Of a stretch of 64,000 bases of DNA, positions 1 to 64,000 are shown in pieces (within the stretch, counting starts at the first letter, position 1; every line of letters starts with the position of its first letter). This stretch comes from a virus. The position numbers and the translations under genes were made by a program. The stretch lies in IMG/VR virus record IMGVR_UViG_3300037193_001436, positions 32,001 to 96,000 of that record, one strand, 5' to 3'. The notes under the pieces are model-generated. The model worked only from the letters and a program-made list of their open reading frames with translations, ran no database searches and was not told the DNA's origin.

Positions 1-1
1 C

Positions 2-397
2 GATCTTGGTCGGCCCGTTGGTCATGAACGACTTGGCCAGCGGGATCGAGTTGCTCAGGGCCAGCGCCTGGTCGGCCGAGGTCTTGGCGGCGTCCGCCGT
101 GGTCTTGGCCGTGTTGCTGGTGGCGATGGTCTTGTTGATGTTGGCCCGGAAGTCCGAGCCCATCTTCGACCACGGCAGGGTGTTGTCGAGGACGTCCCAG
201 CCACCGATGGACTTGTCCTTGATCTTCCAGGTGTCGACCGCCCCGGTCTGGATCTGCACGTTGCCGACCGAGTTCTTCGGCAGCGGCAGCGGAGCGTACG
301 CCGTCGGGGCGGCGACAGCGCCACCGCTGAGGCTGACCGCCGTCGCGAGCGCCGCGACCCCCAGAACGGACAGGCGTGCGATGTTCTTGACCTGCAT
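2..397 (-). CDS. secreted protein, truncated at window edge
   Basis: Translated by hand: MQVKNIARLSVLGVAALATAVSLSGGAVAAPTAYA..., a Sec signal peptide; GAGGAGG RBS upstream; no stop before position 1. Confidence 0.75.
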   Translation of the reverse strand, partial: MQVKNIARLSVLGVAALATAVSLSGGAVAAPTAYAPLPLPKNSVGNVQIQTGAVDTWKIKDKSIGGWDVLDNTLPWSKMGSDFRANINKTIATSNTAKTTADAAKTSADQALALSNSIPLAKSFMTNGPTKI

Positions 398-440
398 GGT
401 GTTTCCCCTCCTCGTGTCCGGCCACCTTAGGACCGGATCG

Positions 441-498
441 TGGAGCGCCGGGGATCGAACCCGGATGTTGCCCCAGGCAACCGCCTTGGCAACGCCCC
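441..498 (-). ncRNA. 58-nt mini tRNA-like element
   Basis: GGGGCG/CGCTCC-A acceptor with G3.U70, T arm CCGGG-TTCGATC-CCCGG, two small hairpins in place of D and anticodon arms. Confidence 0.6.
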
Positions 499-506
499 TC
501 CTGCTG

Positions 507-1094
507 CTAGTTCGTCCAGAGCTGCGAGCTGTACTCGAAGCCGGGCGCGAACTCGAACACGATGTCCTTGGGGTTCGCGACCCCGAACGCGACCTTGAAC
601 TTGGTCTGCCGACCGTTGAGGACCTTCGTGTCCGGCGAACCGTTGAACCCGTTCGCCGAGTCGAAGATCTCCTCGCCCTCGACGTCACCACTCTGGACGT
701 TGGCGGTGGTCATCGAGGGGTCGAAGGTCTTGCCGGTCTTGTTCACGATGACGACCGTGAACTGGACGGCGTACTTGAACTTGTCGCCGCCGAAGCCGCT
801 GTCGGTGGACTTGTACGCCTTCGGTGCCGACACCGTGGCTGACAGCCCGTTCTCCCAGGTGAACGCCTTGCCGAACTTCAGCGTGACGTCCTCGGGCGTG
901 GGCTCCTCGGTCGGCGTCTCCGTCGCGGGGTCCTCAGCGGGTGCGCTGGTGGCCGTGGTCGACGGGAGCGCGTTGGTCCCCGTCGGCTGCGAGGTGGCCG
1001 CCTCCCCGGTCATACCCGCGCCGCAGGCGGCCAGGCTGACGATGGCGGCACCGGCCGCGAGGGCCAGGGTGATCTTGCGGAACTGCTGAGACAT
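507..1094 (-). CDS. lipoprotein with Thr/Pro linker and Ig-like (DUF4352/Mpt63-like) domain
   Basis: Lipobox LAAC, low-complexity linker, beta-rich C-terminal domain. Confidence 0.8.
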   Translation of the reverse strand: MSQQFRKITLALAAGAAIVSLAACGAGMTGEAATSQPTGTNALPSTTATSAPAEDPATETPTEEPTPEDVTLKFGKAFTWENGLSATVSAPKAYKSTDSGFGGDKFKYAVQFTVVIVNKTGKTFDPSMTTANVQSGDVEGEEIFDSANGFNGSPDTKVLNGRQTKFKVAFGVANPKDIVFEFAPGFEYSSQLWTN

Positions 1095-1194
1095 GTGGTG
1101 TCTCCCCCTCCTGTGGTGGTGATGGTCCGGCCCCTCCCCGGACTAGACCGGGGAGAGGCTACCGGGTTCCCTATCGGTTTGGGAATACGGAGTG

Positions 1195-1446
1195 TTACAT
1201 CGGTGCCGAAAGCAGTTTCGTAGCCTGCTCCAGGGCCGGGTAGACCTCGGCAACCTGCCAGACGCGCTTGAGCGCGCCGTCGACCACCTTCTCGACCAGC
1301 TCCTCGACCTGGACCTTGATCCCGTCGACCAGCCAGACGCGGTAGTCATCCCCCGCGACCTTCAGCTCCATCCCGTCGTCGCCGTAGTGGAGCGTCTTGC
1401 CGTTCTCCAGCTCGTCGAGTCGCCAGACGTAGACCGGGCGTGGCAT
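1195..1446 (-). CDS. hypothetical protein
   Basis: AGGAGGT RBS, high GC3 codon usage. Confidence 0.75.
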   Translation of the reverse strand: MPRPVYVWRLDELENGKTLHYGDDGMELKVAGDDYRVWLVDGIKVQVEELVEKVVDGALKRVWQVAEVYPALEQATKLLSAPM

Positions 1447-1553
1447 GATGTTGTTACACCTCCTTCCCTTGCCCTAGGCAACGGATTGGTTGGTGGGTGG
1501 GGGCCCAGCCAGACCCTCCCAAGGTTCACCGGCTGGGTCCCCAGTCTTTGGAC

Positions 1554-1847
1554 TCAGTCCCGATCGAGCAGCCGGTTCTGGGACTCGCGGGCCGTCGTGG
1601 CCGTCGCTGCCAGCATGTGCTGGAGCCAGCCGATCTGCGCCCAGACGATCGCGGTGACGATCGCCCCGCCTAGGAGCGTGAGGATGAAGTACAGGGTGGC
1701 GCGACCATCGGTACCGTCGGCCTGTCCGGTCGCCACGGCCAGTGAGAACGCTGCGATCACGGTGCCGACGATGGTGAGCACCATCGCCAGGACCTTGACC
1801 ATGTGGAGCGCCCGGACCAGTCGCACGGCGGCGTCGTAGTTGAACAA
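1554..1847 (-). CDS. two-TM membrane protein
   Basis: Two hydrophobic segments; AAGGAGG RBS. Confidence 0.75.
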   Translation of the reverse strand: MFNYDAAVRLVRALHMVKVLAMVLTIVGTVIAAFSLAVATGQADGTDGRATLYFILTLLGGAIVTAIVWAQIGWLQHMLAATATTARESQNRLLDRD

Positions 1848-1870
1848 GGTGTTCCCCTCCTTATCGAGTC

Positions 1871-1912
1871 GGCTGAGCTGCCGAGGTCCGGCCCACGGGC
1901 CGGGGAGACTGC
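1871..1912. repeat. 42-bp intergenic direct repeat, copy 1, with hairpin
   Basis: 40/42 identical to 2203-2244. Confidence 0.9.
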
Positions 1913-2169
1913 TACTCAGACGCGGGCTGGATCAGGGCGAACAGGCGGCCGACCGAGGCCAGGTCGTTCTTGATCTGGGTCAGCTCGCGGCCCTTCTCGG
2001 TGGCGCTGTCGGCCGCGTTGGCGACCACGGTGGAGTACGACTCCAACCACTGCAGCAGTGACACGCCATTGTCGATGTGACGGGTGCTGTGCACCAGGCC
2101 GCTGTAGCGGAGACCTGACAGCGCGGCGCGGATCTTGGTGGCCTGGTCCTCGGTGATGTAGATGTCCAT
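1912..2169 (-). CDS. hypothetical protein
   Basis: AAGGAG RBS; flanked by the 42-bp repeats. Confidence 0.7.
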   Translation of the reverse strand: MDIYITEDQATKIRAALSGLRYSGLVHSTRHIDNGVSLLQWLESYSTVVANAADSATEKGRELTQIKNDLASVGRLFALIQPASE

Positions 2170-2202
2170 GAGGTAGTGCTCCTTCTGGGTTGTGGTGGAT
2201 TT

Positions 2203-2244
2203 GGCTGAGCTGCCGAGGTCCGGCCCGTGGGCCGGGGAGACTGC
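2203..2244. repeat. 42-bp intergenic direct repeat, copy 2
   Basis: GGCTGAGCTGCCGAGGTCCGGCCC-GT-GGGCCGGGGAGACTGC. Confidence 0.9.
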
Positions 2245-2247
2245 GGC

Positions 2248-2955
2248 TCAGGCGGCCTTGTGCTTCCGCATCCTGCCGAGCGAGCTGATGGCGATGGCCT
2301 GCTCGCAGTGGCTGCAGACCCCGTAGTTGCCGGAGGCGTAGCCGCGCCGGGCGGTCTCGCGGGGGTAGTCCATCGTGCCGGAGCCGGGACACAGGCCCTC
2401 CTCGACCGGCTTCTGGGTGCGAGCAACCGGGGCGTCGGGGAAGCAGACGGTGCACAGGATCTCGGAAGAGCCCCGCTTGTCCCAGTAGGCGATCGCCTCG
2501 GCCATCGTCATGCCGGAGACTTCCGGCATCCAGCCGTACTGGGTGCGGGGGTTGCAGGTGGAGCAGTGCATCGACGAGTGGATGTGGCCGTCGCTGCTGG
2601 TGACAAGGAAGAACCGGCTCCAGCCCCGCAGGTCGTGCTCGGCCTCCAGCGGCTCGGCGGCGCGCTTGGCCTCCAAGACCGCCTCGCGCATCTTGTCCAG
2701 GGTGTCCAGGATCCGCTGCGCTGCCCGAGCCTCGTAGGAGTCGGTCGCGGCGAACTGACGCGCCTTGATCTCGGCGTCCACGAAGTCCAGCTCATACACC
2801 CGGTGGTTCCGACTGACCTGACGGCCCGGGTCCCCGGCGTACCGGTGGATGTCACCGGCCAGCCGCTGGATGCGGTCCTCGGCGGCGAGCTGCTTGCCGT
2901 ACAGCTCGGCGAGCTTGGTGTCGATCTCGACGGGGGTGGCGGTCTTGCGATCCAT
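2248..2955 (-). CDS. Cys/His zinc-binding phage protein
   Basis: GHIHSSMHCSTC, LCTVCFP and CSHC motifs; AAGGAG RBS before ATG 2955. Confidence 0.75.
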   Translation of the reverse strand: MDRKTATPVEIDTKLAELYGKQLAAEDRIQRLAGDIHRYAGDPGRQVSRNHRVYELDFVDAEIKARQFAATDSYEARAAQRILDTLDKMREAVLEAKRAAEPLEAEHDLRGWSRFFLVTSSDGHIHSSMHCSTCNPRTQYGWMPEVSGMTMAEAIAYWDKRGSSEILCTVCFPDAPVARTQKPVEEGLCPGSGTMDYPRETARRGYASGNYGVCSHCEQAIAISSLGRMRKHKAA

Positions 2956-2990
2956 CGTGACTCCTTGGTGCGCGTGGTGGGTACCCAGCA

Positions 2991-3020
2991 AGTATGAGGG
3001 ACCTGCGAGCCATGTGTCAA
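2991..3020 (-). promoter_or_regulatory. SigA-type promoter TTGACA-N18-CATACT, inside an 11-bp inverted repeat (2996-3039)
   Basis: Direct motif match; similar promoters at 5960-5989 and 9586-9615. Confidence 0.75.
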
Positions 3021-3052
3021 CATGACTGGCAGGTCCCTCGAAGCAGGCGGGT

Positions 3053-3241
3053 TCAGTCGGGGCTGGGCTTCAGGAAATCCGCCAGCGCATTTCGATCCTC
3101 GGGACTGAAGATGACCACGGAGACTCCGGCAGGACCCTTGACCCTCATGGTCATGCCGCCACTCTCCAGCAGCAGGAACGTCGTCACACGCTTGTTGAGC
3201 GACTGGTGGACCAGCAGGTCTTTCTGGAGGTCGACGCTCAT
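3053..3241 (-). CDS. hypothetical protein
   Basis: ATGA overlap with upstream gene. Confidence 0.65.
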   Translation of the reverse strand: MSVDLQKDLLVHQSLNKRVTTFLLLESGGMTMRVKGPAGVSVVIFSPEDRNALADFLKPSPD

Positions 3242-4026
3242 CGGTTCTCCTTGCGCGCCTGGAGGTCGACGCCGTAGCTCTTCAGCATCTCCTCGAACGA
3301 CTTGGCTTCGGCGATCCGCTGCTCAACGTCGAAGTCACGGACCATCGACTCGTTCTCCTCATCGATCCAGGTCGGGGGGCCGTACGGGAACGAGTTCAGG
3401 AACTCGACGAACTGGTCATCGCACCACGGCGGAACCCACGCGCCGGACCGGCACACGAAGACGAGGTCGTAGCTGATGTCGACCGGCTTGCCGTCATCGA
3501 TGCGCCGGTCGACGGGGATCACCGGCTGGGGGTCAACGGTGAGCGCTTCGGTGAACCACTGCGGGTAGTGCACGTGCAGCTCGGAGCAGCCTCGCCGGTA
3601 GTGCTCGATCATCCAGTCCTCGCAGGAGAGCGTGCCGCGCCGCTGCCACTCGCCCAGACTGCCGATGTTGTAGCCGCTGTCGTGGTGCGCGTCGTACAGG
3701 TCGACTCGCGCCCAGTGGTCCCCGTCGAGGCCGATCGTCGAGGGCTGCAGCAGCCCGGCGTATAGGTTGCTGTCGGCAACTAGCAAGGATGGCCACTCCT
3801 GAAGGTCGAAGCGCGTCCAGAAGTTCTCGAAGCCGCTCGCACGGGGCAGTGGGAGACCGTTGAGGACGAACGGCTGGACCCGGTCGCGCCAGATGTCGTT
3901 GACGTGGAACTGGGACTCACGGTGGCCCCAGTCGTACAGGAAGATGTCCTCTCGCCCGACGCCGTTGTGCATCGGGTTGGGGAAGAAGTAGTCCCAGTCC
4001 ACGACCAGGAAATTGAGTCCGGTCAT
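3238..4026 (-). CDS. arginase/UPF0489-like metallohydrolase fold protein
   Basis: VDWDYFF and YDAHHD metal-binding motifs; CRSGAWVPPW motif. Confidence 0.55.
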   Translation of the reverse strand: MTGLNFLVVDWDYFFPNPMHNGVGREDIFLYDWGHRESQFHVNDIWRDRVQPFVLNGLPLPRASGFENFWTRFDLQEWPSLLVADSNLYAGLLQPSTIGLDGDHWARVDLYDAHHDSGYNIGSLGEWQRRGTLSCEDWMIEHYRRGCSELHVHYPQWFTEALTVDPQPVIPVDRRIDDGKPVDISYDLVFVCRSGAWVPPWCDDQFVEFLNSFPYGPPTWIDEENESMVRDFDVEQRIAEAKSFEEMLKSYGVDLQARKENR

Positions 4027-4037
4027 CGTGCCTCTCC

Positions 4038-4775
4038 TCAGGTGGTAACGAGGGCCAGCGTAGCCCCGGAGTTGTTATTCTGGGCCTGCTTGGCCTGCTC
4101 CTCGGCGATCCAGCGCTTGCGCCAGGTCCGGCCCATCTTGTCGTCAGCTCCGGCCGCACGGGCCAGCTCAGCGCCGGACGGCATCCGCCCCTCGGCCCGA
4201 GCTGCGTCCCAGCAGGCCCGCGCGTGCGGCTCCTTGACCGCAGGCCGACCCCGGCGCTTCGGCGAGTCATCGACAACGTGGACCGGCTCGGGCTCCGGCT
4301 CAACCGGCGCGGTCTCGACAACCACCGGCTCCGGCTCGGGCTCGATGCTCTCGGCAACGATGTCCTGGACGACGACCGGCTCGGGCTGCTGCAGGGTGGC
4401 CAGCGTGGCCAGGTGGCCGACAGCGCCGAGGGCGATCGGCGGGATCGAGCCGACGATGATCGCCAGCACGACCCGGATGACCGAGGCGTTGTGCATGCTC
4501 ACGATGTGGCCGACGGCGTTGCCGACCACGGACGCGACCAGCGCGGCCACAGAGACACCCCGGGCGTAGCGCCGGGCGTGCGCGTCGGCGAAGTCCGACA
4601 GCCAGACCCGGCCGGACACGATCGCCAGCACGTCGAGGCAGACCGGGAACATCCAGGCCGTCTTGCCGTGCCAGCCGACCCACACGGCCAGGCTGATCAG
4701 GGTGCTGAAGCTGGCCGCGATCGCGACCCCGCCGACGATGGCGAGGCCGACCAGGACCCACGGGTCGCGCTTCAC
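4038..4775 (-). CDS. DUF2637/SpdA-like four-TM protein with C-terminal HTH-like tail
   Basis: ASFSTL..LA..G...AWMFPVCLD and SVVGNAVGH pattern; PE-rich linker; GTGA overlap. Confidence 0.7.
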   Translation of the reverse strand: MKRDPWVLVGLAIVGGVAIAASFSTLISLAVWVGWHGKTAWMFPVCLDVLAIVSGRVWLSDFADAHARRYARGVSVAALVASVVGNAVGHIVSMHNASVIRVVLAIIVGSIPPIALGAVGHLATLATLQQPEPVVVQDIVAESIEPEPEPVVVETAPVEPEPEPVHVVDDSPKRRGRPAVKEPHARACWDAARAEGRMPSGAELARAAGADDKMGRTWRKRWIAEEQAKQAQNNNSGATLALVTT

Positions 4776-5296
4776 GACAGGACCTCCTTCAGGGCGGTCA
4801 GGATCTGGGTGCGCGTGGGGAGCACCGGCCACGGACCTTCCGGCCTGCTCGTGACCGAGTAGTCGGTGTGGCGGAGCAGGGCCTGCCACAGGGTCGTGAC
4901 GCGCGGCTCGCTGGTCAGGATGATCGAGTAGGAGCTGTCCCAGCTCGATTCGGACGGCTGGTCGACGACGGCGAAGATCCGGGCGCGGGCGTCGGAGCCG
5001 AGCTTGCCGAAGAGGCTGGACCCGTTGTCGAGGTGCATCATCAGCTCCAGCGACTCCTCGGTGCCGAGGACCGGGGACGTGATGCTCAGGATCTGCCAGT
5101 CCTCCAGGACGACGGTGATCTCGTCCTCCTCGCCCAGCATGAGGGCCTGGAGGAGATCGGCCACGATGCGGGTGTCTCCGGCCCAGACGACCTGGCGGCC
5201 GTCGTCAGTGGTGCCGGTCATCCGGACGACGCTACCGTCCTGGATCGCCGATCCGGCGTCGCCCAGGTCGACGGTGATGGTCAGGTGGTCGTCCAT
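4772..5296 (-). CDS. hypothetical protein
   Basis: TGATG coupling, codon usage. Confidence 0.7.
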   Translation of the reverse strand: MDDHLTITVDLGDAGSAIQDGSVVRMTGTTDDGRQVVWAGDTRIVADLLQALMLGEEDEITVVLEDWQILSITSPVLGTEESLELMMHLDNGSSLFGKLGSDARARIFAVVDQPSESSWDSSYSIILTSEPRVTTLWQALLRHTDYSVTSRPEGPWPVLPTRTQILTALKEVLS

Positions 5297-5601
5297 CAGG
5301 ACCTCCCCAGAATGTTGGAGATGGCTCGGGCCACGCGGCTGTCGTCGATCGGCGCGGTGTCCTCGGGCCAGAGCTTGAGGATCAGCTTGCCGGTCGACAG
5401 GTCGAACACGTAGGACAGGTACTTCGGCATCTCTCGGTGGATCCGGCGCAGCTCGGCGCTGATGACCTTGACGTCGTCGGTCCGCTTGGTGACCTGCAGC
5501 TTGCGCTTGACCGGGTTCGGAACTGCGACGGCGTACCGCTTGTTCGCGGCGCAGCGGACCTTCAGCCCGTCGGCGCTCAGCGTCTTGGCGTTGCGAGACA
5601 T
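5296..5601 (-). CDS. basic hypothetical protein
   Basis: AGGAG RBS. Confidence 0.7.
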   Translation of the reverse strand: MSRNAKTLSADGLKVRCAANKRYAVAVPNPVKRKLQVTKRTDDVKVISAELRRIHREMPKYLSYVFDLSTGKLILKLWPEDTAPIDDSRVARAISNILGRS

Positions 5602-5626
5602 GGGTGCTCCTGTGGTGGTTTTGATT

Positions 5627-5929
5627 TCAGGGGACGATCACGGCCCGGGTCTCTTTGGGAAACCCGTCGGCGACGTAGTCCAGCCAGGAGTTGCGGTTAT
5701 TCACCGTGGCGACGTACTGCAGCGTGAGCCGCTGCTGCACCTTCGGGTCGGTGGCGTTCCGCAACAGGTCCTCCAGCACGTCGATCTCCTTGTCGCGCGT
5801 GGCGATCATCGCCTCCGCCCCGGCCGCCCGCTTGCGCGGAAGGCTCGACCGGAACGGCGAGGACTCGACCGGACCGTTGCGGTCCGCCGTCCTGCTGTCC
5901 CGGGGGAAGGTGGCGACTCGACGAGCCAT
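5627..5929 (-). CDS. hypothetical protein
   Basis: AAGGAG RBS; promoter at 5960-5989. Confidence 0.65.
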   Translation of the reverse strand: MARRVATFPRDSRTADRNGPVESSPFRSSLPRKRAAGAEAMIATRDKEIDVLEDLLRNATDPKVQQRLTLQYVATVNNRNSWLDYVADGFPKETRAVIVP

Positions 5930-5959
5930 GATGGCGTCTCCTTGCGTGGTGGAGCCACC

Positions 5960-5989
5960 ATGGAATCACAACTGTGAGTCATGTGTCTA
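5960..5989 (-). promoter_or_regulatory. SigA-like promoter TAGACA-N18-TTCCAT
   Basis: Same architecture as promoters at 2991 and 9586 (GACACAT, N18 spacer, then a short hairpin and CCACCAC). Confidence 0.55.
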
Positions 5990-6053
5990 CTTGACTCGCG
6001 GGTTAGGTTGAACAACTAACCGCCAGGCTCGATCGCCCTAGCCTGTTGGGCAT

Positions 6054-6201
6054 CGACGATTGGTGTAGTGGCCCGGCACCCCACGCCGGGAGCTGCCTGC
6101 ACATCTCTCGGCGGCGTCCGGACGCTCGGGCCGAGCGAATTACTGCACGTGGTTAGCACGCCGGGGCACCGGTGGGCGGGGTTCGATTCCCTGATCGTCG
6201 A
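6054..6201 (+). ncRNA. 148-nt tRNA-like RNA with expanded anticodon and variable arms
   Basis: Perfect 7-bp acceptor CGACGAT/ATCGTCG, U8, D arm GTGT-AGTGGCCCG-GCAC, T arm CGGGG-TTCGATT-CCCTG. Confidence 0.7.
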
Positions 6202-6215
6202 CTTACACTGCGGAC

Positions 6216-6467
6216 ATGAAGCTCATCGGGATCCCACCGCGTGCGACCCAGGCCCAGCAGGCGCTCAACCGGCTGCACCACGAGGTGATGTACGCCGTCG
6301 AGGGGGGTGAGCTGGCCGGGAACTTGACCGAGCTGGCGGAGGCACTGGCGATCGCCGTGCAGATCGGCCGCCTGATCGACAAGGCCTTGCCCGAGGGACA
6401 TCCCGAGCGAATTCAATTTGAGAACGCACTGAACTTCATGCAGGGCCTACACGAGTATCCCCGCTGA
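6216..6467 (+). CDS. helical hypothetical protein, probably leaderless
   Basis: TACACT -10 box 6 nt before ATG; high GC3. Confidence 0.7.
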   Translation: MKLIGIPPRATQAQQALNRLHHEVMYAVEGGELAGNLTELAEALAIAVQIGRLIDKALPEGHPERIQFENALNFMQGLHEYPR

Positions 6468-6473
6468 AATTCG

Positions 6474-6725
6474 TCAGCGGAACTGGTCGGCGTTCAGGTA
6501 GGAATTCGCCTGGCCGATCTGGGGCCGGGTCGTCGGCCCATTCGACCCCATGCTCGGGATCGGCATCGCTGGGGACTTGACCATCCTCGCCAGCGCCGAT
6601 TCGGCTCCGCCACCGGCAGCACCTTCGGCTGCCGTTCCAGCGGCTGCCCGGCCGAGCATCGATGCTCCAACCCTCATCAGGGCAGCACGCCCTACCGCTG
6701 CGGCGACTGGTGCGAGGAAGGCCAT
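6474..6725 (-). CDS. small Ala/Gly-rich protein, probably leaderless
   Basis: GACAAT 6 nt before ATG; fills the gap between genes. Confidence 0.55.
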   Translation of the reverse strand: MAFLAPVAAAVGRAALMRVGASMLGRAAAGTAAEGAAGGGAESALARMVKSPAMPIPSMGSNGPTTRPQIGQANSYLNADQFR

Positions 6726-6814
6726 GCATCCATTGTCGCGCTCAGCCCGGATCGCTTGTAAGTAACAACTACCGGCCGTGGAAATCGGCCTACCGGTCTC
6801 GGCAGGCTGGATGC

Positions 6815-6970
6815 ATGACCGATGAGGAGTGGATCGAGCGGACGCTGGCCGACGCGCCAGAGCGTCTGTCTGACCGCACCCGCGAGATCATCCTGCGTTG
6901 GCGAACCACACGACCTCAAGCCGCTCCGGATTCCACCGAGCGTTCCGAGATGCAGCCTTCTGCACGATGA
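6815..6970 (+). CDS. candidate recombination directionality factor (phiRv1 Rv1584c-like)
   Basis: EWIERTLADAPERLSDRTREIIL resembles the Rv1584c segment YLIRTLAAAPPLTDEQRTRL as recalled; convergent with and overlapping the integrase 3' end. Confidence 0.55.
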   Translation: MTDEEWIERTLADAPERLSDRTREIILRWRTTRPQAAPDSTERSEMQPSAR

Positions 6971-8372
6971 TGACCTCGATCTCGGACTGCACCAGCTCAC
7001 GCTTCTGGTCGTAGTAGTCGGGGTCGTCCCAGTGCTCCAGCACGTCCTTCATGTGATCGCGGTTGACCGCCGTCGCGTCGTTGCGGGCCCAGGCTTTCCG
7101 CTGCTTGATCAGCACCTCGGACTCCTGCTCGACCTTGCTGATTTCCGGGAAGACCACCGCAGCCGACAGGGCCCCGGACCGGTACGCGGCCATCAGCTCG
7201 GTCTTCTGCTCCTGGAGACGGGCCAGATCCGCTTCGCCCGGCCACGCGGTGGCGATGTGCTGGTCGAACTTCTCATCCGAGCGAGTGAGCCGGGTAAAGA
7301 CCAGCTCGGAGATCAGTTGATCGGTCCGCGTGAGGTGGATGTAGTTGGACCCGCAATTGAACCGCTTGCCGGACCCCGGCGGGCACTTGTAGGAGCTGGT
7401 GTCCTGGCCCTTGTAGTCCGCTCGACCGCCGGACATCTTGCAGGAGCAGACGCAGCGCATCCGGCCGGAGCACAGGTGCTTGCGGCTGAAGTCCAGGTGG
7501 GCGACGGCGGCGGCGTTCCCATCGAGGCGGGCCTGGATCCGCTCCCACTCCTGAGGGGAGCAAAGAGGCGCGTTGCTCTCGACCGGCTTCCCGTTCACCA
7601 TGATCGGGAAGTTCTTGTACCCGCGCCAGCCAGCCAGGCGCGGCATTCTCAGCCAGGCGCGGAGGGCAGCGGTTGTCCAAGGCCCCCCGCTGGTGTGGTT
7701 CACGTTCTCGGCTCGCAGCCACTTGACGATCGTGCCGCCCTTGTGGCCCGCGAGGTACTTCATGATGATCTGCCGCGCGACTGGGCCCTCGACGGGGTGC
7801 AGGTCGACCTTGTTCTTCTCCCAGCCGAACGGCCGGAAGCGACTGCCGACCGGTCTGCCCATCTCGGCCAGCTCCAGGTGCTTACGCCCCACGCGCCGAG
7901 AGGTGTCGTACGAGGACTTGTTGGCCATCGTGACCAGGAGTCGGGCGAACGTCCGGCCGTCGGCCGTGGCCAGGTTGAGGTCGTTGGTGACGGTCGCGAA
8001 TACCAGGTTCTGGTCCGCCTCGTACAGGTCGATCGCGGCCTCCAGCTCCTTCGGCTGGCGGGTGAAGCGGTCGATGTCGTACGCGACGATGCCCTGAATG
8101 ATCCCGGCCTTCAGATCGGCCAGCATCTGCCAGAACTGCTCCCGGAAGACGTTGCGCTTGTAGGCCGACAGATCGTCGTCGACATAGACCTTGTGGACGG
8201 TCCAATTCCGGGCTTTGGCCAGCGCCCGGCCATCCTTCTCCTGGCGCTTGACGCCCGCACTGAACTCGTCCGGGTTGTTCTTGGACTCGTCGTCCTTGTC
8301 CTCGGAGATCCGGGCGTAGACACCAACCAGGATCGGCGGATTCGCCAGCCGCTGCTTCTTCCCCGTGTTCAT
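6888..8372 (-). CDS. int: large serine integrase
   Basis: YARIS catalytic motif, DRFTR, recombinase domain (RPFGW), Zn ribbon (CVCSCKM..YKC..C), coiled coil. Confidence 0.95.
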   Translation of the reverse strand: MNTGKKQRLANPPILVGVYARISEDKDDESKNNPDEFSAGVKRQEKDGRALAKARNWTVHKVYVDDDLSAYKRNVFREQFWQMLADLKAGIIQGIVAYDIDRFTRQPKELEAAIDLYEADQNLVFATVTNDLNLATADGRTFARLLVTMANKSSYDTSRRVGRKHLELAEMGRPVGSRFRPFGWEKNKVDLHPVEGPVARQIIMKYLAGHKGGTIVKWLRAENVNHTSGGPWTTAALRAWLRMPRLAGWRGYKNFPIMVNGKPVESNAPLCSPQEWERIQARLDGNAAAVAHLDFSRKHLCSGRMRCVCSCKMSGGRADYKGQDTSSYKCPPGSGKRFNCGSNYIHLTRTDQLISELVFTRLTRSDEKFDQHIATAWPGEADLARLQEQKTELMAAYRSGALSAAVVFPEISKVEQESEVLIKQRKAWARNDATAVNRDHMKDVLEHWDDPDYYDQKRELVQSEIEVIIVQKAASRNARWNPERLEVVWFANAG

Positions 8373-8388
8373 GCCGCCATGCTCCCAG

Positions 8389-8438
8389 TCGATAGTGTTT
8401 CGAGTCAACTGGGACCAGTTGAATTAGAACGCTATCGA
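8389..8438. mobile_element. attP: attP site for the serine integrase
   Basis: 24-bp arms matching 19/24 as an inverted repeat around a central GA dinucleotide, just 5' of int. Confidence 0.8.
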
Positions 8439-8484
8439 GATTCCCAGGCTTGACCTGACGGACTGTTGTTGTACCGTACGCGCC

Positions 8485-8625
8485 ATGGACGAGGACAAGG
8501 CTGTCGACCTGCCGGAGCTGGATGCGCTCAGCAGGGAGTTCGTCGACAAGACGCGCGCAGTGCTTGAAGAGTACGAGGCGCACCACGCGCGGGAAATCGC
8601 TCGGTGCCGAGCCGGTGACAGATAG
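8485..8625 (+). CDS. 46-aa protein divergent from int, probably leaderless
   Basis: MDEDKAVDLPELDALSREFVDKTRAVLEEYEAHHAREIARCRAGDR; TTGACC..TACCGT promoter directly upstream. Confidence 0.6.
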   Translation: MDEDKAVDLPELDALSREFVDKTRAVLEEYEAHHAREIARCRAGDR

Positions 8626-8709
8626 CCACTAGTTGTTGTACCGTCATGCGCCTGTGAGGTGGAAGTGCGCCATCTCGGCACGCCGGACGGGGCGTGTGGC
8701 GCACAAAGG

Positions 8710-8743
8710 AAGGACCCCCCGGCGCGAGGGCTAGGGGGTCCTT
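8710..8743. terminator. probable bidirectional intrinsic terminator
   Basis: GAAGGACCCCC...GGGGGTCCTTC stem between convergent genes. Confidence 0.65.
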
Positions 8744-8849
8744 CTTCTCGTGAGGATCGGTCTCCGGGGTTGGTAGATCCCCGGACCACCGCAGGAGCGT
8801 GGCTTTCACCACCACGCGTCCGCCAGGCTCCACCGCCTCACGCGGGTCT

Positions 8850-9074
8850 TCAGTTGTCGGCCGCAGCCCGCTCTTGCTCCTTGCGGCGATAGATGCGCTC
8901 TACCCAGCCCGGGTACAGCGTCTCCAACGCCGCGTGCAGGTCCTGGATTCGGCTGCGGGGCACGGTGACAGTGTAGGTGTCGCCGTTCTTGAGGTTCCGT
9001 TCGGACAGCGCGGTGACGACCCGGACGGCGGCGACCTCCAACTCCTCCTGGGGCGTGCGCTCCTTCTCAGCCAC
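8850..9074 (-). CDS. hypothetical protein
   Basis: GGAGG RBS, GTG start. Confidence 0.65.
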   Translation of the reverse strand: MAEKERTPQEELEVAAVRVVTALSERNLKNGDTYTVTVPRSRIQDLHAALETLYPGWVERIYRRKEQERAAADN

Positions 9075-9555
9075 GGTCGGCCTCCGGCGGGTTCGGCGCG
9101 GCCACGGCACCGCTGTCGGTGTGCGCCCAGGTCATACCCTGCCCGCCCTGGACCCGCTTGATGCGCTGGCCGCAGTACTTGCAGTGCTGCTCGTCGGCGG
9201 CGGGGACGGCCACATGTACCGGCAGGTGGTTGCCGGTCCAGTGCTCGACCCAGCTCCGCAGCGCCATCAGCTCCAGGGCCGCCTGCTTGATGTCGGAATC
9301 CGGGCCTTGCGGGTCCAGATTGCTCAGCTCCCGGTCGATGTCCCGAAGAAGGTCGTCGGTCTGAAACGCAAACCCGTGGCTGAGCCGCGAGAAGTTCTGG
9401 CCGTCGGTGCCGGGGCTGTGCCACCAGGACGCGATGGTCTTGGCAGCCAGGTCAGAGATGACCCTGTTCTCGTCGTCGGCGTCGGAGATCTCTGCGTGGA
9501 CGTCTTCCGAGTCCAGCAGTTCGCCGACATCGCGGATCAGTACGTAGTAGCTCAT
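9067..9555 (-). CDS. hypothetical protein with C-terminal CxxC..WxH zinc finger
   Basis: GAGGAG RBS; promoter at 9586-9615. Confidence 0.7.
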   Translation of the reverse strand: MSYYVLIRDVGELLDSEDVHAEISDADDENRVISDLAAKTIASWWHSPGTDGQNFSRLSHGFAFQTDDLLRDIDRELSNLDPQGPDSDIKQAALELMALRSWVEHWTGNHLPVHVAVPAADEQHCKYCGQRIKRVQGGQGMTWAHTDSGAVAAPNPPEADRG

Positions 9556-9585
9556 GGTGTGACTCCTCTGCGTGGTGGTCCCACC

Positions 9586-9615
9586 ATTGTCAGCGGCCTG
9601 CCAGGGATGTGTCAA
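9586..9615 (-). promoter_or_regulatory. SigA-type promoter TTGACA-N18-GACAAT
   Basis: Direct motif match. Confidence 0.75.
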
Positions 9616-9620
9616 CTTGG

Positions 9621-9941
9621 CTAGCGGGTCAGTTCGCGGGCGAGCTGGCGCATCTCGGCCTCGACGTTGACGGCGTATCCCTGCTCGTGCTGGGCCAGAG
9701 CCTGGTCGACCAGGACTTCGAGCCGTTCGTAGACCTGCTGCTCCTGGGGACTTTGTCCGTGGCAGGGACAAATGCACGGGGCCGCACACCACTTGCAGGT
9801 CCCGGGGACTTTCTCCTCCCCCTGCAGATTGGTCCTGCACTGGCAGTGCTGGTGGTTCTCGTGCAGGCAGGCGGTGGACAGGTAGACGTGCGGAGCGCTG
9901 TACCCGGGCCCCGGGGCCTGGGTGTAGTTAGTACTGCTCAT
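9621..9941 (-). CDS. Cys/His-rich metal-binding protein
   Basis: CLHENHQHCQC...CKWCAAPCICPCH; ATGA overlap. Confidence 0.7.
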   Translation of the reverse strand: MSSTNYTQAPGPGYSAPHVYLSTACLHENHQHCQCRTNLQGEEKVPGTCKWCAAPCICPCHGQSPQEQQVYERLEVLVDQALAQHEQGYAVNVEAEMRQLARELTR

Positions 9942-11449
9942 CGCTCGACGACCTCGGCGTCGGGGTAGTACTGCTCGATCGCGCGGTCGGCCGGAACGGG
10001 CTCAGGAAGCGCTCTGGCGCGTTCTGAGGCCTCGTCACCGAACAGACGGGCCAGCATGCCGGGGCCGCCGCCGGAGCCCTTAGCGTCGATCCTGAGACTG
10101 AAGGTCCCCTCCTCCAGCTCGAACTTCTGCTTGATCATCTTGTTCAGCCGGTCGATCTCGCCGGACAGGTTGGGGTCGCTGTAGCCGCCCTCGGCTTCCT
10201 CGGCGAATCGCATGAATAGCACGCGTTGCGTCTGCATCTCGATCAGCGCGTCCTGCAGCGACTTGAACTGGTCACGGGTCTTGATCTGGATCGGGATGTC
10301 GTACTTGCAGGCGCTGCCCGGCTCGAAGCTCGGGCACTTGTTGGCCAGGAAGCAGGAGTCGCAGACCCGGGTCGACTCGCTGCGGATCCCGATGACCGAG
10401 ACCTCGACGTCCTCCTCGGTCCCGTCCTCGTTCTGGACCTTCGAGGTGCGCTTGCCGAGTCCCATGACCGGGATCGGGACTTTGTCCCGTTGGACAGGAG
10501 TTGATGCACGGTGCGCCGTTTCAGGACCAGGACTATCAACTACTGGAAGTCCCGATGCATCGAATGGGTCCGTGTCCTCATCCTGGGGTGTAGTGACTAC
10601 TTTGTCCTGTTCGGGAGCTGAGGGCTCGCCATGGTGCCGGTTGATGTGGTCCTCCAGTTGCCGCCAGGACCAAAGGCTGAGCCGCAGCACTTCGGTCGCG
10701 TCGCCGTCCTCGACCTTCTGCGGGTCCAGCCCGATCCGCTCGAACAGGGTGCGATGGCGCTTGCGGGCCTGCTCCTTGTAGGCCTTCGGGTACCGCTTCA
10801 GCTCGTTGTTGGCCCACACGATCGTGTCGCCGTACCGCTGGGGTGAGATCCAGCTCGTGGAGGCCACCGAGTCCCACTGGACGGTCTGCATCTCCTCGAC
10901 CTTGGTCATCGCCACGCCATGGAGCTTGACACCGTAGCGGGAGACCAGGGAGTTGAGCAGCGGGACCAGGTTCCGGCCGCCGAGCGCGGTCTGCGGGACC
11001 CCGATGCGCTTGTAGGTCCTGGCCATCTCCTGCAGGACCTCGATCCCCCAGTCGGGGTGCCAGATGACCAGCAGTTTGTCCGGGCCGAGCATGTCCAGCC
11101 ACCAGTCGCGCTCGTTCTCGATCCAATTTCTCCCGAGCGGGAGGGCGTCGAACTCCGAAGCGAACTCGATCCGGTCCAGGTTGGAGTCGACGAACGCGCG
11201 GTAGGACAAATACATGTCCTTCAGCTCCCGCTGGCTGTAGGCGTCCTCGTCCTTGGTGTTAACCGTGTAGGCCCCGGAGTCGACGAAGATCCTGGCGTCG
11301 TCGTGGAACTTGTCGGCCAGCAGCCAGGGGCGGGAGAATTTCACCCGGCGGCGCAGGCCGACGAAGGACAACGCGACGTGCGGGGCCTGGGACTCGGTCA
11401 GGATCTTGCGGTGCGAGGGGACCTCTCCCCCGGCCAGGTACAGCCTCAC
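9938..11449 (-). CDS. queuine tRNA-ribosyltransferase/DpdA-like TIM-barrel protein fused to a Cys-cluster C-terminal domain
   Basis: IFVDSGAYT motif, KLHGVA, DSVASTSW; C-terminal CDSCFLANKC...C. Confidence 0.65.
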   Translation of the reverse strand: MRLYLAGGEVPSHRKILTESQAPHVALSFVGLRRRVKFSRPWLLADKFHDDARIFVDSGAYTVNTKDEDAYSQRELKDMYLSYRAFVDSNLDRIEFASEFDALPLGRNWIENERDWWLDMLGPDKLLVIWHPDWGIEVLQEMARTYKRIGVPQTALGGRNLVPLLNSLVSRYGVKLHGVAMTKVEEMQTVQWDSVASTSWISPQRYGDTIVWANNELKRYPKAYKEQARKRHRTLFERIGLDPQKVEDGDATEVLRLSLWSWRQLEDHINRHHGEPSAPEQDKVVTTPQDEDTDPFDASGLPVVDSPGPETAHRASTPVQRDKVPIPVMGLGKRTSKVQNEDGTEEDVEVSVIGIRSESTRVCDSCFLANKCPSFEPGSACKYDIPIQIKTRDQFKSLQDALIEMQTQRVLFMRFAEEAEGGYSDPNLSGEIDRLNKMIKQKFELEEGTFSLRIDAKGSGGGPGMLARLFGDEASERARALPEPVPADRAIEQYYPDAEVVER

Positions 11450-11832
11450 GGAACCATCCCCGGCGGGCTCATCCGCTGGCTGTAGGTGCGCTTGGTGAAC
11501 TTGGCCGGAGAGGGCATGGTCGGGGTTGACGTGTTGGTGGCCGGGATCGGGCCGACCGGGCCGGGGATGGACGGCCGGTAGTAATCCGACCAGCGCCGGA
11601 CGCCCTCGCCGAGCTTCTGCATGCCCTCCATGGCGGCCTGGCGGGTGTCCAGGGCCCGCAGGCCAGGGTTGCGCATGTAGGTGTAGGGGTCGGTGTGACC
11701 GTAGCGGTGGGCCAGGGCGAATGAGTGAGCCGCTGCGAACAGCGGGTGCGTCCCGGCGGCGTTGAAGCCGGTGACGCCGATTTCGGCCGTGCCCTGCAGC
11801 CGGGAGAAGTCGGCGTTGATGTCGCTGCTCAT
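11446..11832 (-). CDS. hypothetical protein
   Basis: Coupled to neighbours on both sides. Confidence 0.6.
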   Translation of the reverse strand: MSSDINADFSRLQGTAEIGVTGFNAAGTHPLFAAAHSFALAHRYGHTDPYTYMRNPGLRALDTRQAAMEGMQKLGEGVRRWSDYYRPSIPGPVGPIPATNTSTPTMPSPAKFTKRTYSQRMSPPGMVP

Positions 11833-12329
11833 AGGGTTTCCCTTTCCATCGAGTCCTCCTCGGCCCGCAGGGTGTTCTGCCGGTCGGTCTCGGCGACCAG
11901 GTCGTCCCAGCGGCGTGGCGATCCGTTGTAGTCCGGCCGCCAACTCGGCACCGAGTACTGCGGGTGCAGGTAGAGCAGGGTGGGGACGCCTTCGGCCAGC
12001 AGCGCGGCGGCGATCTTGGGATCGGGCTCGATGACCAGGGAGATCGGTCCGTTGCGCCGCATCCGGAAGATCTGCGCCAGCCGCCGGTCGGCGATGGAAC
12101 CGCCGTCGGACAGCACCGAGACGTCGATGCCGACGTGGCCGGTGATCCGGTGGATCTTGAGGAAGTGCTCGATGGCGACCTGGTCGCGCACGAAGCCGTC
12201 GGCCAGGAAGGTGACGCGGCCGAACTGCTTCAGGCCCTCGAACAGCATCAGGCCGTTGGGGTTGGGCACGCTCTGGTCGGTGATCCGGCGGATGACGCCG
12301 TCCAGGGTGATCCCGATCTGACCGGTCAC
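11829..12329 (-). CDS. HAD-superfamily-like protein, degenerate motif I
   Basis: GITLDGVIR motif I variant; LVIEPDP motif IV-like. Confidence 0.55.
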   Translation of the reverse strand: MTGQIGITLDGVIRRITDQSVPNPNGLMLFEGLKQFGRVTFLADGFVRDQVAIEHFLKIHRITGHVGIDVSVLSDGGSIADRRLAQIFRMRRNGPISLVIEPDPKIAAALLAEGVPTLLYLHPQYSVPSWRPDYNGSPRRWDDLVAETDRQNTLRAEEDSMERETL

Positions 12330-13324
12330 TGCGGATACCTCCGGGCGTACAGGGCTGCGGCCCGCAGGGTCTCCTGCGCGTTCGTCAGGGGCTGGCCGTA
12401 GGTGTCGGTTTCGTAGTCGGTGCGGCCGGTGTGCCGGGCGCTCCAGACCTCGTGAAGGGCCTGGGCGGTGCCGAACTGCTTGTGGGCCTGCCAGCGGAAG
12501 TTGGCGAAGTCGCCGTACCCCTCGCCCTGTTCGCCGAAGGCACTGCGTCGGCCGAGGTGGATGTCGTCGTACAGTGCGCCGATTTGGTCTGCGACGACCT
12601 GCAGGTTGCGGCTGTTGGTCGACCAGGCGGGCGTGCCGGGGACCGACGTACGGATCGCGCCCTGGACATGGTTGTAGCGCTGGATCAGCGAATCGGCCAG
12701 CCGTCGCTCGTCCTCGACGTAGTCCCACCATCCCTTGGGATAAAGGGTTTTCGGGTCCTCGGGCAGGATCGGGGGCTTCACGGTCCAGGTGTCCGAGGTG
12801 AGGTTGTAGGCGGCGTACGGGTGGATGTCCCGGATGTCGCTGCCAGTGGCGTTGACGTAGAAGGTGACCTCGAACGGCCCCGAGAATCCCCCGGCGCTGA
12901 AGATCTGGTGGGCGGTCTTGGGCCACAGGTCGCGGTGCAGCTCCTGGTTGATCTGGTCGGCGGCTTCGGCGTCGCTCAACCCACGCATGTCGGGGTTGTG
13001 GAGGAAGAACAGCGGCCAGTTGACACCGATCAGCACATCAAGGTCGCCGTTGCCTCGATCGGCGGCCCACTGATGGGAGATCCCTGACCCGGCGATCCAG
13101 ACAGTGGACCAGCTCGACGGCCGGATGTACCTCTCGTCCCAGTAGGCATACAGGGTCCGCACGATCCAACGGCGAACCTCGGGCCGGATCCGGTCGCCGT
13201 CGAACAGCCGAGGATCGAGGGAGTTGGAGGGCCGGGAGAAGTAGCCGGACTGTCCCTCGTGAATACCAACTGGCCCGGCCGCTGCGGCTCGGGCCAGGTA
13301 GTAGTTCAGGCCGGGGACACCCAT
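12326..13324 (-). CDS. Pol-beta superfamily nucleotidyltransferase
   Basis: AGSGISHQW...GDLDVLIGV plus third acid in EVTFYV. Confidence 0.8.
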   Translation of the reverse strand: MGVPGLNYYLARAAAAGPVGIHEGQSGYFSRPSNSLDPRLFDGDRIRPEVRRWIVRTLYAYWDERYIRPSSWSTVWIAGSGISHQWAADRGNGDLDVLIGVNWPLFFLHNPDMRGLSDAEAADQINQELHRDLWPKTAHQIFSAGGFSGPFEVTFYVNATGSDIRDIHPYAAYNLTSDTWTVKPPILPEDPKTLYPKGWWDYVEDERRLADSLIQRYNHVQGAIRTSVPGTPAWSTNSRNLQVVADQIGALYDDIHLGRRSAFGEQGEGYGDFANFRWQAHKQFGTAQALHEVWSARHTGRTDYETDTYGQPLTNAQETLRAAALYARRYPQ

Positions 13325-13407
13325 ACCTTCAGGTTAGTTGCGCAGGCACCCGAACTTGGAGCGAGCGAAGTTGTTGTACGCAAGCTTTCTATATGCGCCT
13401 TCGCCGG

Positions 13408-13644
13408 TTACCCCCCAAGTCGGCGCGAAGTTCCTGCAATCGTGACCTTGGTGACCGGGAGGCCGACCTCGTCGATCTCGACGGTGACCGCCTGCAGGCC
13501 GGGGAAGCGGTGGTTCGGGTAGTGCCGCGCGTCGTTCCAACCTGCCTGGTAGGCGGCCTGGGTCAGGTACTCGATCCAGGCCTTCATCTGACCTGACCAG
13601 GACAAGGGGAACGGCGGCGGGATCTCCTCAGGCGGCTTGCTCAT
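13408..13644 (-). CDS. hypothetical protein
   Basis: ATGA overlap. Confidence 0.6.
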   Translation of the reverse strand: MSKPPEEIPPPFPLSWSGQMKAWIEYLTQAAYQAGWNDARHYPNHRFPGLQAVTVEIDEVGLPVTKVTIAGTSRRLGG

Positions 13645-13970
13645 TTCAGGTTGAGGCGTGCGCGCAGCGCCTGCTCCTGGGCGTGCTGCTGCAACGCCGA
13701 GCCCATCTGAAGCAGACCGTTCGACACCAGGCCTGCGGTCTGCTGGATCTGGATGTCCTTGATGATGAGCTGGCAGGCCGACCAGATCTCGTCGTGGCTG
13801 GCCATGTGGTCAGGCACGATGTTCTCGCCGACGTCGGTGGAGACCTGAATGTTGCCGTTGGCATCGACCAGGACCAGGAACGCGGTCCGGACCTCCTGCT
13901 GCTGCGGGGCCTCGGGCTCGGGCGGCGTGCTGCCGTTCTTCAGCTTGGACAGGTCGGGGATCTCAGGCAT
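13641..13970 (-). CDS. hypothetical protein
   Basis: GGAGG RBS, operon packing. Confidence 0.7.
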   Translation of the reverse strand: MPEIPDLSKLKNGSTPPEPEAPQQQEVRTAFLVLVDANGNIQVSTDVGENIVPDHMASHDEIWSACQLIIKDIQIQQTAGLVSNGLLQMGSALQQHAQEQALRARLNLK

Positions 13971-14250
13971 CGTCGGCCTCCACGGGTTGTGCTTCGACGT
14001 ACACGGGGTTGGTCTCGGTCATGTTGGCGGGGATGACCACAACCGCCTCCGGCTCCAGGGGCAGGAACGCTCCACGCGGAGCGTGCACCGTCATCTTGAC
14101 CGTGACGCTGCCACCGACAGGCCGGGCTGGTTTGTTCTGGCTGTGCCGCACGACCTTCGCGCCGACGAGCTTGCCGTTGTACTCGTTCCACAGTGGCTCC
14201 AACTGCAGGTACACGGTCGCCGGGACGTGGGTCTCATTCAGATCAGCCAT
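13963..14250 (-). CDS. hypothetical protein
   Basis: TGATG coupling. Confidence 0.7.
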   Translation of the reverse strand: MADLNETHVPATVYLQLEPLWNEYNGKLVGAKVVRHSQNKPARPVGGSVTVKMTVHAPRGAFLPLEPEAVVVIPANMTETNPVYVEAQPVEADDA

Positions 14251-14759
14251 CAGAGATCACCCCGTTTCATGGCGTCGTTGTAGGCCTTCTGCTCCACCAG
14301 GGAGTGCACCGGGCAGAACTCGCACAGGTACCGGTCGTCCTTGGTGTGGTACGCGGGCATCCCGGCTTCCTTGCGGGCCTGTGCGGTGCCGGGCGTGAGT
14401 CGCTTGGAGTCCGACTTGTAGTCGCTGCAGTCGGGGTTGCGGAGATGTTGCCGCCAGCAACTCATCGCGTCTTCGCGGAAGGTGTCGCGAGTGTTGTAGA
14501 AGTCGCTGCCAAGCCCGGTCTCTCCGCCGAACTCGTTGACCAGCTTCTTGGAGATCTCCTTCTGCACGCGGGGATCGTTCCAGTCGGCAGCGTCGACCCG
14601 TGCGAGCATCCCGATGTGCTCTTCGCCGTTGGTCCGGTGCGGCTTGACCAGGTAGTTGAGCAGGACGTCGTGCTCGGGGTCACCGGAGTAGTCGGGCAGC
14701 GGTTCGATGGTCTTGCAGTCCCTGCAGACCAGGAGGCGGATTTGCTCGGGTTCAGTCAC
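14250..14759 (-). CDS. zinc-binding hypothetical protein
   Basis: CRDC, CWRQH..C and CEFCPVH motifs. Confidence 0.7.
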   Translation of the reverse strand: MTEPEQIRLLVCRDCKTIEPLPDYSGDPEHDVLLNYLVKPHRTNGEEHIGMLARVDAADWNDPRVQKEISKKLVNEFGGETGLGSDFYNTRDTFREDAMSCWRQHLRNPDCSDYKSDSKRLTPGTAQARKEAGMPAYHTKDDRYLCEFCPVHSLVEQKAYNDAMKRGDL

Positions 14760-14988
14760 GCGGATCAGTCTTCCGGCCCGGCCCGGGGCATTCTACTGTC
14801 GCGAGTTGTTACTTTGCCGACGTGCCAGGTGATGCAGCGCCTGCAGAGGTAGACATCCATGCCGGTCTGGTACTCGCCGGTGCGCAGCAACCACAGCAGC
14901 CGCCCCAAGGCTGCGGCCTTGGTGGGGAGCTGCAGCTCGTCGCATCCGTCATCGTCGACGTCGGCCCCCTACCAGCGCCGCGCAGTTG

Positions 14989-15786
14989 CTACTTCGAGTC
15001 CTGCAACCCCGAAGAGCCAGGAGCGGCGGCGAGCGTCGCCACGTTGTCGTCCAGGGTCTTCATCAGTTCCTGGGTCTTCTGGATCTGCTGGGTGTCACCC
15101 TCGATCCGGTCGAGCTGCTGCTTCATGTCCCGGATCACCTTGATCAATGCGGTGCCGGTGCCGGTGGGAGCCACCCAGAAACGCTTGGCGTACTCCTCCT
15201 CCTCGGCCTGGTAGATGCGGCGAAGTTCCGCTTCGGTCCAATCCGCCATGTTGCCCTCCGCTGAGCCGCCGGTCGGCGGCTTGGTGAGTGAAGCCAGTAG
15301 TGCCCGTGCGCGCTTGAGGTCGGCGGCGACGTCCTGCGGTCGGCCGACGTACTCGAAGTGCATGGCGTCGGGGCGGTTCTCGTACCGGCCGCCCCAGTAG
15401 AAGTGGCACGACTCCCAGGCGTGGACGACCTTCGGCGGAAGGTCGGTGATGAGCTTCGAGCCCATCGGGTTGTCCTCAGAGTTAACGTCGACCGCCAGGC
15501 CCCAGGAGTGGTTGCTCGCCGTCTTGGTTCCCCGGATCGGCCGGTTGGCGAAGCCCCAGCAGGCACCGACCTTCAGTCGGTAGCCCATCAGCACCGTCGC
15601 CGCGAGCAGGGTTTGGACCAGCGGAGCGATCTCTCGCCGGACGCGGACCTTCACCCCGCCCCCGGAGACCGTCAGCATCTTGGACTCCTGGGCGTTTGGC
15701 CACCCAGGGCCCCAGCCTCTCGCGGCAGCATTGTTGCGGGAGGCACCGGCCAGCGGATTCGGCCCGTATGCTGCGCGCGATGCCAT
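14989..15786 (-). CDS. endolysin, M15 (L-Ala-D-Glu peptidase-type) domain
   Basis: R..SNHSWGLAVDVN...WGG...DAMHFE. Confidence 0.85.
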   Translation of the reverse strand: MASRAAYGPNPLAGASRNNAAARGWGPGWPNAQESKMLTVSGGGVKVRVRREIAPLVQTLLAATVLMGYRLKVGACWGFANRPIRGTKTASNHSWGLAVDVNSEDNPMGSKLITDLPPKVVHAWESCHFYWGGRYENRPDAMHFEYVGRPQDVAADLKRARALLASLTKPPTGGSAEGNMADWTEAELRRIYQAEEEEYAKRFWVAPTGTGTALIKVIRDMKQQLDRIEGDTQQIQKTQELMKTLDDNVATLAAAPGSSGLQDSK

Positions 15787-15788
15787 GA

Positions 15789-15956
15789 CTAGTGGTCGAC
15801 CTCCCCCGGGTCGACGTCGGCCCGGTCCTCCACGCCGACACCGGGCTGGGTGTCGACCGGCTGCACCTCTTCGTTCTCCTGGACGGCCTGCGCGGCCTCC
15901 TCTTCGGTCACACCGACCGGCTCGTTCGGGCCGGGTTCATTCGGGGTCGTGGTCAC
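15789..15956 (-). CDS. 55-aa acidic protein
   Basis: Hand translation MTTTPNEPGPNEPVGVTEEEAAQAVQENEE...; GTGA overlap with upstream gene. Confidence 0.6.
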   Translation of the reverse strand: MTTTPNEPGPNEPVGVTEEEAAQAVQENEEVQPVDTQPGVGVEDRADVDPGEVDH

Positions 15957-16198
15957 AGTGGTACCGCCAATCCAGGGGTGGGGGTGGGGACGAAGTTCGG
16001 GGTGGGAGCGGCGATGCCGTCCGGCGAGATCTTCACGCGCTTCTCGTGGATGCCGTACCAGGGGTCGAGCAGGTCGGCGCGGTCAGCCCAGGTGGCACCT
16101 TCGACGATGCCGCCACGGTTGTTGATGACCTTCTTGTACTTGCCGTCCGTCGCACCCTCGTGCAGGTCGGCATTCATCGATCGGCTGTACGGGTACAT
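15953..16198 (-). CDS. hypothetical protein
   Basis: GGAGGAG RBS. Confidence 0.7.
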   Translation of the reverse strand: MYPYSRSMNADLHEGATDGKYKKVINNRGGIVEGATWADRADLLDPWYGIHEKRVKISPDGIAAPTPNFVPTPTPGLAVPL

Positions 16199-16243
16199 GC
16201 AACTCCTCCAGGAACTCGTTTCCAGGTTCCCATCTCGGAACGA

Positions 16244-16399
16244 CTACTTGATAGCGCGCTTCGCTTTGCCGTTTGGCCTGCGGCGGTCGTTGAACAAGTC
16301 GGCAGCGCGCTGGCCCGCGCCGTTGTTGTCGTCGTCATCGGGGGTCTCGACGCGGCGGATGCGCTTGTTGCGGCGGCGGTCGGTTGCTTTCAGTGGCAT
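16244..16399 (-). CDS. 51-aa basic protein
   Basis: Hand translation MPLKATDRRRNKRIRRVETPDDDD...; fills the gap. Confidence 0.5.
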   Translation of the reverse strand: MPLKATDRRRNKRIRRVETPDDDDNNGAGQRAADLFNDRRRPNGKAKRAIK

Positions 16400-16405
16400 G
16401 GGGAA

Positions 16406-16726
16406 TCACCAGACATTCAGTGCGGGGGTGGACGTGCCTTCCATGCCGGACTTGTTCTGCGCGAAGTCCGTGCGCTGGTAGATCCGGTCGACGTTGACGA
16501 CGTCCTCGATCCCCAGCTCCTCGGTGCGGTAGCCGTACCGGGGCGGGAAGAGCTGGACCGGGACCGGCGGCCGGATGAGCCGGAGCTGGTCGGCGGTCAG
16601 GGACATGGCCGACTCCAGCGCCAGTCCGGTGAGGTACTGCTCATGGGTCTGGTTCGGCCGCTGGATCTGGACCGGCGGCGAGCCCCAGGGACGGCGGCCG
16701 TAGACGGTGTCGGCAGTGCTAGTCAT
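16406..16726 (-). CDS. hypothetical protein
   Basis: Codon usage, operon orientation. Confidence 0.65.
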   Translation of the reverse strand: MTSTADTVYGRRPWGSPPVQIQRPNQTHEQYLTGLALESAMSLTADQLRLIRPPVPVQLFPPRYGYRTEELGIEDVVNVDRIYQRTDFAQNKSGMEGTSTPALNVW

Positions 16727-16762
16727 GTTGACACATCGCTGTCAGGCCGGGACGATGGAGGC

Positions 16763-16939
16763 ATGACCGAGAGCCCTGGCACGACGCCTCCTGAGCCCCA
16801 CGACGGGATGACGCTGGAGGAGTACATCGCCGCGTACCCGGAGTACGAGGAGTACGGCCGGGCCGTGTTCGCTTCCCTCGCCGAGCCGGACGAGGAGGGC
16901 TGGGACGACATCTCGACCTCCTCAGATGTCGAAGACTGA
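16763..16939 (+). CDS. 58-aa highly acidic protein, counter-oriented
   Basis: MTESPGTTPPEPHDGMTLEEYIAAYPEYEEYGRAVFASLAEPDEEGWDDISTSSDVED; TTGACA..GACGAT promoter just upstream. Confidence 0.65.
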   Translation: MTESPGTTPPEPHDGMTLEEYIAAYPEYEEYGRAVFASLAEPDEEGWDDISTSSDVED

Positions 16940-18463
16940 CTGCGTCCGGCCAGTCCTGGGGTTGTTGTGGAACTGCGGCCCGAGCTGGGTGTGAACCTGC
17001 CCGCGCTGGAGTGACTGCAGCGGCTTGTCCGGGTTGTTCGGGACGTTGACGCCTTCCCCGGCCCAGTGCCGCACCACCGGGTACTGCTCGGCCGGTGAGG
17101 TGTTCACGTCCGGCCTGCGCATCTGCTGCGAGCCCCAGGTGGCCGCCTGGAACGAGTGCACGTTGTCGGCGTAGTTCACGCCCCGGGACAGTCCCCGCGC
17201 CGCCAGAGTCCGCCTGGTGGCGTAGTCGTTGAGGGCGTGGACGATCGGGGCACCCTCGGCGAGCATCTGCTCCGGCCGGGACAGGCCCCACTCCGGCTTG
17301 ATCTTGCCGGACGCGTCGGAGACGAACTCCTGGGTCTTGCCTCGCTTGGCCGACGCGGGCTGGTCAGCGTAGACACTGCTTCGGACCCCGGCCGCGTCGC
17401 GGTACTTGTGGGACTTCGCCGTCGGCAGGTGCGGTGCCATCACGCTGGCCTCGTGCACATCGGAGACCTTGTAGGCGTCCGGCGAGTCCTTGTTGACCAG
17501 TGCGCCCCGGAACGCGACCGTCTTGGCTGCGGCGTTCGGGTCGCCGTACTGGTGGACCGAGAAGTCGCCGGTGTCCAGCGCCTCTGCGGCCCGGCTGGCC
17601 GCCTTGTCGACGTTGGCCGGGCGTCCGGCGATGAACTTGGCCGGACGCTGCTCCAGGGCGGCGTGGACGGCCTCCTCGCCCTGGTCCAGGTTCGGGTGGC
17701 TCCGCTTGGCCCCGGGCTGTGCCTTCCACATGTTGTTCGGGCTGGTGTCGGCGGCGGCGCTGGCCATCAGGTTGCGCGCGGCCTCGATCCGCTCGGGGTG
17801 GGACAGGTGGCCGGTGGCGTTGACGAAGGACGGGTGCTGGACCAGCCGGTGCACCTTGGACTCGAACATGTCGGGGGTCTCACGCAGGTGCTCCTCGTGC
17901 GTGATGGCGTGCTCGATGTTCGGGAAGTCGGTGGTGACGTGGCCGCCGTAGAACAACTGTGACGCGGACTCGTTGACCCCGGCAACGATGTGTTCGGCGG
18001 TGACCCGGTCCAGGGCCCGGGACTGGGCACGCTCCACCGAGCCGACCGGGTCCCGGGGGTCGTGGCCGAAGTGCTTGAGGACCTGGGTGCCTTTGGTGTA
18101 CTCGCGGCCGGACAGGTCCTCGGCGCGGCGCTGGACGGTGACGCCGGGCTCGTGCTTGTGCGGCTCGTTGATCGCCGGGACGCCCTTCTCGGCGGCGGTG
18201 TTGGGGAACATGTGCCGCGCGCCGGTGACGAAGGTGCGGTACCGGGGGTCGATCGGGTCCATCCGGTAGCCCATCGGGGCGTCCACGGATTCGTCGGTCT
18301 TCTTCGCCAGGTCGCGCAGGCGTCGGCGGTCGGTGACCGGTCGCTCGTAGCCATGCACGGCCTTGGGAGCCGACAGTGTGCGGCCCTGCCCGACGGCGGT
18401 GAACTGGTTCGGTCCCTTGCCGGTGATCGGGTTGGTGAGGTCGTCGGCCTTCTTCTTCGCCAT
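16922..18463 (-). CDS. protein with HhH-glycosylase-like (DUF7178-type) domain
   Basis: FY...AADTSPNNMW...N..KA...KTVAF...VSDVHE...FQAATW pattern. Confidence 0.5.
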   Translation of the reverse strand: MAKKKADDLTNPITGKGPNQFTAVGQGRTLSAPKAVHGYERPVTDRRRLRDLAKKTDESVDAPMGYRMDPIDPRYRTFVTGARHMFPNTAAEKGVPAINEPHKHEPGVTVQRRAEDLSGREYTKGTQVLKHFGHDPRDPVGSVERAQSRALDRVTAEHIVAGVNESASQLFYGGHVTTDFPNIEHAITHEEHLRETPDMFESKVHRLVQHPSFVNATGHLSHPERIEAARNLMASAAADTSPNNMWKAQPGAKRSHPNLDQGEEAVHAALEQRPAKFIAGRPANVDKAASRAAEALDTGDFSVHQYGDPNAAAKTVAFRGALVNKDSPDAYKVSDVHEASVMAPHLPTAKSHKYRDAAGVRSSVYADQPASAKRGKTQEFVSDASGKIKPEWGLSRPEQMLAEGAPIVHALNDYATRRTLAARGLSRGVNYADNVHSFQAATWGSQQMRRPDVNTSPAEQYPVVRHWAGEGVNVPNNPDKPLQSLQRGQVHTQLGPQFHNNPRTGRTQSVFDI

Positions 18464-18466
18464 CTC

Positions 18467-18982
18467 CTACCTCCAGGACGGCAGCAGCCGGGCGGCCTTG
18501 GCAGTGCGGATCGGGTCCACCGGGCCGGGGTCGATGTCGACGCTGCGGGCCAACGCGCCGAGCTGGGAGGGGTTGAGCATGTGGGCCTTGCCCATGTAGT
18601 TGACCTGCTCCTCCGGCGTGCCGGTCGGCGCGAACTTCAGACCGGCGGCCTCGAACTCCAGGCCGGTCTGCGGGTTGAAGCTGTCCGGCCAGAAGTAGTC
18701 CGACGGGTCGATCCGCTCCCCCTTGTGGACGCCGCGCTGGTAGGAGCGCTGGGTGAGCCGGGACTGGATCCCCTTGAGCAGCCGGTCCTCGCGGCGGGAG
18801 TTGACGTTGCCCAGGTAGCCGTCGGGGTACTCGGCCTCCGGCGTGCGGGCAGCGGCGACCGAGCGGCGGGCGTCGAGGATGTCGCGGTACCCGATCAGGT
18901 CGGTCCGACCGCCGCCGCCGTAGGTGGGCGTGCCGGGCTGGCTGACCCCGAAGGGCGCGAGGTACTGCCAGTTGGTGGTCAC
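18467..18982 (-). CDS. hypothetical protein
   Basis: YPDGYLG motif, codon usage, GTGA overlap. Confidence 0.7.
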   Translation of the reverse strand: MTTNWQYLAPFGVSQPGTPTYGGGGRTDLIGYRDILDARRSVAAARTPEAEYPDGYLGNVNSRREDRLLKGIQSRLTQRSYQRGVHKGERIDPSDYFWPDSFNPQTGLEFEAAGLKFAPTGTPEEQVNYMGKAHMLNPSQLGALARSVDIDPGPVDPIRTAKAARLLPSWR

Positions 18983-19497
18983 TTGATGCCCCGGGCCTTC
19001 TTGCCGTGCTTGGTGAGGACTTCCTCACCGGCCTCGTTGTCCCAGTACGCTTCCTCGTTGCGCTTGGTGGCGACGCTCATGGCCTGCTGGTGGGTGGTGA
19101 ACGCGCTGGAGGCGTCCAGGTCGACCCGGCCGGGAGCCACCCAGGACCCGGCGATCGCGCCGCGCCGGTTGCCGGTGGTGCTGCGGATGTTCTCGATGTG
19201 CTCCATCGCGGTGGGGGTGTCGACGTGCGGGACCTGCTTGGTCGGGATGCGCTCGCCCTTGGTGTCCGGCTCGCCGCCGACCACGTAGGCCTTGTCGACC
19301 CCGGCGTTCAGGAACCGGTTGGAGTGGGTGTTGAAGCTGGCTCCGCCCTCGGCGTGGGTGCGGATGGCGAACTGGACGCCGTTCAGCAGCGGGACGTCGC
19401 GGCGCAGCGAGGGAAGCTGGCCCTGCCGGGGCAGGCTCTCGCGGATCCCCTTCAGTCCGGGCACGTCAGCCAGCGGGGGGAACTTCCCGAGTGCCAT
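18979..19497 (-). CDS. hypothetical protein (GGxS..YxV..GxW..xDxS..A..A..NExAxWD family)
   Basis: AGGAGG RBS; motif pattern seen in phage proteins. Confidence 0.7.
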   Translation of the reverse strand: MALGKFPPLADVPGLKGIRESLPRQGQLPSLRRDVPLLNGVQFAIRTHAEGGASFNTHSNRFLNAGVDKAYVVGGEPDTKGERIPTKQVPHVDTPTAMEHIENIRSTTGNRRGAIAGSWVAPGRVDLDASSAFTTHQQAMSVATKRNEEAYWDNEAGEEVLTKHGKKARGIK

Positions 19498-19539
19498 GAC
19501 AACTTCCTCCTAGTTGTTGCTTTCCCGTAGGCTGGTGCT

Positions 19540-19758
19540 GTGACGACCCATCTGACGGCGGTGAAAATGGAGGTTCCGACACCGCCGCATGACTACTGGG
19601 CCTGGTGCGAGACCTGCGCCCGGCAGGTGGGTCCTGTGGTCGGATACTCGATCGTTGCCCAAGACATCTGTTCGGCGCACGAGGAGCACCCTGACCTGCC
19701 GGACGATGAGCTGATGACGCTCATCCCCAGTAGGGGTTTTGGCCGTACTGACGCTTGA
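19540..19758 (+). CDS. small Cys/His protein, counter-oriented, probably leaderless
   Basis: AWCETC...C..H motif; TAGGCT 6 nt before GTG. Confidence 0.6.
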   Translation: MTTHLTAVKMEVPTPPHDYWAWCETCARQVGPVVGYSIVAQDICSAHEEHPDLPDDELMTLIPSRGFGRTDA

Positions 19759-20047
19759 GGTAGAAGTCGCGATTCCCAACTGCCGACGGCACGATCCGGG
19801 TGTTCCGGAGCGTCTGTGCGGCCTCGGGAGCGGTCGGGTAGCCCATCACGGTCTGCGGTGCGCCCTTGAACCCCAGGCGCTCCATGGTGCCCTGCCGGTG
19901 CGCGGCCGTGGCACCCTCCGGGCTGGCCGAGACGGTGCTCTTCTTCCTGACCGGCTTGGTGTGCTTGCTCGGGGCCCCGGAGACGTTCTTGGCCCGAGCC
20001 ATGCTCTTGCCCATCTTCGGGAAGTTGGTGGTCGTCTTGTCAGCCAT
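19721..20047 (-). CDS. basic hypothetical protein
   Basis: Codon usage, operon packing. Confidence 0.65.
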   Translation of the reverse strand: MADKTTTNFPKMGKSMARAKNVSGAPSKHTKPVRKKSTVSASPEGATAAHRQGTMERLGFKGAPQTVMGYPTAPEAAQTLRNTRIVPSAVGNRDFYLKRQYGQNPYWG

Positions 20048-20050
20048 CGC

Positions 20051-20362
20051 TCATCCAAACGCCTTGAGGTCGGGGGGACGCTCGGCCCGGAGCCATAGGC
20101 TCTTGTCGAACGTGGAGTCGGACTGCCCGATCGGCGACTTCGGCACACCGAGCTTCGCCCGCTCCCAGTCCATCGACCCAAGCGCGTTCCTGCTGGGCTG
20201 CAGGTTGTCCAGGAGCGAGGTCCGTCGGTAGGTCCGCAGGCCGCCGCCGACGGCGTTCTGGAGCGTGCGGAACTGCGGCTGCCGCACCCTGGTAGCCGCT
20301 TCCTGGAACTCCTGTGACCGTCCGGCCAGTGGTTCTTCCGGAACAGCAATCCCGTTCGCCAT
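20051..20362 (-). CDS. hypothetical protein
   Basis: Codon usage, RBS. Confidence 0.65.
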   Translation of the reverse strand: MANGIAVPEEPLAGRSQEFQEAATRVRQPQFRTLQNAVGGGLRTYRRTSLLDNLQPSRNALGSMDWERAKLGVPKSPIGQSDSTFDKSLWLRAERPPDLKAFG

Positions 20363-20411
20363 CGAGAAACCCTTTCCGGAAACCAGTTTAGATCGGGCGT
20401 TGCCTCCGGTA

Positions 20412-20699
20412 TCAGTCGTGGAAGACGCGGAAGGCGATGCCGGACATCTTCTTGCCGTCCGGCATGGTGACGTCGGCGAAGCCGGGGCGGCAGGTCAGGG
20501 TGATGCCGCGCGGTGCGACGTAGGCCTGGGCGATGGCGATCGCCTTCACGGCCTGGTTGACGGCTCCGGCCCCGACGGCTCGCAGGGTGACCGGCTTGTT
20601 GTCGTAGACGGCGTGTGCGATGGCGGACGCGAGGGTGCCAGGGGGCGAGGAGGCCGCGACCTTCAGGACCTCGTCCTTGGGGGTTTCCGTGGTGGCCAT
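20412..20699 (-). CDS. spoVS: stage V sporulation protein S family (Alba-like fold)
   Basis: EVLKVAASSPP..LASAIA...LRAVGAGAVNQAVKAIAIA..Y..PRG..L.C.PGF is the SpoVS signature. Confidence 0.9.
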   Translation of the reverse strand: MATTETPKDEVLKVAASSPPGTLASAIAHAVYDNKPVTLRAVGAGAVNQAVKAIAIAQAYVAPRGITLTCRPGFADVTMPDGKKMSGIAFRVFHD

Positions 20700-20752
20700 G
20701 TAGGTGCTCCTGCTGAGATCCGGGTCGGCTCCTCAACCGTAAGCGAGCACTG

Positions 20753-21328
20753 TCACGGGGTGGGAATTGTTGCCGGGGGCATCTCGGTATGCGGGTGTAC
20801 CGACTTCAGCGCCTCCTTCTCGTAGGCCAGCTCGGCGTTGCCGGTGTGGATGGCCATGGCGACGCGGGCCAGGGAGTAGGCGTCGGCGAGGTTGTCGTCG
20901 CTGGTTTCGAAGCCCCACTTCTTGTAGACCGCCAGCAGCATGTTGTTCTTCTTCGCCGCGCCGTTGCCGGTGACGAACTTCTTCAGGCTGCTGGGCTTGA
21001 CGATGGTCGGGTAGCGCAGGTCGCCGTGCTCGTCGTTGAACCGGTCGAAGTAGTCGTAGACGGCGAGCTTGACGATGGCTCCGAGTTCACCGGCCTGTTC
21101 CCGGCCGAACTTCGAGGCGTTGGAGTACCCCTCCATGCAGATGTGCGCGACGTCGTCGGTCTCGGAGAATAGCTTGAACAAGTGCTGGTAGATCGAGAGC
21201 AGTCGCTCGATCCCGTTCCCGGTCTTGGCGTCGAAGCTCTTGAGGTTGCCGACGATGTCGGTGCCGTCGGCATCGAGTGAGACGAAGGCGAAGCCGGTGT
21301 AGGACTGGTCGATGCCGACGTATCTCAC
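20753..21328 (-). CDS. RuvC-like Holliday junction resolvase
   Basis: YVGIDQS, CMEGY, LKKFVTGNG.A.K, DNLADA. Confidence 0.85.
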   Translation of the reverse strand: MRYVGIDQSYTGFAFVSLDADGTDIVGNLKSFDAKTGNGIERLLSIYQHLFKLFSETDDVAHICMEGYSNASKFGREQAGELGAIVKLAVYDYFDRFNDEHGDLRYPTIVKPSSLKKFVTGNGAAKKNNMLLAVYKKWGFETSDDNLADAYSLARVAMAIHTGNAELAYEKEALKSVHPHTEMPPATIPTP

Positions 21329-21621
21329 GCCTGGTCCTGCTCGTGCGCGAGCTTGATCACGGCCTCGTTGACGTACTCGCAGGCGGCACGAGGGACCTGG
21401 TTGAGCATCCGCTGCACGTCCGGGCTCTTCTCGACCTCGTCCCAGCCGAACGACCGGACTCCGAGTTCGAGGGTGATCCAGGTGCCTCGGGGGATGATCT
21501 CCTTGCCGTACTTCCCGGCGGAGTCGTAGTAGAAGTGCGGGTTGATCCGCAGCAGCGTCTCGCGCCGGGCGTTGATGAGCGCGGTGTGTTCCGGGGCCAG
21601 CTCGTCGTAGGGGATTGCCAT
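21325..21621 (-). CDS. hypothetical protein
   Basis: AGGAG RBS. Confidence 0.65.
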   Translation of the reverse strand: MAIPYDELAPEHTALINARRETLLRINPHFYYDSAGKYGKEIIPRGTWITLELGVRSFGWDEVEKSPDVQRMLNQVPRAACEYVNEAVIKLAHEQDQA

Positions 21622-21629
21622 CTCTGCTC

Positions 21630-22139
21630 CTAGGGGTTCCAGCGCTCGACCCGGCGTTCGCGGGTGTCCCGGTTGACCCGGCGGGTCAGCTCGCGGGACA
21701 GGAGTGCTGCGGTGCGTTCTGAGTTGTCGTACACGGCGGTGATGAGCTTGCGGAACGCGTAGGCGCGCTGCTGCTCGTTCAGGGCGTCGAGGTACTGCTG
21801 GTCGGTGTAGGCGTGCGCCTTGGCGGCGGCGACGGTCTTCTCTGACTTGTTCTCAAGGCTCTTCAGGGCCTTGATCTTCTCGACGACGGCGTCGGCGTAC
21901 CGTTCGTCGACCTCGGCTGCGGCTACCTGGGCGCTCAGATACTCGCTCCATCGCGTCGTCCGGGTGAACAGCTTCATCAGCGCGGCGTCGGACTCCTCGG
22001 TGAGATCGTCCGGCGGTTCGGGGGCGGCGTGGCGTGGTCTGGTTGGCATCACGATCCCGTGCTGCTCCAGCTTCCGCTTCGCCTCCAGGCTCCGCAGCCC
22101 CATCTCCAGTGTCACGTTGCGGCTGACGGTCCGTGCCAT
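21630..22139 (-). CDS. UvsY-like helical recombination mediator (tentative)
   Basis: Long helical pattern ending LSRELTRR; position in the RecA/nuclease module; GGAGG RBS. Confidence 0.45.
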   Translation of the reverse strand: MARTVSRNVTLEMGLRSLEAKRKLEQHGIVMPTRPRHAAPEPPDDLTEESDAALMKLFTRTTRWSEYLSAQVAAAEVDERYADAVVEKIKALKSLENKSEKTVAAAKAHAYTDQQYLDALNEQQRAYAFRKLITAVYDNSERTAALLSRELTRRVNRDTRERRVERWNP

Positions 22140-23088
22140 CGCTGTCCTCCTTCCAGCACACACCGAGGAACGGGCACTTGGTGCAGGGTGCGGACTTGGG
22201 TGTGTAGTCCTTCGGCCGGTCCAGAACGGTGCCCTCGGCAACGGCGAACTTGATGTCGCGTGCGGTCTCGAACAGCTCGTGGGTGACCTCGGGGTCGTAG
22301 GTGATGGTGAACTCTTTGGGCTGCTGGTTGGCCTTGTTCTCGTACAGGAACACCATCCGGTAGAACGGCAGGCCCATCAGGTTGGCCAGTCGCAGGTAGA
22401 TCTGAGCCTGCCGCCGGTGGCTCGGGAAGGGGCGCTTGATGCCATTCCAGAGCGAGTCCAGGTCGATCACGCTCTTGCCGTCGGTGGTCTTCTTCGTGTG
22501 CTTCCTGACCAGCTCAGGCTCTTCGATGCGGATGGTGCCGGTACCGATGGTTTTGATTTCGACCAGCGACTCGATGTCGATGACTCCGCCGTCGGCGTGC
22601 CCGGCGATCAGGTAGCGGTCCTCGGCCTGTAGGGGGACCTCGCGGTAGGCCAGGGTCTCCGCCGAGCACTCCGGGCATTCCTGGGGTGCCGTGTCTTCCC
22701 AGACCCATCCGCAGGCCAGGCAGATCCACCGGCCGTAGAGGCGGCCCATGCGCCACAGCCAGGTCTGCCACTTGGTGTGTGCGGTGTTGCCGGTCTCGAA
22801 GATGCTCGCGGTGCCGTAGCCGATCGCCTCGTCGTTGTTGGGGATCTGTCCGAGGATCCGGTAGCAGGTGGCGCGTGGGCACCAGTCGGCTTTGGCCATC
22901 TCCGAGGGGTGGATGATGTCGGCGCGGCGTTCGGTCTTGTCCCGGGCGACTTCCTTGACGACGTGGGCTTGGATGTCGCCGAGAAGGACACTGCTCTGCT
23001 TGCGGACCTCGGCGCGTACCTTGAGGGCTGGTGCGAGCTTGCGTTGGGCAGGCTTCGCCTTAGCTCGCGGCTTTCTGGTGGTCGGCAT
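21853..23088 (-). CDS. Cas4-like PD-(D/E)xK exonuclease with Zn-ribbon insert
   Basis: HPSE...CPR, GHADG, EIKT, QAQIY, CxxCPF..C. Confidence 0.85.
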   Translation of the reverse strand: MPTTRKPRAKAKPAQRKLAPALKVRAEVRKQSSVLLGDIQAHVVKEVARDKTERRADIIHPSEMAKADWCPRATCYRILGQIPNNDEAIGYGTASIFETGNTAHTKWQTWLWRMGRLYGRWICLACGWVWEDTAPQECPECSAETLAYREVPLQAEDRYLIAGHADGGVIDIESLVEIKTIGTGTIRIEEPELVRKHTKKTTDGKSVIDLDSLWNGIKRPFPSHRRQAQIYLRLANLMGLPFYRMVFLYENKANQQPKEFTITYDPEVTHELFETARDIKFAVAEGTVLDRPKDYTPKSAPCTKCPFLGVCWKEDSDGTDRQPQRDTGDGAAEPGGEAEAGAARDRDANQTTPRRPRTAGRSHRGVRRRADEAVHPDDAMERVSERPGSRSRGRRTVRRRRRREDQGPEEP

Positions 23089-23470
23089 ACTCCTCGTCGT
23101 CCTCCTCCCCCGGCTCGTCGGAGAAGAACGCCGAGGGCGGCACCTGCTCCATCAGCCCGAATGCCATGGGGTTGGGGTAGGACCACATATGCATCGGGAA
23201 CGTCTTGCGGATCCAGCGGCGCTGCATCAGGTTGAAGCCGCCGAAGATCCCGTACTGTTCGTTGTTGATCAGGGCCCTGCCGAGGCAGGCCGCGCGCATA
23301 GGGCATTCCTGGCCGTCGTAGGTGCCGACGCAGATCTCGGCGGCTTCCTCCTCCTCGTCGAACCAGGGGTCCCGGCCTCGGGTGACCTGGAACTTGCGAC
23401 ACTTCGCCTCTGCGAACCGGTCGCCGTCGGCTGACCAGTCCGGCGCGAGGCGTCGTGACTTCAGGACCAT
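23060..23470 (-). CDS. whiB: WhiB-family Fe-S transcription factor
   Basis: Four Cys (AKC...IC...ECPMRAAC) and YGIFGG. Confidence 0.85.
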   Translation of the reverse strand: MVLKSRRLAPDWSADGDRFAEAKCRKFQVTRGRDPWFDEEEEAAEICVGTYDGQECPMRAACLGRALINNEQYGIFGGFNLMQRRWIRKTFPMHMWSYPNPMAFGLMEQVPPSAFFSDEPGEEDDEEYADHQKAAS

Positions 23471-23775
23471 CCAGCGTCCTCCCGCATCCGCTCCCAGTCA
23501 TCCTTGTTCATGACGACCCAGCTACTCCCGGCCATTTCGATGCCGAAGGCAAACTCTCTGCCGTCCAGCAGGGCGTGGTTCTCCGCAACCCGCAGGTCGG
23601 CCAGCCGCAGCGTGAACTGGCGGGACTTGGTGGTCTTCAGCTCGACAGACCAGCGCTCGGAGCGGACGTCGTTCTTCCGGGACCAGGTGTTCCCGGAGCC
23701 GGGTGTGGTCCGGCCGCCGAGGTCGTCGGCCCAGTCACGTTCCTGGCGCTGTGAGCGCTTGAGGTCGTCATTCAT
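23461..23775 (-). CDS. Hjc-like PD-(D/E)xK resolvase
   Basis: QE...LGGRTTPGSG...KNDV...VELKTT. Confidence 0.75.
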   Translation of the reverse strand: MNDDLKRSQRQERDWADDLGGRTTPGSGNTWSRKNDVRSERWSVELKTTKSRQFTLRLADLRVAENHALLDGREFAFGIEMAGSSWVVMNKDDWERMREDAGWS

Positions 23776-23932
23776 GGCGGATCCCCAGCAGTGCTTCAGC
23801 CCGGCGGGTGCCCGCCTCGGTGAGCCGGAAGCGGAGCTGACCGTCGGGGTCGACGCCGACGATCTCGACGAGTCCCTGCTCCACCAGCTCGCTGAGGTCG
23901 TGTTCGGTGGCGGCAAGTTCGGGGTCGCTCAT
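23768..23932 (-). CDS. 54-aa winged-helix-like fragment protein
   Basis: Hand translation LSELVEQGLVEIVG...FRLTEAG; overlaps both neighbours. Confidence 0.55.
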   Translation of the reverse strand: MSDPELAATEHDLSELVEQGLVEIVGVDPDGQLRFRLTEAGTRRAEALLGIRHE

Positions 23933-24132
23933 GGCTGGCCGTCCGTGGGCTTGTACTCGTATTGATTTACCAGCTCCTGGATCTCACGGATGTGCTCGCG
24001 CTCCTGCTCCTTGAACAGCTCCTCGGCGCGGTTCAGCCGGGCGGCCAACCGGATGGCGGCGGTCAGGATCCAGGAAGTCATCACCATCCAGAACACCGAC
24101 AGGCCGAGGAACAGCCAGGCCCAGCCAGTCAT
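23929..24132 (-). CDS. single-TM membrane protein
   Basis: N-terminal hydrophobic helix; GGAGG RBS. Confidence 0.7.
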   Translation of the reverse strand: MTGWAWLFLGLSVFWMVMTSWILTAAIRLAARLNRAEELFKEQEREHIREIQELVNQYEYKPTDGQP

Positions 24133-25298
24133 GCGACCTCCCGGTGACGGCGGTGGATCGTTCGGACTCCGGCGTTCTCGGCACTGGTGAGGTCGGACTC
24201 GGTGACGCCCTTCTTGCGCAGGGGATCCAGAGCCACCTCACGTACCCGCTGGCCGATCTCGTTGCAGAGGGCAACGTCCTCGCGGATGCCCGCGAACATG
24301 GCGTCCTTGCCGGTCCACTTGCGGTCTCCGAAGCGGAACGTCGCGCCACCCCGGGTGATCACGTCGTACACCAAAGCCATCGCGACCAGTTCCTTGGTGA
24401 CGTCATAGTCACCACGCTCGAATCCGAGCAGCGGCGCGTCGCGGAAGTAGAAGTCGATGTAGGCGACCTGCTGGGGTGCAGCGGACTTGTTCTTGATGGT
24501 GCGGACCTTGATCTTCTGACCGACCTTGATCTTGCCCTTGCCGGGCGTGGCCTGCTCGATCCACTCGTCCCTGGCGACCTCGACTCTGCAGTAGAACGCG
24601 TAGTTCTTGGCGTTGCCACCGGGCGAGGTCTTCGGGGTGCCGTGCGGAGCGTAGGCACCGATCTTGTCGCGGTACTGGTTGATGATGAACCCCAGCATCG
24701 GGCGTTCTTCGAGGACCAGGGATCGGCGGGTTGCGGACCCGGCCTTGCGGAAAAACTTGCCCGTCAATCTGGCCCCAAGGGCCATCACCGCCTCATCCAT
24801 CGCCTTCTCCTCTTCCTCCTTGGGGATGAGGGCCGGGTAGGAGTCGAGGACCACGCAGTCGACGGCGCGGGCGGACGCGTACTTGAGCATCGTCTCGTAG
24901 GCGACTTCCATCTCCTGGGTGGGAACGACTTGGACCCGGGAGTTGTCGACGCCGAGGGCGGTGGCCTGGTCGACGTCGTAGTGCTCGGCGGCCACCCAGA
25001 GCGTGGAGAAGTCCGGGTCGAGTTGTTGGTTCGCCGCGATGGTCTTGAGGACGATGGCCGTCTTCCCGTGGCTCTCCAGGCCCAGGATCTCGGCCCACTG
25101 ATTGCCCGGCCAACCGCCTCCGAGGGCGACGTCGAGACTGAGACTGCCGGAGGTGTACCGGCGCGCGACCCGCATGTCGCTGGCGAGGACCACCGATCCC
25201 TCGCCGAGGCGCTTGTTGAGTTCTGCGGCCAACGAAACTGCCTCGACGCTGAGTCCCACGGTGATGTCCTTCCGAGTGGTGTTCGGATCGGCACTCAC
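24129..25298 (-). CDS. recA: RecA-like recombinase
   Basis: SGSLSLDVALGGG, Walker A GLESHGKT, VVLDS, INQYR..IG, PGGNA. Confidence 0.95.
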   Translation of the reverse strand: MSADPNTTRKDITVGLSVEAVSLAAELNKRLGEGSVVLASDMRVARRYTSGSLSLDVALGGGWPGNQWAEILGLESHGKTAIVLKTIAANQQLDPDFSTLWVAAEHYDVDQATALGVDNSRVQVVPTQEMEVAYETMLKYASARAVDCVVLDSYPALIPKEEEEKAMDEAVMALGARLTGKFFRKAGSATRRSLVLEERPMLGFIINQYRDKIGAYAPHGTPKTSPGGNAKNYAFYCRVEVARDEWIEQATPGKGKIKVGQKIKVRTIKNKSAAPQQVAYIDFYFRDAPLLGFERGDYDVTKELVAMALVYDVITRGGATFRFGDRKWTGKDAMFAGIREDVALCNEIGQRVREVALDPLRKKGVTESDLTSAENAGVRTIHRRHREVA

Positions 25299-25330
25299 TC
25301 TAGGGACCCGGATAGGCCTTCCGTAGTTGG

Positions 25331-25582
25331 TTAACCCGAATCATCAAGTGCATTCAGGTGGTCTTTCCATAACGCGATTGCCTCGGGCAAGGAGTGGACC
25401 TGGCCGAGGGTGTCGTAGCCGGTGAACCGGGACGATGGTCTAACAACTTGGCTCATGCAGGAGCAGCGCACGTTGAGGATCTTGGCGTTGCTGTTGGTGG
25501 GGGCGGTCAGCCGCAGCCGATGCGGGAGGTCCCGCAGCTCGGCGAGGTCGGCGTCGTTCAGGAAGGACCAGTTCCTGTCCAC
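25331..25582 (-). CDS. hypothetical protein
   Basis: GAGG RBS, GTG start; lower GC content. Confidence 0.5.
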   Translation of the reverse strand: MDRNWSFLNDADLAELRDLPHRLRLTAPTNSNAKILNVRCSCMSQVVRPSSRFTGYDTLGQVHSLPEAIALWKDHLNALDDSG

Positions 25583-25592
25583 GACCGGGGCC

Positions 25593-25958
25593 TCAGCCGA
25601 CGCGCCCGATGATGTTGGTCGGCTGATAGTTGTTGGTCGTACTGACCTGGCGCGAGGCCTGCGCGGGTGCGGACTGTCCGGCAGGCAGTCCCCCGGCACC
25701 GGACTGTTGCCCGAAGCGCGGGTTGTAGCCGCAGTCGTAGCAGCGCACCATCTTGGTGGAATCGCCGGGGCTGCCGGTGTAGTTGCCGGACCCGCACTCG
25801 GGGCACGCCTTCGTCGAGCGGCTGCTCGGAGCCTTGGGATTGATCTGGTGCGTGGGGGCCACTGTGTAGGGCGCGGTGATCGTTGGCGGGTGGTACGTCG
25901 TCGCCGGTATGGCGGCCGGTTGCACGTTTCCCAGACGCTTCGTCCAGAAGTCACTCAT
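25593..25958 (-). CDS. zinc-ribbon protein
   Basis: CPECGSGNY...RCYDCGY. Confidence 0.75.
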   Translation of the reverse strand: MSDFWTKRLGNVQPAAIPATTYHPPTITAPYTVAPTHQINPKAPSSRSTKACPECGSGNYTGSPGDSTKMVRCYDCGYNPRFGQQSGAGGLPAGQSAPAQASRQVSTTNNYQPTNIIGRVG

Positions 25959-25964
25959 CGGTGG

Positions 25965-26354
25965 TCACCTACCTATGTACCCGTCGTTGACCTGTACCAC
26001 CTCTTGGCTGACCAGGTGCGCGAGCAACCCGACGCAACTGGCCCGGACGATCTCGCTGACGACCTCCTCGGTGAGGGGTGTCGGCGAGATGCATTCGGCG
26101 TCCGATTCGACCAGCATAGCGGCGCAGATGACGGCCTTGACTACCGGAAGAATCGGCCGCAGATAGGGCTCGATTTCGAGCAGCGGATCGAGCCGCCGGT
26201 GCGAGTCCTCGTGCTCCATGTCCTCGCCCTCGTCCCCGGGCGGGACCAGATCCATCCGCCGGAGTACGACCGGCGACAGGTAATGCGGGAGCATGTCCCA
26301 GGCCATGCGCCGGGTGAGCAGCGGGCGGGCGTCGATGCCTTCGATGTTGTTCAT
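25965..26354 (-). CDS. hypothetical protein
   Basis: ATGA overlap with polA. Confidence 0.65.
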   Translation of the reverse strand: MNNIEGIDARPLLTRRMAWDMLPHYLSPVVLRRMDLVPPGDEGEDMEHEDSHRRLDPLLEIEPYLRPILPVVKAVICAAMLVESDAECISPTPLTEEVVSEIVRASCVGLLAHLVSQEVVQVNDGYIGR

Positions 26355-28333
26355 TTGGCTTCGCTCCAGCGGTCGACGATCTTGAGGTCGGCCGACAGTG
26401 GGACCTTCACCAGGTCCTGAATGCCTGGGCCGAGCATGGCCTCGCGCATCAGTCCGGCGCACTCCTCGGCCCGGTCTTCCGGGGTGCGGACGACCAGCTC
26501 GTCGTGGACCGACAGCACCAGGTCCATCTCGTCGGGCAGCAGCTTGTCGAGGCGCACCATGGCGATCTTGATCAGGTCGGCGGCGCTGCCTTGGATCTGG
26601 GAGTTGACGGCTTGCCGTTCGGCCTTCATTCGCTCGCGGTCGCTGCGGGAGTAGATGGTGGGGAGCCTGCGACGGCGGCCGAGCAACGTGGTGACGTAGC
26701 GGTTCTTCCGGCAGGCACGGATGATGTCGGCCCGGGTCTCGTAGATTTCCGGGAAGGCACGCTCGTGCACGGCGAGGAACCGCTTGGCCTCGAAAACCGT
26801 GATGCCTGCCATGGATGCCACCTTGTCTGGTCCGGCTCCGAAGACGACAGCGAAATTGATGCCTTTGGCAACTTGTCGAAGTGCGAGTGCGCCGGGGTCC
26901 CCGGCTTCGACCCGCTTCATGAACTTGCGGGCGTCCTCGCCGATGAGGGCTGCTGCGGTGGCCGAGTGGGGGTCGACTCCCTGGTAGAAGCCGTCGAAGA
27001 GTGCACCGTGGCCGCAGAAGTGCGCCAGCACCACCAGTTCTATCTGGCCGTAGTCGGCGACGCAAAGCTTTTCGCCAGGCAGGGCGTAGAACAGGCCACG
27101 GATCTTCTTGCCGTTCTCGCTACCGGGCCGGGGGACGTTCTGCAGGTTGGGTTCGCGGCAGGAGAATCGGCCGGTGACGGTACCGTACTGCACGAGGTCG
27201 GCGTGCACCTTGCCGTCGTAGATCCTGCAGGGCTTCTTCGGGTCGGCCGGGTCGCCGAGGTAGCCGGTGACGTAGGTGCCGTGGAGCTTGTCCAGCTCCT
27301 GGTACTTGAGGATGCCGTCGACCAGCGGGTTGCCTGCGAACTGTTCGAGGTGGTCGGCCTGGGTGGTGTAGTCGACCGGCAGGATCTCCAGTCCGGCACG
27401 CTTCTTCTTCATCCCGCCGGGTGTCAGGGTGGTGCCCTTGAGGCCCTGGCCGCCTTCGGACTTCGGCCCGAACAGCATGGTGGCCTTCTGCGGGGTGGAG
27501 TCCAGGTTGAATTTGGTCCCGGCGGCGCGGTACACGTCGGACTCGGCCAGCACGATCTGTTCGCCGAGGTCCTTGTCGAGGTGGGCCAGGACGTCGGTGT
27601 CGATGTCGATGCCTGCCATCTTCATCCGGCACAGCACCGGGATGAGGGCTTCCTCCAGCCGCCGGACGCGCTTCAGTTCGGGGAACTTCTCGAACATCGG
27701 GTCGAACCGCTTGAACAGCAGCCAGGTGTAGCGGGCGTCCATGAAGGCGTAGTGCGCCACCTTGCTGAACGGGTGGATCTCGACCTTCTTGCCGACGTTC
27801 TCGTGGTCGTACTTGACCCCGTAGTACCGCTCAGTTAGTTGCTTGAGGCCCTTGTTGAGGATGTTCTCGTTGAGCAGCCACTGCAGGACGATGGTGTCGC
27901 AGTGCGGACCGGCGGCGAGCTGGTGGTCGTAGTACTTGGCGATGGCAACGAAGTCGAAGACCGCGTTGTGGGCGATCTTGGTGATGTTTTCGTTGAAGAA
28001 CAGGGGTTGCAGGGCTTCGAAGACCTGGCCCGGCCGGAGTTGTTCGGGTGGGTCGTCGTACTCCGGCGGGAACATGTCGAACTTGCCGGTGACCTTGTTC
28101 TTCTTCCGGGTCGCCTTCTTCAGCAGCCGGTCGCCGTTGGGGTGGCCGAAAGGGATGGCGACTGCCCGCCCGTAGCTTGCCAGCGAGATCCAGTTGAGCT
28201 GGTTGCGGGTCGGTTCGCCTCGGAAGTCTCCCATCGCCTCGGTGTCGAACACCACCGCGTCCTGTTTGCTGAACCAGGAGGCGACCTCGGCCAGGTGCTC
28301 GGCATCGAGGACGACGTTGGAGCTGAACCCCAT
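26351..28333 (-). CDS. polA: family A DNA polymerase with 3'-5' exonuclease
   Basis: Exo motifs DTE/HNAVFD/YAFMDA; TGRFSCREPNLQN; motif A DYGQIE, motif B RQVAKGINF, motif C VHDEL. Confidence 0.95.
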   Translation of the reverse strand: MGFSSNVVLDAEHLAEVASWFSKQDAVVFDTEAMGDFRGEPTRNQLNWISLASYGRAVAIPFGHPNGDRLLKKATRKKNKVTGKFDMFPPEYDDPPEQLRPGQVFEALQPLFFNENITKIAHNAVFDFVAIAKYYDHQLAAGPHCDTIVLQWLLNENILNKGLKQLTERYYGVKYDHENVGKKVEIHPFSKVAHYAFMDARYTWLLFKRFDPMFEKFPELKRVRRLEEALIPVLCRMKMAGIDIDTDVLAHLDKDLGEQIVLAESDVYRAAGTKFNLDSTPQKATMLFGPKSEGGQGLKGTTLTPGGMKKKRAGLEILPVDYTTQADHLEQFAGNPLVDGILKYQELDKLHGTYVTGYLGDPADPKKPCRIYDGKVHADLVQYGTVTGRFSCREPNLQNVPRPGSENGKKIRGLFYALPGEKLCVADYGQIELVVLAHFCGHGALFDGFYQGVDPHSATAAALIGEDARKFMKRVEAGDPGALALRQVAKGINFAVVFGAGPDKVASMAGITVFEAKRFLAVHERAFPEIYETRADIIRACRKNRYVTTLLGRRRRLPTIYSRSDRERMKAERQAVNSQIQGSAADLIKIAMVRLDKLLPDEMDLVLSVHDELVVRTPEDRAEECAGLMREAMLGPGIQDLVKVPLSADLKIVDRWSEAK

Positions 28334-28551
28334 CAGTCGGGGACGCGCTCGATGGTGATGCGGTACGCCGACTTCAGAAACGAGAATCCCAGGTCGATCT
28401 GATTGGTCGCGAAGCCGTTCGCGTCGACCAGGGCCTCGATGCTGGTGACCTGGTTGGTCTGGGTCATCAGCAGGATCGCCAGCAGTGCTCCGGCGGCTAC
28501 AAGGTTGTTGTCATGGTCGTCATGGTCGGGGGCTACGGGCCGAGTCGCCAT
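28333..28551 (-). CDS. hypothetical protein
   Basis: TGATG coupling. Confidence 0.55.
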   Translation of the reverse strand: MATRPVAPDHDDHDNNLVAAGALLAILLMTQTNQVTSIEALVDANGFATNQIDLGFSFLKSAYRITIERVPD

Positions 28552-28552
28552 G

Positions 28553-29566
28553 TCAGTACTCGTCGTCGAGGTTGTTGTCGGCGATCACCTTGTTCAGCTC
28601 GGCCTTGGTCTTGACGGTGTAGATCTGGTCGGCCTCGAACAGGTTCTCTTCCAGCTCGTCCAGTTCTTCCGCCGTCAGGGGCTCGGTGTCGAAGTCCTCT
28701 TCGAGGTCGCGGGCCTTCACCGGCCGGACGCTGGTGGTGTAGCGGTCGTTCTTCTTGGTCCGGGTGATGGTCCAGTAGATGTCGTCGCGGTTGAGCGGGC
28801 TGGTCTTGGGGTTCTCGGCGAACTTCTCCAGGATGTCGCCGACCTGGGTGCCTGCCGTCCAGAGCTTCACCTCCGGCGGGTTCAGGTCCATGTCGGCCAC
28901 GTTGAAGCAGACCTTCACCGACGGCCGGTCGCCGAGTTTGTTGCAGAACGGGCAGTCATCGCCCAGGCAAACGTAGGAGCGCCGCTTCTCGTCCTTGCCG
29001 TCCTTGATGGTGATCCAGTGCTCGGCATAGGACGCGACCGGCTCCTCGTCGAGGATCTTGATCAGCATGTCGGTGTTGTCGAGGATCTTCAGGTTGTCCG
29101 CGAAGTCGGACTTGACCGAGTCGGCAGCCTGCCGGTAGCCGCCCCAGCCCTTGCGTGCCGTAGAGCCACCCCGGCGCTCTGAGCGCCCGCCACGGCCTCC
29201 GCGCTCCTCCCGGTCGTCGCGGCCCCTGGAGCTGCGTCCACGGCGCTCTGAGCGCTCCTCACGGTCTTCTGTGGAGCGGCTGCGCCGGTCGCGGCGGTTG
29301 GCGAACTCGTCCAGGCCGCCGGGGTGGTCGGCGAGGTCTTCCCGGGAGCCGCGACGGCGGCGCGGGCGCTCCTCCTCGGGCTCGTCTTCCGGCTCGTCGT
29401 CTTCCTCGTCGTCGGAGAACCGGCTGCGGCGGTCGCGGCGGCGCGACTCCCCCTCGTCGGGGTCCTCGTCCCGGCGGCGTCCCCGGCGCGATCGGCCCTC
29501 GTCGGCCGCGTCCAGGTAGTCGTCGGTCTCGGTGTCCTGACTGCGTCGGCGGCTAGTGCGCGGCAC
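28553..29566 (-). CDS. gp32-like single-stranded DNA-binding protein with a long R/D/E-rich N-terminal region
   Basis: EHW...YVCLGDDCPFC zinc site, acidic C-terminal tail, position before polA. Confidence 0.75.
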   Translation of the reverse strand: MPRTSRRRSQDTETDDYLDAADEGRSRRGRRRDEDPDEGESRRRDRRSRFSDDEEDDEPEDEPEEERPRRRRGSREDLADHPGGLDEFANRRDRRSRSTEDREERSERRGRSSRGRDDREERGGRGGRSERRGGSTARKGWGGYRQAADSVKSDFADNLKILDNTDMLIKILDEEPVASYAEHWITIKDGKDEKRRSYVCLGDDCPFCNKLGDRPSVKVCFNVADMDLNPPEVKLWTAGTQVGDILEKFAENPKTSPLNRDDIYWTITRTKKNDRYTTSVRPVKARDLEEDFDTEPLTAEELDELEENLFEADQIYTVKTKAELNKVIADNNLDDEY

Positions 29567-29828
29567 GGGTGCTCCTCTTGTTCAGGTCGTCCAGGTACGA
29601 GTGGATGTAGCTGTCTTCTTCGTCGGTGTGGATCCGCGCGTCCTCCAGATCGGGCGCGGTGATGATGTCCAGGGCCTCGTCGAGCATGATCGTGGCCAGC
29701 TCGACGTCACCCGGCTTGCCGCCGGTGATGACCTTGACCGAGGCGAACACCTCGACCGACTCGTAGTTGCCCATATTCACGTGGTGCAGCCGGGACTTGG
29801 AGATCTCGATCTGCGAGGGGTCGCTCAT
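29553..29828 (-). CDS. hypothetical protein
   Basis: VNMGNYESV motif; ATGA overlap. Confidence 0.7.
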   Translation of the reverse strand: MSDPSQIEISKSRLHHVNMGNYESVEVFASVKVITGGKPGDVELATIMLDEALDIITAPDLEDARIHTDEEDSYIHSYLDDLNKRSTRAAH

Positions 29829-30283
29829 GACGGCCCGTCCTTGGCCGCGAGCTGCTTGAACAGCGCGAGGACCCGGGCCTTGAAGTTGGTCGACGCGATC
29901 TCGCGCCGGTCGTTGGAGAGCAGGCCCTCCTCGTTGGCGATCTGGATCATGCCCTCGATCTGGGCGCGGGTGTACAGCCGACGGCGGCCGTGCTGGCTGC
30001 CGTTCTTCCCGGCCCGCTGGTAGGTGGACTTGGGGATGATGCCCTTGCGCTCCCACTGCCGGATCGTCAGCGGCTTGCGGTTCATCGCCATCGCCAGGTG
30101 CCCGACGGTGAAGAACTCGGTGTCGACGCCGTTGCGCTTGTAGATGCGGGGCTTGTCGTCCCACCCGTCGGTGCTGGCCTTGGCCGCCTCGGGGTCACTG
30201 CGGTCGATCTTGCGCTTGCTGCCGGGGTAGTACTCCTCGGCCAGCTCGGCGACCTCTTCGTCGTACGTCATCGGCTCACTCAC
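29825..30283 (-). CDS. MerR-type HTH DNA-binding protein
   Basis: FTVGHLAMAMNRKPLTIRQWERKGIIP...RRLYT. Confidence 0.8.
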   Translation of the reverse strand: MSEPMTYDEEVAELAEEYYPGSKRKIDRSDPEAAKASTDGWDDKPRIYKRNGVDTEFFTVGHLAMAMNRKPLTIRQWERKGIIPKSTYQRAGKNGSQHGRRRLYTRAQIEGMIQIANEEGLLSNDRREIASTNFKARVLALFKQLAAKDGPS

Positions 30284-30722
30284 TGATCGGGCGGAAGGCG
30301 AACGTCTCGCGCTCGGCGAACATGGAGTCGAGTTCGGCGTCGGTCAGCAGGCCTTCCTGGTTCAGGACGTAGACCTCGTTCTGGTCGATCTCGCGGATCA
30401 CGACCGTTGCCCGGTTCCACAGGCCCTTGTCCTTCAGGACCTTTTCGGCCACCTCGGTGTCGAACGACTGGCTCACCCGGCGCTGCTGCTGGAAGCCGAC
30501 GTACTGCTTGTCGCCGTACTCCAGGGGCTCCGGCAGGGTGAAGTTGCGGTGTCCCTTGTCGTCGGTCTCGCCGTGCTCGACGACGTGCTGGGTCAGCTCC
30601 TTCTTCAGGCCGTCGATCCGCTTGGTCGACGTGGCCACCTCGTCCTTCAGGACCAGGAACTGCAGCAGCTTGCCGACGATCGTCCCCGTCGACCGACGTC
30701 GGACGGTCCTGGTGGAAGCCAT
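30276..30722 (-). CDS. hypothetical protein
   Basis: Codon usage, RBS. Confidence 0.75.
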   Translation of the reverse strand: MASTRTVRRRSTGTIVGKLLQFLVLKDEVATSTKRIDGLKKELTQHVVEHGETDDKGHRNFTLPEPLEYGDKQYVGFQQQRRVSQSFDTEVAEKVLKDKGLWNRATVVIREIDQNEVYVLNQEGLLTDAELDSMFAERETFAFRPISE

Positions 30723-30812
30723 CGAAACCCCTTCTCGCTACTCGACTTCAGAGGACGTTAGCGGAACGGGTTCCGAGAACCTAGTAAACGTAGTTGTTGT
30801 ACCGGAACAAGA

Positions 30813-30848
30813 AGGACCCTCCCACAGGAGAGGTCGTGGGAGGGTCCG
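30813..30848 (-). terminator. hairpin downstream of the helicase
   Basis: GGACCCTCCCAC...GTGGGAGGGTCC followed by TTCTTGTT on the minus strand. Confidence 0.65.
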
Positions 30849-30890
30849 TTCGACGGTCGGGGTTGAGACGACCCGTCGGCGGTGTCAAGT

Positions 30891-32498
30891 CTACGAGGGT
30901 GTGTCGGCCAGATAGGAGGTCAACGAACCGACCGTGTTCTCGATGACTCCCTTGCTGTCGGCACCGACTCCGTCCAGGGTGGCGCTGGCCACCTGGCGCT
31001 TCATGGCCAGCATCTCGTAGGTGCGTTCCTCGATCGATCCGCCGATCAGGTAGTTCAGGATGTAGACCTGCTGGTGCTGCGACCCTACGCGGACGTGGCG
31101 GCCGTTGCGCTGGTCCATCTTCCCGGCCGACCAGGCCAGGTCGACGTTGATCAGGTAGTTGGCCTGCGGGAGGTCGACCCCATAGCCCCCAGCGTCCGAC
31201 GAGACGAACAGCCGGACGTCGGGCTCTGTCTGGAACAGCACCCGCGCGGCGGCCTTCTGCTTGACACTCATGTCGCCGGTGTAGGTGACCGCCTGCGTGT
31301 GGGTGGAGCCGAGCCGGTCGGCCAGTTCCTGGACCATGTCCTTGTAGAACGAGAACAGGATCACCTTGGCGTCCGGCTCGGACTCCAGAATGTCGGTGAC
31401 GTCGGCAACGATCTGGTCGAGCTTGTTCGAGGGCGCATCGACCAGCAGCCCGGCCTCCATCAGCCCGGCGGCATAGGCCGACCCCTCCCCGTCGCCCTTG
31501 AGGTACTTCTCGGCGGACCTCTGCAGGAGCCGGGGATGGTCGCAGAGCATCAGCATGGCGCTGGTGCGAGCCATGATCTCCCCGGCGGCGCTGCCGAGCT
31601 GACTGGGCAAGGTCCCTGCGTAGTACTGGGTGAGGTCGAAGCTCTGGGTCATGTTGGCGTCGGCCAGCGCGGTCTGCAGATCCCCGGCGATCCGCTTGTA
31701 GAGCTTGCGGAGGCTGGGGTGCAGGGTGACCTGCCGGACGGACTCCTGGACCTGCGGCAGGTACTTGGCCACATCGGGGTCGGTCCTGGTCTTGCGGACC
31801 ATCGCCTTGCTGACCTTGCGGTGCAGGACCTGCAGGTTCTTGTACTTGACCACCCCGCCCCAGTTGTTGCGGACGATGAACGAGCGGTCGAACAAGTCGA
31901 ACCGGCCGAGCACGTGCGGGTCGACCCACTCCATGATCGAGTACAGCTCCTCCGGCCGGTTCTCCACCGGCGTACCGGTAAGGGCGTACCGGAACGGTGC
32001 GTCGAGTCGCTTGGCGAGCTTGGTGCGTTTGGCCCGGAAGCCCTTGATGGCCGAGGCCTCGTCGAGCACGATGCAGTCCGGCCTCAGCTTGCGGATCCAG
32101 CGGAAGTCGTTGCGGACCTGCTCGTAGCTGACGATGACGAACTCCGGCCGGTCCCGCAGGGCCTGCTGGTAGGCGGCCTTGCGCTTGTCCGGCGTACCGT
32201 CGACCACGACGCAGCCGGACTGCTCTGGCACCCAGATGTACACCCCTCGGCGGAGCTGGACCCGGCGGCAGGAGATGTCGGTGAACTTGGCGATGCTCTC
32301 GGCCCACTGCCACTTCAGCCCGGCCGGTACGACGAGCAGGGACTGCCTAACGGCTCCCTCGGCGATCAGTTCCTCGATGGTGGCCAGGGCGACCAGGGTC
32401 TTGCCGAGGCCCATGGTGTAGGCAACCAGCAGGGAGCCTCGCTCGACCGCCCGGTCGACGGCCTCTTCCTGGTAGGGGTGCAGGTCAACCGTGAGCAC
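30891..32498 (-). CDS. SNF2-family helicase
   Basis: MGLGKT, LDEAS, LTGTPVENR, GYGVDL, QRNGRHVRVG. Confidence 0.9.
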   Translation of the reverse strand: MLTVDLHPYQEEAVDRAVERGSLLVAYTMGLGKTLVALATIEELIAEGAVRQSLLVVPAGLKWQWAESIAKFTDISCRRVQLRRGVYIWVPEQSGCVVVDGTPDKRKAAYQQALRDRPEFVIVSYEQVRNDFRWIRKLRPDCIVLDEASAIKGFRAKRTKLAKRLDAPFRYALTGTPVENRPEELYSIMEWVDPHVLGRFDLFDRSFIVRNNWGGVVKYKNLQVLHRKVSKAMVRKTRTDPDVAKYLPQVQESVRQVTLHPSLRKLYKRIAGDLQTALADANMTQSFDLTQYYAGTLPSQLGSAAGEIMARTSAMLMLCDHPRLLQRSAEKYLKGDGEGSAYAAGLMEAGLLVDAPSNKLDQIVADVTDILESEPDAKVILFSFYKDMVQELADRLGSTHTQAVTYTGDMSVKQKAAARVLFQTEPDVRLFVSSDAGGYGVDLPQANYLINVDLAWSAGKMDQRNGRHVRVGSQHQQVYILNYLIGGSIEERTYEMLAMKRQVASATLDGVGADSKGVIENTVGSLTSYLADTPS

Positions 32499-33495
32499 TG
32501 GACATCCAGGGGAAGCTCGCCTTGCTGATGCTGGCGCGGATCTCGGTGTGGGCCATCTCGCCGGGGTCCTTGACCTTGTACATGTACGGCATCACGAGGA
32601 TCTGCATCCGTCGGTGCCACTCGTTGTAGATGCGTTCGGAGTTCTTCCGGCCGTCGGGGTCGTTGTCCAGGGCAAGGATCAGGGAGTCGAACCGCTCCAG
32701 CACGAGCTGCATCTGGACGTCGCTCACTCCAGCGCCGTACGACGACAGCGCGCCGGGGATCCCGGCGGACCAGATCACGGCGGCGTCCAGTGGTGCCTCG
32801 ACCATGATCGCCCGCTTGCCGGGGTCGGGCTGGTCGAGCCCGAACAGGGTACGGGACTTCTCCACCTGGCGCGGGCGGTTGCGGAAGTAGCGGCCCTCGA
32901 CGGCCTTCTCCTGCCATCCCAGCAGGGTGTTGGTCGCCGGGTCGCGGATCGGGGTGATCCAGGCATCCTTCTGCGGGTCGTAGAGCACACCGTAGGCCGC
33001 CGCTGCCTCGGCCGTGATGTTCCTGGTGGCGAGGACGTTCCTCGGCGGCGGGATGCACAGCGCGAGGTCGGCCTCGGTGATCGCCTTCCGCCGGTCCTTG
33101 CGTGTCAGCTCGTGGATGTAGCCGCCGGTGAGCAGGTGCTCGACCCGGTCGAGGCTGCCCCGGGAGCGGACCCAGGCGTCGGCCTCGTTGCTGGGCAGGT
33201 CCAGGACCTCGCGGACGACGGCGGCGAACGGGCCCCGAAAGCCGCAGGCGAAGCAGTTGTGCACGCCGGTGTCGATGTTCACCGACCAGGATGGGTCGTT
33301 GTCTTCCTTGCCGACCAGCCGTAGATGCCCGGGGCAACGGGCTACCGCCTCGTCGCCGGTGATCCGCAGCACCTGGATGCCGAGTTCGTCGAGGCACTTG
33401 AGCACGTCGCCGGGGACCCAGAGCGGTCCGTTGTCGCGGTCCTGCTTGAGGCGGCGGGTGCGGTCCCAGCCGCTACTCGAATCCGCTCTGCGCAT
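32485..33495 (-). CDS. DNA primase (CHC2 zinc finger plus Toprim)
   Basis: CPGH...CFACG, VEAPLDA, LALDNDPDG. Confidence 0.9.
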   Translation of the reverse strand: MRRADSSSGWDRTRRLKQDRDNGPLWVPGDVLKCLDELGIQVLRITGDEAVARCPGHLRLVGKEDNDPSWSVNIDTGVHNCFACGFRGPFAAVVREVLDLPSNEADAWVRSRGSLDRVEHLLTGGYIHELTRKDRRKAITEADLALCIPPPRNVLATRNITAEAAAAYGVLYDPQKDAWITPIRDPATNTLLGWQEKAVEGRYFRNRPRQVEKSRTLFGLDQPDPGKRAIMVEAPLDAAVIWSAGIPGALSSYGAGVSDVQMQLVLERFDSLILALDNDPDGRKNSERIYNEWHRRMQILVMPYMYKVKDPGEMAHTEIRASISKASFPWMSSAHG

Positions 33496-34744
33496 CGACG
33501 TCGGCCTGGTTTTCCTTCGCGAAGGGGTCATACTCCAGCTCCTCGAAGATCCCGGTGTCCCAGTCCCACCGCACGTACTTCTCCATCCGGCGGGTGCTGC
33601 GTCCGTCGAGCACCTTCAGCTTGTTGATGTCGTCGATTTCAGTCTTCTCCACGCCGACGACCAGATCGGAGTCCTGCAGGAAGGAGGAGGAGTAGCCGAT
33701 CGAGTCGCTGGTGATCCCGCGTCGCTTGTCGGTCTTCCAGCTCAGCGCCTGGGTGGACTGGACGATCGGCAGGTCAAGGTTCTGGGCCAGCCGCTTCATG
33801 CCCCGGGTGATGTTGGTGATCGCCTGCGGTGAGCCCTGCGGCTCACCCTGCTCGTCCCGCATCATGTAGACGCCGTCCACGAACACGATGTCGGGTTCGC
33901 AGCGCTCGATCTGTGCCTGGAGTCCGGTCAGCGTGGTGGCGGAGTTGATGTCGGAGCTGACGAAGAACTCCGGCATCGCGACGAGCCTGCGCCAGGCCCG
34001 TTCGAGCCGCTTGTACTCGTCAGGGTTGAGGGTCCCGGTGCGCAGCCGCTGGTGCGACACCCTGGCCAGGAAGGCGGCGTGTCGGGTCTGCTGTTCGGGG
34101 TTGGACATCTCGAAGCCGACGGTCAGCGGCCGGAACGCGTGGTCGTGGGCGGCCATTGCCGCGAGCAACATCAGGGTCGACTTGCCGGACTTCGGCAGGC
34201 CGACGAAGGTGATGAGCTGTTGGTTCTGGAAGCCCTGGGTCGCCTGGTCGATCGAGTGGAACCCGCTGGGGATCCCGAGCAACTTGCCGTCGCGCTTGCG
34301 CAGCTCGGCGTAGGCGGCTCGTCGTCGCTCCAGGGTCTCGGCCGTCAGGTCGTCGATGAAGGAGCGCGGGATCTCGTTGTGGAGCTGGCTCATCGACTGG
34401 GCCAGCACGTCGAGGCTTTGCTCGGACTCCCCCATCTTCAGCAGCTCGGAGGCGCGCATCAGCCCGTCGGCGAGGATGGCGTACCGCCGGTTCTCCCGCA
34501 TCTCGTCGAGCAGGTACGCCAGCGGGTGCTGTTCCGGATCGGGGAACGTGACGGTCGGGTAGTCCTTGTGCAGGACGTCGAGGCTGGGAACCTTGCCGTA
34601 CCGGAGCTTGTAGTCGGTGATCGTCCGGAACAGCGTGCGGTTCATCCGGTCTTCGAAGAAGTCCGCCGTGATCCCGGCATCGCTCACGGCACCGAAGTTG
34701 CCGGTCGCAACGATGCTGGCGATGAGGCTGCGCTCGATGTCCAT
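33473..34744 (-). CDS. dnaB: DnaB-like replicative helicase
   Basis: GIPSGF..ID, GLPKSGKS, FEMS, FVDG, QDSD. Confidence 0.92.
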   Translation of the reverse strand: MDIERSLIASIVATGNFGAVSDAGITADFFEDRMNRTLFRTITDYKLRYGKVPSLDVLHKDYPTVTFPDPEQHPLAYLLDEMRENRRYAILADGLMRASELLKMGESEQSLDVLAQSMSQLHNEIPRSFIDDLTAETLERRRAAYAELRKRDGKLLGIPSGFHSIDQATQGFQNQQLITFVGLPKSGKSTLMLLAAMAAHDHAFRPLTVGFEMSNPEQQTRHAAFLARVSHQRLRTGTLNPDEYKRLERAWRRLVAMPEFFVSSDINSATTLTGLQAQIERCEPDIVFVDGVYMMRDEQGEPQGSPQAITNITRGMKRLAQNLDLPIVQSTQALSWKTDKRRGITSDSIGYSSSFLQDSDLVVGVEKTEIDDINKLKVLDGRSTRRMEKYVRWDWDTGIFEELEYDPFAKENQADVDAQSGFE

Positions 34745-35194
34745 CTACCAGGCTCTCAGGATGTCGGGCTGGGCGGGGTTGATGATCCGGCCCTTCTTGC
34801 CGTAGGTCAGTTGGTGTGCCGGGTCAGGGTCGAAGATCGCACCGAGGTCCGGCATGGTTGCGATCTTGCGGGCCAGCTTGTTCGGCTCGGCGTACCAGAC
34901 CCGGTGGACCGGCAGGTCCTGGTTGTCGATCCAGTGCTCGATGTGTTCGACAGCCTTCGGGTCGAGGTAGGTGACAACCTCCAGTTCGTAGTGCAGTTGC
35001 CAGGTGACGTGCCACATCTGCCGGGCCAGTGGTTCATTGACGACCATCTCCTCGACGGCCCGCTTCCAGCGCCGGGTGCGGACCCAACTGTCGTAGCGGA
35101 TCCGCATGAGGTTGCCGGGCACGATGCCGACCAGGTGCTCGAAGACCAGGACCAGCCGGGGCACCAGCTCGTTGGACAGGTCACCGCCCTGCAC
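34745..35194 (-). CDS. degenerate HAD-like protein
   Basis: LVLVFEHLVG...EVVT...IFDPDP pattern. Confidence 0.5.
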   Translation of the reverse strand: MQGGDLSNELVPRLVLVFEHLVGIVPGNLMRIRYDSWVRTRRWKRAVEEMVVNEPLARQMWHVTWQLHYELEVVTYLDPKAVEHIEHWIDNQDLPVHRVWYAEPNKLARKIATMPDLGAIFDPDPAHQLTYGKKGRIINPAQPDILRAW

Positions 35195-35414
35195 GTGCGT
35201 CCCACTCCAGCGGGAGTTCGAGCTGGCCGTCGACCTGGCTCGGGGTGTCGTTCCTGAGCAGCCAGCGACGAGCGTCGTCCAGGATTTCGTAGGCCAGCTC
35301 GGCCTCGTGCGGACACGTACCACGCGTGGCCTGGTCGAGCCTGGAGAGCAGTCGGATGTACTGGTCCCGGGAGACCCGGATCTCGTCTGGTGTCTTGCCT
35401 ACGACAACGACCAC
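35181..35414 (-). CDS. hypothetical protein
   Basis: AAGGAG RBS. Confidence 0.65.
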   Translation of the reverse strand: MVVVVGKTPDEIRVSRDQYIRLLSRLDQATRGTCPHEAELAYEILDDARRWLLRNDTPSQVDGQLELPLEWDARAGR

Positions 35415-35443
35415 GGCCTGCGCTCCTTCTCCCGATGAGGGGA

Positions 35444-36115
35444 TCAGGATTGCGGTTGGTCGTTGCCTGATTCAAGTTGATGGTTTGGGTCCAACAACTG
35501 CGATCGCAAACGTTCTTCGACCCGGAGTTCCTGTAAGGCGTTCCGGTAGTCGGTGTCGTTCGCCAGCGAACCGTACTGGTTGCCGGGAACGGTCTTGAGC
35601 TGACCAGCGGCGTCGAGCCGCTGAATCTCGTCGGTGGCGTACTGGGTCTTCGCCTGGTCCCACAGGTCGGTCCAGTAGTCGTCGATGAACTGGTTGACGA
35701 TTGCGTTCCGGGTCATGTGCTCATCGACGTAGTGCTGCCAGTAGATCCGGATCATCCGGCCGAGCAGGTCCTCGGTCAGGTCGTTGCCGTGCTGGCGAAT
35801 GAACGCCCAGATCTGCTGGTCGTGCTTGATCTTGGTGACCAGGTCCTCGGCGAGCTGCCAGGGGCTGACCACGCGGGTCCGGCCGTAGGCCTTGCCGGTC
35901 TCGATGAACAGCCGTACGAGCCGCCAGGTGCGCTCGGTCCGCTCCGGCGGACAGGGCGGGAAGTCGTGGTGTTGCTGCGGCTTGGGCTGGGAGGGAGCCC
36001 GCCAGGACCGGCGGGGTCGTTCCTCCGGCTGCGGCCGGTCCTCCAGCTCGTTCTGTGCCAGTGACAACGGATCGTCACTCCCAGGTGGCCGGAACTTCTC
36101 CCGACGGCCAGCCAT
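35444..36115 (-). CDS. hypothetical protein, probably the C-terminal half of a replication initiator
   Basis: In frame with the upstream HTH gene across the iteron array; precedes dnaB. Confidence 0.6.
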   Translation of the reverse strand: MAGRREKFRPPGSDDPLSLAQNELEDRPQPEERPRRSWRAPSQPKPQQHHDFPPCPPERTERTWRLVRLFIETGKAYGRTRVVSPWQLAEDLVTKIKHDQQIWAFIRQHGNDLTEDLLGRMIRIYWQHYVDEHMTRNAIVNQFIDDYWTDLWDQAKTQYATDEIQRLDAAGQLKTVPGNQYGSLANDTDYRNALQELRVEERLRSQLLDPNHQLESGNDQPQS

Positions 36116-36130
36116 CCAACCCAGCCCCTT

Positions 36131-36257
36131 CCTATGTCTATTCCTAGGTAAATCCCTATGTCTTATGGAAGGGTCAGTCACTGACCCCATAAAAGGTCAC
36201 TCACTGACCTATCGAAGGGTCACTCACTGACCCCTTGAAGGGTCACTCACTGACCCA
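36131..36257. repeat. putative replication origin: four iterons with 23-bp period plus an AT-rich tract
   Basis: GGTCA(C/G)TCACTGACC units starting near 36169, 36192, 36215 and 36238; adjacent CCTATGTCT repeats. Confidence 0.85.
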
Positions 36258-36700
36258 TTGCGCTGCCGGAAGTCGACTACTCTCAGTCGCGGAGGTGGCG
36301 GATCGAACATGGGCGGCAAGGCCGTCTGGTCGGTCCGGTGGGAGGCTCGGATCATGTCGAACTGCGCCGACCAGTACAGCCGGATGATGCTCGGTGGTCG
36401 GCCTGGAGACCCATCGCCTGGCCGTGCGTGACGGGTGAGATAGCCGTGATCGCTCTGCAGCGACGCGAGCACCTTCTTCACCGTGTTCTTCGTGAGGCTC
36501 GTCCAGGCCACGAGCGCCGGGATCGACGAGTAGGCCTGCATCACCTGGCCTACGGGAGCCCTCTCTGGGTTGTCCTCCCGGTAGAAGGCGTGGTGGGTCA
36601 GCACCAGCAGCAGGTGATGTTCACTGGGGCCAAGGAAGGCCGCTTGCTCGAATGCCCAGTTCATGGCCACGTGACTCTTGGTGTCGCCAGGGGGTATCAT
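36224..36700 (-). CDS. HTH_36-type replication initiator N-terminal domain
   Basis: AMNWAF...SEHHLLLVL...YSSIPALVAWTSLTKNTVKKVLASL winged-helix pattern. Confidence 0.75.
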   Translation of the reverse strand: MIPPGDTKSHVAMNWAFEQAAFLGPSEHHLLLVLTHHAFYREDNPERAPVGQVMQAYSSIPALVAWTSLTKNTVKKVLASLQSDHGYLTRHARPGDGSPGRPPSIIRLYWSAQFDMIRASHRTDQTALPPMFDPPPPRLRVVDFRQRNGSVSDPSRGQ

Positions 36701-36723
36701 CAGCCCTACTTCTGTGAGTGGTA

Positions 36724-36755
36724 GAGGGGCCCCGAAATGCCTGCCGGGGCCCCTC
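36724..36755. terminator. hairpin terminator
   Basis: AGAGGGGCCCCG...CGGGGCCCCTCT. Confidence 0.65.
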
Positions 36756-36763
36756 TTTACGTG

Positions 36764-37858
36764 TCAGTCCTCGCTGATGACGTCGCCGGTCTTCGGGTCG
36801 ACGGTCCGCATCGGGACGCCCTTCGGCGGCCGTCCACGGCCCTGCTTGTGCCAGTTGCCGTCCTCGTCCTGCCACTCCTTCACGCCGCGTTGGGCGGCGG
36901 TGCGTTTGCGGGCCGGGGTGCCGTCCTTGCGCGGCCGACCGCCCTTCGGCGAGACGTCCTCCGGCTCTTCGGCCTGGATCTCCTCGGGATCGGTCACGAG
37001 GTCGGCTTCCGTGCTGCCGGTGTACTTCTCGATCGCCTCGCCGAGCAGTTTGTAGAGCGCCGACGGCTCGACCTCAGGCTTGAGGGTCATGGCCGCGTGA
37101 GCGCAGTCAAGGCTGTGGACCAGGGACAGCGATGAGGTCAGCGCGTGCAGGACGACGTCAGCACCCACGGGCAGCGGCTTGTCCGCGACCTGAGTGGTCG
37201 TCTGTGCCCTGTGGCGGGCCCGGGATACCTCGGCCTCCACCGACTCCTCCTGGACGCTCTCAGGGGCTTCTGCGGGCTTCTCGCGGGGCTTGCCCCGGCG
37301 CGGCCGTGGGGCCTGCTCGGGCTCGTCGTCGAGGGACTTGTCCTTGGCGGTCCGGCGGCGGCGCGGTTCGGGCTCCGGTTCCGGCTCGGTCTGCTCGTCC
37401 TCGTCGTCGCCGAGGTGCAGGTCGTCGAGGCCGGAGGTCAGGTCGAGGACCTTGATCCCCTTGGTCTGAGCCAGGTCGACCAGCTTCTCGGTCGCCTCGT
37501 CGGCCTCGGACTCCTCGCCGTAGGCCACGATCAGCCGGACCTCTTCGTCGGCCTCGGGGGCCGACAGCCGGTCGACCAGACCGAGAGACACGTTGCGGGC
37601 CTCGATCTCGCCCTTGGAGCCGTCCAGGATCCGCTTGTTCTTGCGCGTCTCGACGTCGTAGACGGCCTCGTACGGGATCTTCGAGTCGACGGTCCAGTCC
37701 AGGAGCATCAGGACGGTCTTGGACAGGTACTCGTCGGACGCCGGGATGACCACCCGGACGTCGTCATACAGCTCCAGGTAGTCGTTCAGCAGGTCGTCGA
37801 TGTTGGTCTCGGTGACCTTCCCAGGCCCGGCAAACCCGAGCAAGATATTGCGTCCCAT
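36764..37858 (-). CDS. Rossmann-like N-terminal domain protein with C-terminal AT-hooks
   Basis: RRGKPR, GGRPRK and GRGRPPK motifs; acidic linkers. Confidence 0.65.
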   Translation of the reverse strand: MGRNILLGFAGPGKVTETNIDDLLNDYLELYDDVRVVIPASDEYLSKTVLMLLDWTVDSKIPYEAVYDVETRKNKRILDGSKGEIEARNVSLGLVDRLSAPEADEEVRLIVAYGEESEADEATEKLVDLAQTKGIKVLDLTSGLDDLHLGDDEDEQTEPEPEPEPRRRRTAKDKSLDDEPEQAPRPRRGKPREKPAEAPESVQEESVEAEVSRARHRAQTTTQVADKPLPVGADVVLHALTSSLSLVHSLDCAHAAMTLKPEVEPSALYKLLGEAIEKYTGSTEADLVTDPEEIQAEEPEDVSPKGGRPRKDGTPARKRTAAQRGVKEWQDEDGNWHKQGRGRPPKGVPMRTVDPKTGDVISED

Positions 37859-37939
37859 CAACCCTCTCCTCGAACGCGTTCTAACAACTAGTTCCGACTT
37901 GGGTTCACGGTACAGGAACCCATGGACGGTTTGCGAGCG

Positions 37940-38200
37940 TCAGGGCAGATTGGGTATCCGGGTCCGGCGCGGGAGCACCATCGGGGGCACCTCGCGGCCC
38001 AGCGCGAGGGTGTGGAGCAGGCCGACCGCACCGGTGCAGGCGAGCGCTGCCCGCCAGTCCGGCCAGGCCAGAGCGAGGGCCAGACCGAAGACGAGCAGCG
38101 GCTGGACCCAGGTAGGGGGTGTCCAGGGGGACACCGTGAGAGCTGACTCCCACGCCCCGAACACCCCCAGCACGAGGATGACGAATCCGAAGACGCTCAC
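37940..38200 (-). CDS. small membrane protein (lysis-associated?)
   Basis: Two to three TM segments; GTGA overlap with the holin. Confidence 0.65.
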   Translation of the reverse strand: MSVFGFVILVLGVFGAWESALTVSPWTPPTWVQPLLVFGLALALAWPDWRAALACTGAVGLLHTLALGREVPPMVLPRRTRIPNLP

Positions 38201-38520
38201 GCGGCAGCCCGGTGCTCCGCCTCGGGCGGGACGTCCTTGACGCCGATCGAGGCGACCTCGGCCGCGACACCGGTCGGCTTCCAGACGTGGTAGTGGGTGG
38301 CGACGGCGATCAGCCAGTTGATCGCTGTCTGGCCCAGGACGGTCTTCCAGTTCTCCAGGGTCCCGGCGGTGATCAGGTCGGTGAGTCCGGCGCTGATCGC
38401 GGCAACGAGTAGGAGCAGGACAGCCTTGAGATTGCGGTTCCAGGTTGCCTTGGTGAGCACGCCGACCAGTAGCGGCAGCAGCAAGCTGACGCAGATGTTG
38501 AGCCACTGATAGAGGTCCAT
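38197..38520 (-). CDS. holin
   Basis: Three TM segments; LPLLVG.LTK...HYHVWKPTG actinophage holin pattern. Confidence 0.75.
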   Translation of the reverse strand: MDLYQWLNICVSLLLPLLVGVLTKATWNRNLKAVLLLLVAAISAGLTDLITAGTLENWKTVLGQTAINWLIAVATHYHVWKPTGVAAEVASIGVKDVPPEAEHRAAA

Positions 38521-38532
38521 GCGGCGTTCTTA

Positions 38533-39156
38533 TCAGTTGTTGGGCGGAATTTGAGTTGATGGATCGAACAAAGGCCGCAGCCTCTTCATGACGACCTCGG
38601 CCCAGAAACTGGTGCCGACCCCGTTTTTGGGGTGCACGCCGCCGGAATCGAGGTAGTAGCTGATCCGGGCGGGGTCCTGAGCGAACCACTCCGACCAGGG
38701 CACGACGTGGTTCTTGTCCAGCACGTTGCGGATCTGGTTGTTGATGAAGCCGGAGTTGCGCTGGTCGGCGGTGTAGTAGTTCGGGCGGCTGGCCTGGACG
38801 TCGACCCACAGCAGGTGCTGGACGCCCGGCAGGGTGACGTCGAACAGCCGGTGGATCTGGGCTTCCATCACTGTGGGCGTGAAGATGTCGTTGGTGCCGG
38901 TGGCCATCACCAGGATGGGTGGCAGGACCGTCGCCGACAGCACGTAATCGACCGCCGGGGTGGTCGGCCGTCCGCTCCAGTAGTTGACCGCCAGCGTCTT
39001 ACCTTCGGCCTGGACGGCGGCCGTCAGCTCCTCCTTCCCCAGTGTGGTGATGGAGTCGCCAACGATCAGCACGTCCGCCTGGTCCATCGCCGGACCAACG
39101 TAGCCGTGCTGGTTACCCGACCAGGGCCCGAGCGTCCCTGACCCGAAGTCGACCAT
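38533..39156 (-). CDS. SGNH/GDSL esterase
   Basis: VGDSIT, G, GTND and DSGGVHP blocks. Confidence 0.8.
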   Translation of the reverse strand: MVDFGSGTLGPWSGNQHGYVGPAMDQADVLIVGDSITTLGKEELTAAVQAEGKTLAVNYWSGRPTTPAVDYVLSATVLPPILVMATGTNDIFTPTVMEAQIHRLFDVTLPGVQHLLWVDVQASRPNYYTADQRNSGFINNQIRNVLDKNHVVPWSEWFAQDPARISYYLDSGGVHPKNGVGTSFWAEVVMKRLRPLFDPSTQIPPNN

Positions 39157-39416
39157 CAGGACTCCTCCGTCGGGGAGACCACTTGCTCAGTCGACGTGTG
39201 CTTCTGCAACTCGACTGATGTCACGTTGGGAGAGGCGGCGATGTAGTCGATGAAGGTCTGAACGAACTCATCCAGATTGCCTGTCCCCCAGTCGTTTCTG
39301 TAGTTGATGGCAAAGAGCACCTCGACGCTTTGGAAGTCATCGGTGTTGAATCCAGTGAGGTAGATCCGGCCGCTCTCATAGACGGGCTGACTGGTAGTCG
39401 GATCGCTGAAAGGCAT
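39156..39416 (-). CDS. hypothetical protein, lower GC
   Basis: TGATG coupling. Confidence 0.55.
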   Translation of the reverse strand: MPFSDPTTSQPVYESGRIYLTGFNTDDFQSVEVLFAINYRNDWGTGNLDEFVQTFIDYIAASPNVTSVELQKHTSTEQVVSPTEES

Positions 39417-39436
39417 GTCAATTCCCCAGATAGTTG

Positions 39437-40108
39437 TTAGTTAGCCCCCAGGTACTCGACCTGGAAGTACGTGAGGTTGGCTCCCGCCTTGGCCAGCAGG
39501 TTTCCGCCAGCATCTTGTGACGCGAGGACTCGGATTTGGGCACCAGCACCGAATTGAAGGGTCTTGGATACCGCCGACGTGCACCCGCTCCTCTGCGTGC
39601 CCGCGACGACGTTGTAGGCGACGTTGGTGATGATCGGGCTTCCGCCACTCGCGCCGGAGTAGACCTGGCACAGCCGAATGCCGGTCGTAGCCGAGATGTC
39701 GAAGTACACAGCGGCGGTGACTCGGTACCGACCCGTCAAGGCAGGCATCGTCAGAACGCCTGCAGAGTAGGCGAATCCTCCCGCCGTAGAGTCCTGAGTC
39801 CAGTTGATCAGGTTGAGGGCTGACCAGGTCGCGGTGGACTGGTCGGTGGCCAGGTAGCCGAACCAGTACGGCTTGACGGCGTTGGCTGCGTTCGCGGTCG
39901 TCTGCGCCGCAGCAGCCGCAGCCACAGCCGAATCCGCCGTAGCCTGGGCCGCGTCGGCGTCTGCTTGCGCGGCGGCGACCTGCGCCGCCAGCGAAGTGTC
40001 GGTGTCGTCGCCGATCCCGATGCGCCGGTCGAGGTCAGCAACCGCCGGATACAGGGGCGAGCTGTACCACTCCTGCGATCCCTGGTCCGGAAGGTTGTAG
40101 CGGGTCAT
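39437..40108 (-). CDS. tail fibre/receptor-binding protein with C1q-like head
   Basis: Ala-rich coiled coil followed by a G.Y.V.A.V beta-sandwich. Confidence 0.65.
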   Translation of the reverse strand: MTRYNLPDQGSQEWYSSPLYPAVADLDRRIGIGDDTDTSLAAQVAAAQADADAAQATADSAVAAAAAAQTTANAANAVKPYWFGYLATDQSTATWSALNLINWTQDSTAGGFAYSAGVLTMPALTGRYRVTAAVYFDISATTGIRLCQVYSGASGGSPIITNVAYNVVAGTQRSGCTSAVSKTLQFGAGAQIRVLASQDAGGNLLAKAGANLTYFQVEYLGAN

Positions 40109-40632
40109 GTCGACTTGGCGGGCTCGACAAGGATCTCGCGGTAGAAGACGTCGAAGTTGCCGCCGGTACACAGGTGCATGGTGCGGATGTTGTACGCACC
40201 GCCCGGTGTCAGGCCGGTTATCAGCTTGCGCCGCGACGCGTTGATGCGAGCTGCTGCTGTGAATCCGAGAACGCCGACGCCGTTGTCGGTCGTGGCGGTG
40301 GTGAACACAGTTCCGCTGCCGATGGTGCTGCCGGTCCGGATCTCGTAGGCCATGTAGCAGCCCTCACCGGCGGTGTTGGTTTCCATGTGAGCCGAGACGG
40401 TCGCGTAGATCTTGCCGTTGCCGGGTGCGGTGAACGGGACTCCGCAGACGGGACTTCCGGGTGCGAAGGTAGTGGTGGTCTGTGCGAGCAGGTCCGTCGT
40501 GTCCGAGGCGCTGGCGGGTTGGGTGGCTATGACCGCCGTGTGAGCGTCGATCGTTGCCGACAGCCCCGTGATCGCGGCATTGAGCGCGTCGCCCCAGTTC
40601 AACGACCCGACGGCCGGGAGGGTAACTGTCAT
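40105..40632 (-). CDS. minor tail protein/short fibre
   Basis: LP..G..NWGD.LN N-terminal anchor; beta-rich domain. Confidence 0.6.
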   Translation of the reverse strand: MTVTLPAVGSLNWGDALNAAITGLSATIDAHTAVIATQPASASDTTDLLAQTTTTFAPGSPVCGVPFTAPGNGKIYATVSAHMETNTAGEGCYMAYEIRTGSTIGSGTVFTTATTDNGVGVLGFTAAARINASRRKLITGLTPGGAYNIRTMHLCTGGNFDVFYREILVEPAKST

Positions 40633-40638
40633 GACCGA

Positions 40639-41877
40639 TCAGCCTCCGTAGGGGCCCGAGCCGTACGGGCCAGATCCGTAAGGGGTAGTTGTTGCACTCG
40701 CGCTGTCCGCGTAGACCGGATCGCCAACGACCAGCCCCAACTGAACATTCTCCCGGAGTGTCTTGCCCAAGGCGTAATGGCGATTGAGCTTGTCCTTGTA
40801 GTAGTAACTACGCGCCTTGCCCGGCGTGCCGTCGAGTTCCCACACGTAGTCGGGCAGGCCGGAGTCGCCATCGAAGTACGGCTTGAGCCCGTTGCCCTCC
40901 TCAACCATCGCTGCATCGATCCGGATCGAGGTCGCGCCGTAGCTGGTGATCTGCAGGCTTGCGGTGACGGTGTTCGCGGTGAAGGAAACCCAGAGCCTGC
41001 GCCAGTCCGGGGCCCCCGGCATGCCGAGCGGCGCGGACTCCCAAGACATCGCGCTGGTCTCGATGCCGGTCTCATTGCGCGCGCCGTTGACCTGAATGCC
41101 GACGTCGTTGCCGTCCATGGACCGGATGTAGACGCTGGCGGTGTACCTACGGCCGGGCGTCAGGGTCTTGACCACGTGGGTGACGGTCTCGCCGAAGGTG
41201 AGGCTGGTGGCGGCGCAGCACGCGGTGCCCTTGACGGCGTCGGTGGTGATCCTGGCCAGGCTGCCGCCGACGGTTGCCCAGTCGGTGAGGTCGACCTCGA
41301 AGGACGGGTTGGTGGCGTGGTTGAGCCGCGTCGGCCGGACCCAGACGTCGAGGCTGCGAGCAGGGCTGTAGGCCGACGGGACACTGTTCTGGATCGGTGC
41401 GATCTCCCACTGGACGTCGTCGATGTGCTGGACGGTGCCGGTGGGCATGGACTTGTAGACCAGGCCGACGGCGGCGTACGCGGCGCGCTTCCAGGCGACG
41501 TTGTCGGTGGGTGCGTACAGGGTCATGAAGTGCCGGGTCCAGTTGGCTCCGACTCCGGCGGACACTGTTCCGTTGTTGTCGGCAACGGCGATGGCCATGG
41601 CTGGGTCGGATTCGGTGGCCGGGAAGAACGCGAAGTCGGTCATGCTGGCCAGCTCATCGCTGACCCAGATGCCGATGCTGCCGCCGATACCGACGTCGAG
41701 CGCGCCGGGAATGGCTCCGAGGTCGATCGGGACGATGACGTAGATGTCGATCGAGCCCTCGGAGAAGGCGACCGCCGGGGACTCCCCGAGTTCGGTGAGG
41801 ACGGACTGCAGGATCTCCAGTACGGCCACGCCAGGGAAGTCGAGGCGGCCTTCGGCAACGAGTTGATCGGTGGTCAT
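40639..41877 (-). CDS. minor tail protein with CBM4/9-like domain
   Basis: NHATNPSFE..W, LTPGRRYTASVY, W.RL..SFTA, YFDG. Confidence 0.7.
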   Translation of the reverse strand: MTTDQLVAEGRLDFPGVAVLEILQSVLTELGESPAVAFSEGSIDIYVIVPIDLGAIPGALDVGIGGSIGIWVSDELASMTDFAFFPATESDPAMAIAVADNNGTVSAGVGANWTRHFMTLYAPTDNVAWKRAAYAAVGLVYKSMPTGTVQHIDDVQWEIAPIQNSVPSAYSPARSLDVWVRPTRLNHATNPSFEVDLTDWATVGGSLARITTDAVKGTACCAATSLTFGETVTHVVKTLTPGRRYTASVYIRSMDGNDVGIQVNGARNETGIETSAMSWESAPLGMPGAPDWRRLWVSFTANTVTASLQITSYGATSIRIDAAMVEEGNGLKPYFDGDSGLPDYVWELDGTPGKARSYYYKDKLNRHYALGKTLRENVQLGLVVGDPVYADSASATTTPYGSGPYGSGPYGG

Positions 41878-43922
41878 AGGTTGAACATCCCGTGATTCGC
41901 GATCGCCGAGTTGAACGAGTCGGTCACCTGCGCGACCTGGGTTCCGTTCTTGTAGACCGTGAGCACCGAGCCGTTCATGTCGACCATCATTCGGTCGCCG
42001 TCGGCGAAGGGGGTGGCGAAGCCAGCCAGGGAGGTGAACGCCCCGGCGACGACCTTGCCGATGCTGGTGCGGCTGACGCGGAACATGTTGCTGGCGTCGG
42101 AGATCCGCAACACCAGACCATGGAAGTGTCCCGCCAGCGGGCTCTTGCCGAAGGTGACGGCGACGCGGCCGTTGGCCGACAGGCCGGTGATCCGGGTGAT
42201 CTGTGTGGCGGCCGGGTTGGCCGGATAGGCCAGGCCGTCATCGACGATCCAGTTCGAGCCGGTGACCACGCCCCAGGTCTGGGTGGACGGCCGGACGTCG
42301 GCGACGCGGGTGGTCCACACGCCGGTGCTCTGCCGGGTGAAGGTGTCGAGGAACGCGGTGGTGCTTTTGGCGGACAGCGTGGTGAGGAACTGGCCGTGCT
42401 CGTCGAACAGCGAGACCCTGGCCTCGACGGCGAGCCCGCCGGTGCCTGCGGTGCCGGTGAGTGGTCCGTGGGCGTAGGCGGAGAAGCACATCCGGATCCG
42501 CTCGTCGAACCCGAGGGCTTCCCAGACGTCGTCGCCGTCGGGTTCACCGGGGGGCTGGGCTCCGAGGGCTTCTTTGATCGCGCGCCACGGGCGGCCCTTG
42601 TGCAGGACGATGTCACCGCGTGCGTACTCGACCTCGGCGTCCCAGTGTTCTGTTGCCTGAGGCACCGGTACGCCGTACCGGATGACGGTCTCGGGGTCCC
42701 AGGTGGTGCCGCCGGACAGGTAGCTGACCGATCGGACCAGGACGTCCTTGGTGGAGGCGTTGGTGTTCTTGACGACCAGGACGTTGGAGTCGTTGCGGCC
42801 GGTGTGGGCGTCGAAGCTGACTCCGACGTTCACGTACAGCGGGTCGCTGGTGTTGATCGGCAGGGCGCAGTACAGGGGTGACTCGGGACCCTGCAGAAGT
42901 GCTTGCCAGGTGGAGATGTTGGCCGACTTGGCCCGGTACAGGGTGCCGTCGGCGTGCCGGTCGAGGGCGGTCCACCAGGTGTTGCTGGTGGCTGTCAGCG
43001 GGGGCTTCTGGGCGTCTCCCAGTGCTCCGACGGCCTTGGCCTCGAACTCGTTGCCCGCGAACACTACGCGGTCCCCGGGTCGGCCATTGACGGTGTCCGG
43101 GCCGACGTACTGGCGGGTGGCGATCCACTCCGGGTACTGCTCGGGGCTATAGAACGAGGACTGGTCCTGGGTGAGCATGAGGTTGCGGCCGAGCACGATC
43201 TCGGTGTCGTAGCCTGCGCTGAGCCCGACCAGATCCCGCAGGCCGGAGCGAAGCCCGCGCACCTTGCTGAGCAGGGAAGCGTTGGTGACACGCTGGCGCA
43301 TGAGTCGTGCGGGCAGTGCGTGCAGGTACTCGACCCCGAACTGCGACGCCAGGGACTCCAGGTCGGACAGGTGCACGACGCTGGGATCGTTGGCTGCAGG
43401 CAACGTCTTCGCGTAGCTGCGGATGTAGTCGACGCCGAACGCGAGGATGTTGACGAAGTTCCGCAGCTCTTGGTTCTCGATGTTGCCGGTGAGTTCGTTC
43501 GGGACGGCCAGCCGGAAGTACCTGGGGATGAAGGACAGCAAGGTGTCCTGGGTGCTCTCGCCGACGACTGCCAGGGTCGACGTCATCCCGGCGCGCTGCC
43601 AGTCGCCGTCGATCAGCAGGTACAGCGTGTAGTACCGAAAGGCGCTGAGCGATGGCGTGCTGCCGTCGATGTCGACGTACTGGCCGGGGGTGGTGGGGCC
43701 GGTGAGGTCGAGCAGAATGTCGCCGTCGTCGGCGGTGGTGGCCCAGCCGTACCGGGATCCGAGCAGCCGGAAGCCGGTCCAGTCTCCGGGCGGGTTGGTC
43801 CACTGCACGCGGGTCCGGCCGTTGCCGATCGGGTCGGCGGTGAAGGGTTCGACTCCGTAGTCGACGGCCAGCGGTGTGCCGTACCGGCTCAGTGCATAGA
43901 AATCGGCTTCGTAGATGGCCAT
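41874..43922 (-). CDS. baseplate wedge (gpI-like) protein with carbohydrate-binding modules
   Basis: IPRYFR..LRNFVNILA..P...L.SLA..FG..KVRG pattern; W....Y..GD.V repeats. Confidence 0.65.
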   Translation of the reverse strand: MAIYEADFYALSRYGTPLAVDYGVEPFTADPIGNGRTRVQWTNPPGDWTGFRLLGSRYGWATTADDGDILLDLTGPTTPGQYVDIDGSTPSLSAFRYYTLYLLIDGDWQRAGMTSTLAVVGESTQDTLLSFIPRYFRLAVPNELTGNIENQELRNFVNILAFGVDYIRSYAKTLPAANDPSVVHLSDLESLASQFGVEYLHALPARLMRQRVTNASLLSKVRGLRSGLRDLVGLSAGYDTEIVLGRNLMLTQDQSSFYSPEQYPEWIATRQYVGPDTVNGRPGDRVVFAGNEFEAKAVGALGDAQKPPLTATSNTWWTALDRHADGTLYRAKSANISTWQALLQGPESPLYCALPINTSDPLYVNVGVSFDAHTGRNDSNVLVVKNTNASTKDVLVRSVSYLSGGTTWDPETVIRYGVPVPQATEHWDAEVEYARGDIVLHKGRPWRAIKEALGAQPPGEPDGDDVWEALGFDERIRMCFSAYAHGPLTGTAGTGGLAVEARVSLFDEHGQFLTTLSAKSTTAFLDTFTRQSTGVWTTRVADVRPSTQTWGVVTGSNWIVDDGLAYPANPAATQITRITGLSANGRVAVTFGKSPLAGHFHGLVLRISDASNMFRVSRTSIGKVVAGAFTSLAGFATPFADGDRMMVDMNGSVLTVYKNGTQVAQVTDSFNSAIANHGMFNL

Positions 43923-44623
43923 TACGGCAGTTCCCGCAGGCAGATCGAGGACAGGAAGGCACTGTTCACTCGGGCCGAGCGGCTGGAGTTCTGGTTGACC
44001 AGGAGCTTCACCTTCGCGCCCCGGGGAGCGACACCGAGGAACACCGGGGCCTGGTAGACGCCACGGATCTCGGGGTTGTAGTGCTCGGTTCGGACGACCG
44101 AGCTGTTGCCGGTGCCGTTGATCGAGATGACCGCGCTGTAGGTGCCGAACCCGTCCGACAGCGGCAGCGGGTAGGTGTCCCAGTTGCTCTGGGCCCGGAT
44201 GAAGTAGAAGCCGGTCTTGGGCAGGGTGAGGCCGTAGCCGTTGTAGGACCGGGCGGTGTCGTAGGCGGGCTTGGGGAACGGCAGCATGCGGTACGGGACG
44301 GTGGGTCCGGCCAGCTCGCCGGGGAACCACTTGTCGGTGGCGGCTGCGGAGAAGACGGGCAGGTGCTCGCCGCGTCGCAGCGACAGGAGCTGCGCGGCGA
44401 TGTCCTTGAACTTGGTGAGGGTCTGCTGCAGCGCACCCTCGTCGTCGATGTTGTCCTGGTCGATCTCCTGCTGGATGTCGGCGACCTCGTTGACCAGCGG
44501 GCCGAGGACTTCTTGGATCGCGACAACTTCGTCCTGCAGGTCGTTGACGTGCTCGGCCTTGACGTCGTCGATGAGGTTGCGGTGGGTCGGGAACGCCTTG
44601 ATTCCACGAGGGAACACGGCCAT
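43922..44623 (-). CDS. minor tail protein
   Basis: AEHVNDLQDEVVAIQ anchor plus C1q-like C-terminus. Confidence 0.65.
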   Translation of the reverse strand: MAVFPRGIKAFPTHRNLIDDVKAEHVNDLQDEVVAIQEVLGPLVNEVADIQQEIDQDNIDDEGALQQTLTKFKDIAAQLLSLRRGEHLPVFSAAATDKWFPGELAGPTVPYRMLPFPKPAYDTARSYNGYGLTLPKTGFYFIRAQSNWDTYPLPLSDGFGTYSAVISINGTGNSSVVRTEHYNPEIRGVYQAPVFLGVAPRGAKVKLLVNQNSSRSARVNSAFLSSICLRELP

Positions 44624-46083
44624 CAGGAGACACCTCCAGAAACGGTGATTTGCAGGTTCCCGAGGGTGGGGAATTCCCAGGCCTTGCAGACGATGTCGGC
44701 GGTACCGGACTGCGGTGCGTCGCTGCGGGCGATCAGCGGGATGTTGATGTACCGCACGCCAGGCACCGCGATCAGCGCACCGAAGAAGTCCGACAGGGTG
44801 AGCTTGTCACCGAAATCGACGTTGGCCGGGTCGAGCAGGGTACGGATGGCCTGCTCCGCACTGAACTTGACGGCACTGTTCAGGAAGGACGGCCAGGCTT
44901 CGATGACGACCGGCGTGCCGACCGAGCCGACGTTGATCGAGACGAAGGTCGGTCCGGCGATGGTGACCGTCGTACCGGCCAGGCACTGTGCCGACAGGGA
45001 CTTCAGCGTGCTGGTGATGAGGGTGTTGCTCGGTGCCTGCCCGCCGGGCCCGAGGATGTAGACGGTCACCGAGGTGTGGAAGTCGGCGATCGCGCTGGCC
45101 CGGATCACGCCCGGCACGGTGAGCGCCAGGTCCTCGAAGTCCTGGGTGGTGATCGCCCGGCTGATGGTGCGGTACGAGCGCGGCGCGTTGGCGCGGACCT
45201 GTTCGGTGGACTCGGGGTCGGCTCCGCCGAGGGCGGCGGTGGACAGGGCGACGTCGCTGGCGTCGGTGGCGACGTGGACGCCGGGCGGGTCGGCGCTGGC
45301 GAGCTGGGTGATGGCTCCGGCACCGACGTTGCCCTCGACCCCGTAGCCACTGCGATAGGTCACGGTGATGGGCATGCCGATGACCGGGATCGCGCCGTTG
45401 ACGTCGTCGCCGAAGAGCAGCCAGATGCCGCCCTGGGCGTCCAGCCGGGTGGCGAACACCCGGTCCTGGGGGTCGGCGTCGAGGAGGTGCGGCACGTAGG
45501 TCCAGGTCTCGTTGTTGACCTTCACCGACAGGCCGCCGGAGTAGACGTTGGTGTGCGGGAGCCGGTAGGCCTGGTCGGGCTGGCCGGTCGAGGTGCCGAG
45601 CGAGATGTCGGTGTGGGTCTGGCCCTCCTGGACCGTGACCGCGATGGTGCCTCCTGCGGCCGGGACCGTGACGGCAGCGGTGGTCTCGAAGACGATCTGG
45701 GCGTCCAGGTCCTCGATCATCTCGGTGACGAGCTGGGTGCCGACGGGGACGACGGTGGCAGGCGCGTCTGCGTCGGTCTCCAAGGTGACGCTCGACGTGG
45801 CCGGGATGCCGGTGTGTGGCAGGTACCCGAGCATTTCGGCGATGTTCAGCACCGACTGGCGTTGCGTTGCCGTCGGCAAGTACGCCTCTTGCTTGGACTG
45901 GTCGACGTAGTAGTTGGTGATGTCGCCGACGTAGGCCAGCAGCTCCAGGAGCATGACGCCGAAGTCGCCCTCGGAGGCGGGCTGCCAGTCCGGGAAGGCG
46001 TCGCGGGCGTAGGTGAGCAGGCTGGTGCGCAGGCCGTCGAAGTCCCGGCTGGTGTAGTCGATGACCGGCAGTTGGTTAACCAC
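44623..46083 (-). CDS. baseplate J-like wedge protein
   Basis: IDYTSRDF..., GGADPES...RAITTQDFE. Confidence 0.92.
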   Translation of the reverse strand: MVNQLPVIDYTSRDFDGLRTSLLTYARDAFPDWQPASEGDFGVMLLELLAYVGDITNYYVDQSKQEAYLPTATQRQSVLNIAEMLGYLPHTGIPATSSVTLETDADAPATVVPVGTQLVTEMIEDLDAQIVFETTAAVTVPAAGGTIAVTVQEGQTHTDISLGTSTGQPDQAYRLPHTNVYSGGLSVKVNNETWTYVPHLLDADPQDRVFATRLDAQGGIWLLFGDDVNGAIPVIGMPITVTYRSGYGVEGNVGAGAITQLASADPPGVHVATDASDVALSTAALGGADPESTEQVRANAPRSYRTISRAITTQDFEDLALTVPGVIRASAIADFHTSVTVYILGPGGQAPSNTLITSTLKSLSAQCLAGTTVTIAGPTFVSINVGSVGTPVVIEAWPSFLNSAVKFSAEQAIRTLLDPANVDFGDKLTLSDFFGALIAVPGVRYINIPLIARSDAPQSGTADIVCKAWEFPTLGNLQITVSGGVS

Positions 46084-46486
46084 GAACGACTTCCTTCACC
46101 TCTCCGCCGACCAGGATCCGGGCCTGGTTGACCCGCGCCCCGGTGACGTCGGTCGACCCGGATTCGCGCCGGGCGTAGTCGACGTCCATGCGCACCTCGC
46201 CGGTGTTGCCCTGGACCGGGATGGCACGGTTCAGCAGCACGCCAGGTTCCCAGGCCTGGAGGGCGGCACCAACCTTGTCGTTGATGTGCTCGACGCCGAT
46301 GTCGTCCACCTCCTCGAACAGCAGGCTGGCCAATTGGACGCCGTACTCGGGGACCATCACTCGTTCGCCCGGTTCAGTGCTGACCAGGGAAATAACATGT
46401 TGGTGCACTTGTCGTTCCGTGTTGGTGATCGCCTGAATGCCGTAGCTCGTGCTCAGGCGAAACGGCACGGCGATCTCCGATGACAT
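46076..46486 (-). CDS. gp25/W-like baseplate wedge (sheath initiator)
   Basis: TEPGERVMVPEYG...LFE...WEP. Confidence 0.92.
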   Translation of the reverse strand: MSSEIAVPFRLSTSYGIQAITNTERQVHQHVISLVSTEPGERVMVPEYGVQLASLLFEEVDDIGVEHINDKVGAALQAWEPGVLLNRAIPVQGNTGEVRMDVDYARRESGSTDVTGARVNQARILVGGEVKEVVRG

Positions 46487-46523
46487 GTCTCAAGTATCCT
46501 TCCCTGCTTGGCGACTCTGAGAG

Positions 46524-47666
46524 TCAGTTCAACTGGACGATGTCGAGGGATTCCGACTCCCAGAACACCCCGTCACGACGTACGCAGCCCACAACGTCAG
46601 GGGTGCCGGACAACTGCGCGGTGCGGGTGAAGTCGGGTTGAACCCCTTGGTTTCGGGACATCTCGACGTCGGTCGAATGTGCTGTGGTGCCGGTCCGGTT
46701 GATGTTCATCACGTGCCGGGTGCTCTCGATGTGCCAGACGCCGGTGTGCTCGACGGGGACACGGGGGCCGTCGATCCAGACCAGCTTGCCCGGCCGCAGC
46801 AAAGGGGCCCCGGGCAACCGCACGGTCGCGGTCAGCCAGTTCTGCAGCCGATTGGCAGTGGCGAGCCTGTCGCGGGCCTCGCTATAGCTGGTCACCTCAC
46901 CGGGCAGCACTGTGGTCAGAGCGGGCTTGAAGCCGACCGTGTCGTCCGGCCGCGTCTTGAGGACGGTGTTGGAGCGGACAGTGAAGGCACCCTTGGTGGC
47001 CGCGCTGCGCCCCAGCACGATCTTCTCGCTGACCACTCCCCCGCTGCGTGGAGCCAGGGTGCCGGAGGTGACCTCGAAGTCGGTGACGGTGCTGTACTTC
47101 GGGACGAACGTAGTTGTTGCACCGAGCAACAGGACGTTGGGGTCGACGAACAACACCGTGCCACCGTCGACCCAGAGTCGGAATCCGGTCTCGGCGGCCA
47201 GCCGCTGCAAGGCCTGGAAGTCGGACTCGGTGGTGATCGTGAACGTCGGTAGAGTTCGGGTAGAGCGGTGTAGTAGCGCACGCATCCTGTGCTTGCGGGA
47301 GATTTCAGCGGCGGCGAACGACGGTGTGACGTTGCTCCAGGCCCGGGGGTCGGAACCGTTCATCCGCAGCGACGTGCCCAGGCACAGGTAGCGCACCGTC
47401 GGCACGCCGTCGTCGTCGGTCAGCACCTCGCAGTGGTTGACGTAGCCGAAGAAGCGCGACTGCTCGGTGGCCGACCGACCCCACTGCAGCACGACCGAGG
47501 TCATCTCCGGGTAGAGCGCCCCGCCGGTGGTCCGCAGCAGGCTGGTCGCGACCGACATGTCGACGATCGCCAGGGTGTGGCGTTCGTAGGCCTGCCGCAG
47601 CTCGAACCGGGTGATGGATCCCCGTGCCGCCTGGTCGTCGAAGATGGCCGAGACGAAGTTAGACAC
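46524..47666 (-). CDS. baseplate hub protein (Mu gp44/gpD-like)
   Basis: ESDFQALQRLAAETGF...G...LRPG...G.W....H. Confidence 0.8.
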   Translation of the reverse strand: MSNFVSAIFDDQAARGSITRFELRQAYERHTLAIVDMSVATSLLRTTGGALYPEMTSVVLQWGRSATEQSRFFGYVNHCEVLTDDDGVPTVRYLCLGTSLRMNGSDPRAWSNVTPSFAAAEISRKHRMRALLHRSTRTLPTFTITTESDFQALQRLAAETGFRLWVDGGTVLFVDPNVLLLGATTTFVPKYSTVTDFEVTSGTLAPRSGGVVSEKIVLGRSAATKGAFTVRSNTVLKTRPDDTVGFKPALTTVLPGEVTSYSEARDRLATANRLQNWLTATVRLPGAPLLRPGKLVWIDGPRVPVEHTGVWHIESTRHVMNINRTGTTAHSTDVEMSRNQGVQPDFTRTAQLSGTPDVVGCVRRDGVFWESESLDIVQLN

Positions 47667-47931
47667 TGGGGATCCTCAGCAAGGTGCCGCGCGGGAGCAC
47701 CAACCAGTCGTGGATCTCGGGGTTGGCGTCGGCGATCATCCACCACAGCTTCGCCAGCCCGAGGAAACGATAGGCGAGCTGGTCGATGCGCTCTCCATCG
47801 CGGACCAGGTAGTTGGTGTAGGCAATGACCCGCTCGGCTGGCTGGGGAGTGATGACAGTCTGCCGGGCTCCGGTGCGGCTCTGGACGGTCTGGATGCTGG
47901 AGGTGGTGTATCGCGAGTCTGCGTTGATCAT
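47659..47931 (-). CDS. LysM/tail-X baseplate protein
   Basis: GERIDQLAYRFLG...WWMIADANP...G..LRIP. Confidence 0.88.
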   Translation of the reverse strand: MINADSRYTTSSIQTVQSRTGARQTVITPQPAERVIAYTNYLVRDGERIDQLAYRFLGLAKLWWMIADANPEIHDWLVLPRGTLLRIPSV

Positions 47932-47939
47932 GTGGCCTC

Positions 47940-48707
47940 CTATCCGACCGGGAGAACCGGGTAGTCCTTACCCGGAATGGCTTCCTGCGGCTTGTTCGGG
48001 TTCGGCGTTGTGGTGCTGCTCGATGAGGAGCCGATGGTGGCGATGTTGGCGGGCGTGGTGAGGACGACGTTGAAGGAGATGCCGACGGCCGCGCGGGTGG
48101 GGATCATGTCGTAGGACCAGTGGGTGTAGGACACCGAGAACGCGGAGATGTAGCCGAAGTACTTCAGCCGGTCGCCGACGTACAGGTAGGAGTACACCTG
48201 CTGGATCTGGCTGCGGGGGTAGAGCTGTTCCCAGGAGGACGACGCGGTGTAGGAGGCATCGATCAGCCCCAGGTACGCGTAGAAGGCGAGCACGTCGGCG
48301 TGCACACCGAAGACCGAGGCGACTTCGAAGGAGCGGTCCCACACCTCATAGGTGCGGTCGAACAACAGGTTCAGCGAGAGCTGGCCCTCGCCGAACGTCG
48401 CGGCCGTAACGGACTTGTCGGTGCCCTCGGGGTCGGCCTGCGAGCCGTCGTAGGTGAGCGCGACGTCCAGCGTGGTGGGGTTGAACATGAAGTTGACCTG
48501 CAGCCCACCGGTGACCGCGACGATCCGACCTCGCTTGATCGGCCGGTCCTTCAGCGCCGGGTTCGCACCGCCGGTGGACAGCATGCGGGGATCGAACGGC
48601 GGGTTGAGGTTCGGCCGACCGCCGGGGCCGGGATAGTTCGGCGGGCCCTGCAGTTGCGGAGTGACCGGGGTCGGGCTTCCGCCGTCCCCCGGCAGCGAAT
48701 TCCTCAT
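47940..48707 (-). CDS. tail tube initiator
   Basis: FMFNPTT...LLFDRT...G.I....V.YTHW..DMIPTRA. Confidence 0.75.
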   Translation of the reverse strand: MRNSLPGDGGSPTPVTPQLQGPPNYPGPGGRPNLNPPFDPRMLSTGGANPALKDRPIKRGRIVAVTGGLQVNFMFNPTTLDVALTYDGSQADPEGTDKSVTAATFGEGQLSLNLLFDRTYEVWDRSFEVASVFGVHADVLAFYAYLGLIDASYTASSSWEQLYPRSQIQQVYSYLYVGDRLKYFGYISAFSVSYTHWSYDMIPTRAAVGISFNVVLTTPANIATIGSSSSSTTTPNPNKPQEAIPGKDYPVLPVG

Positions 48708-51529
48708 ACGAGCACGCCCTCCGTCAGCTTCTTGATCTTCTCGTTCTGGGCGAGCTGGTCGGCGATCGCCTTGCCCAGGTCGTTGACGCCGGTCGAGGTG
48801 ACACCCGCCGACGTGGTGATGGTGATCGCGCCCTGCTCGATCGTGATCTGCAGGCCTGCGCCGGTCTGCGGGCCGAGGCGGCTGGTCGCGCCGTAGGCGG
48901 TGCCGTTGAGCAGCACCTCGCGGATCTGCCGGGCTTCCTTGGCCCCGATGATCATCTCGCCCTTGTGGACCCGGGCGTCCTCGTCCTTCGGGATCTCCCA
49001 CGCGCCGGTGTCGTACCAGTGCGGGCTGCGGGATTGCCATTTCGCCCAGGCGTTGACCGGGTTGCCGTACCGATCGGCGATGTAGGCCAGCCCGGCCTTT
49101 GTCTGCCCGCGCGGATCGGAGGTCTTCTTTACTCCATATCCGCTCCATGTTGAATTCAAAAACTGGAACAGTCCGTAGGCCGTGCTCGTGGGGTTTTGTG
49201 CTGTATTTCTGAAACCCGACTCGTGCATGACGAGTTGGTACAGCGCGTCCCACTGCTTCCCGGTCCAGCCCTTGGCCGCCGCCATTTCCTTGACGATCGC
49301 CTTGTTGCCGCTGACACTGCTCGGCGCGGACGGGATGCTGGAGCCGGACGTGCCCGAGCTGGCGTTGTTGCTGGATGACGGAGTGGTGTTCGCGGTGGTG
49401 TCGGGCGGTGCTGCGCCCATGCCCATCGATCCGGCTCCGGCGAACGCGGCCAGCGCCGCGCGCTCGCTGGTGATGATCGCACCGGCACCGGCTCCGGACG
49501 CGCCGCTCTCGGCCATGGACTGGACACCGGAGGCCGCTCCGGCGGTCGAGGTGCCCTGACTGGAGGTGCTGACACTGCTCTCCGAGATGGCCACGCTGGT
49601 ACCGGACAGGTACGGGGCTGGGTTCACCGGTCGGCCGTTGATGTGGATCTCGAAGTGCAGGTGCGGGCCTGTGGCACGGCCTGTGGAGCCGACGTAGCCG
49701 ATGACCTCGCCCTGCTGCACCCGAGACCCGACCCGTGCCTTGACGCGGCTCTGGTGGGCGTACAGCGTCTCGTAGCCGCCGCCGTGGTTGATGATGACGT
49801 GGTTGCCCGCCCAGTAGTTGGCTCCCCGGCTGCCCGAGAAGGTCACTGTCCCGGCCGCCGAGGCGTGGATCGGCGTACCGGAGCTGGCCCCGAAGTCGAT
49901 GCCGGTGTGGGTCTTGGTCCGGCCGTTGATCGGGTCCTTGCGCGAGCCGAACCCTGAGGTGATCCGTCCGGCGACGGGCTTGGCGAACTTCAGGGTCGTC
50001 TTGCCGACCGAGGCCTTGGCCGACCCCGACGAGGTCCCCGGCGATCCGGAGGCACTGTTCGAGCCGAGCTTGTTCGAGCTGGTGGACAGCGGGGTGCCCT
50101 GGGCCCGGTTGGTCATGCCCTCGCTGACCTCGCCACCGGTTTGGTTGCTCTGGGCACCGATGTCGGAGATGCTTCCGCCGCCGGGACTGAGGACGCCCTT
50201 GGCTCCGCCGTAGTAGCCGACGGCCGAGCCGAGCGGGCCGTTGAGCAGCTTGTTGATGACGTCGGTGAACGCGGTCAGTGCGTCGGTGGCGTTGCGGGCT
50301 CCGGCGGCGAAGGCGTCGGTCATGCCGAGGTCGCGGTCGCGCTTGGCCGCGCCGAGTTCCTTCTGCTCGCCGACGATGCTGGTCGGGTTGACGCCCGCCT
50401 GCTTGAGTTTGTCCAGGGCCTGCTTGCGTTCGCCCCGGTTGGCCGAGTTCGCCTGGGCTCCGAGCTGCTGCAGGGTCTCGAAGTTCATCCCGTTCATGCG
50501 GGCGATCAGGATGGCGCGGATCTCTTCCTTGATGATGTCGCGGGTGCCCTGGGGCAGCAGGCCGTGGGCCTCCCAGTTCCGCAGCGTCGTCTCGATCGCG
50601 CCGTTGGGGTCGTCAAGGTGGAAGTTGATCTTGTCCGAAGTGTTGATGGACTGCCAGTTGCCGATCTTCTGCAGGATCTGCCGGGCCAGGCTGAGCGGGT
50701 CCATGTGGTTGCCCGGACCCTTGCCGGTGTCGATACCCATCCCCCGCAGGCCGACGGTGACGTTGGGCTGGTTGAGCTGCACCATTGCCTGTGCGACCTG
50801 CGCGTTGCCCAGACCGGGGTTGATCAGTCCGGCCACGCCGGTCGCGGCGGTCGCGCCTCGGTCGCTGGCCGAGCCGACCTGGACGCCGAGGCCTCGGGAC
50901 AGTGCGTAGCGGCCCTGGGCGACGTCGGCCATCGAGAGGCCGGTCACCTGGCCCTTCATCGAGTTGAGGATCTGGTCGCGGGTGTTGGCTCCGCCGAGGG
51001 AGAGCTGGGAGGCGATCAGGTCGGCGGTGTACATGCCGGGGGCACCGGCGTTGATCATCCGGTTGATACCCGCAGCCGCCGCGTAGCCGCCCGCGACCGC
51101 GAGGCCGGACTTGCCTCCGGCGGTCTGCATCATCCGGCCAAACATGCCAGGCGGGGGCTGCTGTCCGCCGCCTCCACCCTGGCCACCACCGCCTCCGCCG
51201 CCCGAGCCACCAGAACCGGCACCGCCCGGGGGCTGGCCGCCGTTGAAAGTGGCTCCTCCCCCGTTGGTGCCTCGGGGCGGCTGCTGGCCGCCCAGCGGGC
51301 CTTGACCGCCGTTGTTACCCCACCACCCCAACGTGGGGAAGGCCCCGGCTCCGACGCCGCCCATCCCGCTGGCGGCCGTCATCCGGTTCATCTGGTGCAG
51401 TTGTGGCACCAGGCTGGACAGGCCCTGGTTCAGGTGATCGATCGTGCTCTTGAGGCTGTCGATCGAGGTCTGCAGATGGTTGGTGCCGAGCAGGCCACTG
51501 CCTGCTGTCGAGATCGGCTCATCCGCCAT
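48704..51529 (-). CDS. tape measure protein with M23 peptidase and lytic transglycosylase domains
   Basis: HTGIDF...YAHQ...GPHLHFE (M23); HESGF...AYGLFQF (SLT); follows the tail chaperones. Confidence 0.88.
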   Translation of the reverse strand: MADEPISTAGSGLLGTNHLQTSIDSLKSTIDHLNQGLSSLVPQLHQMNRMTAASGMGGVGAGAFPTLGWWGNNGGQGPLGGQQPPRGTNGGGATFNGGQPPGGAGSGGSGGGGGGGQGGGGGQQPPPGMFGRMMQTAGGKSGLAVAGGYAAAAGINRMINAGAPGMYTADLIASQLSLGGANTRDQILNSMKGQVTGLSMADVAQGRYALSRGLGVQVGSASDRGATAATGVAGLINPGLGNAQVAQAMVQLNQPNVTVGLRGMGIDTGKGPGNHMDPLSLARQILQKIGNWQSINTSDKINFHLDDPNGAIETTLRNWEAHGLLPQGTRDIIKEEIRAILIARMNGMNFETLQQLGAQANSANRGERKQALDKLKQAGVNPTSIVGEQKELGAAKRDRDLGMTDAFAAGARNATDALTAFTDVINKLLNGPLGSAVGYYGGAKGVLSPGGGSISDIGAQSNQTGGEVSEGMTNRAQGTPLSTSSNKLGSNSASGSPGTSSGSAKASVGKTTLKFAKPVAGRITSGFGSRKDPINGRTKTHTGIDFGASSGTPIHASAAGTVTFSGSRGANYWAGNHVIINHGGGYETLYAHQSRVKARVGSRVQQGEVIGYVGSTGRATGPHLHFEIHINGRPVNPAPYLSGTSVAISESSVSTSSQGTSTAGAASGVQSMAESGASGAGAGAIITSERAALAAFAGAGSMGMGAAPPDTTANTTPSSSNNASSGTSGSSIPSAPSSVSGNKAIVKEMAAAKGWTGKQWDALYQLVMHESGFRNTAQNPTSTAYGLFQFLNSTWSGYGVKKTSDPRGQTKAGLAYIADRYGNPVNAWAKWQSRSPHWYDTGAWEIPKDEDARVHKGEMIIGAKEARQIREVLLNGTAYGATSRLGPQTGAGLQITIEQGAITITTSAGVTSTGVNDLGKAIADQLAQNEKIKKLTEGVLV

Positions 51530-51695
51530 CGTCGGACCCCTTGCGCAGTTCGGTGTTCCGCCAGGCGAAGAAGGCGATCCAGTGCCTTCGTTCGCGCACG
51601 GTCAACCGGCGTATTTCGCGTAGGGTCCAAGCCGGGTGTAGTACGACTAGTTGTTCGAATTCGAATGCCGTGTCATGCCAGGTACAGATCTGGAA
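51519..51695 (-). CDS. tail assembly chaperone C-terminal extension (frameshift product)
   Basis: W.LREIRRL..RER..W motif; no start codon of its own; overlaps the chaperone end in the +1 frame. Confidence 0.65.
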   Translation of the reverse strand, partial: FQICTWHDTAFEFEQLVVLHPAWTLREIRRLTVRERRHWIAFFAWRNTELRKGSDDGG

Positions 51696-52506
51696 ATAAG
51701 GCGACCGGTCCGATGCCGACCACGGTCGTTTCCCCACAGTCGTCATGCGTTACGGGCACCTCATTGTATCGAGCGCCCGGCATCCGGTTGTTCATCTCGC
51801 GGAGCAGCCGGGTGCGGTCCGGCAGCGACATGTCGCGGACCGTCGACTCGAATCCGGCGACCGGCATCTCCATGCCGTTGGCGTCGGTGATGGTCTCCAC
51901 ACATCGCTGGAGCAGGATCGTGTTGCGCTCAGCGTTGGTGGTGTTCTCCCTCTCCAGGTACGCGGCCTGGTCGTGTCCGTTGGGCAGCCGGACGCGGGCG
52001 CTGCGTCCGTTGCGGAGGGCAACGGTAAACGTGGCTTCGCTGCGGTCCTGCAGGGGCTTGATCGGCACGTCGTCGGTGTGCACGATCGCATCGAACAACT
52101 CGTCGCAACCTGCGCACTTGAGATTCGCCATCTCGATCTCGGGACCCCAGGTGACCTTCCGGATGGCCATCAGCAAGTAGTCGCGGTCTCCGACCAGCAA
52201 CTTACCGACGGCATCGGAGTTGGCGGATTCGCCGTCGATCTTCTCAACCGCCAACTCCAACAGGGTGGCGATCCAGCGAGAGACCGGGCCACGCACCCTG
52301 GCGAGGGCTTCCTCGTCGGCTCCCGTGAGTTCGCGGACTTCGACCTTCTGGCCGGTGCCGGGAAGGGTGAACAGGTTGTCGGCCGGTGGTTCGAGTTGTG
52401 GTTTGGGCGCAGGCTCGGAGGCTGGCCCGTCAGCCAGGATGGCCGCGATCTGGGCGTTGGCCTGCTCGGGGTTCTCCATCGGGTCGACGCGCACGAAGTC
52501 TGACAC
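51673..52506 (-). CDS. tail assembly chaperone (T4 gp26/51-like, zinc site)
   Basis: VRELTGADEE, L.VGDRD.LL..IR..TWG, CAGC; between tube and tape measure. Confidence 0.8.
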   Translation of the reverse strand: MSDFVRVDPMENPEQANAQIAAILADGPASEPAPKPQLEPPADNLFTLPGTGQKVEVRELTGADEEALARVRGPVSRWIATLLELAVEKIDGESANSDAVGKLLVGDRDYLLMAIRKVTWGPEIEMANLKCAGCDELFDAIVHTDDVPIKPLQDRSEATFTVALRNGRSARVRLPNGHDQAAYLERENTTNAERNTILLQRCVETITDANGMEMPVAGFESTVRDMSLPDRTRLLREMNNRMPGARYNEVPVTHDDCGETTVVGIGPVALFPDLYLA

Positions 52507-52631
52507 GAGTTGTTCTCCAAGTTGGTGAACCCGGCGTGAGAGCTGAGGGAAGCAGTCCCACGCCGGGGCTGTGGTCGCAACCACGGTTTAGTCCTTGATC
52601 ACGCTACCCAGGGCATTGGGCAGAGTGTGAG

Positions 52632-53195
52632 CTACAGCGAGGCCGCTCCGTAGGAGCCGTGGGCAACGAAGTCGAAGCCCTCGTGGGCCAGGGTCATCTG
52701 CTGGATCATGATCGCGTTGGCACCGGCGTCGAAGTCGCTGAACGCGACCGAGGTCGGCCACGCGTTGTAGACGGTGAACAGTGCCTTCACCGGCGTGGAT
52801 CCCTTGGTGATCGGGTGGTCGAGCACCTTGATCTGAACGGTGGTGCGGAAGTCACCGGCTCCGGCAGGCCGAGTGCCGGTGCCCTGCATGACGGCGAACA
52901 GCTCCTTCATCCAGGACATGTTGGCGTTGCCTGCGGCACCTACCGCCACACCCTTGCTCAGCGTCAGCGGGCTGAAGTCCGACTGGCCGGGCATTTTCTG
53001 TGTGGTCGTGTTCATCCCGCCCTCGCGGTACGGGATCACCTCGGTGGTGATGGACAGGCCGGAGACGGACATGAAGCCCATGTGGACGTCGTACCCCAGC
53101 GACTGCTTGCCGTTGATCGTGACAACGAACTTGAAGTTGCGCAGAGGGTCCGTCGTCATGTGCGCGATCGACGACTTCGCGGGGATGGCAGCCAT
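52632..53195 (-). CDS. tail tube protein (T4 gp19-like)
   Basis: DPLRNFKF, GF.SVSGL, YREGG, LTLSKG, NAWP, LAHEG. Confidence 0.95.
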   Translation of the reverse strand: MAAIPAKSSIAHMTTDPLRNFKFVVTINGKQSLGYDVHMGFMSVSGLSITTEVIPYREGGMNTTTQKMPGQSDFSPLTLSKGVAVGAAGNANMSWMKELFAVMQGTGTRPAGAGDFRTTVQIKVLDHPITKGSTPVKALFTVYNAWPTSVAFSDFDAGANAIMIQQMTLAHEGFDFVAHGSYGAASL

Positions 53196-53209
53196 GGCTC
53201 AAAAGCTCC

Positions 53210-54751
53210 TTAGGCAGTGATCTCGGTGGTCGCGCCGCCGTCGAACTGGCCGATGCGGATGATGATGAACTCGGCCGGGCTGTTCAGCGCCACTCCGACC
53301 TCGACGTTGACGATCCCGGCGTTCTGCGAGGCGGGCTGGTTGTTCTCGGCGTCGCACTTGACGTAGAACGCGGTCTCCGGGATGGAGCCCTTGAGCAGCC
53401 CCGACTGCATCTGGGCGATCAGGTACTGCGTGACGACGACCTCGATCTGCTCCCACAGCGCCGCGTTGTTGGGCTCGAAGATCGCGAACGCGGTGATGTC
53501 CCGCAGCGCCTTGGACAGGCTGATCAGCGCCCGGCGGATGTTGACGTAGCGGTCCGGCATCCGGGTGTTCAGGGTGCGAGCGCCCATGATGCAGAAGCCC
53601 GCGCCGGTGACCTGCCGGATGACGTTGACACCCGCTTGGTTCAGGGTGTCGAGCTGGGTCTCGCTGAACCGGCTGTGCACGCCGAGCACGCCCTTGACGG
53701 CGGTGTCGAGCCCGGCCGGAGCCTTGTGCACACCCCGAGAGGTGTCAGTCAGGGCGTACTGCCCCACGACAGCGCCTCCAGGGGCCACCAGGCGCATCGC
53801 GCCGGGCACGGACGACGCCGGGTCGGCAAGGTACAACCAGGGCGCGTAGACGGCCGCGTACGACGTCTTGGGGACCGTACCGACGAAGGTGGTCATCGCG
53901 GTGGTGACCTCGGCCGCTGCGTCGGTGGCTGCGGGCTTGGGCCCGTCGACCACGACGAAGATGTTGGTGCGTCCGGCAGCCCAGTTGACGACGTCGGTGA
54001 GGGTGGTGCCGTTGCTGACGCCGGGGAGGTTCAGCGTGATGACGTTGTCCACCGCTTCGAGCTTCTTGGCGGCGGCCACCAGGTCAGGCGTGCCGGTGCC
54101 CTCGGTGCCGCCGGTCAAGGGAGCCTTGACTGCCGAGGCCGGGTTGCTGTTGGCGTCGACCCACGGCGACAGCGTGGCCAGCGTGACGTACTTCGAGCCG
54201 ACCGTCAGCGAGTTCACGATCGTGACCGCGTTGCGCGAGTCGGCCGGGTCGAGGGTCAGGTCGACGAAGGTCTCGCGGGCCAGCAGGCCGCCGCCGGTTC
54301 CGGCCTCGATGGTGAGGTCGAAGCGGGACTCGTCGGTCGAGGGCTGCACGGTGACGTAGATGCGGGTCGGGCTGGTGGCGTCGCTGGCCCAGGAGCCGGG
54401 CGAGGACGCGGTGACCTTCAGCATCGGGATCGGCGTGACGGCCGTGGTGTCGTTGATCGTCAGTGAGGCCGCGACCGCGTTGGTGTTGATGCCTCGGACG
54501 ATGTAGGCCAGGTGCCCGCCGTTGCTGAAGTACTGCCAGACGCCGTAGTGCAAGTCATCCGGGCTGGAGCGGATGTCACCGAACAGGGACTGGAACTGCG
54601 TCCAGGAGGTGACCAGAGTCGGCCCGACAGGCCCGCCGCGCGTCGAGGTGCCGACGAAGGCCGCGACGTAGTCGCCGGATCCTACCGCCGGGTCGGCGAG
54701 CGGCTGAAGGCTCTCCTCGATGAAGACGCCAGGCCGCTGGTACGTAGCCAT
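53210..54751 (-). CDS. contractile tail sheath protein
   Basis: YQRPGVFIEE, RGVHKAPAG, GARTL, YVNIRR, FEPN, PAEFI. Confidence 0.96.
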   Translation of the reverse strand: MATYQRPGVFIEESLQPLADPAVGSGDYVAAFVGTSTRGGPVGPTLVTSWTQFQSLFGDIRSSPDDLHYGVWQYFSNGGHLAYIVRGINTNAVAASLTINDTTAVTPIPMLKVTASSPGSWASDATSPTRIYVTVQPSTDESRFDLTIEAGTGGGLLARETFVDLTLDPADSRNAVTIVNSLTVGSKYVTLATLSPWVDANSNPASAVKAPLTGGTEGTGTPDLVAAAKKLEAVDNVITLNLPGVSNGTTLTDVVNWAAGRTNIFVVVDGPKPAATDAAAEVTTAMTTFVGTVPKTSYAAVYAPWLYLADPASSVPGAMRLVAPGGAVVGQYALTDTSRGVHKAPAGLDTAVKGVLGVHSRFSETQLDTLNQAGVNVIRQVTGAGFCIMGARTLNTRMPDRYVNIRRALISLSKALRDITAFAIFEPNNAALWEQIEVVVTQYLIAQMQSGLLKGSIPETAFYVKCDAENNQPASQNAGIVNVEVGVALNSPAEFIIIRIGQFDGGATTEITA

Positions 54752-54799
54752 GCAAGACTCCTAAGAAGTTGGTACTTAGGGTCCGAGTCATGGTCCGAG

Positions 54800-55483
54800 T
54801 CAGGATCCGAATTCGTACGAGTCCGCCAGAACGCGAAGATCGATGTTGACTTCTTCGACCGGCTTGAACAACTCGTAGACGTTTTGTACTGCATACAGGG
54901 GCAGTTCCGAATAGACCCTTACAGCGTAGTGGGTTCGGAACACTCTCTTGTCATTGTTGTCCTTGGCATCTTCCCGTTCCGGTCCGCCGATCAGGTCGAG
55001 TGAACGGACGGTGCCGTCCTCGGGTACCTCGACGTAGCCGAAGCGCGGAGGGATCCGGTCGATCGCCGCCAGCGCAGCCGTCAGCTCGGTCTGGTGCTGC
55101 TCGAACCGCGTGTGGACGACGACCTGGTAGTCGATGTTGTGCGGGATCGGCCAGTCCTGGGTGTAGAACGGCGACCGGCTGGGGTCGACCGAGGTCGCGC
55201 CGTCGGGGATGTAGGGCTGGCCGTCCCGGGCGGGAGTGTCGTTCGGCCACTCCTCCGGCACGTACGGCAGGTACGTGCTCCCCCGATGTTCCCGGTCGGC
55301 TGCCCTGTTGATGCCGCTGTGCGTGATCGAGATGGTCGGGTAGTCCATGTCGGCCAGCTCGTACGACGGCACAGTGAAACGCACCGCCACAGGTCGTCCC
55401 CCGGGCGGTGCGCTCGAATCTGTTACGAATAGGCCCGCGAACTTTGCCTTGATGGCGGCGTCCTCATTCAGGAGCCACGGCAC
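54800..55483 (-). CDS. tail terminator/completion protein
   Basis: Position before the sheath; YPTISI...PIPHNIDYQV. Confidence 0.65.
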   Translation of the reverse strand: MPWLLNEDAAIKAKFAGLFVTDSSAPPGGRPVAVRFTVPSYELADMDYPTISITHSGINRAADREHRGSTYLPYVPEEWPNDTPARDGQPYIPDGATSVDPSRSPFYTQDWPIPHNIDYQVVVHTRFEQHQTELTAALAAIDRIPPRFGYVEVPEDGTVRSLDLIGGPEREDAKDNNDKRVFRTHYAVRVYSELPLYAVQNVYELFKPVEEVNIDLRVLADSYEFGS

Positions 55484-55525
55484 ACAACCATTGTCGGCGA
55501 GCTGGGCGTTGAGTTGTCAGTCCTG

Positions 55526-55921
55526 CTAGCGCTCCTGCAGCGCCTTGTTGTGCTTCTCGATCCGCTCGGTGTGCATCATCGCGATCAGCATCAGCGGGAT
55601 CCAGGTGACCAGGCCGAAGATGACGAGCATGATCCAGAAGTAGTCGTCGGCGGTGTAGGTGTTGCCGTACCAGATGACGAAGCCCAGGAAGTGCAGCACA
55701 GCGGCGGCCAGGATGTAGCGGCCCCAGACCGGGTACTTCCAGCCCCTCGGGACCAGGCCCTGCGCCTCCGCCTCCCGCCGGTTGTACGACCGCGCGGCCA
55801 GGAAGACCGCCGTACCGACGGCCGCGATGGTGGCCGGGTTCGGGCCGTGGTCCTGGTGCTGTGGCGCGTGCTGGTGCGACACGGCGTTGAGCCGGTCGAA
55901 GTCGCTGTTGAAGTCCCCCAT
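55526..55921 (-). CDS. membrane protein (moron-like insertion)
   Basis: Two to three TM segments; own TATAGT -10 box and palindrome upstream. Confidence 0.7.
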   Translation of the reverse strand: MGDFNSDFDRLNAVSHQHAPQHQDHGPNPATIAAVGTAVFLAARSYNRREAEAQGLVPRGWKYPVWGRYILAAAVLHFLGFVIWYGNTYTADDYFWIMLVIFGLVTWIPLMLIAMMHTERIEKHNKALQER

Positions 55922-55990
55922 GATCCTGCGCTCCCCTAAGTTGTGGTGGTGGAACAACTATACGTTCCCGGAACGCGTTCCGGAAGGGGT

Positions 55991-56500
55991 TCAGAGGTCC
56001 AGAAATTGTGGATCCAGGATGTACTCGTCGGGCTTGAGCTGGGCCCCTTCGAGGCTGACCATGAAGTCGGTGGAGGAGATCTGGCCGGTGACGTGAATCT
56101 GGGTCACACGGAAGGCCTTGCCGTCGTACACGACCCGGTCCTTGAGGTAGTTCTGGCTGCGGACGTCGGCCTCGGTCAGGCCGGTGCGCAGGAACTGGGA
56201 GTAGGACATCGTCGCGTAGAGGTCGTCGACGAAGTAGAAGCCGGTCTCGGTGTCCTGGTTGCCGCCCTCGTTGTGGGTAGCGTGCAGGACCGGGATCTCG
56301 ACCGGCGGGTGGAATGCCAGGCCGGTGCCAGTCGGCTCGTCGTAGACCGCGTGCATCTCCGACTCCTCGGCCCAGTAGCGGTAGTAGCTGATCGAGTCCT
56401 CGATCTCGGCGTTCTGGTAGCCGCGCAGGGCCGCGTCGATCTGCTGCTGCTCGCGCTTGCGGTCGAACCGGCCGCCCTCCTTCCAGTCCAACCGGCTCAT
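55991..56500 (-). CDS. head closure (stopper)-like protein
   Basis: Position; KDRVVYDGKAFRV pattern. Confidence 0.6.
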   Translation of the reverse strand: MSRLDWKEGGRFDRKREQQQIDAALRGYQNAEIEDSISYYRYWAEESEMHAVYDEPTGTGLAFHPPVEIPVLHATHNEGGNQDTETGFYFVDDLYATMSYSQFLRTGLTEADVRSQNYLKDRVVYDGKAFRVTQIHVTGQISSTDFMVSLEGAQLKPDEYILDPQFLDL

Positions 56501-56643
56501 CGCGGATCTTTCAGGATCGGGTGCTTGCACAGGCGGCACTCGACCAGGTTGGGAAGCGCCCGGCGAGCCGTGTCAGTGTGATCGGTGCTGATGCAGCAGC
56601 ACTCGGTGCACAGTCCCTGCCGGTGGCAGACCTTGCAGGCCAT
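56497..56643 (-). CDS. 48-aa Cys-rich protein
   Basis: MACKVCHRQGLCTECCCISTDHTDTARRALPNLVECRLCKHPILKDPR; TGATG and ATGA coupling on both sides. Confidence 0.65.
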   Translation of the reverse strand: MACKVCHRQGLCTECCCISTDHTDTARRALPNLVECRLCKHPILKDPR

Positions 56644-57458
56644 CAGAACAGCCCCCTGTCAGCCGGGCTGGCCGGTCCGTCGGGGTCGGACTCGCGGGTG
56701 TCGATCTCGGGCAGGACCCGGATCGGCATGGTGGCGTCGTCGTACTCGCGCGCCACGTAGACCGGGACCAGGCGGCCGGTGGTCTTGGAGATGCGGCGCA
56801 GGGTGGACATCTCGATGCGGAAGAGGCCGACGTTGAGCTGAGCGCACAGCGTCTTGTACTTCTCGGTCAGCAGGTTGATCTGGCTGACGATCTGGCCGTA
56901 GCGCTGCGATCGAGGAACGAAGGTGCCCTCTGAGGTGTGCACGTCGATGTCCGTGCTCGCGTCAGTCGACAGCGCCCACAGCGCCTCGGTGGCGGCCAGC
57001 AGGGCCACCAGCACTTCCTCGATCTCGGGCAAGTTCTCCAGCGTCACCGCGTAGTGGGCATACTTGATGAACCCGTTTTCGTCCCGGTACCGGATGGTGT
57101 CGCTTGCCCCGTTGGTGTGCTGGAGAAGCGCCTCGTGCAGGAACTCCTTGATCTCGTCGTCGGTGAACAGACTAAAGCTGTTGCCCTCGACAACGAGCTG
57201 CCAGTCCTTGGCGAGCGCGGTGTCGAGCGTGATCAGGCCCTGGGCCAGGTCGAGGGTGTAGTCGTCGGCCGTGAGATCAGTGATGGCCAGGGTGGTGGGA
57301 TTGACCGTGAAGGCCTTGAGCCCGGTGGCGGAGACGTTGTTGGCGGGCAAGTCGAAGGTCTTCTGGGTGCCGGTGCCTCGGAACTGGCCCCGGAACGACA
57401 TGGGGTTGTCGCCCAGCTCCAACCGGATCCGGGAGATCAACGCGGCTTCGGTGGCCAC
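56643..57458 (-). CDS. head-to-tail adaptor
   Basis: RIRLELGD...FTDDEI..FL pattern; position after the capsid. Confidence 0.7.
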   Translation of the reverse strand: MATEAALISRIRLELGDNPMSFRGQFRGTGTQKTFDLPANNVSATGLKAFTVNPTTLAITDLTADDYTLDLAQGLITLDTALAKDWQLVVEGNSFSLFTDDEIKEFLHEALLQHTNGASDTIRYRDENGFIKYAHYAVTLENLPEIEEVLVALLAATEALWALSTDASTDIDVHTSEGTFVPRSQRYGQIVSQINLLTEKYKTLCAQLNVGLFRIEMSTLRRISKTTGRLVPVYVAREYDDATMPIRVLPEIDTRESDPDGPASPADRGLF

Positions 57459-57474
57459 TGCTCGTCCCCGCTCG

Positions 57475-57885
57475 CTATTGGATGGTGAGAGCGCCCGCTG
57501 CGACGAAGATCGGCTTGTTGGCCTTGGCAAGCACCGGTTCCAGGAGCTGCCACAGGTACAGGACGGTCCCCGACGTACCGGACGATGAGTCGGTCAGGAA
57601 GGCGTAGGTCGCCTCGGTGTCCATGTCGGCGGTCACCGGCCCGAACTGGACGCTGGCACTGTTCGTCGTCGAGATCGGCGTACCGGTGGGAGCCGCCCAG
57701 GTGACCTGGACCCGGGCGTACCCAGCCGTGGTCACCTCCGCCAGCGTGGCGAGGGTCACCGGCTCGTCCGGGATGGCGATGGCCAGGCCGAGGTAGGCGT
57801 TCCGGGGCGCGGTGTAGGCGACCGCTCGTCCGGTCAGGAAGTCGAGCAGCATCCCCTTGGAAGCGTCGGTGGTGTTGCCTGGCAT
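57475..57885 (-). CDS. virion structural protein
   Basis: YLGL....P....EVT..GYARV..TW pattern typical of head/tail decoration domains. Confidence 0.6.
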   Translation of the reverse strand: MPGNTTDASKGMLLDFLTGRAVAYTAPRNAYLGLAIAIPDEPVTLATLAEVTTAGYARVQVTWAAPTGTPISTTNSASVQFGPVTADMDTEATYAFLTDSSSGTSGTVLYLWQLLEPVLAKANKPIFVAAGALTIQ

Positions 57886-57913
57886 CGCATCAGCCCTTGG
57901 TCGTCAGGTGGAT

Positions 57914-58285
57914 CTAGTGGTAGACGACGCCCTTCTCGTCCAGGTGCTTGTAGATCCAGCGAGGTGCGCGGTACTGCTGACCCTCGACGAAGTCGAAGTG
58001 GTTGCCTGCGCCGATGGTCACCTGCTCCATCGTGGTGTTGACCCGGAAGTTGACCAGGTCGTCCTCGACGGTGATCGGAGAGACCTCAACGTCGCCGACG
58101 CTTTCGACCTCGGGTTCGGGCCTCGGTTCGGTCAGGTCGATGACCTCGTCCTTGCCCGCCTCGATGGACGCGGTCGCCATGGACATCTGGGCTGCCCGCT
58201 CCTCGATCTCCTTCGCGTGCTCGGCGGTGTTCTTCTCCTTGACCTTCCCGGTGAAGTCGCCGTGGCGAGCCTGGCTCCGAGGCAT
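57914..58285 (-). CDS. head-associated hypothetical protein
   Basis: Follows the capsid; AAGGAG RBS. Confidence 0.7.
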   Translation of the reverse strand: MPRSQARHGDFTGKVKEKNTAEHAKEIEERAAQMSMATASIEAGKDEVIDLTEPRPEPEVESVGDVEVSPITVEDDLVNFRVNTTMEQVTIGAGNHFDFVEGQQYRAPRWIYKHLDEKGVVYH

Positions 58286-58327
58286 CTGGATTCTCCTTGT
58301 CAGTCACGAAAAGTTGTCCAAGGCAAA

Positions 58328-58361
58328 CACAGGAGCGCCGGTGTGGAGCGACGCTCCTGTG
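58328..58361 (-). terminator. terminator after the major capsid gene
   Basis: CACAGGAGCG...CGCTCCTGTG followed by TTT on the minus strand. Confidence 0.7.
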
Positions 58362-58382
58362 TGCCCACGTACGCGCGAGGGG

Positions 58383-59378
58383 TCAGTTGGTCTCGGTGAT
58401 CACGACGGACTGGTCGGTGATGAGGCCCAGGCCCCAGATCGCGTACCAGGCCAGGGCGTGCTCGCGGCCGAAGTCGAGGATGCCGCCGTCGCGCAGCTCG
58501 ACCGGCAGGGAGATCGCGTGGCCGAACGCGTTGTCGCCGATGGTCATGGCCTGGTAGACGTCGGCACCGCCGCCGCCAGCACCCGCGAGACGGTTCACCT
58601 GCGTGGTTTCGATGAACACCACGTCGTTCAGGCGGCCGATCTCACCGATCATGAAGTTGCCCGGAGCCGCGTACTTCGTGACCTCGATGAACTCGGGGTC
58701 GTCACGCAGCCGACGGCTCTGGTGCGGGTGGACGAACGACACGTAGGTCTCGCCGAGGCGCGGAACGTTCTTGGTCGCCAGGGTCTCTACGGTGTCCTTG
58801 ACCAGCGCGGCGGTGTAGTCGAAGCCGCCGTTCAGGGCCGCGCGGTTCGCCGCAGCGGTGCCCCGGTCGTAGGGGGAGATCGACGTCATCGGCGAGACCG
58901 GCGCGGACAGCTTGTTGTAGCCGTACAGCACGCTCGTTGCCAGCAGCAACGTGTCCCGGCAGGAGACGTCGAGGTAGGTCGCCATGTTGCGGCCCAGGAG
59001 CCGCGAGGCCGACGCCATCACGTCGTCGAAGGAGGCGTTGAGCAACAGCTCGGACACGGCCACCGCGTACCCGTGCTCGACCACGGTGATCGAGAACTGG
59101 CTCGCGGTCAGCGCGTTGGTCTGCATGCGGACACCTTCGACGAGGGCCGAGGCCGCGCCGAGGTTGTTGTACCGCATGAAGTTGATCGTGAGTCCGGGCT
59201 GTACGCCCAGCTCCGTCTTCTTGACCGCGAACTGCTCGAACCGAAGGATCGGCATCGACTGGAACAGGATTTCCTTGCTCCAGATGGTCTGGACGGCCGG
59301 GGTGAGCATCGAGTTCGCGCCCGCGTACGCGGTCGGCGACGCACTGAGTACCCCAGTACCCGTGATTGCGTTGGCCAT
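58383..59378 (-). CDS. major capsid protein (N4 gp56 family)
   Basis: G.TINF.RY..L....LVEG, EHG, YVSFVHP, GEIGRL..V.FIET. Confidence 0.92.
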   Translation of the reverse strand: MANAITGTGVLSASPTAYAGANSMLTPAVQTIWSKEILFQSMPILRFEQFAVKKTELGVQPGLTINFMRYNNLGAASALVEGVRMQTNALTASQFSITVVEHGYAVAVSELLLNASFDDVMASASRLLGRNMATYLDVSCRDTLLLATSVLYGYNKLSAPVSPMTSISPYDRGTAAANRAALNGGFDYTAALVKDTVETLATKNVPRLGETYVSFVHPHQSRRLRDDPEFIEVTKYAAPGNFMIGEIGRLNDVVFIETTQVNRLAGAGGGGADVYQAMTIGDNAFGHAISLPVELRDGGILDFGREHALAWYAIWGLGLITDQSVVITETN

Positions 59379-59446
59379 TGTGGCTTTCCCTTGTCTCCGG
59401 ATCAGGTCATGTCAATGACGGTCGTTGCCTCCGGCCCGGGGGTCTG

Positions 59447-60271
59447 TTAGCCGAACAGCCCTCTGCCTTGAGACCCGCCGATGCCCATCTGCTGACGGAA
59501 CTTCGCGTACTGCTCGAAGTTCATGTTCGCGATGTCCTCGGCGCTGTACTGCTTGCCGCCCGGGTTGTCGGTGTCCGGCCCCACTGCTGGGAACGACGCC
59601 GACGACACCCCCCGCTGGGAAGCACGGGCCTGCTGCGCGTACGACTGGATGGTCTGAACAAGCTGCTCGGACTTCTCCTTCATCCGCGTGATGCTGGCCT
59701 CAAGCTCCTCGGGAGTGTTGCCCGAGACGAGGTCGATCAACTCCGGCGCGATCTCGTCGCGCACCGCGTTCAGTCGCTCGGTCCGGAACTCCTGGAACGC
59801 GTGGTACTCACGTTCCTTCGCCGCCAGGGCGCGCTCCTGCTCGCGTTCGGTGTTGAGGGTGTTGAAACGCTCCTCCCACGACTTGTTCGACTGCTCGAAC
59901 TTCTTGTTCCACTCGGCTTCACGGGACTCCAGCAACTGCCGGGCGTCCATGTCCGCTTCCGCCTTCTTCTTGGCGGCTGCTTCCTCGGCTGCCCGTGCTT
60001 CCTGTGCCTTCTTCGCCCGTTCGGCCTCTGCGGTCTCGAACTCGGTCAGTCGCTGCTTGGTCTTCTCCAGCTCGCCGTAGACCTTGGCCTTCTCGTCCTC
60101 GCGGATCTTGTGGACCTCGGCTTCGGTGAACGTCCTCGGCTGCGGCTGTTCGGTCTTCTGCTGGCGCTCGGGAGTCGTTGCCGTCTCCTGTGTGCCCTGC
60201 TCGAAGCCGTCCTTCGCGACGTCAGACTGGGTGACCTGGCCGGTCTTGGTAGGTGCGTCTGCCATTGACAT
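59447..60271 (-). CDS. capsid scaffolding protein
   Basis: TFTEAEV...EK.K.Y coiled coil between portal and capsid. Confidence 0.8.
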   Translation of the reverse strand: MSMADAPTKTGQVTQSDVAKDGFEQGTQETATTPERQQKTEQPQPRTFTEAEVHKIREDEKAKVYGELEKTKQRLTEFETAEAERAKKAQEARAAEEAAAKKKAEADMDARQLLESREAEWNKKFEQSNKSWEERFNTLNTEREQERALAAKEREYHAFQEFRTERLNAVRDEIAPELIDLVSGNTPEELEASITRMKEKSEQLVQTIQSYAQQARASQRGVSSASFPAVGPDTDNPGGKQYSAEDIANMNFEQYAKFRQQMGIGGSQGRGLFG

Positions 60272-60317
60272 GACTCCTTGGTCAGGGGGTTGTCCGAGTA
60301 AGCCACGAGTTGGTGTT

Positions 60318-62024
60318 TCAGGACTGTGGTGAGGTCTGTCGGCTCGGGAGCTTGGTCCCGTAGGCCTTTGTCACCAGGTCCACCATCGACTGGTTCATCT
60401 CTTGTTCGGTCATCGCCGCGAAGTCCATCGGGGGTTTGACCATCGGCTCTGGTTGCTCAGAGCCACTGTCTTCATTATTGGACCCCCCTGGCGGAGGTTG
60501 TGAATTGCCGTCCGCCGGGAGCATTCCAGTTAGTGCAAAGATCGCCTGCTGGATCCGCGCGTTCACCAGGTCGAGGGCTCCCTGGTCCTTTGCGTCCTGC
60601 AGCAGCTCCTCGAAGATCTCCTGCATCTTCTCGTCGGGGAACTCCGCGCCCAGCTCGGCCAGCGCGCCGCGCTTGGACTCCAGGCCCATGCCCATCTTGA
60701 CCTGCAGCTCTTGCAGCTTGATCAGGGCGTCGACTGGCAGCGGCGGCGGCCAGTGGATGATCGTCTCGAACGTGACCGGGTCGGCCGGGTCGAGGATCGG
60801 CGGCTGTCCCTCGTCGGTCATGATGCCGTCGGAGGACGGGTCGTAGGCCAGCGTCTCCGGCGTGAAGGTGAAGAGGGTTTTGAGGATCAGGTAGTTGATT
60901 TCCTTGAAGCCGATGGAGTAGGTCAACTTCTTCATCGCGTACCGCTGCATCATCGGCTGGTACATGATGCTCAGGGCAACGCCCGAGGTGTTACTGATCG
61001 GCTGCATCTGACCGAGCGCGGACTCCGGCACGCCGGTGATCTCGTGCATCCCACGCTTCAGCCGGTCCAGGTACTCCAGCGCGGCCGGGATCGCGGCGGT
61101 GCCACCTTCGAGGTTGAACACCTGCACGTCCTTGGCCGGGATCGCCCAGACCTTCTTGGCCCCCTTCTCCAGGTTGGAGGCCTTCGCGCCGGTGATGACG
61201 GTCACCGGGGACGCGTGGTAGTTGATGATGTCCGAGATGTCGGTGGCCTTCTCGTTGTACTCCCGGTTGAGCATGGTGATGTCGGCGATGTCTGCCGCAC
61301 CCCACGGGGAGCCAGCGATCCGGATGTTCGGGATGTGCACGACGGGGATGATCCCGAGCGGATTCGGCCGCTGGTCCAACAACTCGTCGTTGATGTACTC
61401 CTCGATCCACTCGTCAGTCAGGATCTCGGTGTAGGTGTAGACCTGCCGGGTGCCCTCCTGCGAGGTGCCCCAGAACTTGTACTTCAGCTTCAGCCGCAGC
61501 AGCCGGTCAGGGTCGTGCGGGTGCCACTCCGGGAAGACGTGCGCGGCCTTCAGGGGAAGGATCCTGACCCGGCCGGGGTGCACGGCCCCGATGGAGTCCT
61601 CCCACGGGGGTTCCCAGGCGACCTTGACGAAGCAGTCGCCGGACACGCCGCCCTCCTGGCCCATCTGCCAGAGGAGGACTTCCTTGTCGTTGTCGGTTTC
61701 CCAGACCCGCTTCAGCAGAGTGGGGACGATGTGGCTGGTCATCTCCGGCGACTTCATCTGCACTCCACGCCCGAACGTGAAGTTGTTGATGTAGTCGGCG
61801 AAGGCCTTCACGTAGTTGAAGGTGAGCTGGCTCTCGCCCGCCTCGCGCCGGTACGCCCAGTGGTGGCCCAGATAGAAGGCCCAGTTCTGGGCGTACCGGT
61901 TCAGCCGGGGGCCATGGACCTCGAACTCCTCGTCGGCCAGCTCGACCAGGCCCAGTGGCGAGATCTGCATCGCCAGATCGGAACCGGCGGCTCGCATCGA
62001 CGGGGACGCGAACGAAATGCTCAT
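60318..62024 (-). CDS. portal protein (SPP1 gp6-like)
   Basis: FNYVK, NPLGIIPVVHIPN, SGVAL, IIHWPPPLP. Confidence 0.92.
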   Translation of the reverse strand: MSISFASPSMRAAGSDLAMQISPLGLVELADEEFEVHGPRLNRYAQNWAFYLGHHWAYRREAGESQLTFNYVKAFADYINNFTFGRGVQMKSPEMTSHIVPTLLKRVWETDNDKEVLLWQMGQEGGVSGDCFVKVAWEPPWEDSIGAVHPGRVRILPLKAAHVFPEWHPHDPDRLLRLKLKYKFWGTSQEGTRQVYTYTEILTDEWIEEYINDELLDQRPNPLGIIPVVHIPNIRIAGSPWGAADIADITMLNREYNEKATDISDIINYHASPVTVITGAKASNLEKGAKKVWAIPAKDVQVFNLEGGTAAIPAALEYLDRLKRGMHEITGVPESALGQMQPISNTSGVALSIMYQPMMQRYAMKKLTYSIGFKEINYLILKTLFTFTPETLAYDPSSDGIMTDEGQPPILDPADPVTFETIIHWPPPLPVDALIKLQELQVKMGMGLESKRGALAELGAEFPDEKMQEIFEELLQDAKDQGALDLVNARIQQAIFALTGMLPADGNSQPPPGGSNNEDSGSEQPEPMVKPPMDFAAMTEQEMNQSMVDLVTKAYGTKLPSRQTSPQS

Positions 62025-62091
62025 GCGCCCCTCTCAACTCTTTGCTCGCGGCAACGTCCGGCGCGTCGGATTGGTCAGGATGCGTGGTGCC

Positions 62092-62448
62092 CTACGCGGC
62101 GATGAACTGCAACGTCACGTCGAGGTCGGCACCGGCCACCGTCGACCCGATCTGGTCGATCTCCAGGGTGAAGGTGTCCCCGGCGGCGAACTTGGTGACG
62201 TCGGGCCGCGCACTCACCGCAGACTCGGTCGTGCTGACCGCGATGCTCGGCCGGTTGGCCTGGGTGGTGAAGATCGTCGTGCCTTCCTTGTGCACGTCGA
62301 TCAGCAGCGCCGCGCCGGTCGGGGCGGTGCCCACGACTGCGACCACGTTGACGATCTCGCCCGAGAAGGGGGCGATCCAGCGGTCCTTGATGCCGGTGGT
62401 GAGGGTGCCGGAGGCTTCCAGCTTCAGGACAGAGCGGACATCAGCCAT
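62092..62448 (-). CDS. virion-associated beta-sandwich protein
   Basis: APTGAALLIDV...GDTFTLEIDQIGSTVAGADL. Confidence 0.65.
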   Translation of the reverse strand: MADVRSVLKLEASGTLTTGIKDRWIAPFSGEIVNVVAVVGTAPTGAALLIDVHKEGTTIFTTQANRPSIAVSTTESAVSARPDVTKFAAGDTFTLEIDQIGSTVAGADLDVTLQFIAA

Positions 62449-62468
62449 TGCAGTTCAGTTCCTCTTCG

Positions 62469-62759
62469 TCAGGGTGTCGTCTGGCGACGATCGTGGATCA
62501 GGCTGGCGGCTCGCGCAGCCTCGACTGGGTCCGGCGAGCCGGGGTTCCTCCGCGTCACCGGCACCAGGGAGGACTTCAGCACCATGCCGTGGAACTCGCC
62601 GGTGTCGGCGTTCTCGATGTACCGGAACGGGCCGGAGACACGGCCGACGCCGGACTGGTCCGACAGGACGACATGCGTGCCCGCAGGCGGTAGGTCGGCG
62701 CGAGGGCTCATGGCGTCCATACCGGTCGGCTGGAAGGCATAGCGTCGCTTGTTGCCCAT
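62469..62759 (-). CDS. hypothetical protein
   Basis: GAGG RBS. Confidence 0.6.
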   Translation of the reverse strand: MGNKRRYAFQPTGMDAMSPRADLPPAGTHVVLSDQSGVGRVSGPFRYIENADTGEFHGMVLKSSLVPVTRRNPGSPDPVEAARAASLIHDRRQTTP

Positions 62760-62769
62760 GGCGACGACC

Positions 62770-63165
62770 TCAGTCCTGGACGCTGGCCGGGTTGATTCGC
62801 TGGTAGCGTCCGCCGGACCGGTTCACCTGCTCGTACTTCAGCTCCGCGTAGGAGTTGAAGGAGCCGTGCGCGTACTCACCCAGGAAGGTCGGGGCCTCCA
62901 CCCAGGCAGCGGATCCGACGTGCGCCCGCTCTGCCATCGTCTCCTCGGGGAACTTCTCGTAGACGTTGGCGTTGTGGTTCGGGCGGCCTGGCGCGGTGAT
63001 GTAGCCCTGCATGACGCCCTTGGTGAACTCGTTCGGGACGTCGGTGTCGGTGGCTACGCCCTCTTCGAACCGAAGCGGGCCGCGACGAGCCAGGTTCTGG
63101 CCGACCTTGGCCTCGTAGTTGTAGTCACCCTGCTCCGGGAAGCGGGGCGTCGGTGCGAGAGTCAT
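62770..63165 (-). CDS. hypothetical protein upstream of the portal
   Basis: GPLRFEEGVATDTDVP motif; codon usage. Confidence 0.7.
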   Translation of the reverse strand: MTLAPTPRFPEQGDYNYEAKVGQNLARRGPLRFEEGVATDTDVPNEFTKGVMQGYITAPGRPNHNANVYEKFPEETMAERAHVGSAAWVEAPTFLGEYAHGSFNSYAELKYEQVNRSGGRYQRINPASVQD

Positions 63166-63261
63166 CACTGCCTCATTTCGCATGGAACACGAGAAGATGC
63201 TTCAAGCATAGAATTCCCGTGCACACAGCTTGGAATAGCAACTATTGCGGTAGTTGTTCGT

Positions 63262-63927
63262 TTAGCCGATTGGAATTCCCCAGCCCTGGAAGGCGGCCGT
63301 CGGCGTGGTGACCGGCGTGTTCATGTCGGCCGTGATCGCAGCCGCATCGAGCACCGTGTCGTAGACCCGAACGTCGTCGATCACTGCTGCGGTGGATGCG
63401 TTGTCGAAGACGCGGATGTCCGTCGCGGTCGATACCGCAAAGGCCATCGAGACCGTCGATCCGACCTGGGTGCCATCGACGTACGCCTTCAGGGAGGTGC
63501 CGTCATGCGTCGCCGCATAGTGATGCCAGTTCGCGGCGTCGGCGGTGAGGTTCACCTCGAAGACCGCGTTGGAGGAGTTCTTGGCACGAAACCGGAAGGT
63601 GCCGTTCAGCATCAGCCAGCCGAAGACGCCGGTGTCTTCGGTGCTGCGGTAGTACTCCATGGTCCACGAGGGGTTCGCACCCGGCTGCTTGCCCCAGAAC
63701 TCGACCGTCCGGGATGTGGTGTTCAGACCGGTGATCGGCGCGAGCTGGATGGCGGCCGACGACTGTGTGAGCCCCTTGGACGAGGACACCGTGCCGCCGT
63801 AGGTGTAGCCGGATCCGGCGGCCGTCCGGACCGTCCCGGCGGAGAGTGCGAAGTCGTGGCCGTTGCCCGAGCGGTCGAGAACGTTGCCGCTGGCCTCTTC
63901 GAAGTTCCACGCGAGCAGCAGGCTCAT
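63262..63927 (-). CDS. LamG/ConA-like lectin domain protein
   Basis: WNFEE.SG...DRSGNG, WHHYAATHDG..LKAYVDG, IDDVRVYD. Confidence 0.85.
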   Translation of the reverse strand: MSLLLAWNFEEASGNVLDRSGNGHDFALSAGTVRTAAGSGYTYGGTVSSSKGLTQSSAAIQLAPITGLNTTSRTVEFWGKQPGANPSWTMEYYRSTEDTGVFGWLMLNGTFRFRAKNSSNAVFEVNLTADAANWHHYAATHDGTSLKAYVDGTQVGSTVSMAFAVSTATDIRVFDNASTAAVIDDVRVYDTVLDAAAITADMNTPVTTPTAAFQGWGIPIG

Positions 63928-64000
63928 GACGTTCTGCGGAGCCGGATCAGCACGGTCAGGTCCGCGCCCGCGACCGTGCTCCCGATCTGGTCGATGTCGA
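63924..64000 (-). CDS. C-terminus of a gene truncated by the window edge
   Basis: ...DIDQIGSTVAGADLTVLIRLRRTS*; ATGA overlap with the next gene. Confidence 0.7.
   Translation of the reverse strand, partial: DIDQIGSTVAGADLTVLIRLRRTS

Follow-up and report, generated by a model that had tools for sequence, protein, structure and literature searches.

A temperate, Streptomyces-type phage carries a 148-nt tRNA-shaped sequence directly ahead of a small open reading frame, and in this sequence a 62-nt structured domain stands in the position of the anticodon loop. The explanation that we favour, and that we regard as quite possible if still tentative, is that this element acts as a processing leader similar to the t-elements of plant mitochondria, and that it would be cut by RNase P and RNase Z from the transcript of the small plus-strand unit to which it belongs.

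Phage tRNA genes are usually discussed as decoding aids or as a way round tRNA-targeting defences. The phage described here is temperate and related to Streptomyces phages rich in tRNAs; it has no ordinary tRNAs itself and carries two non-decoding tRNA-shaped sequences, both at gene boundaries. If these are processing signals, they would represent the use by a bacteriophage of the tRNA punctuation of mRNAs that is well documented in organelles; a trans-acting role of the larger one would make it a tRNA-scaffolded RNA of natural origin, and a handle on the use of the host tRNA-maturation machinery by a prophage.

The DNA analysed (the window, 64,000 nt) comprises bases 32001-96000 of an IMG/VR record of 107,209 bp, which is rated as complete and ends in direct terminal repeats. 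The G+C content is 65.7%, and an analysis of third-codon-position G+C places nearly all of the real genes on the minus strand. Its portal protein shares 57-58% identity with those of the Streptomyces phages BRock (classified as Borockvirus), GiJojo and their relatives, and 60-70% with those of most of the uncultivated IMG/VR relatives found, two of which are complete.

Cloverleaf structure and the replaced anticodon loop

When introns were allowed (-i0,200), ARAGORN drew a cloverleaf at 6054-6202, the same one that had been described in an earlier sequence-only reading of this DNA, and each of the parts named there (acceptor, U8, D arm, anticodon stem, T arm, two hairpins and a 24-nt variable arm) was found in its place (Table 1). 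None of the four stems contains a mismatch, and the bases involved in tertiary interactions are all there (U8, A14, G18G19 and T54-T55-C56...A58). In its default mode the program reported a poor tRNA-Cys(gca) at 6112-6202, with two acceptor mismatches and C37. This call was gone at the 105% threshold, which the long cloverleaf passed, as it did that of 110%.

Table 1. Coordinates of the tRNA-shaped element, its parts and the neighbouring features, as positions in the window.
Feature	Position	Strand	Remarks
Mini-tRNA, 58 nt	441..498	-	acceptor GGGGCG/CGCTCC (6 bp, G3.U70), discriminator A, T arm CCGGG-TTCGATC-CCCGG
Candidate -10 hexamer TAGCCT	6039..6044	+	fits TANNNT only; start site would be 2-4 nt before the acceptor stem
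tRNA-shaped element, 148 nt	6054..6201	+	ARAGORN intron mode; passes 110% threshold
Acceptor stem	6054-6060 / 6194-6200	+	CGACGAT / ATCGTCG, 7/7 paired
U8	6061	+	T
D stem (D arm 6063-6079)	6063-6066 / 6076-6079	+	GTGT / GCAC, three Watson-Crick pairs and one G.U
D loop, 9 nt		+	AGTGGCCCG; A14 and G18G19 present
Anticodon-like stem	6081-6085 / 6148-6152	+	CCACG / CGTGG, 5/5 paired
62-nt domain instead of anticodon loop	6086..6147	+	folds at -28.5 kcal/mol, z -2.29, 5/200 shuffles as good
First hairpin of domain	6086-6121	+	5+6 bp, 12-nt loop
Second hairpin of domain	6123-6137	+	6 bp
Single strand of domain, 10 nt	6138-6147	+	AATTACTGCA
Variable region, 24 nt	6153..6176	+	6-bp hairpin CGCCGG/CCGGTG, loop GGCA; -11.4 kcal/mol, z -2.26
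T arm	6177-6193	+	6177-6181 CGGGG / 6189-6193 CCCTG, loop TTCGATT
Discriminator	6201	+	A
83-aa ORF	6216..6467	+	GC3 0.83; homologues (P0002, P0003) 87% and 53% identical
Terminator-like hairpin	6461..6480	+	7-bp stem, 6-nt loop, contains ORF stop codon; -12.1 kcal/mol, z -4.95, 0/200 shuffles as good
Large serine integrase	6888..8408	-	Pfam Resolvase and Recombinase; convergent with ORF
attP-like imperfect palindrome, 50 bp	8389-8438		central GA; just 5' of integrase gene; serine-integrase attP layout

In 100 Markov-shuffled genomes of 107 kb, the intron mode produced 0.30 calls per genome at the default (100%) threshold and none at 110%. False calls at the default threshold leave some room for a chance resemblance, as does a weak second call in the phage itself (genome position 14706-14832). 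Since the element passes the 110% threshold, which was reached by no call in the shuffled genomes, its likeness to a tRNA is real and not due to chance. Only two canonical T arms were found in the 107-kb genome, one in the element (6177-6193) and one in a mini-tRNA (441-498), against a mean of 0.55 in shuffled sequence. We consider it very improbable that the tRNA likeness arose by chance or that the sequence serves for attachment or integration and not as an RNA. The minimum-free-energy fold of the element is a rod of -73.7 kcal/mol; the cloverleaf, when imposed, has -67.1 kcal/mol and is 6.6 kcal/mol less stable, and the z-score for the folding energy of the whole element is only -1.79.

As listed in Table 1, the domain that occupies the place of the anticodon loop is made up of two hairpins and a single-stranded linker. 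The hexamer CTGCAC is present twice, once in the 12-nt hairpin loop and once in the linker. The sequence and the ARAGORN results thus bear out the proposal of a structured insert in the anticodon-loop position, with the acceptor/T-arm/D-loop core intact. No usable 7-nt anticodon loop was found in any splice register, position 33 being C in most of them, A in the other two, and U in none. Because U33 is never combined with a purine 37, whichever register is taken, the element, to judge by its sequence, is not a decoding tRNA.

The same result bears on the idea that the element is an intron-containing functional tRNA, which would replace a host tRNA destroyed by integration. Such tRNA-dependent lysogeny has been described for actinophages with tyrosine integrases (PMC10865867), and an integrase does lie near the element. 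This integrase is of the serine type, however, the genome contains no tyrosine integrase, and the attP-like site next to the integrase gene has no tRNA resemblance. The insert, at 55-62 nt, is too short for a group I intron, as had been pointed out in the sequence-only reading, and on 5900-6900 no intron or small-ribozyme family of Rfam was matched even at E up to 10. To our knowledge, the combination of C1-G72 with a long variable arm, here of 24 nt, fits no bacterial tRNA isotype. With no register that joins U33 to a purine 37, the sequence brings this explanation close to refuted, and we give it hardly any credence.

Comparison with known RNA classes

In keeping with the earlier reading, the element matched no family of Rfam, either at the gathering score or, for 5900-6900, at E up to 10. 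With canonical class II tRNAs (RF00005) it shares the 7-bp acceptor, U8, the D loop with A14 and G18G19, a 5-bp anticodon-like stem, a long variable arm, a canonical T arm and the discriminator A, whereas it has no 7-nt anticodon loop, no U33 and no match to the covariance model. It resembles tmRNA in that tRNA ends enclose a non-tRNA domain, and its T-loop sequence is identical to that of the tmRNA of the related phage G002. It differs from tmRNA by an A3-U70 pair instead of G3.U70, by a full D stem, by having neither a tag reading frame nor pseudoknots, and by its size (148 nt as against about 370). ARAGORN found no tmRNA genes and Rfam gave no match, so that the earlier distinction from tmRNA holds. 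The distinction from YrlA was supported as well: YrlA is permuted and paired with a Ro protein, while no TROVE/Ro protein was found in the phage genome and, again, no Rfam family was matched. YrlA and mascRNA/menRNA (RF01684) are small tRNA-like RNAs freed by tRNA-processing enzymes; the 3' half of the element (6149-6193) aligns weakly with mascRNA, a eukaryotic family, at 22 bits against a gathering score of 42.5.

Plant-mitochondrial t-elements (PMC1920247) are, like the phage element, non-canonical cloverleaves that have a conserved T arm and acceptor stem and no decoding role. Their T-arm motif, GGTTCRANYCC, occurs in the element as GGTTCGATTCC at 6180-6190, with the 3' strand of the acceptor stem directly after it. 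The t-elements are positioned either directly upstream of an mRNA, as the element would be, or between genes, as is the mini-tRNA, and those with the motif are proposed to direct cuts by RNase Z and RNase P at the 5' and 3' ends of mRNAs (PMC1920247), which is also what we propose for the element. They are organellar and about 74 nt long, whereas the element belongs to a bacteriophage and measures 148 nt; the two-hairpin domain in the anticodon position and the long variable arm are its own.

In bacteria, operon mRNAs and regulatory RNAs of phages are likewise substrates of RNase P, an example being the C4 RNA of phages P1 and P7, which is cut from the leader of its own operon (PMC4919922). 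Common to C4 and the element are their origin in phages, a tRNA-like site for RNase P, which is putative in the element, and a place immediately ahead of a small ORF in a part of the genome connected with lysogeny. The element differs in having no sequence or Rfam relation to C4 and no above-chance complementarity to the ribosome-binding region downstream. Antisense pairing in cis, in the manner of C4, was rejected as a candidate because complementarity to the downstream start region was no better than that to shuffled targets.

A further parallel is the engineered tRNA scaffold (PMC3753655), in which the acceptor, T arm and D arm are kept and the anticodon stem-loop is exchanged for a structured insert on a stem. 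With exchanged segments of up to about 250 nt, such chimeras are precisely processed by tRNA enzymes, resist nucleases and are stable in E. coli. The scaffold is a laboratory construct, whereas the element is a natural sequence with an ORF downstream. By analogy, the element may be a trans-acting, tRNA-scaffolded ncRNA, in which processing and stability would be provided by the tRNA frame, with the two hairpins and the single strand as its payload. A protein or an RNA would be bound by this payload, or else the whole molecule would be a decoy for a tRNA-binding enzyme or for a tRNA-targeting defence. That the design works in bacteria is known from the scaffold, and the element fits it in that insert and variable arm both fold better than shuffled sequences (z about -2.3), all helices are intact, and the CTGCAC hexamer is repeated in loop and linker. 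Against it, no homologues, target or partner protein were identified, the complementarity to the start region downstream does not exceed that of shuffled targets, there is no Ro/TROVE protein, and a contig from an RNA library runs on from the element into the ORF. A defence-system protein beside the element was looked for as well and rejected, none of the neighbouring proteins having a PADLOC match. In our opinion a trans-acting role of this general kind is unlikely. Its more specific form, a natural counterpart of the laboratory scaffold that belongs to the integration/lysogeny module, carries its payload on the anticodon arm, is released by RNase P and RNase Z and acts in trans as a decoy or a lysogeny regulator, we judge to be quite unlikely. 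Neither the 62-nt insert nor the 24-nt variable arm is needed by a processing signal, and at this low level the idea of a payload therefore stays alive.

Relatives of the element were sought in several collections. Searching 50,697 phage records by blastn with the locus and with the element yielded matches to the T loop only. In IMG/VR, an exact pattern of the 21-nt 3' end retrieved no homologue, and a two-anchor D-loop/T-loop pattern gave 45 matches, none of which had more than 5 of the 7 acceptor pairs. Scans of viral, genome and metagenome contigs for related loci, based on the integrase, returned no homologous locus; those based on the 83-aa ORF, on its homologue P0003 or the alignment of the two, on the integrase relative P0006 and on the antisense ORF 6822-8453 were empty, as was a tblastn search of phages with P0003. 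As no homologue was retrieved in the viral, metagenome and genome scans, there is no family and no covariation, and the earlier claim of a new class of RNA is not supported.

The small plus-strand unit and its proposed processing

The unit consists, in this order, of a weak candidate promoter, the tRNA-like element, the 83-aa ORF and a terminator-like hairpin, and it lies within a genome that is almost entirely minus-strand. The hexamer TAGCCT proposed earlier as a -10 box is present at its given position; as a promoter it is weak, matching TANNNT alone, and a scan for consensus promoters found none of the sigma-70 type. The ORF is the only well-supported plus-strand gene in this part of the genome, and its ATG lies 15 nt downstream of the end of the element. 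The terminator-like hairpin is not followed by a T run.

The family to which the ORF belongs is rare, with about 25 small metagenomic relatives among 1.8 billion representatives. Three helices are predicted in the protein, the structure model being of low confidence (pLDDT 66), and the look-alikes found in the Atlas of structures are generic helical repeats only. The ORF has no Pfam, PHROG or PADLOC match. A blastn search of plasmids returned a weak match between 60 nt within the ORF and genes of Streptomyces plasmids, of which three are annotated as DUF6247, and at the protein level the similarity extends over 30 residues; for the ORF it is not confirmed by Pfam.

One metatranscriptome library (labelled as a plant metagenome) contained a single 220-nt contig that corresponds to 6137-6356 with zero differences. 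This contig bridges the junction between element and ORF, with 65 nt from the element and 155 nt from beyond it. It is compatible with co-transcription of the 3' part of the element and the ORF, with the limit that contigs do not show strand or termini and could stem from carried-over DNA. In run X5 there was no cover over the rest of 5000-9000; contigs cannot show absence, and the left end at 6137 is not read as the end of an RNA. The whole stretch is present in four DNA-type runs of one study, which is not the study of the RNA library, and these runs may be where it came from. The sequence-only reading had called the element an ncRNA in its own right. The tRNA shape stands, whereas independence is called into question by the ORF that the element adjoins at 15 nt; since the contig from the RNA library spans the junction, a leader or processing signal accounts for the observations no less well than an ncRNA of its own would.

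What RNase P, RNase Z and the CCA-adding enzyme recognise in a tRNA is the helix of acceptor and T arm, stacked coaxially, together with the elbow at which D loop and T loop meet. If the element is a processing leader, the tRNA-maturation enzymes of the host would recognise these features, which are intact in it. RNase P would cut at 6053/6054, and a second cut, by RNase Z or its equivalent, would fall behind A6201. The two cuts would provide the ORF mRNA with a defined leader of 14 nt, in which no clear Shine-Dalgarno sequence was found. The 148-nt tRNA-shaped RNA thus released would probably be stable and would gain a CCA end. Transcription from the candidate promoter is presumed in this scheme, and an effect of the processing on ORF expression or on lysogeny may be envisaged.

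We favour a processing leader because the cloverleaf is statistically real, with fully paired stems, its tertiary bases kept and no usable anticodon loop; because an ORF with homologues follows 15 nt downstream and a strong hairpin closes the unit; and because the RNA-library contig bridges the junction and the mini-tRNA sits between genes. The case for a leader is weakened by the energy of the cloverleaf, which lies 6.6 kcal/mol above that of the minimum-free-energy fold, by the weak promoter, by the lack of a clear Shine-Dalgarno sequence, and by the two-hairpin insert and the long variable arm, which the model does not account for. It is also weakened by the outcome of the homologue searches, which yielded no relative and hence no covariation.

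At 6467-6717, a variant about 85% identical was seen in low-depth contigs of runs X1 and X2. Before 6467 this variant contig does not resemble the phage. Of 17 substitutions from about 6550 on, 10 are at positions that are multiples of 3, a pattern suggestive of a small gene, not annotated, that would lie between ORF and integrase, either at 6550-6765 on the plus strand or at 6474-6725 on the minus strand.

Related phages, the mini-tRNA and the integrase region

The complete relatives G001 and G002, as well as BRock, carry 18-31 ordinary tRNAs, with a tmRNA also in G002, and an integrase was not found in any of the three. The 107-kb genome of the integrase-bearing phage contains no Rfam match to tRNA, either at the gathering score or, when scanned from end to end, at E up to 1. 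In G001-G005 and BRock, searches at the DNA and protein levels, together with the ARAGORN intron mode on the complete G001-G004, found none of the tRNA-like element, the 83-aa ORF and the integrase. The tRNA content is thus a clean contrast within one phage group (G000 versus G001, G002 and BRock), the integrase-bearing phage having lost the array of 18-31 tRNA genes, and the tmRNA seen in G002, of its integrase-less relatives.

One possible explanation for the element is that it is a decaying tRNA gene, a functionless relic of a tRNA-rich lineage, which was disrupted by insertions and has come to lie before an acquired gene by chance. The contrast with the tRNA-rich relatives is in keeping with such an origin, and so is the fact that the element cannot decode and is an orphan in every searchable collection. 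Against such an origin, the element lies on the opposite strand and in a different place from the tRNA array of the relatives. It resembles none of their 70 distinct tRNAs beyond generic features, and derivation from a specific tRNA of a related phage was rejected on this ground. Stems that have stayed free of mismatches despite two large expansions are not the pattern of decay, an ordinary tRNA is not restored when the insert is taken out, whether the CACG repeat at its edges goes with it or stays, and the position before the ORF is exact, with a terminator behind. We find a relic somewhat unlikely. A repeat or mobile insert was also rejected, the element being single-copy in the genome and insert removal giving no ordinary tRNA.

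The mini-tRNA is flanked by two genes on its own strand. The stop codon of the gene upstream precedes its start by 8 nt, and between its end and the Shine-Dalgarno sequence of the next gene there are about 40 nt. Its ends resemble the tRNA-like domain of tmRNA with the middle missing, and no counterpart was found in G001-G004 or BRock. The suggestion that the mini-tRNA and the larger element together point to a tRNA-mimic system was not sustained: they are 5.6 kb apart on opposite strands, with nothing linking the two. A position between genes is the layout expected of a processing signal, and in this respect the mini-tRNA fits the same logic as the processing leader proposed for the larger element.

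The integrase is 27-33% identical to annotated serine integrases of Streptomyces and Mycobacterium phages. Its 100% match, P0004, has 494 aa, and because this is the length called in the protein database, the real start is probably near 8372. The palindrome at 8389-8438 bears on the notion, introduced above with that of chance, that the element is an attachment site: the palindrome is a separate attP-like site for the serine integrase, and an element that serves as the attP of a tyrosine integrase was rejected, no such enzyme being encoded in the genome. The neighbourhoods of the integrases of phages Nanodon, Ibantik and prophiGD54-2 contain no tRNA-like element.

Several minor features were observed around the integrase gene. 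At 6816-6890 on the plus strand, an ATG-initiated frame, MTDEEWIERTLADAPERL..., has high third-position G+C for about 27 codons and extends, in antisense, over the 3' end of the integrase gene; it could represent a small gene convergent with the integrase, perhaps a candidate directionality factor, or just an artefact of high-G+C antisense sequence. At position 8038, inside the integrase gene, a 3-nt insertion (CCT) was seen in a short contig of runs X2 and X3, at about a third of the summed depth, and may reflect length variation within the population or come from a related sequence. Beyond the palindrome lies a divergent ORF of 46-47 aa (8486-8626). On the other side of the plus-strand unit, the early operon of the minus strand starts at 5929, and a promoter-like cassette at 5930-5995 on that strand comprises TAGACA, a spacer of about 17 nt, a -10-like hexamer, a CCACCACGC box and AAGGAG.
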